The notes beneath the pieces were generated by a model. That model had not been told where the DNA came from. It saw only the letters and a program-made list of their open reading frames with translations, and did not search any database. The position numbers and the translations under genes are program-made. Source: Bacteroidales bacterium (lineage in GTDB: Bacteria; Bacteroidota; Bacteroidia; Bacteroidales; B18-G4). From it: DNA of 64,000 nt. Where the stretch lies: NCBI GenBank assembly GCA_032250805.1, contig JAVVEM010000011.1:9523-73522 (forward strand), in the 5' to 3' direction. Numbering within the stretch: the stretch's first letter is position 1; each line of letters starts with the position of its first letter. This document shows, one piece after another, positions 1 to 64,000 of the stretch.

Positions 1-128
1 TCGTAAAGCACACCGTAGAATTCCTTTGTGTCGCCATTTTCTGAACCGGCATTTAGTTTTTCACCTGTAGCCAGCGATAGTCCGGTGAGTCCGAGTACCT
101 GTAGAAAATTTCTTCGATTAATTTCCAT
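1..128 (-). CDS. 5' end of a Tat-exported 4Fe-4S dicluster protein (HybA/NrfC/HmcB-like); continues beyond the left edge
   Basis: Not in the ORF track. Read by hand from ATG at 128: MEINRRNFLQVLGLTGLSLATGEKLNAGSENGDTKEFYGVLYD. Twin-arginine motif NRRNFL, then GVLYD, which in HybA-type proteins precedes the first CxxCxxC cluster (cysteines lie outside the window). Confidence 0.7.
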   Translation of the reverse strand, partial: MEINRRNFLQVLGLTGLSLATGEKLNAGSENGDTKEFYGVLY

Positions 129-198
129 TTCCAGCGATTTAGATTATGATTAATGTTTTGGTTTTAGTTTTGGTTTGTTTCATGCCCTTACAAGCAGA

Positions 199-1884
199 TC
201 ATTTGCTCAGGTCGAGAAAATAAGCCTGAAAATCTTCCCATGTTTCCGGGCCCAGCTCAGCAAGGATGCTGTCTCTGATCTCTCCTCCATCCTGTAAAAT
301 GATCATCGACATATCAAATTGTTTGTTCGAAAGCGCTGCAGCCAGGAAATCCTTCAGGCGCGTAAACTCTGAAGTTAACCACACCCGGTATTTTTCGGCT
401 GTTTGAAGCTTTTTTACATCCTCCGCCCAGTTGTCGGGCTCTATTATGTAAACCCAGCCTTTATCATAAGGAGATGTATTGATCATTGATGAATTTTCGA
501 AAAGTTGTTCGTTGATCTCCCTGATCACACCGCTGAATGGGGCATATATCGTGAGCCGTTTGCCTCTTTGTATGATCGACAGCAAGGCTTCGCCTTTTGT
601 TACCGTTTCGCCCTTGATTTTCATTTTCAGGCGGGTAACCTTCCCAACAACGTGCTGGAGGAAATCGTCGATGCCAACTTTCACGGCTCCGTCTTTTTCC
701 CTGAATGCCCAGGTGTGGTTTCTGTCGAAATACAGCCCGCCGGGTGCGCCCAGTGAGCTTTCGCTGAAACCACTGCGGCTGCCTAAGATCTGATGGCTGA
801 TCTTTGTTTTTTTGACCAGCAAATGCCTGAATAAAAACGACAACAATATGATAAGCAGGATGGCTCCGGCAAATATGATCCATCCCGGTTGTTTGATCGC
901 AGGAATTCCGCTTGGGGGTGCGTAGGGCAGTGTAAGCGGACTGAACTTTTGCAGTTGCGATAATCTTTCACTGTTCACCAGCGGGTTGTATCCAAATACA
1001 CCGAGTGATGATTGTCCGTCGCTCAGGATCCATTTCAGAAATGCAACTTCACTTTCATTTACCGGTTGCGATTCGGAGATAAAATGAATATTACTTACCA
1101 GCGACCTGGGATATTTGCCGATCCATACTCCCCTGGCTACTGTATTGATATCCTCGTATATGTTTTCCATATAATCAAGCCTGCCATTCCCGTTCCTGTC
1201 GATGGGCAGAAACCTGATCCCTTCAGCAAGCTTCTGTGTAACCGGATCGATCAAACAGCCCAATCTGCAGAATGCAATGGCAAAAGGGTCGTCCCTGACT
1301 GCATCAAGAACAGCATTTTCCTGTGACAGGCTGATCTTTCCTTCAGCATAGTCTTCTGCATCAAGGAATTTTCCAACACTGCTTATTGCACGGTCACGGT
1401 CTGTAATATATAATTGTACAGTATGATCTGTTTTTGTTCCTGTGAGCTTTCCCCATTTTTGATTGTTGCCGCTGAGCAGTGTCGCAAGTTCATCAGACCT
1501 GACCCCTTTTTGATAAAGCACATCAATGAATGGGTTGTTTTCGTTAATCACCGGAACAATAACATCATGCCCAAGGGTTATGCTCCAGGCCTGTTCATAT
1601 ATGCCCGGGCTGAGATAGTGTGTTGAGAATATACCGCTATGGGCCGACAGTACATCCTGACTGCCAGCTTCGGGCATAACATCTACCTCTATGTTTATCT
1701 CCGGGCGGGTCAGGCTGTATTTTTCAGCCCATTGAGCCAGCAGGGGCTGAAGCTCAGGCGTACATGCCAGTTTAATTATTGTTTCCTGACCGGGAATGGA
1801 ACTGCCGGTTGATTGATCTGCGTGCAGGTTTCCCATACTTAGTAAGCAAAAAATGCTGATTACGAATATGATACGTGTTTTCAT
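199..1884 (-). CDS. Fusion: signal peptide + PstS-like periplasmic binding domain + one TM helix + GcvH-like domain
   Basis: N-terminal signal peptide; PBP-like core with PIDRNGNGRLD...GKYP as in Bacteroidota PstS homologues; TM WIIFAGAILLIILLSFLF; H-protein motifs LYFDRNHTW, VKVGIDDF, IYAPFSG, INTSPYDKGW. Confidence 0.8.
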   Translation of the reverse strand: MKTRIIFVISIFCLLSMGNLHADQSTGSSIPGQETIIKLACTPELQPLLAQWAEKYSLTRPEINIEVDVMPEAGSQDVLSAHSGIFSTHYLSPGIYEQAWSITLGHDVIVPVINENNPFIDVLYQKGVRSDELATLLSGNNQKWGKLTGTKTDHTVQLYITDRDRAISSVGKFLDAEDYAEGKISLSQENAVLDAVRDDPFAIAFCRLGCLIDPVTQKLAEGIRFLPIDRNGNGRLDYMENIYEDINTVARGVWIGKYPRSLVSNIHFISESQPVNESEVAFLKWILSDGQSSLGVFGYNPLVNSERLSQLQKFSPLTLPYAPPSGIPAIKQPGWIIFAGAILLIILLSFLFRHLLVKKTKISHQILGSRSGFSESSLGAPGGLYFDRNHTWAFREKDGAVKVGIDDFLQHVVGKVTRLKMKIKGETVTKGEALLSIIQRGKRLTIYAPFSGVIREINEQLFENSSMINTSPYDKGWVYIIEPDNWAEDVKKLQTAEKYRVWLTSEFTRLKDFLAAALSNKQFDMSMIILQDGGEIRDSILAELGPETWEDFQAYFLDLSK

Positions 1885-1916
1885 AGCCCTTCATGTTTAG
1901 GTTCAATTTATTGATG

Positions 1917-1931
1917 TCAATAAGGGTGCCA
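1917..1931 (-). promoter_or_regulatory. Putative sigma54 (-24/-12) promoter
   Basis: Minus strand reads TGGCAC-CCTTA-TTGA against consensus TGGCAC-N5-TTGC, about 33 nt upstream of the ATG at 1884. Confidence 0.6.
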
Positions 1932-1982
1932 AATAAAATAATAACAGTAAAAACCTGAATAACAGTGTAATATGAAAGGGGT

Positions 1983-2111
1983 TGTTTAATTTATAAACAT
2001 AGTAAGTGTTGAATATCCTTACACATAAAATAAATTTCCGGCTTAGAGCTATGGTGGGCTATGTTTAGGTGTGTGTGTTGAATAATTCATCACATGATGA
2101 TAAATTCACCA
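1983..2111. promoter_or_regulatory. Four related 17-bp imperfect palindromes, candidate enhancer-binding-protein sites
   Basis: TGTTTAATTTATAAACA (1983-1999), TGTTGAATATCCTTACA (2007-2023), TGTTGAATAATTCATCA (2076-2092), TGATGATAAATTCACCA (2095-2111). TGT-N11-ACA type, upstream of the sigma54-like promoter. Confidence 0.5.
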
Positions 2112-2214
2112 TATTTTGAAATATTTGTCCGGTTTTGTCCGGGGTCGCTAGAAAAAATTTACAAAAAAATGATAAAAGAGCTGCATTCGTCAGCGAAAAA
2201 GCAGAATTTTCCTG

Positions 2215-5040
2215 TTATGGCTCTGTAAGCTCATATCCCATTTCTTTTCCTTTCTTTATGGCAGGGATTCCCTGTTCCATCCAAAGCGGGGCCGGAGCGC
2301 CTTTCAGGTAGTGGTCGAAGAACTGCTGCATGCGTATGCTGAGATCCTTGCAGTCGGCGCGACGCTTGAGGTTGTGCGGGGCGCCGTTATACGTAAGCAT
2401 CCAAACAGCTTTGTTAAGCCTGCGCAGGGCCACGAAATACTCAATACCCTGATACCACGGCACTGCTCCGTCATTATCGTTATGCATGATCAATAGCGGG
2501 GTTTCTACCTTATCGGCATAGAACAGCGGCGAATTTTCGATATATCTCAGGGGTTTTTCCCATAAAGTTCCACCGATCCGGCTCTGGGATCCTTCGTACT
2601 GGAACATTCTGCTCATGCCTGAGCCCCAACGTATCCCTCCATAGGCGCTGGTCATGTTACTAACGGGGGCACCGGCCATGGCAGCGGCAAACATATTGGT
2701 TTGCGTTATCAGCCAGGCTACCTGGTATCCGCCCCAGCTTTGTCCCTGTATGCCAATGTGATCTTTGTCAACCCAGGGGTGTTTCAACAGGTGGAGGGCA
2801 CCGCTAACAATGGCATTGTAGGCACTTTGTCCGGGGTATCCGGTTTTATAAATAATGTCGGGGACGAAAACAAGGTAACCATTGCTGGTATAAAAGCTAA
2901 AGTTTATTGTGGAACGGCTCGGTCGTGGCGTGTAATGGCTGTGCAGCCTGCTCGAATATTTTTCGTAAAAATAAACGATCATCGGATAACTGCTGTCGGG
3001 ATTAAAGTTCTCAGGTTTGTAAAGCAATCCTTCCATTTCGGCACCATCGGCCGAAGGCCACTGTATCAACTCAACACTGCCCCATAGGTATTTATCCTGT
3101 TGCGGATTTATATCTGATATTTTTTTAGGGTGGCTAAAATCCCTTTCACTGATCCACAGATCGGGGTATTCAACAAAACTCATGCGATTCCATATCAGCA
3201 GCCCGGCATTTTTTGCTTTGTCCGGCCTCTGAAAGTGAAAGTCTTCCAACAGTATCTTCTCCAAACGCGGCTCTTTTGCAATGGTGAGATCATAGAAACC
3301 GCTCTGGCGTGTTTCTTCATTCACTGCCGACAGGAGTAATTTTTCGTTTTGCGGAATAAATACTTCGTCGGGGTCGAGCCTGATATACCTGAACCTCATT
3401 TTCTGTTCTCTGCCACCGCTCAGGTTTACCGGATCTTTATCCCCTTCGGGGTCAAACTTCCATATATCATACCTGTCATATACCAGCAGCATCTCATCAT
3501 TCGCTGTCCAGCCCATAATGCCATAAGGGCCCGGATCTGTAGGCATATCAAATTCCTCATAGCTGAAGCTCACCGGAAGGCCCTTGGTTAGCTTGTGAAA
3601 CTCGCCGCTTTTTACTGTGTAGGTATTCCAACTGCTGTCGTTCTCCTCATAATAAACAACATAACGCCCTAATTGTGAAAGCGAAGCACTTGATTGCAGT
3701 TTCTCAAGGATAAGTTTTTTATCTCCGTTTTCAATGTTGATAAGATAAACATCATGGTACCTGTTTGCATCCCACGAAAGGTATTTTCGGTATGGTTTGC
3801 CTGAAAATCCTAAAGCATAGGGATGCTGGTGCTTCCGGTCAAGCGCAATGCGGTCGAGGTTTTCGTCTTGCAGTTGCACCATGGTCTTTTTGGGGATATG
3901 ATACACCGCCAGATAGTTCTTCTTTTTGTCATTTTCGAGCTCTTTAAGTTGCTGCGGTTGCAACAGATCATCTTTCCAGTTCCAGATGTCAACGCTCACT
4001 TTTTCATCTTCCGTAAGGCTGTCTTCCGGCTCTTTTTGGGGGGTTGCTGCTGTGCCAAAATACAAGCGCATTCCGTTTTCTGAAAAATCAGGGGTTCCGT
4101 TCTCTGATACACCCCAACTATCGGGCATTGCCTTTGATGCAGTGTCGACGATCACCCTTGTAGTGTTTTCTGCAATTTTACCCAGTCTGAGGTCGTATAC
4201 TTTAATTTTGCCGGTATCGGCAGAAAAGATATAGGCAAGTTGTGTGCCCGTCTTATCCGGGGTGATCTTCATGGCGAAACCGGGCCCGCTGTATATCGTG
4301 TCGCTTCTGGTTCCGGGGTAAGTAAGATAATGTACATATACAGAATCGATGCTGTCGTTGCGTGTACTTATAAACGTGAGCAGGCTGCCGTCCTCTGAAA
4401 AGCTGTATTCAGTTACATGCTTATATGAAGCCTCTTCGCCATTTATTGGATTGAAAACTACCAGTGTATTCCCTTGCTGTTTCTTTTTCTTTGGTTTCTT
4501 TTTATCCGGCTCTTTTGTTCCGGCCGCTGCCACTGAGTCGGAAATTTCTGCAGTATCGGCCGAAGGCTTTTCCTTATCCAGCAGATAGGCGATCCATGCC
4601 CTTTCTTCTTTGGGTATCTTAAATGATTTTATTTGTGCAATCCTGATGAGGCTGTCGGCATCAGTCAGGTATATGCCGAGTGAGTCGGCCGGCAATTCGT
4701 CTTTCTTTTTGCCGTCCAGTTTGGCTTTCCTCACCGTATCTTTTTGGAGCTTTATTGCAAAGGCTATGAAATGGTCATTGGCCGATATTCTGGCACCGGA
4801 TCCACGCTTGAACGAATGGTAAACATTTTTCTGCACATCGTAGAGGCGGAGTATTCCATCACCATCCTGGGGGTTGACTTCAAAGCTTACCCAATGGCCC
4901 GAATTGCTTATTTGTTGATTTTCCAGTGTTTTCCAGTCGTCGTAATCAGCATGTGTCAGCGGCTTTTTATCTTGTCCGTTTACCGAAGGTTGAAAAATGA
5001 ACAGGAATAAGGCGAAGATCAGAAGATAATTTTTTCTCAT
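2215..5040 (-). CDS. S9 family (prolyl oligopeptidase/acylaminoacyl-peptidase-like) secreted peptidase
   Basis: GQSWGG nucleophile motif, Asp in NDNDGAV, His in APHNL, beta-propeller-like N-terminus. Start moved to MRKNYLL (5040), which gives a signal peptide. Confidence 0.9.
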   Translation of the reverse strand: MRKNYLLIFALFLFIFQPSVNGQDKKPLTHADYDDWKTLENQQISNSGHWVSFEVNPQDGDGILRLYDVQKNVYHSFKRGSGARISANDHFIAFAIKLQKDTVRKAKLDGKKKDELPADSLGIYLTDADSLIRIAQIKSFKIPKEERAWIAYLLDKEKPSADTAEISDSVAAAGTKEPDKKKPKKKKQQGNTLVVFNPINGEEASYKHVTEYSFSEDGSLLTFISTRNDSIDSVYVHYLTYPGTRSDTIYSGPGFAMKITPDKTGTQLAYIFSADTGKIKVYDLRLGKIAENTTRVIVDTASKAMPDSWGVSENGTPDFSENGMRLYFGTAATPQKEPEDSLTEDEKVSVDIWNWKDDLLQPQQLKELENDKKKNYLAVYHIPKKTMVQLQDENLDRIALDRKHQHPYALGFSGKPYRKYLSWDANRYHDVYLINIENGDKKLILEKLQSSASLSQLGRYVVYYEENDSSWNTYTVKSGEFHKLTKGLPVSFSYEEFDMPTDPGPYGIMGWTANDEMLLVYDRYDIWKFDPEGDKDPVNLSGGREQKMRFRYIRLDPDEVFIPQNEKLLLSAVNEETRQSGFYDLTIAKEPRLEKILLEDFHFQRPDKAKNAGLLIWNRMSFVEYPDLWISERDFSHPKKISDINPQQDKYLWGSVELIQWPSADGAEMEGLLYKPENFNPDSSYPMIVYFYEKYSSRLHSHYTPRPSRSTINFSFYTSNGYLVFVPDIIYKTGYPGQSAYNAIVSGALHLLKHPWVDKDHIGIQGQSWGGYQVAWLITQTNMFAAAMAGAPVSNMTSAYGGIRWGSGMSRMFQYEGSQSRIGGTLWEKPLRYIENSPLFYADKVETPLLIMHNDNDGAVPWYQGIEYFVALRRLNKAVWMLTYNGAPHNLKRRADCKDLSIRMQQFFDHYLKGAPAPLWMEQGIPAIKKGKEMGYELTEP

Positions 5041-5195
5041 TATGATTTTTTTGGGGGCAGAATGATGCCTGTATGAATAATTGCCTTCAAAATTAAACAA
5101 ATCAGTTAAATTGAAAAATTATGCCATTCACGAAGCATTTTATTAAATTTGTGTTAAATTAGGTTAATATTAATTTTTACCAGATAAATAATGAG

Positions 5196-5203
5196 TAATT
5201 TTG
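5196..5203 (+). promoter_or_regulatory. Bacteroidota -7 promoter element of the glycogen operon
   Basis: TAATTTTG matches TAnnTTTG, 41 nt before the ATG at 5245. Confidence 0.5.
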
Positions 5204-5244
5204 CCACTCGTTGATCACGTATTAATCAGGCAATTATTAAAGAA

Positions 5245-7197
5245 ATGAGCTATATTAAATTTGACAAGAATAAGTTAATAAACCTGGAGTATTCACTTAA
5301 GCGTGAATTGCTCCGCTCAAACCGTGCAGGAGCATATTCCAGCCGCACCATTATCGGTTGTAATACGCGAAAGTATCATGGGTTGCTTATCGTTCCCCAA
5401 CCGGGCCTGGATCATGAGAACCATGTGTTGTTATCGAACCTTGATGAGGTCATTGTACAGAATAATGCTGAATTCAATCTCGGTATTCACAAATACCCCG
5501 GCGGCATATACAGCCCCGGCGGGCATAAATATATACGGGATTTTAGCACCGAGCCCATTCCCAGCCTGGTATACAGGGTAGGAGGGGTTGTTCTCAGGAA
5601 AGAGTTAATTTTTGCCGAGAACCACGACAGGATGTTGATCCGGTATACGCTCGAGGATGCCCATTCGCCAACAAAATTGCGATTCAGGCCTTTCCTGGCT
5701 TTTCGCAATATGCATAAACTTTCGAAAGCGAATTTTTATATAAATGATAAGTACAGAAAGGCCCCCAACGGGATCAGGATGCGTCTTTATGACGGGTATA
5801 CGCCCATTTTTATGCAATTTTCCAAGAAAGTTGAATATACCCATGTTCCCGACTGGTACCATAATATCGAGTACCAGGAGGAAATGGAGCGTGGGTATGA
5901 TTATAAGGAGGACCTTTTTGTTCCTGGATTTTTTGAAGTGGATATCAAAAAAGGCGAAAGCATAATTTTTTGTGCAGGCACTTCGGAAGTTAATCCTGCT
6001 TCCATAAAGCGGTCTTTTACCTCTGAGGTTAAGAAGCGCACACCGCGCAATAACTTTGAGAACTGTCTCAGGAACTCGGCTCAGCAATTTATTATCCGGC
6101 GCGATAATAAAACCTGGGTTGTTGCTGGCTTTCCGTGGTTCGGGCGCTGGGGCAGGGATACTTTTATTGCACTCCCCGGCCTGACCCTGAGCAATGACGA
6201 CCCTGCAACATGCAAAGCGGTGATCGATTCAATGCTTGCCGACCTCAAAGGGCCGCTCTTTCCGAATATTGGTATGGGGCATGATTCGGCTTACAACTCG
6301 GTTGATGCTCCGTTGTGGTTTTTCTGGGCATTACAGCAGTATGCTGCCTATACCGGAGAGCATTCATCAATATGGAAGGCATATGGCCGTAAGATGAAAA
6401 TGATCCTCGAAGGTTACCGCAAGGGCACGGAATTTAATATTGGCATGCTGGAAAACGGACTGATCAGGGCTGGTGAACCGGGGCATGCCCTTACCTGGAT
6501 GGATGCAGTTGTTGATGGAAAGCCTGTTACACCCAGGATCGGCCTTCCTGTCGAGATCAACGCACTCTGGTATAATGCCATCATGTTCAGCCTTGAGCTG
6601 GCACGGAAGGCAGATGATAATAAGTTTGTAAAACACTGGGAGCCCGTGGCAGAGATGATCCCTCAGGCATTTAAAAGCACTTTCTGGAGCGAAGCGAAAG
6701 GCTATCTTGCCGATTATGTCGACGGGGAGCATACCGACTGGTCGGTGCGGCCCAATCAGGTGATCGCAGCTTCGCTGCCATACCGCCCAATTGATGAGTC
6801 GATATGTCTTTCGCTGATCAGCACAGTGCAGAAAGTCTTGCTTACCACCCGCGGATTGCGTTCCTTATCGCCGCAGGATCCAAATTATCAAGGCATCTAT
6901 TATGGTGACCAGGCAACACGCGACCAGGCCTATCATCAGGGAACTGTCTGGCCATGGCTGTTCGGGCATTTTGCCGAAGCATACCTGAGGATACACGGAA
7001 AATCGGGTGTGGATTATATTGAAACACTGTATAATGGTTTCGAGCCGGTGATGACCGAAGCAGGGATCGGATCCGTATCAGAAGTTTATGACGGTGATCC
7101 GCCGCATCTTCCCGGGGGCACGATTTCGCAGGCATGGAGTGTTTCTGAATTGCTAAGAGTATATAAATTACTGCAGGAATACCGAAACAAAGAATGA
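5245..7197 (+). CDS. Glycogen debranching enzyme (amylo-alpha-1,6-glucosidase, GDE_N + GDE_C)
   Basis: TRKYHGLL, AGFPWFGRWGRDTFI, LTWMDA, RPNQ, YHQGTVWPW and QAWSVSE motifs. Confidence 0.92.
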   Translation: MSYIKFDKNKLINLEYSLKRELLRSNRAGAYSSRTIIGCNTRKYHGLLIVPQPGLDHENHVLLSNLDEVIVQNNAEFNLGIHKYPGGIYSPGGHKYIRDFSTEPIPSLVYRVGGVVLRKELIFAENHDRMLIRYTLEDAHSPTKLRFRPFLAFRNMHKLSKANFYINDKYRKAPNGIRMRLYDGYTPIFMQFSKKVEYTHVPDWYHNIEYQEEMERGYDYKEDLFVPGFFEVDIKKGESIIFCAGTSEVNPASIKRSFTSEVKKRTPRNNFENCLRNSAQQFIIRRDNKTWVVAGFPWFGRWGRDTFIALPGLTLSNDDPATCKAVIDSMLADLKGPLFPNIGMGHDSAYNSVDAPLWFFWALQQYAAYTGEHSSIWKAYGRKMKMILEGYRKGTEFNIGMLENGLIRAGEPGHALTWMDAVVDGKPVTPRIGLPVEINALWYNAIMFSLELARKADDNKFVKHWEPVAEMIPQAFKSTFWSEAKGYLADYVDGEHTDWSVRPNQVIAASLPYRPIDESICLSLISTVQKVLLTTRGLRSLSPQDPNYQGIYYGDQATRDQAYHQGTVWPWLFGHFAEAYLRIHGKSGVDYIETLYNGFEPVMTEAGIGSVSEVYDGDPPHLPGGTISQAWSVSELLRVYKLLQEYRNKE

Positions 7198-7225
7198 AAA
7201 TATTAATCACTATAACGATCCGCTG

Positions 7226-8503
7226 ATGAAAGTATTAATGTTTGGCTGGGAATTCCCGCCGCATATTTCCGGAGGACTTGGCACGGCCTGCTATGGAATG
7301 ACCAAAGGGCTCATGAAACATGGCGTGGAAGTGCTGTTTGTAGTTCCGAAAGCATATGGCGATGAAGATCAGCAGGCTGTACGGCTGATCAATGCCAGTG
7401 ATATCAGTGTGGATTTCCGCGATAAGAAATATGAAGAATACTGGCAGCGTATAACCTATATGGAGATCGGTTCCAACCTGATTCCCTATGTGGGCCCTGA
7501 AGAGTTCAGGAGGATCATGGAAGCAAAGGAGCTTGAAAGTATCAGCAGTACTGATCATGTACTTTCCGAAAAGTTTGAATTTTCAGGAAAATATGGTACA
7601 GATCTGATGGACGAAGTGAAACGTTATGCTCTGATCGCTTCTGCAATTGCTGCAACATCTGATTTTGACGTGATCCACGCACACGACTGGCTCACATACG
7701 CTGCAGGCGTGGCAGCCAAGAGTGTGAGCGGAAAGCCCCTGGTGGTGCATATGCATGCTACCGAGTTCGACCGTTCGGGAGATAATGTAAACCAGAACGT
7801 GTATGATCTTGAAAGGAAAGGAATGGAAGAGGCCGATCGTGTGATCGCCGTAAGCAACCTTACACGGAAAACGGTGATCGAACGTTATGGCATCAACCCC
7901 GATAAGGTGTTTACCGTATACAATGCCGTTGAGCCGAATGAGAAAGGAAACCAGTATTACCACAGGGGCGTGCAGGAAAAAGTAGTTACCTTTCTGGGTC
8001 GCATCACTTTTCAGAAAGGACCTGATTATTTTGTTGAAGCTGCCAGGAAAGTACTCAATAAAGATCCTCATGTAAGGTTTGTTATGGCCGGCAGCGGCGA
8101 TATGATGAACAAAACAATAAAGCGGGTTGCCGAGCTGAAAATGGGCGACAGGTTTCATTTTACAGGATTCCTGAAAGGCGATGATGTGGATCATATGTTC
8201 GGGCTGAGCGATGTATTTGTGATGCCATCCGTATCTGAACCTTTTGGTATTGTTCCGCTCGAAGCGATGCGTTCGAATGTGCCGGTGGTTATTTCAAAAC
8301 AATCAGGCGTTTCGGAGATCCTGAGGCATGCCCTGAAGATCGATTTTTGGGATATCGACGCCATGGCCGATTCAATATACGGGCTTTTGCACTATGAAGG
8401 CTTGTCGAAAATGTTTAAACACTATGGCAAGGATGAGGTCGACAACCTGAAATGGGAAAATGCCGCATTCCATATTAAAGAAGTATATAAAAGTGTTTTA
8501 TAA
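7226..8503 (+). CDS. GT4 glycosyltransferase of the Bacteroidota glycogen cluster
   Basis: MFGWEFPPHISGGLG, HAHDW, HATEFDR, GRITFQKG, SEPFGIVPLEA. Confidence 0.9.
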   Translation: MKVLMFGWEFPPHISGGLGTACYGMTKGLMKHGVEVLFVVPKAYGDEDQQAVRLINASDISVDFRDKKYEEYWQRITYMEIGSNLIPYVGPEEFRRIMEAKELESISSTDHVLSEKFEFSGKYGTDLMDEVKRYALIASAIAATSDFDVIHAHDWLTYAAGVAAKSVSGKPLVVHMHATEFDRSGDNVNQNVYDLERKGMEEADRVIAVSNLTRKTVIERYGINPDKVFTVYNAVEPNEKGNQYYHRGVQEKVVTFLGRITFQKGPDYFVEAARKVLNKDPHVRFVMAGSGDMMNKTIKRVAELKMGDRFHFTGFLKGDDVDHMFGLSDVFVMPSVSEPFGIVPLEAMRSNVPVVISKQSGVSEILRHALKIDFWDIDAMADSIYGLLHYEGLSKMFKHYGKDEVDNLKWENAAFHIKEVYKSVL

Positions 8504-8520
8504 GAAAGGGAATTTGTAAT

Positions 8521-10098
8521 ATGAGATCCATTTGTTTTTATTTCCAGGTCCATCAGCCATACAGGCTGCGGACATACCGCTTTTTTGATATCGGTAATAA
8601 CCATCATTATTATAATGATCAGGAAAACCGTTTTATAATGCGCCGGGTGGCTGAAAAATGTTATCTGCCGATGAACCGCCTGTTGCTTGATCTTATAAAT
8701 GAATATGGTGTTGCATTCAAGGTGAGCTTTTCGATATCAGGCACAGCCATGGAGCAGTTCGAAAACTATGCTCCTGATGTACTGGATAGCTTCAGGGAAC
8801 TGGCAGCTACCGGAAATGTTGAGTTTATTGCCGAAACACAGTCACACTCGCTGGTGGCCCTGAAAAACAGGGAGGAATTTGTTGCCCAGGTGGATGCCCA
8901 AAAGCAAAAAGTTGAGCAATATTTTGGCCAGGTTCCAACAACATTCAGAAATACCGAGCTGATCTATTCTGATGAGATCGGCAGCATGGTGGCCGATATG
9001 GGGTTTAATCTGATGCTTACTGAAGGAGCAAAGCATGTACTCGGCTGGAAAAGCCCGAACTATATGTATGCCAACGCAATTAATCCCAAACTAAAGCTTC
9101 TCTTGAAAAACTTCAGGCTCAGCGACGACATCGCTTTCAGATTTTCGCAGCAGAGCTGGCCCGAATGGCCACTCACAACCGAGAAATTTGTGGGCTGGCT
9201 CAATGATATCGACCAGAAAGAAGAAGTGGTGAACCTGTTTATGGATTATGAAACTTTTGGCGAGCATCAATGGCCTGAAACGGGTATCTTCGAATTTATG
9301 CGTGCGCTGCCGGCAAGGGTTTTCTCACACTCTAACTATACCTTTAATACACCCTCCGAACTGGCCGAAAAATTGCAACCTGTATCAGCAGTCCACGTGC
9401 CTTATCCCATTTCATGGGCCGATGAAGAACGCGATCTTACCGCCTGGCTGGGCAATGAACTCCAGGATGAAGCTTTCGATAAATTGTACTCACTCAGCGA
9501 GGGGGTAAAGAAATGTGCCGATCCGGGCATTATTCGCGACTGGCGGCTGCTCCAAACAAGCGACCACTTCTACTATATGTGTACCAAGTGGTTCTCTGAT
9601 GGCGATGTGCATAAATATTTTAATCCCTATGGCACACCCTATGAAGCATTTATTAATTATATGAATATACTTTCTGATTTTATGGTCCGCGTTGAGGAGC
9701 ATTGCCATCAATCGTCATTTTCCGAAAATATCGATGATACGATCGAAAGAGCGGCCGAATTCGGCAAATCTTTAAAAGATAAGACCTTCAAAATGGGCGA
9801 AAAGGTAAAGGAAAAGGTGAGGGATACCAATATTGGCGACAAAAGCCTGAATGATATCGCTTCAATGTCGAATGCCCGCATCAGGGAATTGTTGCGCAGG
9901 GTGGATATTGAGGAACTGTCGGTAGCGCTTCAAAACGCCAGTGATGATGTGCGCGAGCGGATACTGCCTAACCTTGGCAGCAGGGCACGAAAAAAATATG
10001 ATCAGGTGCAGGCCGATCTGAGGAAATTTAAAAAATCCGACATTAAAAAATATACAGCCAATATTGAAAAGGAAATTAAAAACCTGTTCAGGAAATAA
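8521..10098 (+). CDS. GH57 alpha-amylase-type hydrolase with a C-terminal FliG-C-like domain
   Basis: GH57 motifs FQVHQP, FRNTELIY, DYETFGEHQW, QTSDHFYY. The last ~85 aa (from 9844) resemble the FliG C-terminal domain. Confidence 0.88.
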   Translation: MRSICFYFQVHQPYRLRTYRFFDIGNNHHYYNDQENRFIMRRVAEKCYLPMNRLLLDLINEYGVAFKVSFSISGTAMEQFENYAPDVLDSFRELAATGNVEFIAETQSHSLVALKNREEFVAQVDAQKQKVEQYFGQVPTTFRNTELIYSDEIGSMVADMGFNLMLTEGAKHVLGWKSPNYMYANAINPKLKLLLKNFRLSDDIAFRFSQQSWPEWPLTTEKFVGWLNDIDQKEEVVNLFMDYETFGEHQWPETGIFEFMRALPARVFSHSNYTFNTPSELAEKLQPVSAVHVPYPISWADEERDLTAWLGNELQDEAFDKLYSLSEGVKKCADPGIIRDWRLLQTSDHFYYMCTKWFSDGDVHKYFNPYGTPYEAFINYMNILSDFMVRVEEHCHQSSFSENIDDTIERAAEFGKSLKDKTFKMGEKVKEKVRDTNIGDKSLNDIASMSNARIRELLRRVDIEELSVALQNASDDVRERILPNLGSRARKKYDQVQADLRKFKKSDIKKYTANIEKEIKNLFRK

Positions 10099-10131
10099 TG
10101 CCGTTTACAGGCATCAGTAGAAAGAGGAATT

Positions 10132-10905
10132 ATGGATTTGAAGATCACAGGACAGCTTTTTATCGTTAGCGGAGCAAGCTCAGGATTGGGTAAAGCAGTG
10201 GCTAAAGTGTTGCTCGATAACGGTGCTGGTGTAATTGCCCTGGCCCGGAACGAAGATAAGCTAAATGAACTTTGTAATGAATATACACGGGCAGAAAAAG
10301 TCAGCGGCGATGTTTTGAGCGATGAAAGCCTCAGGGCAGTTATCGAAAAAATTGATGGCCGCGAATTGTCGGGGGTATTTGTCAATGCCGGCGGACCTCC
10401 TGCGCTTTCGTTCCTGGAAACGGAGCTTAGCGACTGGGATGAAGCTTATCGCCTGCTCCTTCGCTGGAAGGTTGCCCTGATAAGGATGCTTTTACCGGTA
10501 TTCATGAAGCAGGGCTACGGAAGGATATTGTTCAGCGAGAGTTCAACACTGAAGCAGCCCATCGAAAACCTGGTGCTCAGCAACTCCTTGCGCATGGCTG
10601 TTGCAGGCATGGCTAAAACCCTTTCGCAGGAGGTTGCAGATCGGGGAATAACAGTAAACATTATAGGTCCCGGCTTTCATGATACGGAAGCTGTTAACAG
10701 GCTGTTTATAAAGAAAAGCAAACTCGAAGGGATCTCCTTCGATGAAGCCAGGGCGGCAGGCGTATCGGGGATCCCGGTCGGAAAGATCGGCGATCCGGCC
10801 GAATTTGCCTCGCTCGCGGCATGGCTTCTCTCACCCTTATCAGGCTTCGTTACCGGGCAGGTATATACGCTTGATGGGGGAACGACCCGGTATTCTCTCG
10901 GATAA
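10132..10905 (+). CDS. Short-chain dehydrogenase/reductase
   Basis: SGASSGLG Rossmann motif, NAGGPP, LSNSLR (non-canonical YxxxK region), GPG, DGG at the C-terminus. Confidence 0.88.
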   Translation: MDLKITGQLFIVSGASSGLGKAVAKVLLDNGAGVIALARNEDKLNELCNEYTRAEKVSGDVLSDESLRAVIEKIDGRELSGVFVNAGGPPALSFLETELSDWDEAYRLLLRWKVALIRMLLPVFMKQGYGRILFSESSTLKQPIENLVLSNSLRMAVAGMAKTLSQEVADRGITVNIIGPGFHDTEAVNRLFIKKSKLEGISFDEARAAGVSGIPVGKIGDPAEFASLAAWLLSPLSGFVTGQVYTLDGGTTRYSLG

Positions 10906-11016
10906 CAATACACAATCCACTGCTTTGGAGGATGGTTTTTGATATCTTCCGAAGGAGATCAGGAAAAAAGCAATAGCGCAATTCGACTATTTTTGCATGA
11001 ATTTTAAAAAACGAAA

Positions 11017-14000
11017 ATGATGAGTGAAAAAGTAATAAAACCCGATTATATTTTTGAAACCAGCTGGGAGATATGTAATAAGGTGGGAGGGATCTATACC
11101 GTCCTGTCAACCAAAGCCCGCACCATTACTGAGGACTATGGCGATAATTATATCCTAATAGGCCCGGATGTTTGGATGGAGACCAGTGAGCACCCTGATT
11201 TTATTGAAGATTTTGATATTCTGACCGAATGGAGAGAAAAGGCTGCCCAGGAAGGACTCAACATCCGCCTGGGACGCTGGAATGTGAGTGGTTATCCACT
11301 GGTCATCCTGGTTGACTTTAAACCCCTGTTCACTGAAAAAGATAAGATATTTTATGAATTGTGGGAACAATTTAAGCTCGACTCCCTTTCGGGACAGTGG
11401 GATTATATCGAACCTGCCATGTTTGGCTATGCTGCAGCCAGGGTGATTGAAAGTTATTATGAGTTTCACCTTTCTTCAAAAGACCGCATCGTTGCACATT
11501 TTCATGAATGGATGACCGGTACCGGGATATTGTACCTTAAAACTCATGTGGCACAGGTGGCTACTGTCTTTACAAGCCATGCCACAGTGCTTGGACGCTC
11601 AATTGCAGGCAACGGACTCCCGCTTTACGGAGATATGGAGAAATACAAGGCTGAAGAAACGGCACGTAGTTTTGGGGTTCTTTCAAAACAATCACTCGAA
11701 TCAATGAGTGCCAAACAGGCCGATAGCTTCACAACGGTTAGTGAGATCACAGCCAGGGAATGCAAGCATTTTCTTAGAAAAACACCTGATGTGATCACGG
11801 TGAATGGTTTTGAGGATTCATTTGTTCCGCCGGACGACAAATTTGATGAAAAAAGACAGGAGGCCCGCCAAAAACTTTTATCGGTCGCCTCAGCTGTTAC
11901 AGGGCAAAAAATGCCTGACGACAGCCTGCTGGTGATCAATAGTGGCCGTTACGAATTCCATAATAAGGGAATGGACATTTTTATTGATGCCCTGGCCGAA
12001 CTAAATAAAATGGATGATCTGCCGAAAAAGGTGATTGCTTACATCACTGTGCCGGCAAATCATGCCGGTGCACGTCAGGATGTGCTCAAGCGCATGAATG
12101 ACCTTCATTCGGAACCGGTCGAAAAACCATGGCTGTCGCATTATCTTTTCGACGAAGAGAAGGACCCGAGCATTCGGAGGATCAAAGAGAAAGGATTGAT
12201 GAACAACGAGAACAGCAAGGTAAGTGTGATCTTTGTCCCGGCATATCTTGATGGCCGGGATGGCATTTTTAATATGCCTTACTACGACATACTTATCGGA
12301 TTTGATGTTTCTGTTTTTCCATCATACTACGAACCCTGGGGCTACACTCCCCTCGAAAGCATCGCTTTTAGTATTCCTACTGTTACCACTTCCCTGGCGG
12401 GATTTGGCAGTTGGGTGAATGATTTTCACAAGGTTGAGAAAAAAGGCGTTATCGTATCCGAGAGGACCGATGACAATGAGGCTGATGTGGTAAAAGACAT
12501 CTTTGGCACCCTGAAAGCTTTCGCTGAAATGAGTGCTGCAAAATATGATGAAGCAGCCCGGGAGGCTTACAAAATATCGCGGGATGCACTCTGGCAATCG
12601 TTTATCGATAATTACAGGAAGGCATGGTCGGTGGCGCTGCACAAAGTGGGCGGACGTGAAGAATTGTTCAGTGGCAAGCAACAGCAATTCAGGTTAAGGG
12701 AATATATTCCTGCCACGGATATTGATGCCGAACCCAAGTGGAAAAAGATCCTGGTGAAAGCGAAGATCCCACAAAAGCTGATTGGTTTACAGGAACTTTC
12801 AAAAAACCTTTGGTGGAGCTGGAATTGTGAGGCAGAGGCAATATTCAAGTATATGCATCGCGAAAAATGGGACGCATCGGGTCATAACCCGGTAGCATTT
12901 CTCGAAGCCATACCCATGGACCGTTACAAGGAACTGGAAAAGGACAAGGAATTTTTAAAAATGCTTGAGTCCGTAATGAACCAATTTACAAAATACATTG
13001 AAAAAAAACCCGCCGCAGGATCACCGCTGATCTCATACTTCAGCATGGAGTATGGCCTGCACACATCAATTAAGATATATTCAGGCGGACTGGGTATCCT
13101 GGCCGGGGATTACCTGAAACAGGCCAGCGACTCCAACCTGAACATGATCGGGATCGGGCTCATGTACCGCTACGGCTACTTCAACCAAAGGCTTTCGCCG
13201 CATGGGGAGCAGATCGCCGAGTATGTCCGGCAACGCTTTTCATACCTTCCGATCTCGCCAGTAAGGGATGAACAAGGCAAATGGATAAAGATAAACCTTG
13301 CCTTACCAGGCCGCTCACTGACGGCCAAAGCCTGGCAGCTTGATATCGGCAGGATAAAATTATACCTGCTCGATACCGATATCAGTGACAACCAGGACAA
13401 AGATCGCACGATTACCCACCATCTGTATGGCGGCAACAACGAACATCGCCTGAAGCAGGAGCTGTTGCTGGGTGTTGGAGGTATTCGATTGCTCGAGGCA
13501 TTGAAGCTCAGCCCAAACGTATACCACTGCAATGAAGGACATGCCGCATTTATTGGTATTGAAAGGATGCGCCGGCTGATTGAAAGCCGCATCATTACTT
13601 ACCCCATGGCAAAGGAGATCGTTAGGGCATCAACGCTGTTTACGACCCATACGCCTGTACCGGCCGGGCATGATGCTTTTAGCGAGGATCTGCTTCGCAC
13701 ATATATTCCACACTATCCGGGCAGGCTCAACATATCGTGGGATGAATTTATGCAACTTGGAAGGGCAAACCCGCATTCCAAAGCAGATCCCTTCTCCATG
13801 AGTGTTCTGGCTGTAAACCTTTCGGGCGAGGTAAATGGTGTTAGCCGGATCCATGGCAAGGAATCGCGTAAAATGTTTAGTGTGATGTATCCGGGATACT
13901 TCCCCGAAGAAGTGAATATTGGCCACATTACCAATGGGGTGCATTATGCCACATGGACATCCAGGATATGGATAGACTTGTTTAAAGAAACCTTCGGGCC

Positions 14001-15270
14001 GGGCTTTTATGAAAATCAATCGGATCCGAAGTACTGGGAAAAAGTGCGCGATATCCCCGATAATGTGATATGGAATGTAAGACAGGAATTAAAATCGGAA
14101 TTGTTTGCCTTTTTAAAAAAACGGCTCACCGAAGATATGGCCCACCGTCAGGAAGCTCCGCAGATCATTATCAATACTATCGACAAACTTGATGCAAACA
14201 TCCTGACCATTGGCTTTGCCCGCCGCTTTGCTACCTATAAACGGGCTCAACTCTTGTTTAAGAATGAAGCCCAACTGGCGCGCATTGTCAATAACCCCGA
14301 CCGCCCGGTGCAGTTTATCTTTGCAGGAAAGGCACACCCGAACGATAAGGCAGGCCAGGACCTGATCCGCCATATCATTGAAACATCGCGTAAACCCGAA
14401 TTTCAGGGAAGGATCGTTTTTCTTGAGAACTATGATATGCAGCTTGCCCGGAAACTTGTGCAGGGAGTCGATGTTTGGTTGAATACACCAACCAGGCCGC
14501 TGGAGGCATCTGGCACAAGCGGGATGAAAGCACTGATGAATGGCGTACTTAATTTTAGTGTGATGGATGGCTGGTGGGCAGAAGGATTCAGGGAAAATGC
14601 CGGCTGGGCGATAGAAGAAAAACGCACTTTCGACAACCAGCAGTTCCAGGACGAACTTGATGCCGAAACAATTTATAATATTTTCGAGGACGATATCATT
14701 CCGCGATTTTATAAATTGAACCAGGATAATGTTCCGGCCGAATGGATCAGGTATGTGAAGAATTCAATAGCAGGAATATGCAGTGAATTTACCATGAAAC
14801 GCATGCTCGATCAATATGTTGAGAAATATTATAATTCTATTGCAGAACGTGCAGTTGCCATAAAAGCAAATAATTGTGCACTGGCAGCAGAAATTGCCGA
14901 CTGGAAGTCACGCATCAGGGCGCATTGGCCCGAAATTGTTGTAAAATCAGTTAAAGTGCCTGATGCCAAAACGCGGGCATTGACCTTTGGTGAAAGCTTT
15001 AAGGTGGAGGTTCAGCTCGATTGTGGCCAACTGTCGCCCGAAGACATCGAACTGGAAGTGGTTTTTGGCCAGCAGGCAAACCTCGGCCTCGAAGATGTTC
15101 TATTTGTGAAAAAGCTCAGGCATAGATCCACAAACAAGGAAGGCTTGTCGGTTTTTGCAGGTGATTTTGAAATCGACCACGCCGGATCGCTCGATTATGC
15201 CATCAGGATTTTTCCCAGCAATCCTCTGCTGCCGAACAAACAGGAAACGGGATTATTGCGGTATATTTAG
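11017..15270 (+). CDS. glgP: Fused GT3 glycogen synthase + GT35 alpha-glucan phosphorylase
   Basis: N-half WEICNKVGGIYTV, FHEWMTG, GRYEFHNKG, PSYYEPWGYTP (GT3). C-half NLWWSW, YFSMEYG, YSGGLGILAGD, EASGTSGMK (GT35 PLP lysine). Single open frame; TATTTTTG promoter at 10988-10995. Confidence 0.92.
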   Translation: MMSEKVIKPDYIFETSWEICNKVGGIYTVLSTKARTITEDYGDNYILIGPDVWMETSEHPDFIEDFDILTEWREKAAQEGLNIRLGRWNVSGYPLVILVDFKPLFTEKDKIFYELWEQFKLDSLSGQWDYIEPAMFGYAAARVIESYYEFHLSSKDRIVAHFHEWMTGTGILYLKTHVAQVATVFTSHATVLGRSIAGNGLPLYGDMEKYKAEETARSFGVLSKQSLESMSAKQADSFTTVSEITARECKHFLRKTPDVITVNGFEDSFVPPDDKFDEKRQEARQKLLSVASAVTGQKMPDDSLLVINSGRYEFHNKGMDIFIDALAELNKMDDLPKKVIAYITVPANHAGARQDVLKRMNDLHSEPVEKPWLSHYLFDEEKDPSIRRIKEKGLMNNENSKVSVIFVPAYLDGRDGIFNMPYYDILIGFDVSVFPSYYEPWGYTPLESIAFSIPTVTTSLAGFGSWVNDFHKVEKKGVIVSERTDDNEADVVKDIFGTLKAFAEMSAAKYDEAAREAYKISRDALWQSFIDNYRKAWSVALHKVGGREELFSGKQQQFRLREYIPATDIDAEPKWKKILVKAKIPQKLIGLQELSKNLWWSWNCEAEAIFKYMHREKWDASGHNPVAFLEAIPMDRYKELEKDKEFLKMLESVMNQFTKYIEKKPAAGSPLISYFSMEYGLHTSIKIYSGGLGILAGDYLKQASDSNLNMIGIGLMYRYGYFNQRLSPHGEQIAEYVRQRFSYLPISPVRDEQGKWIKINLALPGRSLTAKAWQLDIGRIKLYLLDTDISDNQDKDRTITHHLYGGNNEHRLKQELLLGVGGIRLLEALKLSPNVYHCNEGHAAFIGIERMRRLIESRIITYPMAKEIVRASTLFTTHTPVPAGHDAFSEDLLRTYIPHYPGRLNISWDEFMQLGRANPHSKADPFSMSVLAVNLSGEVNGVSRIHGKESRKMFSVMYPGYFPEEVNIGHITNGVHYATWTSRIWIDLFKETFGPGFYENQSDPKYWEKVRDIPDNVIWNVRQELKSELFAFLKKRLTEDMAHRQEAPQIIINTIDKLDANILTIGFARRFATYKRAQLLFKNEAQLARIVNNPDRPVQFIFAGKAHPNDKAGQDLIRHIIETSRKPEFQGRIVFLENYDMQLARKLVQGVDVWLNTPTRPLEASGTSGMKALMNGVLNFSVMDGWWAEGFRENAGWAIEEKRTFDNQQFQDELDAETIYNIFEDDIIPRFYKLNQDNVPAEWIRYVKNSIAGICSEFTMKRMLDQYVEKYYNSIAERAVAIKANNCALAAEIADWKSRIRAHWPEIVVKSVKVPDAKTRALTFGESFKVEVQLDCGQLSPEDIELEVVFGQQANLGLEDVLFVKKLRHRSTNKEGLSVFAGDFEIDHAGSLDYAIRIFPSNPLLPNKQETGLLRYI

Positions 15271-15355
15271 TTTTTTCCAGTGAAAAATACGCTGAAATAT
15301 ATTTTGAAAAAAGTCTTTTGTTATCTTTGAACAGAATCGTTAATAAATAACAATC

Positions 15356-16099
15356 ATGAAACTACTTGAAGTAAAAACGGCACTGATCACCGGGGCATCA
15401 CGGGGAATAGGAAAAGCCATTGCAATACGCTATGCCGAACATGGTGCCGACCTTGCATTTTCCGACCTGAAAAGGGATGAAAACATGGAAGCGCTCGAAA
15501 ATCAGCTTCGCGATATGGGCGTTAAAGCCAAAGGCTTTGCTTCGGATGCATCCTCACTTGCCCAGAGCGAAAAGCTTGTTGAGGATGTGCTCAATGAGTT
15601 TGGCAAGATAGATATTCTGGTAAACAATGCCGGTATTACCCGCGATGGCCTGCTGATGCGGATGGAAGAAAAAGACTGGGATATTATTATGGCAGTTAAC
15701 CTGAAATCGGTATTTAACCTGACCAAAGCTGTGCAGAAAAGTATGCTCAAGCAAAGAAGTGGTTCGATCATCAATATGAGTTCTGTTGTTGGTATCAATG
15801 GCAATGGCGGGCAATCGAACTATTCAGCATCCAAAGCCGGGATCATCGGCTTTACAAAATCTATTGCCAAGGAACTGGGATCACGCAATATCAGATGCAA
15901 TGCCATTGCTCCCGGTTTTATTGAAACGGAAATGACTGCCACCCTGGCCGATGATGTCAGGGAGGCCTGGATACAATCAATACCACTGCGCAGGGGAGGA
16001 AAACCCGAAGATGTGGCCGATGTTTGTACTTTTCTGGGTTGCGACCTGTCATCATACGTTACCGGACAGGTGATCAGCGTTTGTGGCGGAATGATTTAG
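15356..16099 (+). CDS. fabG: 3-oxoacyl-ACP reductase
   Basis: TGASRGIG, NNAGITRD, NYSASKAG, APGFIET. TATCTTTG promoter at 15322-15329. Confidence 0.92.
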   Translation: MKLLEVKTALITGASRGIGKAIAIRYAEHGADLAFSDLKRDENMEALENQLRDMGVKAKGFASDASSLAQSEKLVEDVLNEFGKIDILVNNAGITRDGLLMRMEEKDWDIIMAVNLKSVFNLTKAVQKSMLKQRSGSIINMSSVVGINGNGGQSNYSASKAGIIGFTKSIAKELGSRNIRCNAIAPGFIETEMTATLADDVREAWIQSIPLRRGGKPEDVADVCTFLGCDLSSYVTGQVISVCGGMI

Positions 16100-16195
16100 C
16101 ATTTTTTTTGCCTCTGCCTTTTCATGTGCTTCCTTTACACTATTTTTGTCATCTTTTAGTTCTTATTTTATCCTGATAGAATAAATAAATAATTT

Positions 16196-18301
16196 TTGGA
16201 TCTAAGTATTATCACCGGACTCCCTTATTGGTATGTATTGCTTTGTGTTATTGCAGGCATACTGGCATCGATGCTGCTCTATTTCCGCGAGAAGAAGAAT
16301 GAGTTTAAGCCCTGGCTGAACATTTTGCTGGGAGTACTGCGTTTCTTTATCGTTGCGCTGGCAGCCTTCCTGCTGTTATCTCCTTTCATAAAGATCACAA
16401 GCAGAACTGCCGAAAAACCCATCATTGTGGTTGCCCAGGATAACAGCCTTTCGATGGTAATGGGGATGGATTCGGGATTTTACAGAAACACATACACTTC
16501 CCGCCTGAACAATATGCTTGCTTCTCTGAAAGATGATTACGACCTGAGGTTATTTACTTTTGGTGAAGACATTAATCCGGTAGATGATGCGGCTTTTGAT
16601 TCGCTCACCTTTGATGAAAAATATACGGATATGGCCGCCATTGCCGATATGATGGATGTGCGTTTTGTTAACCGCAATGTTGGGGCTTTGCTAATTGCCG
16701 GCGACGGCATCTTTAACCGGGGGCTGAATCCCCGCTATCACTCTGCCGGCATTGCCTATCCTGTTTATACTCTTGCATTGGGCGATACAGCAGTCAGGCG
16801 TGATGCTTATCTAAAAAGGGTGTTGTACAATAAGATTGCTTTTCAGGGCAACGATTTTCCTGTCGAAGCCATTGTCAATGCAACAAAGCTGAAGGGGAGA
16901 GTTATCACGGTGAGCCTGATGGAGGGAAGCAGCGTGGTTGATATAAGACAATTTGCCGCCGAAAATGACAATTTTTCCAAAACACTTTTGTTTACAGTCC
17001 CGGCCGGGGAGCCCGGCATGCATCATTATGTATTGCGCGTTTCTGCGGGCGATGATGAGGTAAGCCGCGATAATAACCGTTACGACCTCTTTATCGATGT
17101 ACTTAAATCGAAACAGAAAGTGCTTATTCTTTACCACGCGCCACATCCTGATGTAAGTGCGTTGAAGGAAGCCATCGGCAGCAATGTAAATTATGAGGTG
17201 AGCGATATGGCTGCCGATAAATTCAGTGGGCCACTCAACGAATACAGCCTGCTCATCCTGCATCAGTTGCCTGCACTCAGCACAGATAATCATCAGCTTG
17301 CCGGCCAGGTTAGTAGTTCAGGGATCCCCGTATTGTATATCCTGGGCCGGAAAAGCCTGTTTACGGAGCTGGAAAATATGAATGCCGGCCTAAGGCTTAC
17401 ACGTTATGAGCGTGCAGGAAGCAACGAAGCGCTTCCGCATCTGAATGAGGCATTCAGCCTGTTTATCCCGGGCGAGCCATTAAAAGAGATCATCAAACAA
17501 CTCCCTCCTCTTGATGTGCCTTTTGCCAGATACACCTTGAGCAATGCCTCAGGCGTGCTGTTCTATCAAAAGATCGGAAGTATTGTAAGCGGCGATCCGC
17601 TTTGGATGCTAAATGGTGAGCAACAACCCAAAACGGGCGTGATCACCGGAACAGGCCTGTGGCGATGGCGAATGAAGATTTGGATGGAAACAGGCGGGCA
17701 TAAGCTGTTTAATGAGCTTGTGAACAAAACGGTGCAGTTTTTATCACTGCGCGAAGACCAGCGGCGCTTTAAGGTGTTTGCCAATGATAATATCCCCGAA
17801 AGTTCTTCGGTTGAATTTAATGCTGAGCTTTACAATGAAAGTTATGAACCCTACAACGATCCTGATGTTAATTTGCGCATCAACGATGAAGCGGGGAATA
17901 CCTATAATTTTTTATTCAATAAAAGCGGAAATGCCTATTTGCTGGATGCAGGTAATTTTCCTGTTGGAACCTATACCTACACGGCCACAGTAAATACAGG
18001 CAATGAAGTATTTACCGACGCCGGCGGCTTTACGGTTGCCCCGGTGGTTGCAGAGCAGCTCTCCCTCAGGGCCGATCATGGCTTGCTCAGGGCACTGGCA
18101 GCAGAAAGCGGCGGAATGATGATCGGGCCCGGAGCGATTGCTGATTTTCCTGAAATGCTCAGCCAAAGAGATGATATTAAACCACTCATCCATGCCGAAA
18201 GGAAATTTATTGAGTTTATTGATATCTGGTGGATACTGACATGCCTTATAGCTCTTCTGGGGGTGGAGTGGTTTTTTAGAAAATGGAATGGGAGTTATTG
18301 A
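16196..18301 (+). CDS. Membrane-anchored vWA-like domain protein
   Basis: Two N-terminal TM helices, MIDAS-like QDNSLSM and GDG, C-terminal TM ending EWFFRK. Confidence 0.7.
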   Translation: MDLSIITGLPYWYVLLCVIAGILASMLLYFREKKNEFKPWLNILLGVLRFFIVALAAFLLLSPFIKITSRTAEKPIIVVAQDNSLSMVMGMDSGFYRNTYTSRLNNMLASLKDDYDLRLFTFGEDINPVDDAAFDSLTFDEKYTDMAAIADMMDVRFVNRNVGALLIAGDGIFNRGLNPRYHSAGIAYPVYTLALGDTAVRRDAYLKRVLYNKIAFQGNDFPVEAIVNATKLKGRVITVSLMEGSSVVDIRQFAAENDNFSKTLLFTVPAGEPGMHHYVLRVSAGDDEVSRDNNRYDLFIDVLKSKQKVLILYHAPHPDVSALKEAIGSNVNYEVSDMAADKFSGPLNEYSLLILHQLPALSTDNHQLAGQVSSSGIPVLYILGRKSLFTELENMNAGLRLTRYERAGSNEALPHLNEAFSLFIPGEPLKEIIKQLPPLDVPFARYTLSNASGVLFYQKIGSIVSGDPLWMLNGEQQPKTGVITGTGLWRWRMKIWMETGGHKLFNELVNKTVQFLSLREDQRRFKVFANDNIPESSSVEFNAELYNESYEPYNDPDVNLRINDEAGNTYNFLFNKSGNAYLLDAGNFPVGTYTYTATVNTGNEVFTDAGGFTVAPVVAEQLSLRADHGLLRALAAESGGMMIGPGAIADFPEMLSQRDDIKPLIHAERKFIEFIDIWWILTCLIALLGVEWFFRKWNGSY

Positions 18302-19563
18302 TGGAAACGATGATCTTTTATATTATTATCGCAATACTGGTATTCGACTACCTGCTCGAGCGTTGGCTCGATTACCTTAACAGCACCCGCTGGAGCAATG
18401 AATTGCCGCACGAACTGGAGGGTATTTACGATCCTGAAAAATACCGTAAATCGCAGGATTATACAAAAGTAAATACAAAGTTTTCGTTCTATTATGATAC
18501 GACCTCATTCATTGCCATACTCCTTATGCTGCTGCTCGGCGGCTTTGCCTTTGTCGACCGCCAGGTATGGATGGTGAGTGAGAACCCCATCCTGCAGGCA
18601 TTGATGTTTTTTGGTATTCTTGGTGTTGCTGCAGAACTGCTGTCGATCCCTTTTTCAGTATACGGTACATTTGTTATTGAAGAGCGTTTCGGCTTTAATA
18701 AAACCACGCTGAAGACCTTCATTTTCGACAAGCTTAAGGGATGGCTGCTGGCCATTGTCATTGGTGGAGGCTTGCTTGCGCTGATCGTATACATATTTCA
18801 GGTTTCCGGGCCATGGTTCTGGCTCATCGCCTGGGCGGTTATCAGCGGCTTTATGGTTTTTATGAGTATGTTCTATTCCAATCTTATCGTCCCTTTATTC
18901 AATAAACAAAGTCCGCTGGAAGCCGGCGAACTGCGCGATGCTATTGAAACATTTTCAAAAAAGGTTGGATTTAAATTAAAGAATATCTATGTGATCGACA
19001 ATTCAAAAAGAAGCACAAAAGCGAATGCATATTTTACCGGCCTGGGAGCAAAAAAGAGGATAGTCCTGTACGATACCCTTATACAGGATCATACCACCGA
19101 AGAACTGGTGGCAGTGCTGGCGCATGAGATCGGACATTATAAAAAGAAACATACCAGTAGCAGTATCATTCTGTCGGTTCTGCAAACCGGACTAATGCTG
19201 TATATCCTTTCGCTTTTTATCAATCTGCCGGTATTGTCGGAAGCCCTGGGTGCCGAACAAGCCAGTTTTCATATGGGCCTGATTGCTTTCGGCATACTCT
19301 ATTCGCCGCTTTCGCTTGTTCTTGGCCTGATCACCAATTCCATTTCGCGAAGGAATGAATATGTCGCCGACCGCTTTGCCGGTGAGCGTTACAAGCCCGG
19401 TGCCCTGATCGACGCACTTAAAAAACTGTCGGTAAATAATCTGAGCAACCTGAGGCCCCATCCGGCCTACGTTTTTTTCTATTACTCGCATCCACCATTG
19501 CTTAATCGCCTGGCGGCATTGCGTTCAATAAAAAATGAAGAGCAGGCAACGGGCAAACGCTAG
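18301..19563 (+). CDS. M48 (Ste24/HtpX-like) membrane zinc metalloprotease
   Basis: HEIGH zinc motif, NAYFTG, EYVAD, SHPP. Start placed at the TGATG overlap with the upstream stop (18301). Confidence 0.92.
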   Translation: METMIFYIIIAILVFDYLLERWLDYLNSTRWSNELPHELEGIYDPEKYRKSQDYTKVNTKFSFYYDTTSFIAILLMLLLGGFAFVDRQVWMVSENPILQALMFFGILGVAAELLSIPFSVYGTFVIEERFGFNKTTLKTFIFDKLKGWLLAIVIGGGLLALIVYIFQVSGPWFWLIAWAVISGFMVFMSMFYSNLIVPLFNKQSPLEAGELRDAIETFSKKVGFKLKNIYVIDNSKRSTKANAYFTGLGAKKRIVLYDTLIQDHTTEELVAVLAHEIGHYKKKHTSSSIILSVLQTGLMLYILSLFINLPVLSEALGAEQASFHMGLIAFGILYSPLSLVLGLITNSISRRNEYVADRFAGERYKPGALIDALKKLSVNNLSNLRPHPAYVFFYYSHPPLLNRLAALRSIKNEEQATGKR

Positions 19564-20621
19564 TCGGTGATGCCGAAGAACAAAGCGGGATCGTAGCCTT
19601 TTTCAAAAAGCCGGGTCCTGTATTTTTTGTAAAATGAACGGAGCGAAGCAGTTGTTACCGAGAAAGTAATTCCATATTTGATCTCCTTTTCTGAAACGAG
19701 TTGCAACTCGCCTTCATAGGGGCGCCTGAAGTTCATTTGCGGAAGGTTTTCATTGTTGGCAGGGGACAGGTAATATTTGCCTGTGGCGGCAGAGGATCGC
19801 ACCATGCCAACGATCTCGAAATTCGGAACACCATCTCTCACGGCAATGACCGGTCCGCCGCTGAACCCCTTGTTAAAAACGGCATCGATCAAAAAAGTTC
19901 CTTTCCTGATGCGGTCTGGATCGCTTACAATGCCCCTGGTAATCATGGAATGGCCCAGGGGATAGCCCATAATATAAACAAAACTTCCCCATTCAAGCTC
20001 TTCCGAATGGCCCAGCGGGTAAGTGAGAACATGCAGGGTGGGCCTGGCCGGTTCGCTGACCTGCTTTCCAAGAATAACAATATCGCTTTTGCTGTCGATG
20101 GCCAGCACTTCAAGATTACCGCCTTCGCTCAAGGTGCTGATGCTATTTTGCTGCCTGGCTTTAATGCCAACTAATTCAATATACTTGTTGTTTGGGGATG
20201 GAAAGTAATTGATCACTGTATCCGGGTAATCAACAATGTGGGCGCAACTCAGAAACGCGATGCGCCCGTTGGCATTATAAATGCTGATGGCAGTGCCCCC
20301 GACCGACTCGGTAAAAATACCGCTGATCCCTCCCAGTATGTCGGGTTTTGGGTCTGCCAACCTGAGTTGTTCAAGGGTGATCCTGTCGGCAAGACTGAAG
20401 GTATAGGTTTCGTAGAAAACAAGCACATCAAGCTTTACCAGTGATGAAGCTATTTCTTCGAGCTGTTCCGAACAGTTCCTGTATGGGAACTCACTGTCGT
20501 ACTTGCCATCCGACAAGGTAGGATAAACCGTTTCGTATGTTGTACTTCTGCATGATGCAAGAACAATGATGCTTGCCGCAATGAGAATAAGAAAATTTTG
20601 GTTTCTGATCGACATAAGCAT
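19560..20621 (-). CDS. Trypsin-like (S1) serine protease lipoprotein
   Basis: Lipobox LASC; His in SCAHI, Asp in SDIV, Ser in GFSGGP; GYPLG. Confidence 0.75.
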   Translation of the reverse strand: MLMSIRNQNFLILIAASIIVLASCRSTTYETVYPTLSDGKYDSEFPYRNCSEQLEEIASSLVKLDVLVFYETYTFSLADRITLEQLRLADPKPDILGGISGIFTESVGGTAISIYNANGRIAFLSCAHIVDYPDTVINYFPSPNNKYIELVGIKARQQNSISTLSEGGNLEVLAIDSKSDIVILGKQVSEPARPTLHVLTYPLGHSEELEWGSFVYIMGYPLGHSMITRGIVSDPDRIRKGTFLIDAVFNKGFSGGPVIAVRDGVPNFEIVGMVRSSAATGKYYLSPANNENLPQMNFRRPYEGELQLVSEKEIKYGITFSVTTASLRSFYKKYRTRLFEKGYDPALFFGITD

Positions 20622-20639
20622 GATGTTTGGTGCCTGGCA

Positions 20640-21443
20640 TCAAAGATCGCGTTTTTTTAGGATCAGGTAAGAAAAATAGCCAAATAACATTACGTAAGCA
20701 ATAACGAGCAAGGCATCCCACGGGCTGATATAATCCTGAAATTCAACACCAAACAATCGCATGATGCTGGTATTGGGAATGTCGATAAGGGTGCCGATTG
20801 CTTTTTTTGGAAAGAAATCGCCCACTGTATCAGGTAATTTATACCTGGCAATGGGTTCTACAATATAATAGTAGAGCAGTAGCAGGCCAATGGCAAAGCC
20901 CGACCTCTTTACGAGGATACCTACAAATAAACACATCATGAGAAATGCATAGATCTCAAGGAAATAAGCCAGCAGGAATTCTGTTTTTCCAAAAACTTTT
21001 CCGGCTGTAATACCTTCGGTATACATCAGGCCGAGGATCATCCCGATAATAAATACAAGAATGGTAGCAGCCAGGCTTAACACACCAATGGTGAGGAACT
21101 TACTGCTGATAAAATCCCACCTGCTGAATCCGGTGATTACATTTTGCCGGATGGTTTTATATGAATATTCATTGGTGATTAGGATGATGATCACCACGCC
21201 AAGGAAGATCTTGAAATATCCGGCCACATAAGTCAGGTTGTGCCATATCTCAGGCATGCTGTATGCGCTCATTCCCGGCAGGGGGATGGGGCTTTTCTTG
21301 TTGGCCTCTTGTGCCAGATCATCGATCACTCCCTGTATTCCAAAGAAAAATACAATAATGAGGAGCGCGTAAAGGCCTGTAAGGATCCAGAAAACCCTGC
21401 TGCCGCGTATTTTTTTATATTCTATCTTAAGTAGTCGGATCAT
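20640..21443 (-). CDS. ABC-2 type transporter permease
   Basis: Six hydrophobic segments, EYSYKTIRQ and C-terminal KKRDL; overlaps the ATPase gene by 4 nt. Confidence 0.85.
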   Translation of the reverse strand: MIRLLKIEYKKIRGSRVFWILTGLYALLIIVFFFGIQGVIDDLAQEANKKSPIPLPGMSAYSMPEIWHNLTYVAGYFKIFLGVVIIILITNEYSYKTIRQNVITGFSRWDFISSKFLTIGVLSLAATILVFIIGMILGLMYTEGITAGKVFGKTEFLLAYFLEIYAFLMMCLFVGILVKRSGFAIGLLLLYYYIVEPIARYKLPDTVGDFFPKKAIGTLIDIPNTSIMRLFGVEFQDYISPWDALLVIAYVMLFGYFSYLILKKRDL

Positions 21444-22336
21444 TTCACTTTCATTAATTCAAGAAAATAATTTTCAAGACTTCTTTTTCTTGTCCCCAGG
21501 TGGGTGATACTCAATCCCTTCGAAAAGAGAAACTGATTGAGCTCGCTGCTGCTGTAGCCTTCTTCCAGTTTTACCAGAAATATGTTGTTTTCTTTTTTCA
21601 GTGATTGAACCTTCGCATTATTGTTGAGTTCGTTTTCAAGCAATTGCATATCTTCGGCGCCAACCTCAACAAGTGTTGACGTGTCGAGTATTTCTGATAC
21701 TTTTCCGGTAAAAATGTTTTTACCCTTGTCGAGTACGGCCACATGCGAGCATATTTTCTGTACTTCATCCAGCAGGTGGCTGGCAAGGATGATCGTAATC
21801 CCCCTTTTGGCAATTTTGAGGATTAGTCCGCGAATTTCGGCAATCCCCTGTGGGTCGAGTCCGTTAGTGGGTTCATCGAGGATAAGGACTTTTGGGTCGC
21901 CGATTAGGGCCGCAGCGATGGCCAGGCGTTGTTTCATACCAAGCGAATAGGTGCTGAACTTGCTTTTCTTTCTTTGCGTAAGGTCGACAATATTGAGCAC
22001 CTCCGGAATGCTGTCGTAGGAGCATCCTTTGATGTCGGCAATGATCTTCAGATTGCTTTCACCCGAAAGGTATGGATAAAATATCGGCACCTCAAGTATG
22101 GCTCCTATCGATTTTCTGTTTTCTTTGGCAGGCGGTTTGCCAAACCACGAAAAGCTGCCTGATGTTGGGTTGATCACCGAAAGCACAATACCAAGGGTAG
22201 TGGTCTTGCCGCTGCCATTTGGGCCGAGGATGCCGAAAACTTCTCCATGCCTGACATCGAGCGATAAATTGTCGACAGCCCGGATCTTTCCATAGTGCTT
22301 GGTGAGCTCGTGTATATGCAATACAATATCTTCCAA
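21440..22336 (-). CDS. ABC transporter ATP-binding protein
   Basis: Walker A GPNGSGKT, signature YSLGMKQR, Walker B ILDEPTNG. Confidence 0.93.
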   Translation of the reverse strand: MEDIVLHIHELTKHYGKIRAVDNLSLDVRHGEVFGILGPNGSGKTTTLGIVLSVINPTSGSFSWFGKPPAKENRKSIGAILEVPIFYPYLSGESNLKIIADIKGCSYDSIPEVLNIVDLTQRKKSKFSTYSLGMKQRLAIAAALIGDPKVLILDEPTNGLDPQGIAEIRGLILKIAKRGITIILASHLLDEVQKICSHVAVLDKGKNIFTGKVSEILDTSTLVEVGAEDMQLLENELNNNAKVQSLKKENNIFLVKLEEGYSSSELNQFLFSKGLSITHLGTRKRSLENYFLELMKVK

Positions 22337-22507
22337 AATAAATAAAATGTTTATTGTGATTTCATGACGGATTCAGTACAATAATATAAATATATGACGC
22401 ATAAACCAATCAAAAATTACAAAAAAGTGGCTGATTTTATGAACACTTTTAGATAAAATGTTAACTTCGTAGCAATTATCGACTTATCAAGCATTAAAAA
22501 AAATTAC

Positions 22508-23008
22508 ATGAAGATTGCACCAAACACCGTGGTCTCAATGACCTACACACTTACGGAAAAAGATGCCGAAGGCACAATGATCCAGGAAGTGAATAAAGAC
22601 AAACCTTTTGTATTCCTGTATGGATCGGGATTCCTTTTGCCCAAATTTGAAGAAAATATCCTTGGCCTCGAGCCTGGTGCTGAATATGCATTTCCCCTTC
22701 CCAGCGATGTGGCATATGGCCCGAAACGCGACGATGCTCTGATGGAACTCGATAAGGACATTTTCGAGATCGACGGAAAGATCGATGATAATATTCTTTT
22801 CGTGGGCAATGATATCCCCATGCAGAATGATCAGGGCCAAACCCTTATGGGTAAGGTAATTGATATTGCAGATGATAAGGTAAAAATGGATTTTAATCAC
22901 CCACTGGCCGGACTCGACCTTTATTTTAAGGGCGAGATCGTTGATGTGCGCGAAGCTACTTCCGAAGAGATCGACCACGGCCATGTGCATGGCCCTGACA
23001 GCCATTAA
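22508..23008 (+). CDS. slyD: FKBP-type peptidyl-prolyl isomerase, SlyD-like
   Basis: AYG, DFNHPLAG, VREATSEEIDHGHVH short His tail. Confidence 0.88.
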   Translation: MKIAPNTVVSMTYTLTEKDAEGTMIQEVNKDKPFVFLYGSGFLLPKFEENILGLEPGAEYAFPLPSDVAYGPKRDDALMELDKDIFEIDGKIDDNILFVGNDIPMQNDQGQTLMGKVIDIADDKVKMDFNHPLAGLDLYFKGEIVDVREATSEEIDHGHVHGPDSH

Positions 23009-23028
23009 CATATACGGCTTTTCCTTTA

Positions 23029-23736
23029 TTATTTATACAGCAGAAATACGGCCGGCTGTTTATGTATGCCGGGCTTATGTTTCTGCCATTCTTCCACAGT
23101 TCGTGTTGCGATCATTTCGTCAGCATCGCTAATATTGGCCGCGATGCACAATCGCGTCACGGGATTGCATACTGAGAGGATACTCTCAAGCAATTTCATG
23201 TTCCGGTAGGGGGTTTCAATGAAGATCTGTGTCTGATCGTTTTTGTATGCGTCCTGTTCGATTTTTTTTATCGCCGAAACCCTCTTCTGCTTATCAACGG
23301 GCAGGTATCCATGAAAGGTAAACGACTGGCCATTAAAGCCTGAGGCCATGAGGGCCATAATTATGGATGAAGGACCTGAGACCGGGATCACCTGTATCCC
23401 TTTTGCATGTGCAAGCATGACCAGTGCCGACCCGGGATCTGCTACGCAGGGGACTCCGGCTTCGGATATCAGTCCAACATCATTTCCTTCAATAAGAGGT
23501 TTTATCAGGTGGGGGATATCGGCCAGTTCAGTATGCTCATTGAGTAATTCAAAATGCATGTCGTCAATCACTGCCGAAGGAATAGCCTTTTTGATAAATC
23601 GCCTGGCAGTGCGAACGTCTTCAACCACAAAATGCCTGATGCTGCCAAGGATTTTTGTAATACTTGCCGGCATCACATCCTCAATATTGCCGTTGCCAAT
23701 GGGCGAGGGGATCAGAAAAAGCTTTCCAGGTTCCAT
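23029..23736 (-). CDS. RsmI-like tetrapyrrole-methylase-family SAM-dependent methyltransferase
   Basis: LFLIPSPIG, SEAGVPCVADPG, GPSS, FIETPYRN. Confidence 0.85.
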   Translation of the reverse strand: MEPGKLFLIPSPIGNGNIEDVMPASITKILGSIRHFVVEDVRTARRFIKKAIPSAVIDDMHFELLNEHTELADIPHLIKPLIEGNDVGLISEAGVPCVADPGSALVMLAHAKGIQVIPVSGPSSIIMALMASGFNGQSFTFHGYLPVDKQKRVSAIKKIEQDAYKNDQTQIFIETPYRNMKLLESILSVCNPVTRLCIAANISDADEMIATRTVEEWQKHKPGIHKQPAVFLLYK

Positions 23737-23747
23737 AATCAATATTC

Positions 23748-24704
23748 TTATGCTGTTTCCATCCAGGGCAATTTGTCGAGGTCGATGTTTCCGCCGGATA
23801 AAATGATAGCTGTCTTTTTGCCCTTTACGTCCAGCTTATTTTCTAAAATGGCCGCCAGCGGGACAGCCGATGATGGTTCGACAATGATCTTCATGCGTTC
23901 CCAGATCAGGCGCATGGCCTTTATAATGCCTTCTTCACTAACCGTAACAATGTCATCAACATACGCTCTGATGATGGGATAGGTTAGGCTGCCGAGTGAT
24001 GTAAGCAAGCCGTCGGCAATTGTTTTCGGGTTTTGCGACGGGATAAGCTTACCGGCATAAAACGACCGGTATGCATCATCGGCCATTTCGGGTTCGGCTG
24101 CGATCACCCGGCATGTGTCCGACAGATATTTTGTTGTCAGGGCGGTACCGCTAAGCAGACCGCCTCCGCCAACGGGAGCCATGATGATGTCGGGAATGCC
24201 GGTGGTTTCCAGCAGTTCCAGTGCACAGGTGGCCTGCCCTGCAATAATGGTATAGTTATTATAGGGGTGGATCTCAAGTGCAGCGGTTGCTTCGATTACC
24301 TTTTTGATCGTGTTTTCGCGTGCCTCCAGGGTGGGCTTGCAAAAGGTGATCTTGCCTCCATAGCTTTCAACTCCAGCCACTTTAACTTTAGGCGAAGTTT
24401 CCGGCATAACGATATAGGCTTGTGTTTTCCGCAAGAGTGCCGCCCTGGACAGTGCCTGGGCATGGTTTCCCGATGAATGTGTGCACACGCCTTTTTGTAA
24501 CTGGTCTTCACCAAGAGAAAATACGGCATTACAGGCGCCACGCGATTTAAATGCTCCCGCTTTTTGAAAATTTTCGCATTTAAAAAAGATCTCTGTTCCG
24601 CATATCTCATTAATGGCCTGGCTTGTCAGTACAGGTGTTTTATGGATGTGTGGCCTGATGCGGGCCGCAGCTTCTCTGATCGTTTGGAGGTCGGGCAGGG
24701 GCAT
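23748..24704 (-). CDS. PLP-dependent serine/threonine dehydratase (serine racemase-like)
   Basis: KCENFQKAGAFKSRGA (PLP lysine), SSGNHAQA, PVGGGGL, SGGN. Confidence 0.9.
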   Translation of the reverse strand: MPLPDLQTIREAAARIRPHIHKTPVLTSQAINEICGTEIFFKCENFQKAGAFKSRGACNAVFSLGEDQLQKGVCTHSSGNHAQALSRAALLRKTQAYIVMPETSPKVKVAGVESYGGKITFCKPTLEARENTIKKVIEATAALEIHPYNNYTIIAGQATCALELLETTGIPDIIMAPVGGGGLLSGTALTTKYLSDTCRVIAAEPEMADDAYRSFYAGKLIPSQNPKTIADGLLTSLGSLTYPIIRAYVDDIVTVSEEGIIKAMRLIWERMKIIVEPSSAVPLAAILENKLDVKGKKTAIILSGGNIDLDKLPWMETA

Positions 24705-24778
24705 AGGTTTGTGTAATTACACTGCTAAATTACGAAAAAGCATACATTGAAGATGATATTCAGAGAGGCCGGACGGGA

Positions 24779-25240
24779 TCATCTGATCCTGGCTTTTTCC
24801 AGGATACGGTCGCAGGCACGATCCATCATTTCAAAAACCCTGTCGAAACCATCCTTGCCGCCATAATACGGATCGGGTACTTCGGCATTTGATCCGCTTT
24901 GTACCTGGTTTAATAAAAAGTCGACCTTTTGGCGATCCTGCTCATTTCTTGTAACACGCATCACATCATTGTAATTCATTTCGTCCATCACGTAGATCTT
25001 ATCGTACTTGTCGAAATCTTCAACATCGAACAACCTGGCCACCTTGCTGTTGATGTCGATGTTATGCTTGCTGGCAGTAGCGACCGATCGCGGATCGGGA
25101 GGCTGCCCTTCGTGGTATGGCTCAAACCCTGCCGAGTGTATCGTAGCATCTATGCCTTCTGCTTCGAACTTCTTTTTAAGGATCCCTTCGGCCAGGGGTG
25201 AACGGCAAATATTGCCCAGACAAACAAATAATATTTTCAT
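24779..25240 (-). CDS. Low molecular weight protein-tyrosine phosphatase
   Basis: VCLGNICRSP P-loop and DPYY. Confidence 0.93.
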   Translation of the reverse strand: MKILFVCLGNICRSPLAEGILKKKFEAEGIDATIHSAGFEPYHEGQPPDPRSVATASKHNIDINSKVARLFDVEDFDKYDKIYVMDEMNYNDVMRVTRNEQDRQKVDFLLNQVQSGSNAEVPDPYYGGKDGFDRVFEMMDRACDRILEKARIR

Positions 25241-25293
25241 GAGCGTAACAGAATGGTTTAATTGAAAAATAGTTTGAGGAAATTACAGCCTGA

Positions 25294-26730
25294 TTACATC
25301 TTTATTTTTTTGTCCAGTTCTTCTACATAGATCCTGAACTGCTTATCCGTATCAATGAGGTTATTTACGGTGCGGCAGGCATGCAACACTGTAGCATGGT
25401 CCTTGTTGCCGCAATGTAGTCCGATGGTAGCAAGCGATGACTTTGTATGTTTTTTGGCAAAGAACATGGCCAGTTGCCGTGCCTGCACGATTTCTCTTTT
25501 TCGGGTTTTTGAATTGATTACATCGAGCGAAAGGTTGAAGTAATCGCAAACAACTTTCTGGATGTAGTCGATTGATATCTCCCTGGCCGTACTTTTTACG
25601 AACTTATCGATCATCTGTTTAGCCAACTCAAGGGTGATGGCTTTTTTATTTAGCGATGATTGGGCAAGTATGGAGATCAGCGCTCCTTCAAGCTCTCTTA
25701 CATTGGTGTTTATGCTGTATGCAAGATATTCGAGCACTTCCTGGGGCATTTCAATGCCATCGTTATACAGCCGTTTTTGAAGTATGGCAATGCGTGTTTC
25801 AAAATCGGGCGGTTGAAGGTCGGCAGCAAGGCCCCATTTAAACCTCGACAGCAGGCGGGGCTCCATGCCCTTTAATTCGATAGGTGGCTTGTCGGAAGTG
25901 ATCACAATTTGCTGAATGTTCTGGTGCAGATGGTTGAAAATGTGGAAGAAAACATCCTGGGTTTTCTCTTTCCCTGCAAGGAATTGGATGTCGTCCATGA
26001 TCAGTACATCAATCATCTGATAAAAATGGACAAAATCATTTTGGTTGTTGTTTCGTACCGATTCAATAAATTGTGCGATAAACTGTTCGGTACTCACGTA
26101 GAGCACAGTCTTTTCCGGTGAATTGTTCTTCACCTGTATGCCGATGGCATGTGCCAGGTGTGTCTTTCCCAGGCCAACATCACTGTATATCAGAAGAGGG
26201 TTGAAAGAGGTTTTTCCGGGGTTTTCCGAGACTGCGAAACCTGCCGATCGGGCGAGGCGGTTACAGTCGCCTTCAACAAAGTTTTCAAACGAATAGCTGT
26301 CGACAAGCTGTGAGTTGACCTTGATCTTTTTCAGGCCGGGAATAATAAATGGGTTGGGGATCTCCTTGGCCCCGCTTTTATTAATGTCGATAGGCATGGG
26401 CACTGAAGGATTGTTCACTGCTTTTTTGTTGGAAGTGGGTACCCTGATAGAATAAGGATTTGCTGACTGGAATGAGTTGTCCATGATAATACTGTATTCC
26501 AGCCGACCTTCAGTACCAAGCTCCTTTTTAATGGTTTTTTTCAGGAGGTTGATGTAATGCTCTTCGAGCCATTCATAAAAAAACTGGCTCGGTACCTGTA
26601 TGGTGAGCACGTTGTCCTCAAGCTTCTGTGGCTGGATCGGAACAAACCAGGTTTTATAGCTTTGGTAATGTATATTATCCTTAATGATCTTAAGGCAATT
26701 TTCCCAAACCTCAATGGCATTCTTTTCCAT
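25294..26730 (-). CDS. dnaA: Chromosomal replication initiator DnaA
   Basis: FENFVEG, GLGKTHL, DDIQF, RLLSRF, NVRELEG, DHATVLHA. Start at MEKNAIE. Confidence 0.97.
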   Translation of the reverse strand: MEKNAIEVWENCLKIIKDNIHYQSYKTWFVPIQPQKLEDNVLTIQVPSQFFYEWLEEHYINLLKKTIKKELGTEGRLEYSIIMDNSFQSANPYSIRVPTSNKKAVNNPSVPMPIDINKSGAKEIPNPFIIPGLKKIKVNSQLVDSYSFENFVEGDCNRLARSAGFAVSENPGKTSFNPLLIYSDVGLGKTHLAHAIGIQVKNNSPEKTVLYVSTEQFIAQFIESVRNNNQNDFVHFYQMIDVLIMDDIQFLAGKEKTQDVFFHIFNHLHQNIQQIVITSDKPPIELKGMEPRLLSRFKWGLAADLQPPDFETRIAILQKRLYNDGIEMPQEVLEYLAYSINTNVRELEGALISILAQSSLNKKAITLELAKQMIDKFVKSTAREISIDYIQKVVCDYFNLSLDVINSKTRKREIVQARQLAMFFAKKHTKSSLATIGLHCGNKDHATVLHACRTVNNLIDTDKQFRIYVEELDKKIKM

Positions 26731-27114
26731 CCGCAATCTAAAATATTTTATTGATTTAAGTCTAAGTTTATTCGTATGTGCAGCTTATAAAAGCTGATGT
26801 TCCCGCTCAACCGATCTAATATCTGGTGAAAAATTAATTAACAAATATGAATCAAAAAAAGTTAAAAAAAAACACTTTATGGTATTGACTTATAAAAAAA
26901 AATGTCGTATCTAAATGGGCTTTCGACGGCAAAATTGGTTAGGCATTGATATGCTTCTGATTAACACGATATTGCCAGTGAAGGTAATATTTTTTTTTGT
27001 ATTACACGATTGCTGTCTAAATATTTTTCTTTAAAAAAAAATAATCATTTAAACATTTTTAAATCCTGTTTTATTCGCAGCTAAAATTTAATTAACTTTT
27101 CAGCAAAAATTTGC

Positions 27115-27729
27115 TCAGACTGTTTTTATAAATTTAATGTGCACACCATGGATATGATTGATTTTTTCATAGATCCTGTTGCTGTCGTTTTTTCTTACCT
27201 CGATAGTGAGTTTACATCTGATACGGAAGTCCTGGTCGATCACTTTTAGCGCGTCTTCCTTAACCACCCGCATCACATCATTCATCAGCGGGTACTCATA
27301 GTCAAGTTCGTAAACGTCGTTCACCGTATGATGAATAATTTTTGCCGCACCGAGCGCCTCCCTGGCTGCTGTTTTATAGGCATTGATAAGGCCCGGTACT
27401 CCGAGCTTTGTCCCTCCGAAATACCTTACCACTACCACCAGAACATTCGTGAGATCGAAGGATTGGATCTGACCAAAGATCGGTCTTCCGGCAGTGCCGG
27501 AGGGCTCACCGTCGTCGTTATATCTGTGGGCCGACCTGTCAAAACCAAGCACCCAGGCGTAGCAGTGATGACGGGCTCCGTGGTATTGCTTTTTTACTTC
27601 TTCCAGTTTCTGTTTTACATCTTCTTCAGTCATTACCGGAAAAGCAAGGGCAATAAATTTACTGCCTTTGTCTTTAAACAATCCTTCGCTGCTTCTGTTG
27701 ATGGTATGATAGGTGTCTTCAAATAACAT
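27115..27729 (-). CDS. YigZ/IMPACT family protein
   Basis: KGSKFIA, HHCYAW, DDGEPSGTAG, RYFGGTKLG. Confidence 0.93.
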   Translation of the reverse strand: MLFEDTYHTINRSSEGLFKDKGSKFIALAFPVMTEEDVKQKLEEVKKQYHGARHHCYAWVLGFDRSAHRYNDDGEPSGTAGRPIFGQIQSFDLTNVLVVVVRYFGGTKLGVPGLINAYKTAAREALGAAKIIHHTVNDVYELDYEYPLMNDVMRVVKEDALKVIDQDFRIRCKLTIEVRKNDSNRIYEKINHIHGVHIKFIKTV

Positions 27730-27735
27730 GGGTGT

Positions 27736-28596
27736 TTATGCGTTTGCGATGAGTACAATGGCAAGTATGGCGAGCAGGATTCCTGCGGTGTTTTTTCTGC
27801 TGAGCTTTTCCCTGAATAGAAAAAATCCGGTTAGAGCACTCAGGCTCACAATGCCTGCATTGGTTACCGGGAATACAACGGCACTGTCGTAAATGCCCAT
27901 GGCTTCCATAATGTAATAGGTCGAGCCAAAGTTAAGCAATCCCAGGATGATCCCGGCAAGTACATTTTTAAAGGTGATCTGCGTACGCTTTACTGTTGAA
28001 CGTGAAATGCTGATGGTAAGTCCGATGAGCAGGGCAGTAAGAAATACAACAGAGAGATAAAGAATGAGGTCGTTGCTGCCGGCAACATAATGAAACATCG
28101 AATACTTCATTAAACTGTCGTTAAAGCCATTGCCAAGAAACAACAAGAGCGGCAGGATAATATATTTTTTCGGGAACGAGCTGTTTTTTCCCCTGCCCAG
28201 GGTAAGGTAAAATGCTATGAGAGCAAGACATACGCCCATCCCCGATAGTAAGTTTATCTTTTCATTTAAGAGGATGATCCCTGCAATAACCGGTATTACA
28301 ACCGACATTTTGCTGGCGACAGAAGTGAGGGCTACACCCACTTTCTGACTCGAAAGTGCAAAAATGAAAAAAGTGAAAATGAATGTTACTCCAAGTGCCA
28401 CCGAATAAAAAAACCAGTCGCGGGCAATGATAACGGCAGGTGATAAGCTGCCCCTATAGATCATAAACCCAAATGCTGTGGCAACGATATAGTTTACTGT
28501 GATGGCCTGCCAGTTGTCAACCTTAAACCTGGTAAAGAGCTTCATTACCGCGAAGATGGCAGTCGACTGCAGGATGGTAAGTATCAGGAATATCAT
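27736..28596 (-). CDS. EamA/DMT family transporter
   Basis: About ten TM helices in two repeats, ending LNEK and FREK. Confidence 0.85.
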   Translation of the reverse strand: MIFLILTILQSTAIFAVMKLFTRFKVDNWQAITVNYIVATAFGFMIYRGSLSPAVIIARDWFFYSVALGVTFIFTFFIFALSSQKVGVALTSVASKMSVVIPVIAGIILLNEKINLLSGMGVCLALIAFYLTLGRGKNSSFPKKYIILPLLLFLGNGFNDSLMKYSMFHYVAGSNDLILYLSVVFLTALLIGLTISISRSTVKRTQITFKNVLAGIILGLLNFGSTYYIMEAMGIYDSAVVFPVTNAGIVSLSALTGFFLFREKLSRKNTAGILLAILAIVLIANA

Positions 28597-28612
28597 AAGT
28601 TAACTTGAAAAA

Positions 28613-29365
28613 TTATCCGTTTTTAATGTCGATCAGCCCCGCCATAATGCTTATTGCGATCTCAGCAGGTGTTTCACAATGAATGGGTATTCCGATGGGC
28701 ATGTCTATGTTTTCGATACTGCTTTGGTCCATGCCTCTTATTTCAAAGTTCGCTTTGGCTTCCTTTATTTTTTTATCACTTCCGATCATGCCCAGGTAAG
28801 CATGCTCTTTTTGTGCACAACGGTAGGTTACCTCTTCGTCAGATTCATGCGTGTTGGTCATCACAACAACAAAACATTTTTTATCGAATGATAGTTTTTC
28901 AAGGGCTGTTAAATATGGATCGGTGATTTTTGTAACCCCCTGTATATCGATGATCTCCATCAATTCTTTCCGGTGGTCGATAAGGCTTACTTCAAAGCCA
29001 TAGTTTATGGCAAGTACGGCCACTGCCTGTCCAACATGCCCTGCACCGAAAATATAAAGCCTCTGCCTGGCAGGAAGGGGATCGATAAAGATCTTTGCTT
29101 CACCATACGATCTTCCTTCCTTATCGCTCCCTGCGCTGTATGATCGCAATGTAGTCTTTCCGGATGCGATGCTCTCCAAAGCGTCTTTTACGAGCTGCTT
29201 CTCGAGGATACCCCCACCAACACTGCCAAAGGTCTTTTCGCAGGAAGTAACAATGATCTTGCTGCCTGCCTTGCGCGGCGTCGAACCGTTTGTGTCGATG
29301 ATGGTACACAGGGCTGCTGCTTCGCCTGCATCAGCAAGTTCAAGCATTTTTGCGTAAAGGTTCAT
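28613..29365 (-). CDS. XdhC/CoxI family protein
   Basis: GSTPRKAGSK, GSVGGG, IFGAGHVG, YLGMIGS, PIGIPI..ETPAEIAISI. Confidence 0.9.
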   Translation of the reverse strand: MNLYAKMLELADAGEAAALCTIIDTNGSTPRKAGSKIIVTSCEKTFGSVGGGILEKQLVKDALESIASGKTTLRSYSAGSDKEGRSYGEAKIFIDPLPARQRLYIFGAGHVGQAVAVLAINYGFEVSLIDHRKELMEIIDIQGVTKITDPYLTALEKLSFDKKCFVVVMTNTHESDEEVTYRCAQKEHAYLGMIGSDKKIKEAKANFEIRGMDQSSIENIDMPIGIPIHCETPAEIAISIMAGLIDIKNG

Positions 29366-30621
29366 GCCTGTATATAATTTGTATAAAAATCAATGTGTTT
29401 GCGGGCAATGGCTTCCCAACTGTATTCTTCAAGGATCAGCTTGTAGGCATTTTTACCTATTTCTTCGCATTTTTCTTCATCCCTGAGCAATGCGATCATT
29501 GCTGCTGCAAACTCTTCGGGATCCGACGGATCAACCAGAAAACCGTTATATCCGTTCCTGATCGTGTTTCGTATGCCACCAAATTTTGAGGCTACCACGG
29601 GCGTGCCGCATGCCATGGCTTCCTGGCTGGTCATGCCAAAAGGCTCAAAAAGTGAAGGCATCACAAACAGACTGGCTTGCTGGTAATACGTTCGCATCAT
29701 CTCATTGGGGACATAGCCAATCCGGATTACCCGGTCCTGCATGCCAGCATTGCGGATAATCTCGTCAATCATTGCAAAAACACCCTGTTCCCTGGGCTTG
29801 GGATCCGGCGATCCACCACCGATCACCAGATCTGTATCAGGGATCTCCCTCCGCACAATGTCCCAGGCATGCAGCAGAAGATCGTGGCCTTTATTGGTGT
29901 CGATACGGCTTAAGCAGAACACATATTTGTCGGGCAGCGTGGTTTTTATTTTTTTTTCTCCTTCCCGGGGGGAATAAAAATAATGAACATCCACCCCGGG
30001 GGGGATGATCGTAATATTGCCGGCATCGTAATTATAAAGCTCATTGAGCTTTTCCCGCTGCACGATGGAGGTGAGCGACTGAGCATTTACATTTTCGAAA
30101 ATGCGCATTTCTTCGGCTATGCGGTGTCTGAAATTAAATTTCTTTTCCATCTCATCCGGCTCGCCACCCATTTGATCGCGTTTCCAGGCACCCAGTGAGT
30201 GGGCCGTAAAATATACGGGTTTGTTCATCGCCTTTGCCACATCAAGGGCAACGATGCCGGCATCTACATAATGGCCGTGGTAAAGATCATAATTCAGACC
30301 TTCATTTTTTATGAAATCAATCATATTGCCTGCCAGCTCAGGAAGAACTTCATAGATGAATTCTTTGGGAATAAACTCCCAGGGTCCTGCAGCGATACGG
30401 ATCACCCTTACATCGGGGTGGCCCGGTACCGGGTCGATCTGCTGCTGCGTTGGATCAAACCAACGGGTGTAGATATCTGTTTTGTAGCCAGCTTTAGCAA
30501 GGGCCTTGGCGAGCTCAAGAACGTATACCACCTGCCCGCCGGTGTCAGTTTGTCCCAATTTGGGTATCGGGTCGAAATAACCATGCGTACTCAGCATGGC
30601 AATATGCTTAATTTGACTCAT
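29362..30621 (-). CDS. GT4 glycosyltransferase of the sucrose-phosphate/mannosylfructose-phosphate synthase (MfpsA-like) clade
   Basis: STHGY..LG..DTGGQVVYVLELA, FIPKE, HYVDAG, HSLG, IPPG, EPFGMT. No fused HAD phosphatase domain. Confidence 0.85.
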   Translation of the reverse strand: MSQIKHIAMLSTHGYFDPIPKLGQTDTGGQVVYVLELAKALAKAGYKTDIYTRWFDPTQQQIDPVPGHPDVRVIRIAAGPWEFIPKEFIYEVLPELAGNMIDFIKNEGLNYDLYHGHYVDAGIVALDVAKAMNKPVYFTAHSLGAWKRDQMGGEPDEMEKKFNFRHRIAEEMRIFENVNAQSLTSIVQREKLNELYNYDAGNITIIPPGVDVHYFYSPREGEKKIKTTLPDKYVFCLSRIDTNKGHDLLLHAWDIVRREIPDTDLVIGGGSPDPKPREQGVFAMIDEIIRNAGMQDRVIRIGYVPNEMMRTYYQQASLFVMPSLFEPFGMTSQEAMACGTPVVASKFGGIRNTIRNGYNGFLVDPSDPEEFAAAMIALLRDEEKCEEIGKNAYKLILEEYSWEAIARKHIDFYTNYIQA

Positions 30622-31297
30622 AATCCTCTCTTTTTACGGCATCATATTTTTTGGTGATGATGATGTCGGCATCTTTTTTCTGGGCGCTGATGATCCGGTG
30701 CTCAATGCTAAGTATCTTTTCCAGGAATTCATCCTGTTTTTCCCTGGCACGTTTGGCTCTGGCTTTACGGGTGTCATTGAGGTCGCGGTCGATGAATATC
30801 CGGCAGTCGACATTCTTTAGTGCGGTGGTATAGGTGCCTTCGGCAATGAATACCCTGTAGGGGCTGAGGTCGACGGTTTCGCTTGTAAGGCGGTCCTCGC
30901 CGAAGATCACCAGTGGTTTATTTATGATGTTTTCGCCTTCCCTCAGCAGGGCGATCTCCTGATCAAGGAGCGAAAGTTTTACCTCCTGCATCCCCACCCA
31001 GCCGATATCCTCTTTTCTTTTTTCGGCATTTGTTTTTGGGGGATATACAAAATAATCATCCTGGGCGAAAATATAGGTCTTGATGCCTTTTTTTTCGAGA
31101 ACTGCGGCAAGAGATGCAGCAACCTCCGACTTTCCTGCTCCTGATTCACCAGCCACACTGATAAAATACCGGCCCTCAGTTTTTCTGATTTCGTTGAGTA
31201 TGATCCCGGTAGCCTGCCTTCCCGCCTTGCGGTGAAAATTGTTAATGATCAATACATCGCCTTCCATCCTGCTTGGTTTTTTAGTTTCTGCCTGCAT
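30608..31297 (-). CDS. P-loop kinase, uridine kinase/PRK-like
   Basis: Walker A GESGAGKS, QDDYF, AEG. True start may be MEGDVL at 31267. TATATTTG promoter (minus strand) at 31423-31430. Confidence 0.75.
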   Translation of the reverse strand: MQAETKKPSRMEGDVLIINNFHRKAGRQATGIILNEIRKTEGRYFISVAGESGAGKSEVAASLAAVLEKKGIKTYIFAQDDYFVYPPKTNAEKRKEDIGWVGMQEVKLSLLDQEIALLREGENIINKPLVIFGEDRLTSETVDLSPYRVFIAEGTYTTALKNVDCRIFIDRDLNDTRKARAKRAREKQDEFLEKILSIEHRIISAQKKDADIIITKKYDAVKREDYESN

Positions 31298-31454
31298 CCG
31301 CTGATGATCCTCCTTTGCCTGGCAGACAGATTGTATATTGCGTTTTGATTAAACCTTCATCGTATTTATTGATTATCCCACACCGTATGCCGCAGCCATT
31401 GCCTGCATCTCTTTTCCATTGCCAAATATACTGAAAATCCTTAATTTCGGGGCG

Positions 31455-32327
31455 ATGGAAATCAGGCATGCAGAACTTGGTGAATTACAGGCTTTGATGC
31501 GCAACGAGCTGGAAAAGATCTATCCGGTAAGGGAGGCTGCATCAATTATAAATACTTTGTTTTCCTCTTACCTGGGTATGTCGCGGGCCGAACTGGTGAT
31601 AAATAAAACACATAAACTCAGCGAATCGCAGATTTTTTATTTTCAGCGTGCCCTGAAACGGCTTATGGCCCACGAGCCGCTGCAGTATGTATGCGGTAAG
31701 GCTTTCTTTCTTGGTCGCGAATTCAGGCTTGGTCGTGCCGTGCTCATTCCCAGGCCGGAAACCGAAGAACTGGTGCAATGGATCATTGGTGATCTCAGCC
31801 AAACCAAAAAGAATATGAGCATTCTTGATATTGGTACGGGCAGTGGTTGTATTGCTGTGAGCCTCGAAAGAAAGCTGGCCGGTTCGGAAGTGTTTGCGAT
31901 CGACAATTCTGAACAGGCACTGCACATTGCCGGAAGCAATGCTGAACTCAACGGCAGCAATGTGCAATTCAGCCTTGTTGATATTCTGATGCCTGCAGCC
32001 CGCCGGTCGTTACCGGTATTTGATGTGATCGTGAGCAACCCTCCCTACGTTACGCCCGGCGACAGAAAAAAAATGAAGCCGAATGTTACTGCCTTTGAAC
32101 CACATGAAGCGCTGTTTGTGAGTGATCAGGATCCCCTGTTATTTTACAGGGAGATCCTTGAATTTTCTACTGACCACCTGGCCCGGGGCGGGAAAATATA
32201 TTTTGAGTGTAATGAAAAATATACGCGGGAAGTGGCATCGATGATGCGTAAAAACGGCTTTACAGCTGTTGAGATTAAAACAGATATGCAGCAGAAAGAG
32301 CGGATGGTGAAAGGCAACAGGCTATAG
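31455..32327 (+). CDS. prmC: Release factor glutamine methyltransferase
   Basis: EPLQY, VLIPRPETEE, LDIGTGSGCIA, SNPPY, EPHEALF. Start at ATG 31455. Confidence 0.93.
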   Translation: MEIRHAELGELQALMRNELEKIYPVREAASIINTLFSSYLGMSRAELVINKTHKLSESQIFYFQRALKRLMAHEPLQYVCGKAFFLGREFRLGRAVLIPRPETEELVQWIIGDLSQTKKNMSILDIGTGSGCIAVSLERKLAGSEVFAIDNSEQALHIAGSNAELNGSNVQFSLVDILMPAARRSLPVFDVIVSNPPYVTPGDRKKMKPNVTAFEPHEALFVSDQDPLLFYREILEFSTDHLARGGKIYFECNEKYTREVASMMRKNGFTAVEIKTDMQQKERMVKGNRL

Positions 32328-32354
32328 TCCATAGGCTACAGGCTTTGGATTTGT

Positions 32355-32400
32355 CCCTTGCCTGCCCGCCGTAGTCCGAAGGACAGAGGAGGGGCCCTTG
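32355..32400. repeat. GC-rich REP/MITE-like hairpin flanked by CCCTTG direct repeats
   Basis: CCCTTG (32355-60) + CCTGCCCGCCGTAGTCCGAAGGACAGAGGAGGGG + CCCTTG (32395-400); internal GTCC-GAA-GGAC stem. Confidence 0.45.
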
Positions 32401-32484
32401 CTATTTGTTATTTGTTATTTGCTATTTGCTATTTGCTATTTGTTATTTGTTATTTGTTATTTGTTATTTGTTATTTGTTATTTG
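32401..32484. repeat. Heptamer tandem repeat (YTATTTG)x12
   Basis: Counted directly: 4 CTATTTG and 8 TTATTTG units, abutting the stop codon of the PiT gene at 32485. Confidence 0.97.
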
Positions 32485-34764
32485 TTACTCCCCTTCCCCA
32501 GCCGGGTAATCATGCTCCACAATAAAATCGCGCTGCGATTTTAGCAGGTTAATGGTGTGAAAGAGGATCGATTTCATTTCGCTCAGAATGCCCAGGTACA
32601 TCAGGCTGTTTTTTGTGCCTGCTTCATGGTTCTTGATGCGCTTGATCTGCATTTTGTTCACATGGTCAATAAGTTTGATGATCTCTGCCTGCACTTTAAG
32701 GATGTTGTCGATCTCTGTAAATCGTTGGTCGTGTATACAATCGAGTATTTCTTTATAAAGCCCCGAAACCTTCATATTCAACTGGTTTAATTCCTCAACC
32801 TGGTCGGGCAGGAGCCCCTTATGATTGTTATCGACATGCGTTGTTGCTGATTTAGCAATGAAATATACCGAACGCGTGATCTCCCTCAGGAAATCAAGGA
32901 CCTGAACATAGAAGTGACCTGTATCGATTGAATCTTCCTCGAATTTATCAATGGTAATGTGCACATTATCCTTGAGGTATTTCGCTTTCTTATTCAGCTC
33001 GGAAGCCTGCCGGCTTTTCTTTCTCAGCTTTTTCAGGTCTTCATTTGCAAGTCCCTTGATCACTGAAAAGAATGTGCTGGGCACTTCAGCGAGTATTTCG
33101 GCGACAGTGTTGGAATATTTGCTAACGATGTTATCTCCGTTGATCTTTTCTTCCGCATCAACGCTGTTGTCTCGTTCTGATTTCCTGGCTTCTCTTTTTT
33201 TATGAACGGCATGGGTTCTGAAAACCACGAAGGCCGCAAACAGGATCATGATAATCACAGCCGGCATCTTGCCATAGAATATAACAACTGCTATGATAAA
33301 AGCCACTGTAAAAGCCGATAAAGCGGTTAAAAACCAACCTCCTATCACCGATATCACTCCCGTGACCCTGTATACGGCCGATTCCCTGCCCCATGCGCCG
33401 TCGGCCAGCGAGGTACCCATGGCTACCATAAATGTTACATATGTAGTTGAAAGGGGTAGTTTTAGCGAGGTTCCGAAGGCGATCAGGATACTCGCCACCA
33501 CGAGGTTAACTGATGCCCGCATCATATCAAATGAAATGGCATCTTTTTTCTGCTGCTTGATGTTGCTTTCCTTCACCTTCTCGAGGTCGAAACGCTTATC
33601 CATCTTCTCCTTAATACCATTGGGAATGACATAATTAATGCCTTTTGCCACGGTTCTGGTTTGCCTTACAAGCACCCTCGAAAATAATGTTGAACTGAAG
33701 CGCTCGCTTCCTTCACCCTGCCGGCTAAGATCGAGTGAGGTTGTCACCACCGACCTTGCCTTTTTCGATTTGTACAAGGTAACCACCATGATTAACCCGG
33801 CAATGAGCAGCAGGTAGGTGTCGGTTTTTATCTGGCCTGACAGAGCTGTCATCAGGAAGTTGTCGGCTGCTGCTCCCGAGCGCTGAAATTCGAGAAAGGA
33901 CTCGTATCCCGCCAGGGGAACCCCGATAAAGTTAACGAGGTCGTTTCCGGCAAAAGCCATGGCAAGGGCAAATGTGCCAACAAGCACAATAACTTTAAGG
34001 ATATCAAATTTTTTGTAGATAAGTGAGATAATCTGCAAAAAGACTGTCCAGAAAATAAAGCTGGCAACGACAATGGCAAGGGTATTCATTTCGATCCAAT
34101 CTTTGGCATTATCTGTCATGAATGAAGCCCCTTTGGAACCTTTTATAAGCATAAAGTATATGATCACGGTAATAGCAATGCCTCCCCACAGGGCACCGTA
34201 ATACTTCATGTTTTTCTTATAGTTGAAAGTAAAAGCCAGGCGGGCAATATATTGCACGAAAGCCCCTATGGTAAATGCAATGATCACCGATAACAATATA
34301 CCAGTGATGATGGCCAGTGCTTTTTCAGAGTTGATATAACGGCCAAGTTCTGCCAGTGTTTCGCTGGCAGCATAGATTTTAATCATCGATATGGCGACAG
34401 CTCCCCCCAGGAGCTCAAAAACTATTGAAACTGTTGTGGATGTTGGCAGTCCGAATGTGTTAAAGGCATCCAGCAGGATAACATCCGTGATCATTACCGC
34501 AAGGAATATGATCATGATCTCGGAAAAGTAGAACTCGCCGGGGTGAAAGATCCCTTTTCTTGCTACTTCCATCAGTCCGCTCGAAAAGGTTGCGCCAACC
34601 AGCACACCTAATGCTGCAATCAGCATAATAACCTTAAATGGTGCGGCTTTTGCTCCAATGGCCGAATTAAGGAAGTTCACTGCATCATTGCTTACACCAA
34701 CCACCAGATCGGATATGGCAAGTGCAAAAAGAACGATAACAAGGATCAGGTAAAATGTTTCCAT
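32485..34764 (-). CDS. PiT-family inorganic phosphate transporter with C-terminal PhoU-like domain
   Basis: Repeated PiT signatures GVSNDAVN and AGNDLVN, GLPTSTT and LPLSTT, many TM helices, helical soluble C-terminus. TATTTTTG promoter (minus strand) at 34784-34791. Confidence 0.9.
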   Translation of the reverse strand: METFYLILVIVLFALAISDLVVGVSNDAVNFLNSAIGAKAAPFKVIMLIAALGVLVGATFSSGLMEVARKGIFHPGEFYFSEIMIIFLAVMITDVILLDAFNTFGLPTSTTVSIVFELLGGAVAISMIKIYAASETLAELGRYINSEKALAIITGILLSVIIAFTIGAFVQYIARLAFTFNYKKNMKYYGALWGGIAITVIIYFMLIKGSKGASFMTDNAKDWIEMNTLAIVVASFIFWTVFLQIISLIYKKFDILKVIVLVGTFALAMAFAGNDLVNFIGVPLAGYESFLEFQRSGAAADNFLMTALSGQIKTDTYLLLIAGLIMVVTLYKSKKARSVVTTSLDLSRQGEGSERFSSTLFSRVLVRQTRTVAKGINYVIPNGIKEKMDKRFDLEKVKESNIKQQKKDAISFDMMRASVNLVVASILIAFGTSLKLPLSTTYVTFMVAMGTSLADGAWGRESAVYRVTGVISVIGGWFLTALSAFTVAFIIAVVIFYGKMPAVIIMILFAAFVVFRTHAVHKKREARKSERDNSVDAEEKINGDNIVSKYSNTVAEILAEVPSTFFSVIKGLANEDLKKLRKKSRQASELNKKAKYLKDNVHITIDKFEEDSIDTGHFYVQVLDFLREITRSVYFIAKSATTHVDNNHKGLLPDQVEELNQLNMKVSGLYKEILDCIHDQRFTEIDNILKVQAEIIKLIDHVNKMQIKRIKNHEAGTKNSLMYLGILSEMKSILFHTINLLKSQRDFIVEHDYPAGEGE

Positions 34765-34822
34765 CAGGTTTTGTTTGGTTCGGCAAAAATAGCCACTCTG
34801 ATCAACAGCATTGAGGGGCCAA

Positions 34823-34839
34823 TGTTAATTTATTGTTAA
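34823..34839 (-). promoter_or_regulatory. Pho-box-like direct repeat
   Basis: TTAACA-ATAAA-TTAACA on the minus strand (11-bp period) between the divergent PiT and porin genes. Confidence 0.6.
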
Positions 34840-34929
34840 CTTTAATTAAGACGCTTATGGTTGGCATATTAAAATTTTGTTCATTTTTGGCTTTCAATGA
34901 TAAAAATATAAATCAACCTACTACGGAAT

Positions 34930-35940
34930 ATGAAAAAGTATTATTTCTTTTCCACAATCTACGTTCTGTTGTTAATATCTTTTAATTCATTTTCACAGGA
35001 TATAGATACAGAGGAGTTTACGCCTCATGGAAAACCCATCATAAAAATTTTTACAAATATTCACTCAGGGCTTTCGGAGAATAACGATGATGCAGGTTTT
35101 GAAATACGCAGGGCATACTTCGGATATCGGTATCATTTATCGGATAACTTTGAGATCGGCTTAACACTCGATATTGGTAGCCCCAACGATGCTTCTGAAT
35201 ATTCGCTGCTGCGCCGCTTTGCTTATTTTAAAAATGCATATTTAAAATATACATGGAATAAATTAACTACACAGTTTGGGATTGTTGGTGTATATGAATT
35301 CGACATACAGGAAGATTACTGGGCTCATCGCTACATTTCTAAATCATTTATGGACGAATACGATTTTGGTCCAAGTGCCGACCTTGGTTGGAATATTGCA
35401 TATCGCTTCAACGATTTTGTCAGCGCTGACTTCGGTTTATACAATGGCGAGGGATATACCAAACTACAGGCCGACAATGCGTTTAAGGCAGGATTTGGGG
35501 TTTCCGTGTTTCCGCTAAAAGGTTTCATCGTGAGGATATATGGCGATATGATCGAGAAAGGCGTTTACCAGCAAACGATTGCCGGTTTCATTGGATATAA
35601 GTTTAAGGATAAATTTATTGGCGGTGCCGAGTATAATTACCAATTTAACTATAATTATTCCGATGGCCAGGATAGATATGGATTTTCGGTTTATGGCTCA
35701 TATTATTTGGATGAACAATGGCAGCTGTTTGCCCGTTTCGATCAGGTTTATTCCAATATACCTGACAACTTTAACCAGCCCTGGGACCTTGAACAGGACG
35801 GTAGTACCATTACCGGCGGAATTGAATATTCGCCCATTAAACAGGTGAAAATTGCTGCCAATTACCAGGACTGGACCCCATATGCCAGGAATCTTGCGAA
35901 TGAAGCATACATTTATTTGAATTTTGAATATAAACTATAA
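34930..35940 (+). CDS. Outer-membrane porin (OprO/OprP-like beta-barrel)
   Basis: Signal peptide, GFEIRRAYFGY, alternating aromatic strands, C-terminal YLNFEYKL; sits in a phosphate gene cluster. Confidence 0.7.
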   Translation: MKKYYFFSTIYVLLLISFNSFSQDIDTEEFTPHGKPIIKIFTNIHSGLSENNDDAGFEIRRAYFGYRYHLSDNFEIGLTLDIGSPNDASEYSLLRRFAYFKNAYLKYTWNKLTTQFGIVGVYEFDIQEDYWAHRYISKSFMDEYDFGPSADLGWNIAYRFNDFVSADFGLYNGEGYTKLQADNAFKAGFGVSVFPLKGFIVRIYGDMIEKGVYQQTIAGFIGYKFKDKFIGGAEYNYQFNYNYSDGQDRYGFSVYGSYYLDEQWQLFARFDQVYSNIPDNFNQPWDLEQDGSTITGGIEYSPIKQVKIAANYQDWTPYARNLANEAYIYLNFEYKL

Positions 35941-35956
35941 TTTTCAACACATCATC

Positions 35957-37324
35957 ATGATGAAATTAATATACAACAGAATGTTTTGCGTATTGATCAG
36001 CTTACTATTGCTTATCATAATTTCAGCTTCGTGCCGCAAAAGCAATTATGAGATAAAAGAGGGCATTGTAACGATCAACGACCAGGGTGAAGGAACTGGT
36101 ACGGTTACCTGGACAAGCGACAGATCGTATTTGCTTGAGGGCTTTGTTTTTGTAAACGATGCCCAGGTGCTGACCATCGAGGCGGGAACGGTTATTCGTG
36201 CCAAAACCGGTCAGGGTTCAGCCGCCAGTGCCCTGATCGTTGCGCGTGGAGGAAAGATCATTGCCCGGGGAAACTCTGACGAGCCCATTATTTTTACAGT
36301 TGAAGATGATGATCTGCAAGGATCCGTTCCGGTCGATGCACAGGGATTATGGGGCGGCCTCATCATTTTGGGCGCAGCTCCGCTGAATCTCTCCCTGGGT
36401 GAAAGTCATATTGAAGGGATACCATTCACCGAACCAAGAGGTGAGTATGGAGGGCAGAACCCCCAGGATGATTCAGGGGTTTTGCAGTATGTATCCATCA
36501 GGCACGCTGGAACAAATATTGGTGAAGGGAATGAAATCAATGGTTTAACCCTCGGAGCAGTGGGCAGCTCAACAATCATTGATCATGTGGAAGTGATCTC
36601 ATGTGCCGATGACGCTTTTGAATTTTTTGGTGGTGAAGTCAATTGCAAATATCTTGTTGCGGCGTTTTGTGGTGATGATGCTTTTGATTTCGACCTGGGA
36701 TACCGGGGCAAAGGACAATATTATCTTGCCATACAGGATGCCGGCGAAGGGGATAAGATAATTGAATGTACCGGAGGAGTGGATCCTGTTACAGGCCAGC
36801 CCTATACCATGCCGCTGATCTATAATGCCACATTCATTGGAAGGGGCACTGGTCCAGGTAAGAAAATAATGGAATTTTCGCTCAATGGAGCGGGGACTGT
36901 TGCAAATTCGGTGATGGTTTTGCAGGATAGGGGATGTTTGGTCGAATACGTTGAGGGCAGCCTTGATTCGTACTGGCAATTCGGGAATGAAAACCTCCAA
37001 ATCGCCAACAATGTGTTTTATAATATAGGAAACCAGTCAGTGGATGATATTTTTGGTGTTTATGCTGCGGGCGGGGTTGATGTAGGCCAACAAAATGATG
37101 TCTTCAGGGCATATTTTGCTGCTGCCGAAAATATGATTGCTGATCCTGGTGTGACCCGCATCAATGACAAATATAAACTCATTCCTGATGCGAATGTTTT
37201 TGATGAGTTGGCCGCTTATCCCGATCCCTGGTTTGAAAATGTGAATTATAAGGGTGCTTTTTATACTTATCAGTGGATGGCCGGCTGGACGGATCTGTAT
37301 GAAACAGGATTAATACTTGATTAA
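35957..37324 (+). CDS. Lipoprotein with probable right-handed beta-helix
   Basis: Lipobox ISASC; LTIEAGTVI, WGGLIILG, DDSGVLQYVSIRHAG, EINGLTLGAVGS, DDAFEFFGG, DDAFDFD. Start at MMKLIY. Confidence 0.7.
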   Translation: MMKLIYNRMFCVLISLLLLIIISASCRKSNYEIKEGIVTINDQGEGTGTVTWTSDRSYLLEGFVFVNDAQVLTIEAGTVIRAKTGQGSAASALIVARGGKIIARGNSDEPIIFTVEDDDLQGSVPVDAQGLWGGLIILGAAPLNLSLGESHIEGIPFTEPRGEYGGQNPQDDSGVLQYVSIRHAGTNIGEGNEINGLTLGAVGSSTIIDHVEVISCADDAFEFFGGEVNCKYLVAAFCGDDAFDFDLGYRGKGQYYLAIQDAGEGDKIIECTGGVDPVTGQPYTMPLIYNATFIGRGTGPGKKIMEFSLNGAGTVANSVMVLQDRGCLVEYVEGSLDSYWQFGNENLQIANNVFYNIGNQSVDDIFGVYAAGGVDVGQQNDVFRAYFAAAENMIADPGVTRINDKYKLIPDANVFDELAAYPDPWFENVNYKGAFYTYQWMAGWTDLYETGLILD

Positions 37325-37338
37325 TAAACTAAGGCTGT

Positions 37339-39030
37339 TTATTTTGATAGTGCCTCCGAAACGTTAATGACATGGTCGCCAATGCGCTCGCAATGATGCA
37401 CCAGATCAGTAAACACAGTAGCTGTTTTGTGGGTATACTTTCCCTGTTTTATGCTTTCAATACTCTTTGTCTTTAATGTGTCTCTCAGGCTGTTGATCTT
37501 ATTTTCCAATTCAGATGCCTGAGCAAGGTCGGGTTTCTCTTTACTGACATTTTCTGACATTACCAGCAATGCCGATTGTATGAGTGAGAACATATGGTCG
37601 AGGTCGTCCCTGATCTCCTGTATAAAATAAATACCTTCTTTGTTTTTCAGGTATATACCCGTGGCCATTTTACGACACGAATCACCGATGCTTTCCATGT
37701 CGTCAATAATTTTTAACATGGTCCTCACCTGTTCTGTTCCCCGGTGGCTGAGTTTGCTCTCCGAAACCTTTGTCAGATAGTCGCTGATCTCCTTTTCGAT
37801 CCTGTCGGTGATACGCTCATATTTTGTGATCTTTTTGTATGTCTTTTCATATTGCGGTTCATCCCACTCGATCATCAGGGCCGGAACGAGGTTAAATAAT
37901 TTTACTATCAGGCTGGCCATTACCATGATCTCTTTTTTAGCCTGTATGAGCGATAATTCGGAGGTGGAAAGATAGGACGACCCGATATGCACCAGCCTGA
38001 ACTTTTCGCGTCGTTTTAGCTTGCTGCCCGGAATGATCTTTTTAAGCAGGCGTTCGCTGGCCGGAAGCAGGCTTAAAAACAATATGGTATTGAGAATATT
38101 AAAGCCCGTATGGAATATTGCCAGTCCAAATGGAATTGATTCAGGGTCATTCGCAATGGAATGGCCGGTTGTTTGAACCATAAAATAATCGATTGCACGG
38201 GTCAGGAACCCAAACAGGATCAATGCCCAAATGATGCCGGTAAAATTAAAAAGAACATGAAAGAGCGCGGAGCGTTTGGCCGATCGATTGGCAACAAGGG
38301 CAGCAATGTTGGCTGTAATCGTTGTGCCGAGGTTTTCGCCAAGAACCATGGCGGCTGCTATATCAAATGAAATCCAACCATCAACGGCAAGTACAAAAGT
38401 GAGTGCCATCACCGCACTGGACGATTGGAAAATAATGGTGAGAAGAAAGCCTATGCCAACGAACAACAGCACCGACAGGAAACCATAGTGGACAAGGTTT
38501 TTAAAATGTTGCACGAACATACTGCTTTCGTCAACCATAGGGATGTTTGACTTTAGAAATTGCAGCCCCATGAACAATATCGCAAACCCGATGATAAATT
38601 CGGCCCAGGAACGTTGCATATTATTCCCCGAAAAGAATAAGGGCAGGCTTAAGGCCACCAGTGGCAAAACAATGCTTGTAATATTAAATGTTTGCCCAAA
38701 GCCCAGCAGTACGATGATCCAGGCTGTGATGGTTGTTCCGATATTGGCGCCCATGATCAGGCTGAAGGAGCGCCTGAGGGATATGAGCCCTGCATTTACA
38801 AAACTTATCAGCATGACGGTGGTGGCTGATGAGGATTGTATGGCGCCGGTGATGGATAAGCCTGCCATCACCCCCCTGAAGTCGTTGGAAGTGATGGTAG
38901 ATAATATCCTGCGCATGCGGATGCCGGCAACTTTTTGAAGCGATTCGCTCATCAGGATCATTCCAAAAAGAAAGATCCCCAGCGAACCAATAATGGTTAA
39001 TATCGTGATAATGATGTTGAAGGCGTTCAT
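37339..39030 (-). CDS. Na+/Pi cotransporter (NptA/YjbB family) with PhoU domains
   Basis: QSSSATT, MGANIGTT, second QSSSA, GENLGTT; C-terminal ESIGD and ERIGDH PhoU repeats. TACCTTTG promoter at 39040-39047 supports the ATG at 39030. Confidence 0.92.
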   Translation of the reverse strand: MNAFNIIITILTIIGSLGIFLFGMILMSESLQKVAGIRMRRILSTITSNDFRGVMAGLSITGAIQSSSATTVMLISFVNAGLISLRRSFSLIMGANIGTTITAWIIVLLGFGQTFNITSIVLPLVALSLPLFFSGNNMQRSWAEFIIGFAILFMGLQFLKSNIPMVDESSMFVQHFKNLVHYGFLSVLLFVGIGFLLTIIFQSSSAVMALTFVLAVDGWISFDIAAAMVLGENLGTTITANIAALVANRSAKRSALFHVLFNFTGIIWALILFGFLTRAIDYFMVQTTGHSIANDPESIPFGLAIFHTGFNILNTILFLSLLPASERLLKKIIPGSKLKRREKFRLVHIGSSYLSTSELSLIQAKKEIMVMASLIVKLFNLVPALMIEWDEPQYEKTYKKITKYERITDRIEKEISDYLTKVSESKLSHRGTEQVRTMLKIIDDMESIGDSCRKMATGIYLKNKEGIYFIQEIRDDLDHMFSLIQSALLVMSENVSKEKPDLAQASELENKINSLRDTLKTKSIESIKQGKYTHKTATVFTDLVHHCERIGDHVINVSEALSK

Positions 39031-39130
39031 GGTTGACTGCAAAGGTATTAATTCCTGTAGAATTGTTTTTAAGTAAAATCATTGATGCTTGAATGATTTT
39101 TTTATATTTGACTCAACTATACGATTTCTC

Positions 39131-39934
39131 ATGGCTGATAAAAAGAACGCTAAACCTTCTAAATTATCCAACAGGGTTTACGAAGCTGAACTCCGTAAGC
39201 TGCAGATCGAATTGGTAAAATTGCAGGAATGGATCAGGCATAAAGGACTGAAAGTTGTGGTTGTTTTTGAGGGACGGGATGCTGCCGGCAAGGGTGGCAC
39301 GATCAAGCGAATCACCCAAACCCTGAACTCAAGAATATGCCGGGTTGTTGCCCTTGGCAATCCTACCGAAAAGGAAAAAACACAATGGTACTTTCAGCGG
39401 TATGTGCCCCACCTTCCGGCGGCCGGTGAAATGGTTCTTTTCGACCGCAGCTGGTACAACCGGGCCGGAGTTGAACGGGTGATGGGCTTTTGCAGCGACG
39501 ATGAATACTGGGAGTTCCTTCGTTCATGCCCGCACTTTGAACACATGATCATTCATTCAGGCATCATTATGATAAAATACTGGTTTTCGGTAAGTGCCGA
39601 AGAACAGGAAAAACGTTTCCGCTCACGGCTAAAGGATCCTACCCGCCGCTGGAAGATCAGCCCCGTCGATCTGGCCAGTATGAGCAAGTGGGTTGAATAT
39701 TCAAAAGCCAAGGATGAGATGTTTTTTTATACCGATACAAAGCACTCACCCTGGTGGGTAGTGGAAGCTGACGACAAAAAAAGGGCACGCCTGAATTGTA
39801 TACATCACCTGCTAAGCATGATCCCATACGAAAAACTCGACAGGGAAGACCTGGAGTTGCCCGAACGTGTGATCAGTAAAGGTTATGTGAGGCCTCCCAT
39901 TGAAGAGCAGACATTCGTGCCCGAGGTATACTGA
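39131..39934 (+). CDS. ppk2: Polyphosphate kinase 2
   Basis: EGRDAAGKGG, WYFQRY, FDRSWYNR, WKISPVD. TATATTTG promoter at 39103-39110 supports the start MADKK. Confidence 0.95.
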   Translation: MADKKNAKPSKLSNRVYEAELRKLQIELVKLQEWIRHKGLKVVVVFEGRDAAGKGGTIKRITQTLNSRICRVVALGNPTEKEKTQWYFQRYVPHLPAAGEMVLFDRSWYNRAGVERVMGFCSDDEYWEFLRSCPHFEHMIIHSGIIMIKYWFSVSAEEQEKRFRSRLKDPTRRWKISPVDLASMSKWVEYSKAKDEMFFYTDTKHSPWWVVEADDKKRARLNCIHHLLSMIPYEKLDREDLELPERVISKGYVRPPIEEQTFVPEVY

Positions 39935-39979
39935 GTTGGCTTGTAATATAGTCCGGACTTCCCGGCATCAGCCAGAACC

Positions 39980-41662
39980 CTAACGACAATTCTGTTCAAT
40001 TACCTGCGGAGCCACAACCGAGCCCAGACTATCGGCCTTATGCCAGTATTTGCAGGCTTCTTCTTTCATGCCGGCCACATAAAGCAGCCACGCTTTATTG
40101 TAATAGTTGTCGGCATAATCAGGATTAAGTTCGATGGCTTGATCAAAATCTTCCCGGGCCATCTCCCAGTATTTTTCATTATAGCGTTGCAGGGTGCCGT
40201 ATATCATTCCGCGGTTGCTGTATGCCAGCATATAGTCGGGGTTATATTTGATCACTGAGTCGTAATTGGCTACAGCCATGCGGTAGTAGGTAAAGGCATT
40301 TTTGATCATTCCTTCATCGGATGCTGTTTGTCCTTGTGTGTATTTATTTTCGGCAATGCCCTGTTGCACATTGCCATGATAAAAATGGGCCAGGGCTTTT
40401 CCAGGCCCGCTGGTGCTGAGATCCACTGCCCGCCCGAGAAGGATGTCGCTATCGATCCAGAATTTGGATTGCATATTGGAGATGTACATCAGAAATGCGC
40501 CATATAGGATCAGGATCGCTGTAAGCGAATGCCGTATGCTGTAATTGATATGTTTAGCCTGTAATAAGCGGTCGATCAGGATTCCTGCTACCAGAAATAA
40601 TCCTATATAGGAGAGATAAGCATAACGGTCGGCAGCTACAAATATCCGCGACCAGAACAGGGGCAGGACAGGTGCCACGGCAAAACTGAAAAATAGCAGT
40701 CCTGCAATGATCTTTTGTTGTTTGTTCCGGTAAAGGTAAATAAACCAGATAAGTGCCAGGGGGATGAAGGCACTCAGGTAGTAAATTACAGGGAGCCTGC
40801 CGCCAACAAGTTCGGGATACGCATAAATGCTGGAAAGCTTTATAGGGACTACAAATTTTATGAGGTAAAAAACATAGGTATGGCAAAGGATGAAAAAACG
40901 ATCTGGCAGGGAATAGTCATATTGCAGCGCGCTGATATGCCCGTAGGTTTGGGCTGCATCTACGGTGATATAGCCGAAAATGACCGAAAAAAGCAAAAAA
41001 GGCAGTTTTTCGAACAGTAAACTGCTGCTCCATTTCCTGTTTCTGTAATAATCGATCAGCAATAATATGAAAGGAAAGCTTATAGCCAGTGATTTGGTAA
41101 ACAGCGCCGCAAGGGCAAGAACCATGGTCAGCACTAACAAAAATACTTGCCTTTTTTCGATGTACCTGATATAAGTAATCAAACCACCAATATAAAAGGC
41201 AGTGAAAAGCAGCGTACTTCGTGCCGAAATCCAGGCTACCGGTTCAACATTCATAGGGTGCACGGCAAATAGAAAGGCGCCAATACCCGCGATAAAGCGC
41301 TTTCGGGTGAGCCTGAGCAGGAATATCCAAATCAGGAAAATGTTTATGATATGCAGGAAAAGGTTGGTGGCATGATATGCTACGGGCGATTCCTCTGCTG
41401 CAGCATAATTCATTGCAATGCTGAGCACGGCCAGCGGCTGGTACATGCCAAGATGGTAATCGGAAAAAATGTTGCCCGCGTTAAATTCCTGCACATCCTT
41501 GTTGGACAGGTATTCGGTGTCGTCCCATCCCAACAGGAATCCGTTGTTCAGGCTGGGGTTGAAGATCAGCAGTGCAGCAAGCATGATGAGCCCGGGCACG
41601 ACGTATTGCAGGTAATTCCTGCTATTCTTTTCCTGTATCTTTTGCTTTTTTTTCAAAATCAA
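39980..41662 (-). CDS. TMTC-like GT-C membrane protein with C-terminal TPRs
   Basis: GWDDTEY, YQPL, YHATNLFLH, HPMNVEPVAWISAR, ADRYAY, TPR motifs (AYSNRG, NYYNKA). Start trimmed to TTG just after the galM stop; exact start uncertain. Confidence 0.75.
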   Translation of the reverse strand: MILKKKQKIQEKNSRNYLQYVVPGLIMLAALLIFNPSLNNGFLLGWDDTEYLSNKDVQEFNAGNIFSDYHLGMYQPLAVLSIAMNYAAAEESPVAYHATNLFLHIINIFLIWIFLLRLTRKRFIAGIGAFLFAVHPMNVEPVAWISARSTLLFTAFYIGGLITYIRYIEKRQVFLLVLTMVLALAALFTKSLAISFPFILLLIDYYRNRKWSSSLLFEKLPFLLFSVIFGYITVDAAQTYGHISALQYDYSLPDRFFILCHTYVFYLIKFVVPIKLSSIYAYPELVGGRLPVIYYLSAFIPLALIWFIYLYRNKQQKIIAGLLFFSFAVAPVLPLFWSRIFVAADRYAYLSYIGLFLVAGILIDRLLQAKHINYSIRHSLTAILILYGAFLMYISNMQSKFWIDSDILLGRAVDLSTSGPGKALAHFYHGNVQQGIAENKYTQGQTASDEGMIKNAFTYYRMAVANYDSVIKYNPDYMLAYSNRGMIYGTLQRYNEKYWEMAREDFDQAIELNPDYADNYYNKAWLLYVAGMKEEACKYWHKADSLGSVVAPQVIEQNCR

Positions 41663-41663
41663 T

Positions 41664-42791
41664 TTATTTGCTCGAAAATTTATAGATCGTTGTATAGCTG
41701 TATTCTTCACCCGGTCGTAGGATGGTATTCGGAAAGGCATCTTGATTGGGTGAATCGGGGAAATGCTGTGTTTCCAGGCAAAACCCATGATGTTTGTGAT
41801 ATACAATGCCGTTTTTGCCTGTCAGGCTGCCGTCGAGAAAGTTGCCCGAATAAAACTGTATGCCCGGCTCGCTTGTATACACTTCCATGAAACGCCCTGA
41901 CGAAGGATGATAAACTTCTGCCACTTTTAGCAGTTCACCCCTGTTGTTCAGCACATAGGTATGGTCGTAACCGCCTTCTACCTCATCAATACGCTCACCG
42001 ATGGCTGTGGGAGTGCGGAAATCCATTGGTGAATTATCCAGTCCTACGAGGTTTCCGGTTGGAATAAGTGTTTCGTCGACAGCAACATATTTATCGGCAT
42101 CGATCATCAGGATATGGTCAAGCGCATTTTGCGCTGAGCCGCTGAGATTGAAATATGAATGATGCGTTAAGTTGATGGGTGTAGCCTTGTCGGTTGTGGC
42201 AAAATACCGGATTTTTAGCTCATTGTCGTTGTTCAGGATATAGCTTACCCTGGCCTTGAGGTTACCCGGGTAGCCTTCTTCCATATCAGGACTATTATAG
42301 ATTAGTATCAAAGCTGCGCTGTCGTTGTTTTCAATGGTTTCAGCATCCCATACTACCTTATCGAAGCCCCTCAGGCCCCCATGCAAATGGTTGGGGCCAT
42401 TGTTGGTAGCAAGGGTATATTCTTCGCCATCAATGCTGAATTTACCTTTGGCGATGCGATTACCGTAGCGGCCCACAATACTGCCAAAATAGGGATGACC
42501 GTCGAGATATGACTGCAAACTGTCGAAACCCAGCACAACATCGGCAAGCTTTCCTTCTTTGTCGGGGACCAACAGAGAAGTAACGATCCCGCCGTAATTG
42601 GTGATCCTTACTGTCATTCCGTTACTGTTTGAAAGCGTGAACAGATATACTTCTGTTGTATCAAGCTGTCCGAAAATTTCTTTCGTGATCTTCATGGATT
42701 TTTCTGTTGATTGTTCATTCATCCTTTGCATACATCCGGTCAGGAGGATGATCAGGGTGATGGCAGGAATTAATTTGATGAAGCTTTTCAT
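41664..42791 (-). CDS. galM: Aldose 1-epimerase (mutarotase) with lipoprotein signal
   Basis: GRYGNRI, NHLHGG, NLTHHSYFNL, GYDH, CLETQHFPD; lipobox LTGC. Confidence 0.93.
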   Translation of the reverse strand: MKSFIKLIPAITLIILLTGCMQRMNEQSTEKSMKITKEIFGQLDTTEVYLFTLSNSNGMTVRITNYGGIVTSLLVPDKEGKLADVVLGFDSLQSYLDGHPYFGSIVGRYGNRIAKGKFSIDGEEYTLATNNGPNHLHGGLRGFDKVVWDAETIENNDSAALILIYNSPDMEEGYPGNLKARVSYILNNDNELKIRYFATTDKATPINLTHHSYFNLSGSAQNALDHILMIDADKYVAVDETLIPTGNLVGLDNSPMDFRTPTAIGERIDEVEGGYDHTYVLNNRGELLKVAEVYHPSSGRFMEVYTSEPGIQFYSGNFLDGSLTGKNGIVYHKHHGFCLETQHFPDSPNQDAFPNTILRPGEEYSYTTIYKFSSK

Positions 42792-42948
42792 GAGCCATTT
42801 GATTTGGTGAGCATCAAAAATACAAAAATATAAGTTTTTGGATTTGGTTGAAATGCTTTGGATATTCTCTGTGTATTGGAAGTGCAGTCAGCAATTGCGA
42901 TCTGCTATAAATCTGATAATTATAATACTTCAGGCTGATCCTGGCTCA

Positions 42949-44418
42949 TTACTCAGGCCTGTATTCATAAGCGCCAATATCGGGCAAACTGATGCGGCTG
43001 ATGCCGAGTATATCCTTGTCGATAATGGTGGACAGGGGCGAGGAGTTGATCACATTGATATCGCCCTGGTCGATACCCGGTGAGAGGGTGTCGAGGGCAA
43101 GATTATTTTTATCGCGGTCGACGAAGACAGGTTCCTGGTTTTTGATGCTACCCGGGAAGAGGTTTTCGTCGCCAATATTCATTGCAGTGCTCAGCAGGCA
43201 GTGGTCGAAGGTATAGATAAAGTCGCCGGCACCATCCGAATCCAGGTAGATCTCTTCCTGCCTGTTGCCATAAATGATGCTATTGCCGAAATATGCATCG
43301 GTATTGTACACAAACAATACGTCGTTGGGATCGAGGTAATAATTGGTTATGGCCAGGTTGGGATCCTGCCTTACGGCCTCCCTGAAATAGTTTGCAAATG
43401 TGCAATGGCGGAAGTCGTAAATGCCGCCCTGTAACAGAAGCCCGATCTGTCCGCAATTTGCCACAACATTGTTTACCCCTGTAATAGCATAATAGCGGCC
43501 CAAAATACCGATGCCGCTCATGTTTTCGATAATGGTATTGGTTAGGATGAGCTGATTGCCCATGGGCTCCTGCAGTGTTTCCGCCTGCAGCCCGATGAAC
43601 CCATTGCGTATCACTGCATAATTGATCTCATTGTTCACGCTACCCTCGTTCAGCCATATCCTGTCCCATTGCCCGGGCAGGTCACGAAAATAGGGCTCCA
43701 ACCTGTCCTGCTGAAATATTACCGGATCTTCCTGTGTGCCCATAACCTTGATGCTACCGCCTTTATATACCCACAATCCCGACTGGTTATGGAAATGGAT
43801 CTTCGCGCCAGCTTCAATGCTCAGGCTGCCGGTTGAGTCAACTACGGCATAACCATAAACGAGGTAAGGTTTATCGGCCGGCCAGCTCACCGAACTGTCT
43901 TCCGGGGCAACGATCTTGTATTTGAGGTTGCCAAGGTTCTTATCGGCAATGATATAATGCGCATCCTGCCCCCAGGCAGCAAGCACCACGCTTTGTTCAT
44001 TGCCATTGGTGATGAATGATATCTGATCGGAAACAACAAAAGGGGTTAAGGCTGAAGTTGGGTCGATGCTCACACGCACAAAGATGAATAAGCTGTCGTT
44101 GCCGGCAATCTCGATATCGTGCTCCTGGACAGCGGGATTACCGTCGATATTGATCCTGTAGCTTGAGCTTTCGCCACCCATCAGCCTGATACTTGAGATA
44201 TTAAGCGCCTTGTCGTGCCTGTTGTAAACTTTCAGGTTTCGTGTAATGGAACCAATTGTGGTGAACACCGTATCGAAGATGATGGAATCAGCAGAAAAAC
44301 TGAGCTTCAGCGAAGGATTGTCATCAACTTCCATCTCCTTACGGCAGGACGATAAGGCCAGGCCCGTCAAAACGATGGCGAACAGTAAAATTTTTGTATA
44401 TTTCAGAAACATGTTCAT
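42949..44418 (-). CDS. Hypothetical lipoprotein, beta-helix-like, C-terminal SPGID...PDIGAYE motif
   Basis: Lipobox LSSC, FSADSIIFDTVFT, GQWDRIW, PDIGAYE. Confidence 0.65.
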   Translation of the reverse strand: MNMFLKYTKILLFAIVLTGLALSSCRKEMEVDDNPSLKLSFSADSIIFDTVFTTIGSITRNLKVYNRHDKALNISSIRLMGGESSSYRINIDGNPAVQEHDIEIAGNDSLFIFVRVSIDPTSALTPFVVSDQISFITNGNEQSVVLAAWGQDAHYIIADKNLGNLKYKIVAPEDSSVSWPADKPYLVYGYAVVDSTGSLSIEAGAKIHFHNQSGLWVYKGGSIKVMGTQEDPVIFQQDRLEPYFRDLPGQWDRIWLNEGSVNNEINYAVIRNGFIGLQAETLQEPMGNQLILTNTIIENMSGIGILGRYYAITGVNNVVANCGQIGLLLQGGIYDFRHCTFANYFREAVRQDPNLAITNYYLDPNDVLFVYNTDAYFGNSIIYGNRQEEIYLDSDGAGDFIYTFDHCLLSTAMNIGDENLFPGSIKNQEPVFVDRDKNNLALDTLSPGIDQGDINVINSSPLSTIIDKDILGISRISLPDIGAYEYRPE

Positions 44419-44598
44419 CTTCGCAACAAAGGTAGTACATTCTTATGAATGAAATCCTTCCGGCCCGGTCATAACGGTCACTATCATAATTTTCTGCATT
44501 AGCAATACGTTATTATTATGAGAATATTGTTTGAGATCAGGCTTTCGAATATTCTCCGAATCCCTTATCTTTGCTCTTTCACTTATTCTGATTACAGT

Positions 44599-45180
44599 AT
44601 GCTTAAACATAAATTCACCATTCTTATTATCCTCCTGCTGCTCGTTGGATCCATACAACCAACATATGCGCAATTCGGTCAACCTTCGTCCCAAACGAAG
44701 AACGACTTCAGTATACAGAACAGATTTTATGTAGGGGGAGGGCTCGGATTTGGCATCTCGTCATATGGTACCAACCTGATGATTGCACCCCTGGTGGGAT
44801 ACCGCTTATCGCCAAGTTTTGATATCGGGCTCCGCTTTACCTATAACTACTACCGGTATAACGATAGTTATTTTAAATATACGACAAATAATTACGGAGC
44901 AGGTGTTTTCGGCCGCTATTACCTTTTTTTCTTTAACGACCTGTTTCTTCACGCCGAGTACGAAGCGCTGAACTACGATCAGTTCATCTATTTGGGCCCG
45001 AACAATGAATTGGAAAAAGAACGTTCATGGGTGTCGAGCGTCTTTATCGGCGCTGGCTACCGCCAATGGATCAGCAGTCGCGCCTTTGTTGGCATTACGG
45101 TTTTGTGGAACCTGCTCGACGATATCAACTCACCATACAGTAATCCTATTTTCAGGATAGGAGTAGGAGTAGGTATTTAG
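44599..45180 (+). CDS. Hypothetical outer-membrane beta-barrel protein
   Basis: Signal peptide from MLKHKF, GGGLGFG, amphipathic strands, C-terminal RIGVGVGI; TATCTTTG promoter at 44566-44573. Confidence 0.65.
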   Translation: MLKHKFTILIILLLLVGSIQPTYAQFGQPSSQTKNDFSIQNRFYVGGGLGFGISSYGTNLMIAPLVGYRLSPSFDIGLRFTYNYYRYNDSYFKYTTNNYGAGVFGRYYLFFFNDLFLHAEYEALNYDQFIYLGPNNELEKERSWVSSVFIGAGYRQWISSRAFVGITVLWNLLDDINSPYSNPIFRIGVGVGI

Positions 45181-45238
45181 AAAGTGTCTGCTGCCTGACA
45201 AGATACGTCTTCCCGATAATACTCCTCATCAGGTCAAT

Positions 45239-46699
45239 TTATTCGGCGGGTATTCTTTTTAATATCTCCAGGGTCATATCCCAGAACTTTTCAACGGTTT
45301 TAATGTTGATCCGTTCGTCGGGGCTGTGGGCACCCTTGATTGTAGGACCATATGATACCATATCCATGTCGGGATATTTGTCGCCGATAAGTCCGCATTC
45401 CAGTCCGGCGTGGATCGCAAGCACTTCAGGTTCCGTCGCAAACAGGTCTTCATAGACCTTTGCCGTAATATCAACGATCTCAGAATCCGGGTTTGGTGTC
45501 CATCCGGGATATCCGTCGGTATGCATGGTTTTTGCCCCCGCAAGCCGGAATGTGCTGGCCACCATGGCGCAGATGTCGTTCTTGGACGACTCAACTGACG
45601 ATCGCTGGCTGGTGGTGATAAGGATATGCTTATCCTTGAATTTTACCGAAGCAAGGTTCGTTGAAGTTTCCACAAAATTCTCAATATCCTGCGACCAGGC
45701 GATCACGCCGTGTGGGCAGGCATATACGGCATTCAGAAGTTTGTTCTGGGTGTTTATATCAATGATGAAGGCAGGTGTATCGGTTTGTTCACAGGCTAAA
45801 GTAAGCCCTGGCTCAGTGGCTTTCAGTTCGGCTTTTACCGTATCATTGAATTTGCCGGCAAAACGTTCAAAATTACCTGCCTGGCCTTCGGGGATCATGG
45901 CAACGGCAAAACCTTCGCGGGCAATTGCATTGCGGAGGTTTCCGGCATTAAACTCCGACAGGAGCAGGCCGTATTCCTTTGACGCATTCCACAAAAACCT
46001 GTTAAGGATCTTGTTGGCATTGCCGTATCCTTTCTGGATGTCGTCGCCCGAATGACCACCACGCAGCCCGGTAACTGATATTTTATATGCTTTGTATCCG
46101 GCCGGTACATCTTCTTTTGAATAGGGAAGCTCAGCAACAGTATCTCTGCCGCCGGCGCAGCCAATAAATATCTGGCCGTCGTCTTCCGAGTCGAGGTTGA
46201 GCAGGATGCGGCTTTGCAGTATTTCAGGATCAAGGCCGAAGGCACCTGTAAGGCCTGTTTCCTCATCAACAGTGATCAGGCATTCGATCGGGCCGTGTTC
46301 AATATCATCAGCTTCCAGTATGGCCAGCTGGGCGGCAATGCCAATGCCGTCGTCGGCACCGAGGGTGGTGCCTTTGGCCGTAACCCATCCATCTTCGATA
46401 AAGGCTTCAATGGGGTCAGTGTCGAAATCGTGTACGGTATCTGCATTTTTTTCGCATACCATGTCCATATGGCTTTGTAAAACTACAGATTTTACATTTT
46501 CCTTGCCTGCCGAGGCCGGTTTGCGTATGATCACGTTACCAATATCGTCGCGGAGGGTTTCCAATCCGTGCTCCTTGCCAAACGCCATCAGGTAAGCGGC
46601 AATATTTTCTTCCTTTTTCGATGGCCTGGGGATCTTCAGGATTTCGCCAAAGTAGTGCCACAGGCGTTCAGGTTTGAGGGTATATATTTCTTCGTTCAT
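45239..46699 (-). CDS. pepD: Aminoacyl-histidine dipeptidase (M20C)
   Basis: QSHMDMV, TTLGADDGIG, DEETG, NLDSE, GGHSG, IHAGLECG, HSPDE. Confidence 0.95.
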   Translation of the reverse strand: MNEEIYTLKPERLWHYFGEILKIPRPSKKEENIAAYLMAFGKEHGLETLRDDIGNVIIRKPASAGKENVKSVVLQSHMDMVCEKNADTVHDFDTDPIEAFIEDGWVTAKGTTLGADDGIGIAAQLAILEADDIEHGPIECLITVDEETGLTGAFGLDPEILQSRILLNLDSEDDGQIFIGCAGGRDTVAELPYSKEDVPAGYKAYKISVTGLRGGHSGDDIQKGYGNANKILNRFLWNASKEYGLLLSEFNAGNLRNAIAREGFAVAMIPEGQAGNFERFAGKFNDTVKAELKATEPGLTLACEQTDTPAFIIDINTQNKLLNAVYACPHGVIAWSQDIENFVETSTNLASVKFKDKHILITTSQRSSVESSKNDICAMVASTFRLAGAKTMHTDGYPGWTPNPDSEIVDITAKVYEDLFATEPEVLAIHAGLECGLIGDKYPDMDMVSYGPTIKGAHSPDERINIKTVEKFWDMTLEILKRIPAE

Positions 46700-46792
46700 G
46701 ATATGTTGATTTTTTGCAAATGTATTATTTTATTTTATCCGGCTTATGCAAATAGCTGAGAAATATGGCTCATGCGAAGATTTATGTCATGA

Positions 46793-48214
46793 TCATCCGG
46801 CCCGGGCCAGCTCTTTTATCAGGCCTCTGAAAACAATGCCGTGAAACGGATATACAAGAACCCAGTATAGCCTTCCGAATAAACCCCTGGGCCTGAAAGT
46901 GGCGGTCTGAATAAGCGTATTGCCGGTAAGCCTGAATTCGAGCCATGCCTCCCCGTGGAGTTTCATTTCGGCAAAAAGAAGCAGCCTTCCTTCTTGCTTA
47001 TCACAGTATAAAACACGCCAGAAATCTATGGCATCGCCGGGGTGTACACTGTCGGGATTGGTCCGGCCACGATTCAGCCCCACGCCACCGGCCATTTGGT
47101 CGATAAACCCCCTGATCTGCCAGAGCCAGTTGGCATAATACCAACCCCTTTCGCCTCCGATATTCCATATTTTGCTGATGGTGTTATCACGGTTTTGTAC
47201 TGTACGTTCGCGTTTGTCGATAAAACAACCATATTTTGGAACATTCAGGAAATCAGATATCTGTATGTTTATGCGGCCACTGACAAGTGAGTCTTTCCAA
47301 CTCGAAACCACTTCATTTTGCTCGATCCTAATGAAAGAGCGTTCCAATGCATGCAGGTATGTCATAGGTTTAATATCCAGAATATCATTGATCCTGGTAT
47401 CACGGCAAACAACATTTACCTTCATGCTGTCGACAAGGGCTACCGCCAGATTATAAGAGGTTGCGGTAACAAAATACAACCAGTACGACGATAATCGTGG
47501 CGTCATTACCGGAACAGTGATTACTAGCCGTTTTAGCTTACGCACCCTGGCATAACCAAGAAGCATTTCCTTATAGGTAAGAATATCAGGTCCCCCGATA
47601 TCAAAATCCTGGTTATAGGTATCAGCGTTGAACAGTGCTTTTGTGAGAAACTGGATAACATTTTTTATGGCTATGGGCTGGCATTTGGTATTGAGCCATT
47701 TTGGAGCAACCATAAGGGGCAATTTTTCAACAAGGTCGCGGACGATCTCAAAGGATGCGCTTCCGGAGCCAATAATGATTCCTGCACGCAGAGCAGTAAA
47801 GTTGTAACTTCCTTTGATAAGCTCATTTTCAACATTTTTTCTTGAGGTCAGATGGTCTGATAAATGATCTTCATTGATAATTCCTGTGAGATAAACCACA
47901 TGATCGACCTTTGTTTTTTCTACTGCCTCCCTGAAATTAATGGCAGAGCGTTTTTCCAGTTCCTGATAATTTTTTGATGAAGACATGGAATGAAGCAGGT
48001 AATAGGCTCCATCGATATCACCTGGAATAACTTTCAGGCTTTCTTCCTCAAGGAAATCAACTTCGATGATGTCGATATGGGGAAGCAGAGAGGAGGGAGG
48101 TGAAAAACGCTTTTTATCCCTTACGCAACATATCACATGATGCCCTTTCTGCACGAGGACGGGTAGGATTCTTTTACCAATATATCCGGTTGCCCCGGTC
48201 AGAAGGATTTTCAT
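46793..48214 (-). CDS. Atypical SDR with C-terminal DUF2867-like domain (YbjT-like)
   Basis: TGATGYIG, YYLLHSM, GSGSASFE, IGGERGW, DFWRV, AEMKLHGEAWLEF, GRLYW. Confidence 0.85.
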   Translation of the reverse strand: MKILLTGATGYIGKRILPVLVQKGHHVICCVRDKKRFSPPSSLLPHIDIIEVDFLEEESLKVIPGDIDGAYYLLHSMSSSKNYQELEKRSAINFREAVEKTKVDHVVYLTGIINEDHLSDHLTSRKNVENELIKGSYNFTALRAGIIIGSGSASFEIVRDLVEKLPLMVAPKWLNTKCQPIAIKNVIQFLTKALFNADTYNQDFDIGGPDILTYKEMLLGYARVRKLKRLVITVPVMTPRLSSYWLYFVTATSYNLAVALVDSMKVNVVCRDTRINDILDIKPMTYLHALERSFIRIEQNEVVSSWKDSLVSGRINIQISDFLNVPKYGCFIDKRERTVQNRDNTISKIWNIGGERGWYYANWLWQIRGFIDQMAGGVGLNRGRTNPDSVHPGDAIDFWRVLYCDKQEGRLLLFAEMKLHGEAWLEFRLTGNTLIQTATFRPRGLFGRLYWVLVYPFHGIVFRGLIKELARAG

Positions 48215-48352
48215 ATTTTTATTTCAGTGATCAGCATTATGTTCATTTATTGCCGGCATATGCCTGTTTTAGGGCTTTCCTTGAAGTGCTTTGTAACATA
48301 ACATTCTGACTGGCGATTGGTTCGATAAATAATTGCATAAAACAGATTGAGG

Positions 48353-48781
48353 CTAAAATTTGTTTTTGTATCTGTTGTATGAATACTCAAGCAGTATTCT
48401 ATCTACTTCACTACCATGGCCGGGCAAAAAAATGTTGCAGCCTGTTTCAAGAAGTTTATGCCAGCTTTTAACCATCAGGGCACGGTCATTGGCAAAGGGC
48501 GGCATCACAGAGCGCCTGGAAATACCAAAAAGGGCATCCCCGACAATGGCAATTTCATTGTCGACGATCACGCTCAGGGAGTCGGCGGTAAGAATGAGAG
48601 CAGAGAGTTTTTCATCATTAATTATTGTTTTGAAGTTTTTTATGAGTTTCTCCCTTACGTTACTCCTTCCGGTGTCGATAAGGTAAAATGCGCCTCCGCT
48701 ATTGATCATGTAGACGTTGGCACGACCTGAAAGTATGCGGTATACATAGCATCCTTTTGATGACTTCCAATGTTTTATCAT
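48353..48781 (-). pseudogene. MBL-fold hydrolase with in-frame internal deletion
   Basis: Retains LIDTG, IVGDA and PGHG, but LILT runs directly into ADSLSV; HxHxDH and the GH motif are missing; only 142 aa. Confidence 0.7.
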
Positions 48782-48828
48782 GATGATATATTTAAGGTCC
48801 TGAGCTACTCGCGAAGGATCGAAACCTG

Positions 48829-49485
48829 CTAAATCTTAATGTTTTTCATCTTGCTGATGGTTTCCTCAGGATTGTCGGAGGCAAAGATGGAATTGCCGGC
48901 AACAAGCACCTCTGCACCGCTGCGGATAAGCTCAATGGCATTGGCGGGATTTACCCCTCCATCCACTTCAATCAGAGCTTTTGATTTGGTGCGGAGGATA
49001 AGTTCCCTGAGGCGGCTGATTTTGTCCAGGGTGTTCCGGATAAATTTTTGTCCGCCAAAACCCGGGTTTACCGACATCAGCAAAACCATGTCAACATCTG
49101 CCAGGATATCTTCCAGGACAAAAACGCTGGTATGCGGGTTGAGTACAACGCCGGCTTTCAGTCCGAGCGATTTAATGCTTTGAATGCTGCGGTGGAGGTG
49201 TGTACATGCCTCATACTGAACGCTGATGATATCGGCCCCGGCTTCTTTAAAACGATCAAGATAACGATCGGGATCGACAATCATCAGGTGCACATCCAGG
49301 GGCTTTTGTGCATATTCCTTTATCGTTCTGATGACAGGAAAACCAAATGAAATATTGGGTACAAATACACCATCCATCACATCAACATGAAACCAGTCGG
49401 CTTCGCTGCGATTGATCATTTCTATGTCTTTGGCCAGATGCGCAAAGTTTGCTGATAAAAGTGATGGTGCGATCAGATGTGCCAT
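48829..49485 (-). CDS. rpe: Ribulose-phosphate 3-epimerase
   Basis: IAPSLL, HVDVMDG.FVPN, DVHLM, MSVNPGFGGQ, EVDGG. Confidence 0.96.
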   Translation of the reverse strand: MAHLIAPSLLSANFAHLAKDIEMINRSEADWFHVDVMDGVFVPNISFGFPVIRTIKEYAQKPLDVHLMIVDPDRYLDRFKEAGADIISVQYEACTHLHRSIQSIKSLGLKAGVVLNPHTSVFVLEDILADVDMVLLMSVNPGFGGQKFIRNTLDKISRLRELILRTKSKALIEVDGGVNPANAIELIRSGAEVLVAGNSIFASDNPEETISKMKNIKI

Positions 49486-49517
49486 GGTTTTTTTTGTAAA
49501 AATAAACATTCTTGCAT

Positions 49518-49543
49518 AAAAAAAGCGGGCATAACCCGCTTTT
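49518..49543 (-). terminator. Intrinsic terminator after rpoD
   Basis: AAAAGCGGG-TTATG-CCCGCTTTT followed by further Ts on the minus strand, just after the stop at 49546. Confidence 0.8.
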
Positions 49544-49545
49544 CC

Positions 49546-50409
49546 TTATCCTAAATATGTTTTTAATATTTTACTTCTCGAGGTATGCTTCAGTCGGCGA
49601 ATGGCTTTTTCCTTGATCTGCCTCACGCGTTCGCGGGTAAGGTCGAATTTCTCGCCGATCTCTTCCAGGGTCATCGGGTGCTTGCTATTCAGTCCGAAAT
49701 AGAGCCTTACCACATCAGCTTCACGAGGTGTAAGCGTGGATATGGCCCTGTCGATCTCTTTTTTCAGCGAATCATAAAGCAATTGCGACTCGGGAGTTGA
49801 AGATTCGTCGCTTCTGAGGACATCATACATGGTATTGTCTTCGTCCTGCACCAGTGGGGCATCCATCGATACGTGGCGCCCTGAGTTTTTCATCGACTCC
49901 TTAACTTCATTTTCAGTGATCTCCAACAGGCTTGCAATTTCGCTTGCATTGGGCTCACGCTCATGCTCCTGTTCCAGCTTGGCGTAGGCTTTATTGATCT
50001 TATTTATCGAACCGATCTTGTTGAGCGGCAGCCTGACAATCCTCGACTGCTCGGCCAGGGCCTGCAATATCGATTGGCGGATCCACCAAACGGCATACGA
50101 GATAAATTTAAAACCGCGTGTTTCGTCGAAGCGCTGTGCAGCCTTAATAAGCCCGAGGTTTCCTTCATTGATGAGGTCGGGGAGGCTGAGCCCCTGGTTC
50201 TGATATTGCTTTGATACGGAAACCACAAACCTCAGATTTGCCTTGGTGAGTTTTTCGAGGGCAATACGGTCGCCCTGCTTGATGCGTTGCGCAAGTGCTA
50301 CTTCTTCGTCAGCAGAGATCAGTTCAACCTTGCCAATCTCCTGAAGATATTTGTCGAGAGATGCGGTTTCCCTGTTTGTAACTTGTTTGGTAATTTTTAG
50401 TTGCCTCAT
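49546..50409 (-). CDS. rpoD: Primary sigma70 factor, short Bacteroidota type (no region 1.1)
   Basis: MRQLKI start, [44 protein letters not shown]. Confidence 0.93.
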
Positions 50410-50562
50410 ACACCAGCGTTCATTAGTATTTGGTTAAATCACTGATCTGAATTGCTTTAAAGGCCTGAAGTTGATTGTTATCCCGTCTGCTTCAGTTTTT
50501 AACAATACCAGTAGCATCTTATACGCAAAGCCACCGGTGGTGTTACACAAATATTTGGGTTT

Positions 50563-52692
50563 TTATTCGGGTTTTGGTAACAGCACTTTCCTCGATAATT
50601 TCAGCTTTCCTGTTTTCGGATCCAGTCCAATGAGCTTAACTTCCAGTTCCTGACCAACTTTGAGCACTTTTTCAACATCTTCCGTACGCTTCCAATCAAT
50701 CTCTGAGATGTGCAACAGACCATCTTTACCGGGAAGGATTTCGATAAATGCGCCGAAGTTTGTTATGGTTTTTACCTTGCCTTTATAAACTTCGCCCACT
50801 TCAGGTACTGCGATGATTTGCCTTATCCTGTTTTTCGCAGCTTCAATCGATGCTTTGTCTTCTGAAAAAATATCAACCATTCCAAATTCTCCTTCTTCTT
50901 CAATGGTAATGGTTGTGTTGGTTGTTGCCTGAATATCCTGTATTATTTTTCCGCCGGGACCAATGATGGCACCAATGAATTCTTTGCTTACGATCATTTT
51001 CTCGATACGCGGAACGTGAGGTTTATAATCCTTACGTGGTTCACTCATGGTTTTGGCCATCTCATCGAGGATGTGCAATCTGCCTTTTCGTGCCTGCTCG
51101 AGAGCTTCGGCGAGGATATCGTGCGAAAGGCCGTCGACCTTAATATCCATCTGGCAGGCTGTAATACCATCGCGGGTTCCGGTTACCTTAAAGTCCATAT
51201 CGCCCAGGTGGTCTTCATCGCCCAGGATATCTGATAAAACGGCATATTTTCCTGTTTCCATATCAGATATCAGTCCCATGGCAATACCTGATACCGGTTT
51301 ATGTATTTTTACGCCTGCGTCCATAAGCGAGAGTGTTCCGCCACAAACGGTAGCCATTGATGAGGATCCGTTTGATTCGAGGATGTCGGAAACAATCCTG
51401 ATGGTGTAGGGGTTTTCTTCGCTGTTGGGGATCATTCCTTTCAGTGCGCGCATGGCCAGGTTTCCATGGCCGATCTCACGCCTGCTTGTTCCCCTGATGG
51501 GTTTTGCTTCGCCGGTTGAAAAGCCGGGAAAGTTATAGTGCAGGATAAATTTTGATTTTCCTTCGATCACAGCGCCGTCGATCACCTGTTCGTCGAGTTT
51601 GGTGCCCAGGGTGGTGGTTACCAGCGACTGGGTTTCTCCGCGTGTGAAGATGGCTGAACCATGTGCCGAGGGCAGATAGTCAACTTCGCACCAGATAGGC
51701 CTGATCTCATCAAGCTTACGCCCGTCGAGGCGGATACGTTCGTTGAGGACCACATCGCGCACGATCTCCTTGTGCATGTCGTGAAAAAACGTTTTGAGTA
51801 TGCCTTCGTTTTCTTCCAGCTCTTCTTCAGTGAGGGTTTCGAGGAATTCGTTGCGAATTTCCTTGAGAAAATCACTGCGCTCATGTTTATTATTATTGAA
51901 AGTTTTAACCAGCGCAACGACTTTGTCGTAGGTGGCTTCCTTCATCTTGTTTTCAAGTTCTTCATTTGATGAAATGGACTCAACTTCACGTTTTGTCTGA
52001 GCTTTTTCCACTTCCGCAGCGAGTTCGATCTGCACGCGGCATTGTTCCTTTATCGATTCGTGGGCGAATTTTATAGCTTCGAGCATCATGGCCTCAGAAA
52101 CCTCTTTCATTTCGCCTTCTACCATATTAATGTTATCGAGCGTTCCGGCAACGATCAGGTCGAGCTCGGCAATTTCCATGTCGGATAGAGATGGGTTGAT
52201 CACGAACTCACCGTTGATCTTTGCCACGCGCACCTCTGAAATGGGGCCGTTAAAGGGAATATCTGATACTGCCAGTGCAGCGGAAGCCGCGAGGGCTGCC
52301 AATGCATCGGGGGCTACATCTTTTTCGCCTGAGATCAGGCTAAGCAGAACCTGGGTCTCATTGCGCCAGCTGTCGGGAAACAATGGCCTGAGGGCCCGGT
52401 CGATAAGGCGCGAAATGAGGATCTCCTGCTCGGAGGGCCTGGCTTCACGCTTGAAAAATCCACCCGGGAATTTGCCCGTTGCGGCATATTTTTCTTTGTA
52501 TTCTACTGTTAGCGGAAGGAAATCAAGTCCTTCCTTTGCTTCTTTGTTTGCTACTACTGTTGCCAGTATCATGGTGTTGCCCATGCGTACTACTACAGCA
52601 CCGTCGGCCTGCTTTGCCAGCCTGCCGGTTTCAATTGAAATCGTTCTTCCGTCCTTCAGAGAGAATGATTTCAGAATTCCGTTGTTTGTCAT
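50563..52692 (-). CDS. pnp: Polyribonucleotide nucleotidyltransferase
   Basis: [50 protein letters not shown] and S1 domains. Confidence 0.98.
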
Positions 52693-52724
52693 GTTTGTTT
52701 TAAGGTTTACGTCGTTAAAGGATT

Positions 52725-52758
52725 AAAAAAAGGCAATTGTAAAAGAAAATTGCCTTTT
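52725..52758 (-). terminator. Intrinsic terminator/attenuator between rpsO and pnp
   Basis: AAAAGGCAATT...AATTGCCTTTT inverted repeat with a T run on the minus strand. Confidence 0.7.
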
Positions 52759-52779
52759 GTATATCCGGTAGGAAGGATC

Positions 52780-53049
52780 TTATTTCCTGATCCCTAGTTT
52801 TTTGATGATTGCACGATATCTTTCAATATCATTTTTCTTCAGGTAGTCGAGCAGCCTTCTGCGTTTACCAACGAGGAGTACGAGCGACCGCCTGGTAGCA
52901 ACATCTTTCTTATTGATTTTCAAGTGATCAGTAAGGTGTTTGATACGGAATGTAAAAAGCGCAATCTGACCTTCAGCTGAGCCGGTATCGTATTCCGATT
53001 TACCATACTCCTTGAAAATTTCCTGTTTGTTTTCTGACGTTAAATACAT
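52780..53049 (-). CDS. rpsO: 30S ribosomal protein S15
   Basis: [36 protein letters not shown] promoter (minus strand) at 53079-53086. Confidence 0.98.
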
Positions 53050-53285
53050 ATTACTATTTACTTTCTAATTTCGGGCTGCAAAAATAGGGTATTCTTTTGT
53101 AATAAGCAAGAATTGGCAATTATTTATTATTTTTTTCTTCAGTCTAAACTTCTATGATGTGTGGCTGGCATTTGTGGTCTCCTCCTACAGCATCTGTTAT
53201 CGATATTTAATACCATTTGTAAGCATCCTGGCATACACTTCAATTTTTTATGTTGACTGATCATTCCGGAAATGTATCAATAGCG

Positions 53286-54914
53286 TTATATCATCTGACC
53301 TTTTCCTTGGCCGGTGAATGATATTGCGGGTTTTGAAAAGTAGTTTTCTTTTTTCCAGAAACGCAGTAAAAAATCAAGATCTTCTAAAAACATTTTCCCT
53401 TCTGCAGTTTTTAAAAACGGTATTTTTGTTTTATAATTATCCATGCAGTATAATACTAATTCTTTGGAAAACTCATCGGCCATAAGTAAACTTAAAAGAT
53501 GGTCTTTACTTTCTTCAGGGTCAAAAAATTGATTTTTGGCAGAAGGAAAAGCGCTGTTTATTCCAAAAGCTAATTCTATTCCACTGTTAGGGTTAAAGAA
53601 GACGAGGCCGCTCTCCGGTTCTTTCGAAAAATCGTATGAATCGTGGGTTTCGCCAAAAAATCCTTCGGCCCTGGCTCTTTTTTCTGCATCTTCCCGTTCT
53701 TTTTTTGAAAGCTTAAGCGAATCTCTGTGTTGATCCATATACTTTCTTATGAAATCCCCGATCTGATCCGATTCAATGAAAACAATTTGTGATCCGTGGG
53801 CAATTTCTTTAAAGGCATCGAATTGCATCTGAAGCACTTGGTCGATATTCTGTTCCTGATGGTCTAAAAAGCTAACCGCCATTCTGCTTTCTACAGAGTT
53901 TTTTTCATCCAGAATTAGATCGGCGTTAAATTCGGTTTGATAATAAACCCCCGAAAACCACCACTCATTTCGCCACTGCACAATACTTATGAACAAAATG
54001 GTGTCGGGCTTAATAAGGGTTTCAGAATGGTCGAATGATTTTTTTGTCAAATTAAATTTTTTGCCGGAAGCAATGTGCTCAATGAAGATGTCTTTCTCAT
54101 CCTGGCCTTTATACAGGAAAAAGCCGAGTATTTTTTGCGAAATATTAAGAAAATGTGTGTGCAATGGATGACTGTCGCCCAATAATTTTGCTGCCCATTC
54201 TTTGCCCTTGAGGCTTAATAAATGTGTATGAGCCTGAAGAAGGTGAGAATCCCTGTTTCCCTTTAAAAATGATAAAATATTTTCGCTATCACCATGTCTT
54301 TCAATTATTTCGAGTTCGGTTTTTTGCAATTCAATGAGCGTATCCGGGAAAAACAAATAAGAACCATAAAGAATATTATCAATTAGCCCGCGGGCAATAT
54401 AATAGTCTGTTTCATTCTTATCGATGGTATAAAACGTTTTAAGATAGTTGTTTTCAGGGGCATATTCCCATGCTGCATCAAGAACCTCCATAACGATTTC
54501 ACCAGTTTCAAAAATAAAGTCGTTGACCGGGGTGATAAACTTTTCCTTTTGAATGTTATTAATGAAAAACCAGATGAGGAAACAAACGTCTTCTGTGTTG
54601 ATCTCTTCATGAAAATATTCATCAGTATTGTAAAAAGGCAAAGGTTTTTTGTAAAGTTTGGTATGTTGCTTAACGAAAGTATTCCAAAGATTTGTTTCTG
54701 AGACAATATCCTCGAGATATGCTGCAAGGAAGCAGGATAAGAGGTTTATTTCATCCATGCTTAAATAGATCAGTAATGCCAATGAACCCTTATTGACCAG
54801 AATACTCTGTTTTATCTGGTTGCTCAGCTTCAGGTAATAGAGATCGGTAGGAATTTGCTTTTCGTATGGTTTTAGTGTCAACCAGTCTTGTATGTATATT
54901 CTGTCTTTAACCAT
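53286..54914 (-). CDS. DUF3843-like Bacteroidota protein of unknown function
   Basis: RIYIQDWL..PY....D.YYL, EDIVS, LPFY, EWWFSG, DFLLRFWK resemble this family from memory. Confidence 0.65.
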   Translation of the reverse strand: MVKDRIYIQDWLTLKPYEKQIPTDLYYLKLSNQIKQSILVNKGSLALLIYLSMDEINLLSCFLAAYLEDIVSETNLWNTFVKQHTKLYKKPLPFYNTDEYFHEEINTEDVCFLIWFFINNIQKEKFITPVNDFIFETGEIVMEVLDAAWEYAPENNYLKTFYTIDKNETDYYIARGLIDNILYGSYLFFPDTLIELQKTELEIIERHGDSENILSFLKGNRDSHLLQAHTHLLSLKGKEWAAKLLGDSHPLHTHFLNISQKILGFFLYKGQDEKDIFIEHIASGKKFNLTKKSFDHSETLIKPDTILFISIVQWRNEWWFSGVYYQTEFNADLILDEKNSVESRMAVSFLDHQEQNIDQVLQMQFDAFKEIAHGSQIVFIESDQIGDFIRKYMDQHRDSLKLSKKEREDAEKRARAEGFFGETHDSYDFSKEPESGLVFFNPNSGIELAFGINSAFPSAKNQFFDPEESKDHLLSLLMADEFSKELVLYCMDNYKTKIPFLKTAEGKMFLEDLDFLLRFWKKENYFSKPAISFTGQGKGQMI

Positions 54915-55078
54915 GATTTATCTGATTGGTTCTGAAAATATGAATCGTTAATTTTATCGGTTCAATTGCCCGGTGTCATAATAAAATGTTCAAATATAAA
55001 GACTTTCTGTCTTTTGTAATGCATTTTGGCATGAACTGCCTGAAAATGTCAAAGCAGCCGACTATTGGTGCCGAATCT

Positions 55079-56389
55079 TCATTTTTCGATTATCTTTTTT
55101 GATCTCTCTAATAAGTCTTTAAGGTCATTCTTTTCCCTAATTGATTCTTTGCCTACATTTAGCGTCATCTTTACATGTTTAATAACAGCCTTTTTGTAAC
55201 TTTCATTTTTAGCAACCTCATGTATAATTAGCAAAACTTCCATTAATCTGATTATAACAGCTGTACTTCCTGCCGAAAACTGACGGATCTGATTGAAGGC
55301 TGCATCCAAAACACCCTCAAAATCTATGGTATCTGCAATTACACGTAATTTCTTTTTCTCGTCGACACGGTATTTTGACGGAAATTTTACCTGCGCAAGG
55401 TAACACAATGTTGCTGTTAAATTGTCGATGCAGGCAATTGCCGTATAAGGGTCATTAATCCCAGGTGAAAGTGCCCGTGCTGCAATTTCAACCATTTGAT
55501 GAACTGAGAACTCAAGGTCTTGTTGGGCGGTTTTTGTTTTTCCAATAACAAATTTATAAAGAATCTTTTCTAACTCATCTTTTTCAGCTTTTTTATTGGT
55601 ATAGAATTTTCCTAACTCAGTTCCTTCCACTAAATAACCGCCGGGTCTGTAATTAATCTCAAATAATGCATTATAATTTGTCATAACATTCAATAAAGAT
55701 TCACCATCAATGTATTGAAGGTAACCGCTTTTGGGGCTTTTAACGGATACAATGTTTGCATATCCCGACTTAATAGCGTCAACAGCCAACTCCTTTTCAG
55801 CACCTGGTTCATCACCAATTTTTTCGGGGAACAAAACCCTGACTTGTTTTGAGATAAATGCTGCGATATCAGAAATAACTTTATCTGCCTGAATGCTCAT
55901 GGCGATTTGGTGGATAAAAACAATGAGCAAAATGATATTTGCAATCGCCGCAAAAATTGCTATGAGTATGGAAAGGGATGGGATGAAGGAATGTCCATTG
56001 GTTTCTTTTATAGAATTTAAAACAATAAGGCAGTATTAATAAGTAGATATGTAAGAGCCCAGCACAATTTGATTAAGCCTCACATACATAAAGTTTTTTA
56101 TCAGTCGCGGGCCTAATTGCGAAGAAGCCAGGGTTAATGCCACAAGTGTAACTGAAAAGACAGTGCCGGCAACTCCGATCATGGCCCCTGATATGGTAGA
56201 GAGTATGCTGCGGGCAGAATCTGCGCTGCTGACAAAAAAGAAACGTCCCAGACCTTCGTGTGAGAAAGTAATGATCTGTTCAGTATAAACGAATCCGATT
56301 GCCAGCAGTATTGAAAGAAGAATGATCAGGACAGGAATAAACCAGAAAGTTGCCTTCAATTCATTCCAGAAAAAAAGCAGTTTTTTCAT
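55079..56389 (-). pseudogene. DUF2254 membrane protein interrupted by one in-frame TAA (56036-56038)
   Basis: ORFs 56036..56389 and 55079..55930 are in the same frame; the 35 codons between them are open (YCLIVLNS...). Family motifs SSQLGPRL, SGYLQYID, RALSPGINDP. Confidence 0.85.
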
Positions 56390-56447
56390 AATTCTTGTTT
56401 ATGACGTTTTTTTCAGTTTAATTCTTTCAGTATTGCAACTAATAATT

Positions 56448-56469
56448 GGCAGGCGTGTGCCTTGCCGGC
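56448..56469. repeat. REP-like palindrome, copy 1
   Basis: GGCAGGCGTGTGCCTTGCCGGC; 20/22 identical to 58915-58936. Confidence 0.55.
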
Positions 56470-56585
56470 TTTAATGTTTAAGGTATGGAAATGATCCTGA
56501 AATAATGAAATAATGAAAAAATTTTTTTCTTGTCAAAAAAAATGCTTATATTAGAAAAATTGTGAATTTAAAAAAATAAAAAGTT

Positions 56586-56924
56586 ATGAAAAAATCAACT
56601 TCAAATGCATTAATTGGATTTTTAGCAGGTGCTGCAGCAGGTGCAGTAATAGGCATTCTTTACGCCCCTGACAAAGGAAGTAAAACGAGAAAGAATATAA
56701 AGAAAAAATCAAAGAAGATTACTTCAGATGTTACTGAATCTGTGAAGGACCAGGTGGACAATATGAAAAAACAGGTTAACAACTTTGTGGATGAACTGAA
56801 GAGCAAGATCTCAAATCTTGAAAAAGAGGTGGATGAAAAGGTAACAGAGGAAAAAAATAAAGCCGCCCAAAAGGTTGAGGACAAGGCAAGGAAGGCAAAA
56901 AAGCCGACTGGAAAACAGGTATAA
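56586..56924 (+). CDS. YtxH domain protein
   Basis: GFLAGAAAGAVIGILYAPDKGSKTRK followed by a charged coiled coil. Confidence 0.9.
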   Translation: MKKSTSNALIGFLAGAAAGAVIGILYAPDKGSKTRKNIKKKSKKITSDVTESVKDQVDNMKKQVNNFVDELKSKISNLEKEVDEKVTEEKNKAAQKVEDKARKAKKPTGKQV

Positions 56925-56946
56925 ATATTAATTTAATTGAATATTC

Positions 56947-57306
56947 ATGGCCAAGAGCGATTTATCGAAGAACCTATCGTCGGTTACAGATGTGATGAAA
57001 GATTATTTGCAGGCAAAACTGGATATTTTTAAGCTGGATTTGTTGCAAAGGTCGACCAGGGCAGGAGTTTTCCTGTTCACCTTTATTACTGTTCTTTTCT
57101 CTGTTTTTGCAGTCGCCATATTCCTGATGTTTTCGTTTAGTTTCTGGTATGGTGCACGAACAGGAAACCTCTCACAGGGATTTCTTATCTCGGCAGCAGT
57201 TTTTTTGCTGGTTCTGATCGTTGTTTTCTTATTCAGGAAAGCTATTATTGGAAGAAGTATAATAAAGAATATTTCCAAAATTCTTTTTTCTGACGATGAT
57301 GATTAA
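56947..57306 (+). CDS. YqjE-like ('phage holin family') two-TM protein
   Basis: Y...K.D..KL N-terminal helix, two TM segments; typical position after a YtxH gene. Confidence 0.7.
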   Translation: MAKSDLSKNLSSVTDVMKDYLQAKLDIFKLDLLQRSTRAGVFLFTFITVLFSVFAVAIFLMFSFSFWYGARTGNLSQGFLISAAVFLLVLIVVFLFRKAIIGRSIIKNISKILFSDDDD

Positions 57307-57327
57307 CCAAAAGTAAAAGCACTTAGG

Positions 57328-57552
57328 ATGGAGAAATATACCGACTTTACAAAGCTCAGAACAGATAAGGATATCAAGCTGGCAAAGCTCAGCCTCAGGC
57401 ATAAAGTTGTTTTGCAGGAGAGAATGATTGGCGATACCTTCCAAAACTTCGGGGAGTATTTTGTGAACTCCCTGAAGTTAACAGTTGTGCAAATTGGAAC
57501 AAGCATTCTAACGGCAACACTCATAAGATTGATACGATCAAATTCAAAATAG
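57328..57552 (+). CDS. Small hypothetical protein (third gene of the YtxH trio)
   Basis: 74 aa, co-oriented, basic N-terminal helix and hydrophobic C-terminus. Confidence 0.6.
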   Translation: MEKYTDFTKLRTDKDIKLAKLSLRHKVVLQERMIGDTFQNFGEYFVNSLKLTVVQIGTSILTATLIRLIRSNSK

Positions 57553-57588
57553 CACTGGTAGTGTTGTTTTTTCTGTTGTGCCGGATAA

Positions 57589-58419
57589 CTAAAAATTAAT
57601 ATTCACCACAAGGCCATTATATTGACCGGTAATTGGAACAACGGAAAGATTGTACATGCTTCTTTTTTTATGAAGATGAGGTGTTAAAATCCCAATTGTT
57701 GCTCCAATAGCTGTTCCTGCTGCAATATCTGTTGGGAAGTGTTTAAAGCCTCTGTACCTTTGATATCCGACAAAAGTAGGAGGGATAAGTGCAGCCGCAA
57801 ACAATAACCATTTCTTTGCACCCAACTCGGGATGATAATCGCTAATAACTTTGGCTATAAAAAAAGAAGCTGCTGCCGTTGTTGAGGTATGTCCGCTAAA
57901 AAATGAGTTGGTGGTACCGCTTTTCAATTTTTCATCCATCGGTGCTGCAGGCATGTAAACTATTGGCCTTTTTCGCGTTGTAAGTAATGGCCCTGAGTAA
58001 GTAAATAATAAATTTACCGCCTGTGTTTCAACATACAGGAATAAAACATCGTACCAGTCTTTCTGTATTTTTTTATCAAGTAATAATAAAGCCGGCAGCG
58101 CTGCCATAATGTTCATCCCCCAATCTGAAGCTGTCAGGGCTTTATTACGGCTTGCTTCGTTATAACTTTGGTTGACAGCTCGTCTGTCAAATGTCCAAAT
58201 GTTGGTTTTGTTTAAGGAATTTATTTGTTGTGTATTCAGTGCAGGCTTATTTGTTAACAGGCTTAATAAATAAAAATCAAGCGCATATTGACCAATGGTA
58301 AGCGGAATTTCGTATTTATAGTTCAGACAATACACTTTGCTGGATTGTACACTATCAGCTTGTCCACATGCACCTGTAAAAACAATGCTAAAGCCTGCAA
58401 CTAAAAATAATTTTTTCAC
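57589..58419 (-). CDS. PAP2-family phosphatase
   Basis: RKRP, SFFSGHT and R...KHFPTD motifs; signal-like N-terminus. Confidence 0.85.
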   Translation of the reverse strand: MKKLFLVAGFSIVFTGACGQADSVQSSKVYCLNYKYEIPLTIGQYALDFYLLSLLTNKPALNTQQINSLNKTNIWTFDRRAVNQSYNEASRNKALTASDWGMNIMAALPALLLLDKKIQKDWYDVLFLYVETQAVNLLFTYSGPLLTTRKRPIVYMPAAPMDEKLKSGTTNSFFSGHTSTTAAASFFIAKVISDYHPELGAKKWLLFAAALIPPTFVGYQRYRGFKHFPTDIAAGTAIGATIGILTPHLHKKRSMYNLSVVPITGQYNGLVVNINF

Positions 58420-58604
58420 TGGCTGGTATTATTTATTCAGCAGATTTCAAATAATAAAAGTAATAACGTAATAAATGACTGAATTGACATGATCAATCAA
58501 TATTAAACTTATTATTCGATAAAATAGGCTCATTTGCCTTGTTCAATTTTGTGAACATTGTTCCTTTCAGGTGTTCTGCCTTCATTTCATTGTGGCAGAC
58601 AAAA

Positions 58605-58649
58605 GTGGGAGGCATTACCGTCTATAATGACCGGAGCCGTCTACCCGAT
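58605..58649 (+). mobile_element. Remnant 3' end (domain VI) of a group IIC intron
   Basis: GTGGGAGGC...GCCGTCTACCCGAT: hairpin, candidate branch A 7 nt from an AT end. Resembles Bacteroidota IIC intron ends from memory; no domain V or RT present. Confidence 0.5.
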
Positions 58650-58683
58650 TATGCGCTGGCTATATGTTTCTGAGATCCTTTAA

Positions 58684-58872
58684 TTATTCCTTTGAATTTT
58701 TAATAATTGAGTATCTGAATAATATCAGTATAAAAAAAATAAGTAATCCAATATAACTCTTACTATTCGTAGTCCAACTCAAATTATTGAAATCAAAAAT
58801 ACTGATTGAAATGGTTATAATCACTATTGCAATTACTGTAATCAGGTCTGACTTTCTGGAAAATAGTCCCAT
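58684..58872 (-). CDS. Small two-TM membrane protein, cassette-like
   Basis: 62 aa, two hydrophobic helices around FDFNNLSW..N.KSY; very AT-rich. Confidence 0.6.
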   Translation of the reverse strand: MGLFSRKSDLITVIAIVIITISISIFDFNNLSWTTNSKSYIGLLIFFILILFRYSIIKNSKE

Positions 58873-58911
58873 ATCTTAATTGTTATTTTTTATTTCAGCT
58901 TGCATATAAGT

Positions 58912-58936
58912 GCCGGCAGGCATCTGCCTTGCCGGC
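58912..58936. repeat. REP-like palindrome, copy 2
   Basis: GCCGGCAGGCA-TC-TGCCTTGCCGGC hairpin. Confidence 0.55.
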
Positions 58937-59155
58937 CCCGGGGTTCTTACCACACTAAGTTAAGGAATTTGTGTGTATTTGTGCGATAGGGGCGAAAAAA
59001 AAGATTGTACATTGACCATTTTTTATGTCATATGTTATATTTTGTTCTACAAAGCCGGTTAAACTACAGCGTTCATCCTGCTTCACCCGTCGCAGCTTTT
59101 TATCCTTTGCCGGGGCTTCGGATGATGAGCAGAGAAGGCAGGATGCCAATGGGAT

Positions 59156-59340
59156 TAACAGCCTTTATATATATTTCATTTGTAGCAAACTCCTGAATAA
59201 TAAGTAAAACTTCCATTAATCTGATTATCGCAGCTGTACTTTTTCCTGAAAATTGTCGGATCTGATTGAATTCTGCACCCAAAACGCCTTCAAAATTTAT
59301 GGTATCTGCATTTACCCGCAGTTTCTTTTTCTCGTCAACA
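59156..59340 (-). pseudogene. 185-bp fragment of a second DUF2254 gene
   Basis: Ungapped match to 55183-55367 with 29 mismatches by hand count (~84% identity); encodes FNQIRQFSG..TAAIIRLMEVL. Confidence 0.85.
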
Positions 59341-59357
59341 GAAATGAGGATGGTGTT

Positions 59358-61664
59358 CTAAAAAGGATACCCTATGGCAATATTTAAAATCAGGTTTTCT
59401 CTTCTCCAGCCTGAACTCCCGAAGTTGATCTCATCGATCACCCATTTATTATTTTGTTCAAGCCATGGTTTCCGCAAAGGTGTTGCAAGATCAAAGCGTA
59501 ATATAAAAAACGAAACATCCACTCTTAAGCCAACTCCTGCACCTATAGCTATTTCATTTACGAAGCGGGAAAATGAAAAGGGGTCGCCTAATGTTGAAGG
59601 GTTTGATTTTAACAACCAAACATTTCCTGCATCAACAAATATGGCTCCTTTTAAAAAGCGATAAATTCCAAAACGATATTCTGAATTTAATTCCAATTTT
59701 ACATCACCACCTAATTGTATAAATCCTATGCTATCGTTATTCTGGTTGTAAGTGCCCGGGCCAACGGAATTAGCATTGAATGCACGGATACTGCTAGGTC
59801 CACCACTAAAAAATTGCCTGGTGTAAGGCAACACTGATGAGTTCCCGTATGGTTTGCCAATACCAGCATAAACTCTCATTGCCAGTTTATTATTATCTCT
59901 AAAATTATAATACCAACGACCATCAATGCTTAAGCGGGCAAATTGCGAATAGACTGCACCAACCACCCTTGATGGATTGTTAGCTGATATTTTTTTTCCG
60001 CTCATTGTTTTAGCCAACGAAAAAACATTCCCTGCTGCCTCAGATGTAAATTGAAAAAAGTATTGCATTGTTTTAAATGGCAAAACCTGTTCATTGTATG
60101 TAAGTATATACATGCCTCCACCAATGAACTGTTCTTCATAGCTTTGTTTAAGAAAATAATTTGTCGCCAGCAATTCACTAAATGCGGCTGTTTTGTTTGA
60201 TAGTTTAGTATAACTTATATCTACCGGATTTAATTCATGTTCAATCCTGATATCTTTTTTCCACCTGTACCCGTAAGTGAATTGAAGTGTGTGCATATTG
60301 AAATATCCAACTCTTTTTGTAAAGATATATGATAATGACAAACGTGTTTTTGGAATGTACAAACTGTTGTTATGAATTTTAAAGGGTGAAATAAAACGTG
60401 GAAAATATAATTCCATCTGAGGATTAACAGAAAGAGAATATGGATTTTTATTTGTCCCGCCTAATTGTGCCTCGAATGATGTTGCCAGGCTAAGTTTCAA
60501 TAATTCGGCACCTTTAAATGTATTCCTGTTTAAAAGACTCGTATTCAGCCTGGGCCCTGCATAATTATTTGATTTTGAAACAATTTCTATTTCAGCTCTG
60601 AAGGTATGCTCCGGTATGGGTGTCATTAAAATAGTAACATCTAAAAATCCTGCTGCTGAAGTATCGCTGTCTGAAAAATTTATGCGCACAAATTTGTAAT
60701 TGCCCATGGTCATCAAACGGTTCAGCGTGATGTTATGGTTCTTCCTTGAATAGATTTCGTTTTTCCTCAGATAAACAGATCTTGAAATAACTTTTGGCCT
60801 GATTTTCATTTCTGTTTCTTTCCCCAGGAAATAATTGCCCTGATACCATAGCGTATCTTTAGGCTTTACGGCATCCTCGTCAAGCGAATAATCCTGATCT
60901 ATAAACACTTTGTTAATGCGATACACCCTTAATGCCTGTTCAGGAATGCTGTCCTTTAAAGTAAGCCGTAATGTTATATCGCGATGCTTAACGGATGTAT
61001 CAGCTTTAAACAGTAAAAAATCAGGATTGAAGTAGAAATATCCATTATCTTTCAACAAAGCATCAACCCTTTTCCTTTCACTTTTCAGTTTGTCGAGATT
61101 ATAATCATCACCTGCTTTAATCAGTGATTGATTCTTTTCTGTAAGGATGATGCTACTTAAGTCCTCGTCGGTAATTGAGTATATAATTTTATTAATTGTA
61201 TATGGCACCTGAACATGACTGGTGTAAATTATTTTGGAGGTATGTTGTTTTTCAATGCTTTTAAATTCGGTAAAGCTGTTAAAAATTCCGATATTAAAAA
61301 GCCTGGCATCAATAATAGCTGCTGTAACAGAGGGTTTTATGCTGCTCATCAAAACAGGAGCCTCTCCCTTTTTTCTGAACCACTTATTAAGTTTACTCTG
61401 AGGATTTGGACCAGCTTTCATGTACATCCACAATTTGGGTCGCAAGCCAATAAATTTCTTATTTGGTTTGGGGCGTACTGCATCTTTAGCAAAAGCTTTG
61501 ATAAACTTGTGTTTTCTGCGACTAATATGATCTGCCGATTCTAATTTTATCTCTGCGCCTGTATAAAGCTTTTCACCTTCTGGCAAGTGTTTTGTTCCGC
61601 TGCACGATGTTAAAAGCAGCCATATCATGAACAGATAACATAAAGTTTTTATAAGTAATGTCAT
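59358..61664 (-). CDS. TamA/TamL-like Omp85 lipoprotein
   Basis: Lipobox LTSC, POTRA-like region, QFFSGGPSSIRAF, FVDAGNVW, LRFD, C-terminal IAIGYPF. Confidence 0.9.
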   Translation of the reverse strand: MTLLIKTLCYLFMIWLLLTSCSGTKHLPEGEKLYTGAEIKLESADHISRRKHKFIKAFAKDAVRPKPNKKFIGLRPKLWMYMKAGPNPQSKLNKWFRKKGEAPVLMSSIKPSVTAAIIDARLFNIGIFNSFTEFKSIEKQHTSKIIYTSHVQVPYTINKIIYSITDEDLSSIILTEKNQSLIKAGDDYNLDKLKSERKRVDALLKDNGYFYFNPDFLLFKADTSVKHRDITLRLTLKDSIPEQALRVYRINKVFIDQDYSLDEDAVKPKDTLWYQGNYFLGKETEMKIRPKVISRSVYLRKNEIYSRKNHNITLNRLMTMGNYKFVRINFSDSDTSAAGFLDVTILMTPIPEHTFRAEIEIVSKSNNYAGPRLNTSLLNRNTFKGAELLKLSLATSFEAQLGGTNKNPYSLSVNPQMELYFPRFISPFKIHNNSLYIPKTRLSLSYIFTKRVGYFNMHTLQFTYGYRWKKDIRIEHELNPVDISYTKLSNKTAAFSELLATNYFLKQSYEEQFIGGGMYILTYNEQVLPFKTMQYFFQFTSEAAGNVFSLAKTMSGKKISANNPSRVVGAVYSQFARLSIDGRWYYNFRDNNKLAMRVYAGIGKPYGNSSVLPYTRQFFSGGPSSIRAFNANSVGPGTYNQNNDSIGFIQLGGDVKLELNSEYRFGIYRFLKGAIFVDAGNVWLLKSNPSTLGDPFSFSRFVNEIAIGAGVGLRVDVSFFILRFDLATPLRKPWLEQNNKWVIDEINFGSSGWRRENLILNIAIGYPF

Positions 61665-64000
61665 TACTTTTGTTTTGCCTGATTAATCTCTTTTGCTTTT
61701 TGGGATGCTCTGAACAAATTTTTCCATTTGTAGAAATCGCGCACATACGATACAGCCACTCCGGTTTCAATTAGCAGCCCGTCAATAGCACCTTCATATT
61801 GATTATGCCTGAATCCTTTCAACCTGTAGCGGCCATCTTTAGTCAATTTGTACTCTACTGTAATATCGCTGGTAATATCGCTTGCCTTACTTTGTTTTGC
61901 TTTTGCTCCTTCTACATCCACATTACCACCCACCTGAACACTTACGCGTTCGTTAAACAGTTGCTTCCTGATACCTACTGCCACTTCTGTCCTTCCTTGT
62001 ACCTGTCCGGAGGAATAATCATCATAGGACTGGATATCGAAATTTAATTCGACACCAGGTACAATATTTGAACTTAGCTGATTTAATTGCGCCGACAAGA
62101 ATTTGCCTACTGTGGTACGAACAATGCTTGATGCTCCGATGGCCGCATCTGTTTGAAAAGGATTCTCCTGTATAAATCTGTTTAATACCAATAAAGCAAA
62201 TACCTGTTTGTTAAGAGCTGAAGGATTGTTGTTCAGTAAATTCAGTGTTGCATTTACTGCTCCACCTAATATGCCTCTATCTTCCGGTGGTAATTGAATT
62301 TCGAAGTTTATTTCGGGATGTAAAATTTCACCACGAAGCTTCAGCAGTACCAGGAAGGTAAACTTTTGTTTATAGGCGCCTTGATCAACCTGGCTTAATC
62401 CCGACATCTGGTCAGCCATCAGGTTAAAGGGCGAAGTACGGACGGAATAAGTTCCATTGATGGATATTTTTGCATCCAGCAGATCGCCGTTCCAAATGAT
62501 TGTGCTCCCTGAATTAATCTCGAATTTCTTTTTAATTATGGATTTAAATGTTACCATGTAGCTGCCTTCATCAAGATCATAGGCTCCGGTAAGACTTATT
62601 TTTCCGCTTCTGTCCATTGTCAGGCTTAAAGCGGCTTCGCCCTTCACTACCAACGAATCAGAGGTAGATGGATCGATCAATAAGCGCAGTGTGGCATCCT
62701 TATCAATTTCGATGACCGAAGAGAGGTCAATACCTGTAAAGCCGGGTTTTGAAGCTGCTTTTTCTTCGGGGTTATATAAAATCGAATTCAGATTCGATGA
62801 GTTTTCAAACTCCACTACACCTTCACCTTTGTCAGTAGTAAGTTTTTCGTCAGGCACCACAAATGTAAAGTTGGACCCTTTTTTCATTTTAAATTTGGCA
62901 TTTACCACCGGAAGTTTCATGGGCCCGTTAACGTCAATCTTGCTGTCAACTATCATCCTGCCAAAGAACTCTTTGTTGTCTTTTATCGATGTATTAAAAA
63001 TTAAGAAGTCTTTCATATTAACTTGCAGGTCAAAAACGAAATCTTTAAACTGTTTCATTTTAACCGTGCCATCAATAATTGCAGAATTCTTGCCGGCATC
63101 CAAAAGTGTAAAAGAATTAAAGTACATGCCATTCTCTTTTAGCCGGATAGTTTCATGTTTCAATTCTAATTTGTTATTTAGCACGGCAGGGTTTACAAAT
63201 ACATTGTTAAACACAAGTTCGCCTGAAATTTGAGGTTTATTGGATGCGCCTTTAATAAATATATTTCCTGTAAGCGTTCCGGATGCTTCTGTTATTTGCC
63301 CCATCGAAAATACTTCAACCGTTTTCATTGAAAGCGATTGAATGTCAGCATGCATGCTGATTGAATTATTGCCACCTTCAGGAATATAATATCCTTTCAC
63401 TGTCAGCTTGTTATCTGTTCCTGATAAATTCATATCCAGGTCCATTCTTCCGGCTGACGGATTATCTGCTTTAATTGATAAATCACCGATTGATATATCA
63501 TATACATAAAGGCTGCTAATGGTGGCATCTGCAATTATACCATAGCTGTCTTTCTCTCTTTTAAGCAATAAATTTCCATTCAGGTTTCCTTGTAAAAGGC
63601 TTGTGTCCTTTTCAATGATCCGGGAAATGTCGTCGAGCTTAAAATTCTTTATTGCCAGGTTTAAATCATCATTGAATTTATCGTGAACCGAAGCGATATT
63701 GATCTGGCTTTTATTGTTCGTCATAAAAAGGTGATGGATCAGGAAACCCTTTTCCCCGATTTCTATATAATTATCAGCGGCAATGTCCCACCTGTTGTTC
63801 ATCAGGTAGAACTCATCCGGGTCGATAATTAGCCTGTAAATGGTTTTATCTCTGGTAATTTGCGAACGTATCAGAAGTTTTTTGTCCTGATTGTCAGCAA
63901 TTGACGATACATTGGCAAATAGCTTATTGTTTTCCAGTTTCCCATCGATAAGGAAGGTATCTAATTTTACTTGGGCATTAGAAATATTGCTACCTGATAT
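61664..64000 (-). CDS. tamB: TamB (DUF490) translocation/assembly module protein, 3' part; begins beyond the right edge
   Basis: Frame stays open from 63802 to 64000; C-terminal LNKQVFALLVLNRF, KQLFNERV, EYKLTKDGRY; stop overlaps the tamA-like ATG. Confidence 0.85.
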   Translation of the reverse strand: MSGSNISNAQVKLDTFLIDGKLENNKLFANVSSIADNQDKKLLIRSQITRDKTIYRLIIDPDEFYLMNNRWDIAADNYIEIGEKGFLIHHLFMTNNKSQINIASVHDKFNDDLNLAIKNFKLDDISRIIEKDTSLLQGNLNGNLLLKREKDSYGIIADATISSLYVYDISIGDLSIKADNPSAGRMDLDMNLSGTDNKLTVKGYYIPEGGNNSISMHADIQSLSMKTVEVFSMGQITEASGTLTGNIFIKGASNKPQISGELVFNNVFVNPAVLNNKLELKHETIRLKENGMYFNSFTLLDAGKNSAIIDGTVKMKQFKDFVFDLQVNMKDFLIFNTSIKDNKEFFGRMIVDSKIDVNGPMKLPVVNAKFKMKKGSNFTFVVPDEKLTTDKGEGVVEFENSSNLNSILYNPEEKAASKPGFTGIDLSSVIEIDKDATLRLLIDPSTSDSLVVKGEAALSLTMDRSGKISLTGAYDLDEGSYMVTFKSIIKKKFEINSGSTIIWNGDLLDAKISINGTYSVRTSPFNLMADQMSGLSQVDQGAYKQKFTFLVLLKLRGEILHPEINFEIQLPPEDRGILGGAVNATLNLLNNNPSALNKQVFALLVLNRFIQENPFQTDAAIGASSIVRTTVGKFLSAQLNQLSSNIVPGVELNFDIQSYDDYSSGQVQGRTEVAVGIRKQLFNERVSVQVGGNVDVEGAKAKQSKASDITSDITVEYKLTKDGRYRLKGFRHNQYEGAIDGLLIETGVAVSYVRDFYKWKNLFRASQKAKEINQAKQK

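What the first reader, a model, noticed from the sequence alone, without database searches (positions are those of the whole stretch)
199..1884. Single-pass PstS-like/GcvH-like fusion that appears to lack the lipoyl lysine: candidate new transmembrane signalling or redox-coupling module
Seen: one 561-aa frame joins a signal peptide, a periplasmic binding-protein domain with a DxNxNGxxD Ca-loop-like motif, one TM helix and an H-protein fold. Known: GcvH is a small soluble protein lipoylated at the K of ESVKAASDIYAP. Here the same register reads IQRGKRLTIYAP, so Gly occupies the lysine position and ESV is lost. The anion-binding motifs I recall from Bacteroidota PstS (SGAFALYP, RSDACGA) are also not recognisable. 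No gcvT/P or pstCAB genes are in the window. Inference: a periplasmic ligand sensor wired to a non-lipoylated cytoplasmic H-fold interaction domain, heading a respiratory operon rather than serving glycine cleavage or Pi uptake.
Basis: partly seen in the sequence, partly recalled or inferred. Interest (0 to 1): 0.82.

Follow-up and report, generated by a model that had tools for sequence, protein, structure and literature searches.

The report
Membrane-tethered pseudo-H-protein signalling module
A real and widely conserved membrane protein joins a degenerate phosphate-binding-type domain outside the cell to a glycine-cleavage-H-like domain inside that has lost its lipoyl lysine, and it leads a self-regulated operon built around a haem-containing sensor kinase, pointing to an undescribed redox-signalling system.

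Summary
The ORF (window 199-1884, minus strand, 561 aa) is real: signal peptide, PstS-fold periplasmic domain, one TM helix, cytoplasmic GcvH-fold domain plus a family-specific helical C-terminal extension. It is not chimeric. At least 120 full-length homologues exist, 485 of 523 candidate stretches in species genomes encode a relative, and all 80 fetched loci carry it as one frame.

The lipoyl-lysine position holds an invariant Gly. The next residue is Lys in 120 of 120 close homologues, but Arg replaces it in 1 of 110 fusion cluster representatives, 10 of 120 paralogues and several sister-lineage modules, so lipoylation is unlikely. The PstS phosphate motifs are lost; the Ca-loop is retained and also occurs in the genome's true PstS.

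The gene heads a sigma-54 operon: fusion, HmcB/HybA-like FeS protein, HmcC/HybB NrfD-like protein, a second TM-anchored GcvH-like paralogue, a sensor kinase with two invariant c-haem motifs, a sigma-54 response regulator and an M54 peptidase. In sister lineages the same H-fold module is fused to receiver domains beside the same kinase and HmcBC genes.

Best reading: a non-lipoylated H-fold adaptor or output module of a haem-kinase redox-signalling system. Its target is unknown. No description was found in print.

The parts
199..1884 (-). 561-aa ORF: PstS-like domain, TM helix, GcvH-like domain, C-terminal extension (stop codon 199-201)
   Evidence: full-length homologues
1819..1884 (-). Signal peptide, residues 1-22 (hydrophobic core, then LHA before DQ)
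   Evidence: Read from the translation; no predictor run; N-terminal pattern conserved in family consensus
925..1815 (-). Periplasmic PstS-fold (type II binding-protein) domain, residues about 24-320; phosphate ligand motifs not conserved
   Evidence: Model; Foldseek PstS hits E 2e-15 to 1e-13; Pfam PBP_like_2 below cut-off; motif comparison with own PstS
1165..1200 (-). EF-hand-like Ca-loop D229-N231-N233-G234-D237-E240, invariant in the family and also present in the genome's true PstS
1108..1134 (-). Family-specific invariant block RGVWIGKYP (residues 251-259) in the periplasmic domain
817..885 (-). Single transmembrane helix (about residues 334-356) followed by a basic stretch, which places the C-terminal part in the cytoplasm
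   Evidence: Read from the translation; no predictor run
379..744 (-). Cytoplasmic GcvH-fold domain, residues about 381-502
   Evidence: Pfam GCV_H E 2.1e-25; model; Foldseek GcvH hits with TM by target about 0.9
559..564 (-). Hairpin residues G441 (aligned to the lipoyl Lys of true GcvH) and K442 (first residue after the two-residue turn)
202..378 (-). Helical C-terminal extension (residues 503-561) with the invariant QDGG loop; seen only attached to GcvH-like domains
   Evidence: no PDB match beyond the H-fold
1917..1931 (-). Sigma-54-type -24/-12 promoter TGGCAC-N5-TTGA, 33-47 nt upstream of the ATG
   Evidence: same motif in 75 of 78 upstream regions, 0 of 78 on the reverse strand, mean 0.5 of 78 after shuffling
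1983..2111 (-). Three inverted-repeat enhancer-like sites (2095-2111, 2076-2092, 1983-1999) upstream of the promoter
1..128 (-). First 42 codons (twin-arginine signal) of the next gene, the HmcB/HybA-like 4Fe-4S protein; the rest of the operon lies left of the window
   Evidence: L005 8781-9650

Best explanation
The ORF encodes the lead subunit of a conserved, self-regulated redox-signalling unit.

Shown:
- It is a type-I membrane protein. Outside the membrane is a degenerate PstS-fold domain (Ca-loop kept, phosphate ligand motifs lost). Inside is a GcvH-fold domain with Gly at the lipoyl position, plus a family-specific helical extension.
- It is transcribed from a sigma-54 promoter with enhancer-like repeats.
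- Downstream lie an HmcB/HybA-like periplasmic FeS protein, an HmcC/HybB NrfD-type membrane protein, a second TM-anchored H-fold paralogue, a sensor kinase whose periplasmic domain carries two invariant c-haem motifs, a sigma-54 response regulator and an M54 peptidase.
- In sister lineages the same H-fold module is fused to receiver domains next to the same kind of kinase and HmcBC genes.

Inferred:
- The H-fold module is a non-lipoylated protein-interaction output or adaptor of the haem-kinase pathway. It is controlled by transcription here and by phosphorylation in the receiver-fused forms, and it is held at the membrane.
- The kinase's haems report periplasmic or quinone-pool redox state. 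HmcBC acts as an optional wire to menaquinone.
- The PstS-like domain gives the module a periplasmic docking or sensing surface, to the kinase's haem domain, to HmcB or to an unknown ligand.
- The module's binding target is not identified.
For: Fold and domains.

Family: the best 120 homologues are 541-590 aa at 39-45% identity. 485 of 523 candidate stretches in species genomes encode a relative, and all 80 kept loci have it as one frame.

Synteny: of 76 loci with at least 1 kb downstream, 71 have hmcB next. That is 67 by the strict filter plus L036, L043, L044 and L082 as listed. Five have the kinase next. Of 59 loci with at least 7.2 kb downstream, 47 show the full order hmcB-hmcC-TM-GcvH-HK-RR-M54.

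Regulation: the sigma-54 motif is found in 75 of 78 upstream regions, against 0 of 78 on the reverse strand and a mean of 0.5 after shuffling. Conserved inverted repeats lie upstream. In the own genome, only this one of 385 -24/-12-like sites has two or more such repeats. rpoN is present.

Kinase: CxxCH and Cx4CH are invariant in 46 aligned kinases and present in all 8 kinases of diverse operon types. A cytochrome c assembly gene is present.

Receiver fusions: Pfam Response_reg plus GCV_H on 4 proteins. The order hmcB-hmcC-HK-REC+module-REC+module appears in 18 of 26 sister-lineage loci (these loci were chosen by module-match size, not at random). An Atlas structural match links the module, including its extension, to a Response_reg+GCV_H cluster at TM 0.85 over 175 residues.

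Against lipoylation: the lipoyl position is Gly in 120 of 120. In the model K442 sits after the two-residue turn. Arg replaces Lys in 1 of 110 fusion representatives, 10 of 120 paralogues and several sister modules.

Independence from HmcBC: five loci lack it. No HmcC homologue at E<=1e-10 was found in four of those genomes (the fifth, L026, was not searched) or in G073, a sister-lineage genome whose locus L099 also lacks hmcBC.
Against: No binding partner is shown. The only complex prediction gave no verdict (see Tried and rejected).

K442 is almost invariant in the fusion family (229 of 230 across), which could still mean a modification. The genome has an LplA.

Haem attachment, sigma-54 dependence and co-transcription are inferred from motifs only. 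No RNA data were found.

The regulon scan used a crude motif on a genome 95% complete.

In a sample of 300 other genomes of the phylum, no second PstS-fused form appeared; the best foreign match was E 1.4e-31. The fusion is therefore patchy in the sampled high-quality genomes.

HmcBC could be an output, a regulated respiratory module, rather than an input to the kinase. The data do not separate the two.
Confidence: 0.5

Rival explanations
1. Lipoylated membrane-tethered carrier. K442 is lipoylated or otherwise acylated, and the domain shuttles reducing equivalents or an acyl or aminomethyl group between cytoplasmic enzymes and the HmcBC module.
For: K442 is Lys in 120 of 120 close homologues and in 109 of 110 fusion-length cluster representatives. 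The H-fold is well preserved, TM by target about 0.9. The genome has a lipoate-protein ligase. Other non-glycine-cleavage H-like proteins are lipoylated: LbpA (abstract of PMC6067878 in the listing) and GcvH-L (abstract of PMC12440151, same listing).
Against: The Lys is one residue past the canonical position, and in the model it lies after the turn. Arg replaces it in 10 of 120 paralogues, 1 of 110 fusions and the closest sister-lineage TM modules. HmcB has a twin-arginine signal, so its clusters are periplasmic, and no cytoplasmic redox subunit is encoded in the operon. Only one LplA and one BirA were found, neither near the operon.
Confidence: 0.1
2. Substrate receptor of a reductase. The PstS-like domain binds a periplasmic oxyanion or other redox substrate and presents it to HmcB, so that fusion plus HmcBC form a quinol:substrate oxidoreductase without a separate catalytic subunit.
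For: The fusion gene lies directly upstream of hmcB in 71 of 76 loci. The binding-protein fold is intact. Family-specific invariant residues exist in the periplasmic domain.
Against: The four stretches that align with the PstS anion-binding motifs are variable within the family. The fusion persists without HmcBC in five loci, and no HmcC homologue was found in the four of those genomes that were searched. Sister lineages have the same operon with TM-only modules and no binding-protein domain. An FeS ferredoxin-type subunit alone is not a known catalytic site for substrate reduction (general knowledge, recalled).
Confidence: 0.1
3. Decoy H-protein. The non-lipoylatable H-fold module binds the natural partners of GcvH (P-, T- or L-protein, or lipoate ligase) and sequesters or inhibits them at the membrane when the haem kinase signals a given redox state.
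For: GcvH core motifs around H390-x-W392 and G404-x-D406-D407-F408 are conserved alongside true GcvH. The module is membrane-tethered or receiver-controlled. It works without HmcBC. Canonical GcvH and GcvP are present in the genome.
Against: No co-occurrence or interaction test with gcv genes was done. The conserved extra C-terminal extension has no counterpart in GcvH. The tight genomic link to HmcBC in most loci is not explained.
Confidence: 0.15
4. Assembly artefact or chance fusion of two neighbouring genes.
For: None found. The genome is a draft of 105 contigs.
Against: All 80 fetched loci from independent assemblies encode the protein in one frame with matches over residues 1-561 or nearly so. 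120 full-length database proteins were found.
Confidence: 0.01

Closest known systems
GcvH, H-protein of the glycine cleavage system (for example PDB 3a7l, 1onl, 3klr)
   Same: Same fold: Foldseek E about 1e-11, TM by target about 0.9, rmsd 1.3-2.1 A over about 125 columns. Pfam GCV_H is above its cut-off. Core motifs are shared.
   Different: Gly sits at the lipoyl-Lys position. Scores are far below the NCBIfam GcvH cut-offs (83.5 against 117; 70.8 against 115.85). The domain is tethered to the membrane and carries a 60-aa helical extension. It is not next to gcvT or gcvP. The genome has a separate canonical GcvH.
Lipoylated GcvH-like proteins outside glycine cleavage: GcvH-L (PDB 5a35) and LbpA of the sHdr system
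   Same: An H-fold reused outside glycine cleavage. 5a35 is a Foldseek hit at E 9e-6.
   Different: Those proteins are soluble and lipoylated and come with their own ligases or modifying enzymes (abstracts of PMC6067878 and PMC12440151 as listed). Here the Lys is shifted, it is replaceable by Arg, and no ligase is in the operon.
PstS, the phosphate ABC-transporter binding protein (for example PDB 4jwo, 4n13, 1twy)
   Same: Same binding-protein fold: Foldseek E 2e-15 to 1e-13, TM 0.5-0.73. It shares the Ca-loop and several structural motifs with the genome's own PstS.
   Different: The phosphate-binding motifs are not conserved. Pfam and NCBIfam scores are below cut-off. There are no pstCAB neighbours. 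It is fused to a TM helix and a cytoplasmic domain.
HybA/HybB of E. coli hydrogenase 2 and HmcB/HmcC of the Desulfovibrio Hmc complex (neighbouring genes, not the ORF itself)
   Same: The two downstream genes match these models: HmcB E 8e-95, HybA E 3e-67, HmcC E 2e-118, HybB-type E 4e-73.
   Different: All scores are below the equivalog cut-offs. No hydrogenase, cytochrome or HmcDEF genes are in the operon. Instead there are H-fold modules and a haem kinase.
Binding-protein co-sensors of sensor kinases (TorT-TorS, LuxP-LuxQ) and kinase-induced feedback modulators (MgrB, CpxP); recalled, not tested
   Same: A periplasmic binding-protein-fold or small membrane protein encoded with, or induced by, a two-component system and acting on its kinase. 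This analogy is functional only.
   Different: No sequence relation was tested. Those proteins have no cytoplasmic H-fold domain. Binding to the kinase is not shown here.

Membership tests
GcvH (glycine cleavage H-protein) | H-protein fold / Pfam GCV_H match | tested here: met
   Pfam E 2.1e-25, 89.4 bits against cut-off 22.2; Foldseek TM by target about 0.9
GcvH (glycine cleavage H-protein) | Lipoyl-lysine at the tip of the hairpin | tested here: not met
   The aligned position is G441 in 120 of 120. K442 is +1 and lies after the turn in the model. Lipoylation itself is not testable here.
GcvH (glycine cleavage H-protein) | Reaches the NCBIfam equivalog/subfamily cut-off | tested here: not met
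   TIGR00527 70.8 bits against 115.85; NF002270 83.5 against 117
GcvH (glycine cleavage H-protein) | Works with gcvT/gcvP (genomic association) | tested here: not met
   No gcv genes among the operon genes or window 1-12000. GcvP is on contig C13 and canonical GcvH on C12. The rest of the window was not scanned.
PstS / PBP_like_2 phosphate-binding proteins | Type II binding-protein fold closest to PstS | tested here: met
   Foldseek top hits are all PstS-type, E 2e-15 to 1e-13
PstS / PBP_like_2 phosphate-binding proteins | Reaches Pfam/NCBIfam cut-offs | tested here: not met
   PF12849 19.9 bits against 27; TIGR02136 20.8 against 206.6
PstS / PBP_like_2 phosphate-binding proteins | Conserved phosphate-ligand motifs (as in the genome's own PstS) | tested here: not met
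   The four motif stretches of the own PstS align with variable family columns. Which residues bind phosphate is recalled, not computed.
PstS / PBP_like_2 phosphate-binding proteins | Encoded with pstCAB | tested here: not met
   No pst genes in the operon. The true PstS is followed by pstC/pstA-like ORFs on C31 (these two are named by eye from their membrane-protein translations).
Sigma-54-dependent two-component regulon (as the setting of the gene) | -24/-12 promoter, enhancer-like repeats, cognate kinase and sigma-54 activator, rpoN in the genome | tested here: met
   Transcription itself was not tested.
Hmc / Hyb-type NrfCD-like quinone module (as an accessory subunit) | Obligatory co-occurrence with the FeS and NrfD subunits | tested here: not met
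   5 of 76 loci lack hmcB/hmcC. No HmcC homologue at E<=1e-10 in the four of those genomes that were searched.

The most novel reading that the evidence does not exclude
The GcvH fold has been recruited as a new class of signalling output domain: a pseudo-H-protein. It is controlled by a di-haem sensor kinase, either by phosphorylation (receiver-fused forms) or by sigma-54 transcription (TM- and PstS-fused forms). It docks onto the NrfD-type quinone module or onto H-protein partner enzymes, and so couples the redox state of the periplasm or menaquinone pool directly to respiratory or lipoyl-enzyme activity.
Probability: 0.2. Interest if true: 0.85.

Novelty: new variant of a known kind. Interest (0 to 1): 0.68.

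Why it matters
Databases label these proteins 'glycine cleavage system protein H' or 'substrate-binding domain-containing protein' (names). Both names mislead.

The evidence points to a widespread system: relatives were found in 485 candidate stretches of species genomes, and 609 clusters at 50% identity carry the C-terminal extension. In this system a haem-based sensor kinase, an NrfCD-type quinone module and H-fold modules always travel together. Receiver-GcvH response regulators are one of its forms.

If the module is a signalling output, it adds a new output-domain class to two-component systems. It also gives a handle on how anaerobic Bacteroidota and their relatives sense and respond to redox state in sediments and soils.

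The system is directly testable: haem content of the kinase, K442 modification, partners of the module, and operon induction by redox shifts.

Tried and rejected
Complex prediction: kinase cytoplasmic part (residues 228-556, two copies) with the H-fold module. Score 0.00, no verdict. This counts neither for nor against binding.

Sequencing runs: no RNA holder was listed. DNA holders were sediment, soil and rhizosphere metagenomes. Nothing was laid, so there is no statement on expression or habitat.

Literature: no paper was found for GcvH-like + NrfD. One unrelated paper held NrfD-like + glycine cleavage. Searches for GcvH/HmcB/HmcC/HybA/lipoate-binding, response regulator + GcvH + output domain, GCV_H/PF01597 and archaemetzincin/kinase/NrfD/sigma-54/Bacteroidetes gave nothing on this system; only listings and abstracts were seen. 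A preprint on Cache_heme sensors (PMC12889525) was searched for six terms and does not mention this system. I did not test whether the kinase's sensor domain belongs to that family. Supplements are closed and were not seen.

Promoter and enhancer scans: a first sigma-54 regular expression requiring TTGC found only 2 of 77 loci; the family uses TTGA. A first, too strict palindrome scan for enhancer sites found nothing, not even the own locus, and was replaced.

C-terminal extension: the Atlas search found only GcvH-attached clusters and no named family.

The pdb_via_wide library was not on the machine.

Rejected ideas:
- Chimeric assembly.
- A role in phosphate uptake or glycine cleavage.
- Obligatory HmcBC subunit.
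Full report
OBSERVATION. The frame at window 199-1884 (minus strand) is open for 561 codons. Pfam finds GCV_H at residues 384-502 (E 2.1e-25, above cut-off) and PBP_like_2 at 33-289 only below cut-off (E 7e-4). NCBIfam GcvH and PstS models also match below their cut-offs. Two AlphaFold2 models built on 61-row alignments both reach mean pLDDT 82.6. The cytoplasmic model (residues 375-561) matches solved GcvH structures at Foldseek E about 1e-11, TM by target about 0.9, rmsd 1.3-2.1 A. Its last roughly 60 residues are helices with no PDB counterpart. The best hits of the periplasmic model (residues 24-335) are all PstS-type phosphate-binding proteins, E 2e-15 to 1e-13. The signal peptide (1-22) and the single hydrophobic helix (about 334-356, followed by a basic stretch) are read from the sequence; no predictor was run.

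THE LYSINE. Three alignments put the lipoyl Lys of genuine GcvH on G441: phmmer against a PDB GcvH and MAFFT with the genome's own GcvH. The distance between the flanking conserved Gly and Pro is the same in both proteins. In the model the hairpin strands are 433-439 and 442-447, with a two-residue turn R440-G441, so K442 is the first residue after the turn. G441 and K442 are both invariant in 120 of 120 close family members. Among cluster representatives of fusion length, G441 is 110 of 110 and K442 is 109 of 110, with one Arg. In the best 120 members of the paralogue family, the Lys position is K in 110 and R in 10 (of 148 representatives, 134 had no gap in this stretch). In sister-lineage modules the position reads K, R, G, A, E, L, D or W. 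A conserved basic residue that Arg can replace argues for a contact residue, not an acylation site. The genome has one LplA and one BirA, neither near the operon. Lipoylation itself cannot be tested here; I put it at about 10%.

THE PERIPLASMIC DOMAIN. When it is aligned to the family, these four stretches fall on variable family columns. Which residues bind phosphate is my recollection of PstS structures, not a computation. The Ca-loop D229-x-N231-x-N233-G234-x-x-D237-x-x-E240 is invariant but also present in the true PstS, so it is inherited and not new. A family-specific invariant block, RGVWIGKYP (251-259), replaces a different PstS segment. A conserved small-ligand pocket is thus not evident, and a docking role is at least as likely as ligand sensing.

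FAMILY AND SYNTENY. The word-index search gave 937 proteins at E<=1e-3 among 8000 scored. The best 120 are 541-590 aa at 39-45% identity, and sources name them as GcvH/phosphate-binding protein or 'substrate-binding domain-containing protein'. In one genome per species, 523 stretches matched and 485 encode a relative. The 80 kept loci come from Bacteroidales, Prolixibacteraceae, Lentimicrobiaceae, Draconibacterium and Mariniphaga-type assemblies by their record titles. All 80 carry the protein in one frame.

On the own contig the order on the minus strand is:
- the fusion;
- an HmcB/HybA-like FeS protein with a twin-arginine signal;
- an HmcC/HybB NrfD-type protein;
- a 237-aa TM-anchored GcvH-like paralogue, 37% identical over residues 346-558;
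- a sensor kinase;
- a sigma-54 response regulator;
- an M54 peptidase.

Of 59 loci with at least 7.2 kb downstream, 47 show this full order under a strict filter, 2 show only kinase-regulator-M54, and 10 are partial. By the listing, most of these 10 carry the same genes in the same order, with some genes fragmented, duplicated, missing or filtered out. Of 76 loci with at least 1 kb downstream, 71 have hmcB next and 5 (L026, L042, L053, L057, L070) have the kinase next. No HmcC homologue at E<=1e-10 was found in four of those genomes (L026 was not searched; completeness of the four is not reported) or in G073, 99% complete, a sister-lineage genome whose locus L099 also lacks hmcBC. The upstream S9 peptidase gene is not conserved; no match to it was listed.

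REGULATION. A sigma-54-type element TGGCAY-N5-TTGA lies about 50 nt upstream of the start codon in 75 of 78 upstream regions, against 0 of 78 on the reverse strand and a mean of 0.5 of 78 in shuffles. In the window it is at 1917-1931. Anchoring on it reveals conserved inverted repeats of the TGTTGA-N5-TCAACA type in two groups upstream. The window has three, at 2095-2111, 2076-2092 and 1983-1999. Of 385 -24/-12-like sites in the own genome, only this one has two or more such repeats; it has three, 9 sites have one and 375 have none. rpoN is present. The operon thus looks like the main or only target of its own regulator. This is an inference from motifs.

THE KINASE. Its periplasmic domain has CxxCH (C132, C135, H136) and Cx4CH (C183, C188, H189), then H191. 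All are invariant in 46 aligned kinases and conserved at 97% or more in 66. A cytochrome c assembly gene is present. The same two motifs occur in all 8 kinases of different operon types, and in 24 of 26 sister-lineage loci. The other two loci end at a contig edge before the kinase position.

SISTER LINEAGES. A scan of 300 other genomes of the phylum with the cytoplasmic module found no second PstS-fused form (best foreign match E 1.4e-31). It did find many 220-250-aa forms and 385-480-aa forms. I fetched 26 such loci, chosen by match size and so not a random sample. Two archetypes appear:
- Type A: module, hmcB, hmcC, module, haem kinase, sigma-54 regulator, M54. Here the first module is TM-only and the second often has a Cys-rich N-terminus in place of a TM helix. 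One locus, L099, lacks hmcBC.
- Type B (18 loci): hmcB, hmcC, haem kinase, then two proteins that Pfam reads as Response_reg plus GCV_H. The longer one has an N-terminal hydrophobic helix.

The ESM Atlas independently lists a Response_reg+GCV_H cluster as a structural neighbour of residues 375-560, at TM 0.85. The C-terminal extension profile finds 609 cluster representatives at E<=1e-3 among 1.84 billion, and the Atlas finds the extension only on GcvH-like clusters.

MECHANISM. Shown:
- the anatomy;
- the conserved gene order;
- the promoter and enhancer motifs;
- the haem motifs;
- the receiver fusions;
- persistence of the fusion without HmcBC.

Inferred:
- The H-fold module is the protein-interaction output or adaptor of the haem-kinase pathway. 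It is the one element besides the kinase present in every variant, and in type B it is the only output domain.
- In the window's type, control has moved to transcription, and the module is tethered to the membrane.
- HmcBC, whose FeS subunit is periplasmic and has no catalytic partner in the operon, most plausibly exchanges electrons between menaquinone and the kinase's haems. It could equally be the regulated target.
- The PstS-like domain adds a periplasmic docking or sensing surface.

The module's target is open: the kinase, HmcC, the M54 peptidase or GcvH partner enzymes.

COMPARISON AND NOVELTY. The ORF has the fold of GcvH and of PstS but fails the defining functional features of both (see Membership tests). 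The nearest functional analogies are binding-protein co-sensors and kinase-induced feedback modulators. These are recalled and were not tested. I class it as a new variant of a known kind: a two-component redox-sensing unit with an NrfCD-type module. Its distinguishing part, a pseudo-H-protein module, may prove to be a new output-domain class.

LIMITS. There are no expression data, no partner and no chemistry. TM and signal-peptide calls are by eye. The tallies come from 80 best loci out of 485 and from 26 hand-picked sister loci. Related genomes are not independent.

Noticed in passing
L005 5045-6715 (own contig C33, left of the window): The sensor kinase has a periplasmic domain with invariant CxxCH and Cx4CH-x-H motifs. 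It is a two-haem c-type sensor found next to every GcvH-like module examined. Whether it belongs to a described haem-sensor family was not tested.
   Followed up: partly
L094 6956-7699, L095 3963-4790 and 10349-11236, L099 7575-8387: A second module type has a Cys-rich N-terminus (pattern C-x-W-M...C...C-x-x-C) in place of a TM helix in front of the GcvH-like domain. This may be a metal site.
   Followed up: no
L005 6806-7519 (237-aa paralogue): The roughly 16 residues ahead of its TM helix, predicted to face the periplasm, are highly conserved across 64 sequences. This suggests a periplasmic contact.
   Followed up: no
L005 3076-3639: An M54 (archaemetzincin-type) peptidase gene closes the operon in nearly all sigma-54-type loci and is absent from the receiver-fused type. 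Its role is unknown.
   Followed up: partly
window 8521-10098 (+): A GH57 glycoside hydrolase carries a C-terminal tail that matches the FliG C-terminal domain (Pfam E 2.2e-11).
   Followed up: no
window 11017-15270 (+): A 1417-aa protein joins Glycogen_syn, DUF3417 and Phosphorylase domains. It sits in a glycogen cluster with a debranching enzyme (5245-7197) and a GT4/GT5 transferase (7226-8503).
   Followed up: no
L097 7073-9460: One sister-lineage HmcC-like ORF is 795 aa, about twice the usual length. It may be a fusion or carry an extra domain.
   Followed up: no
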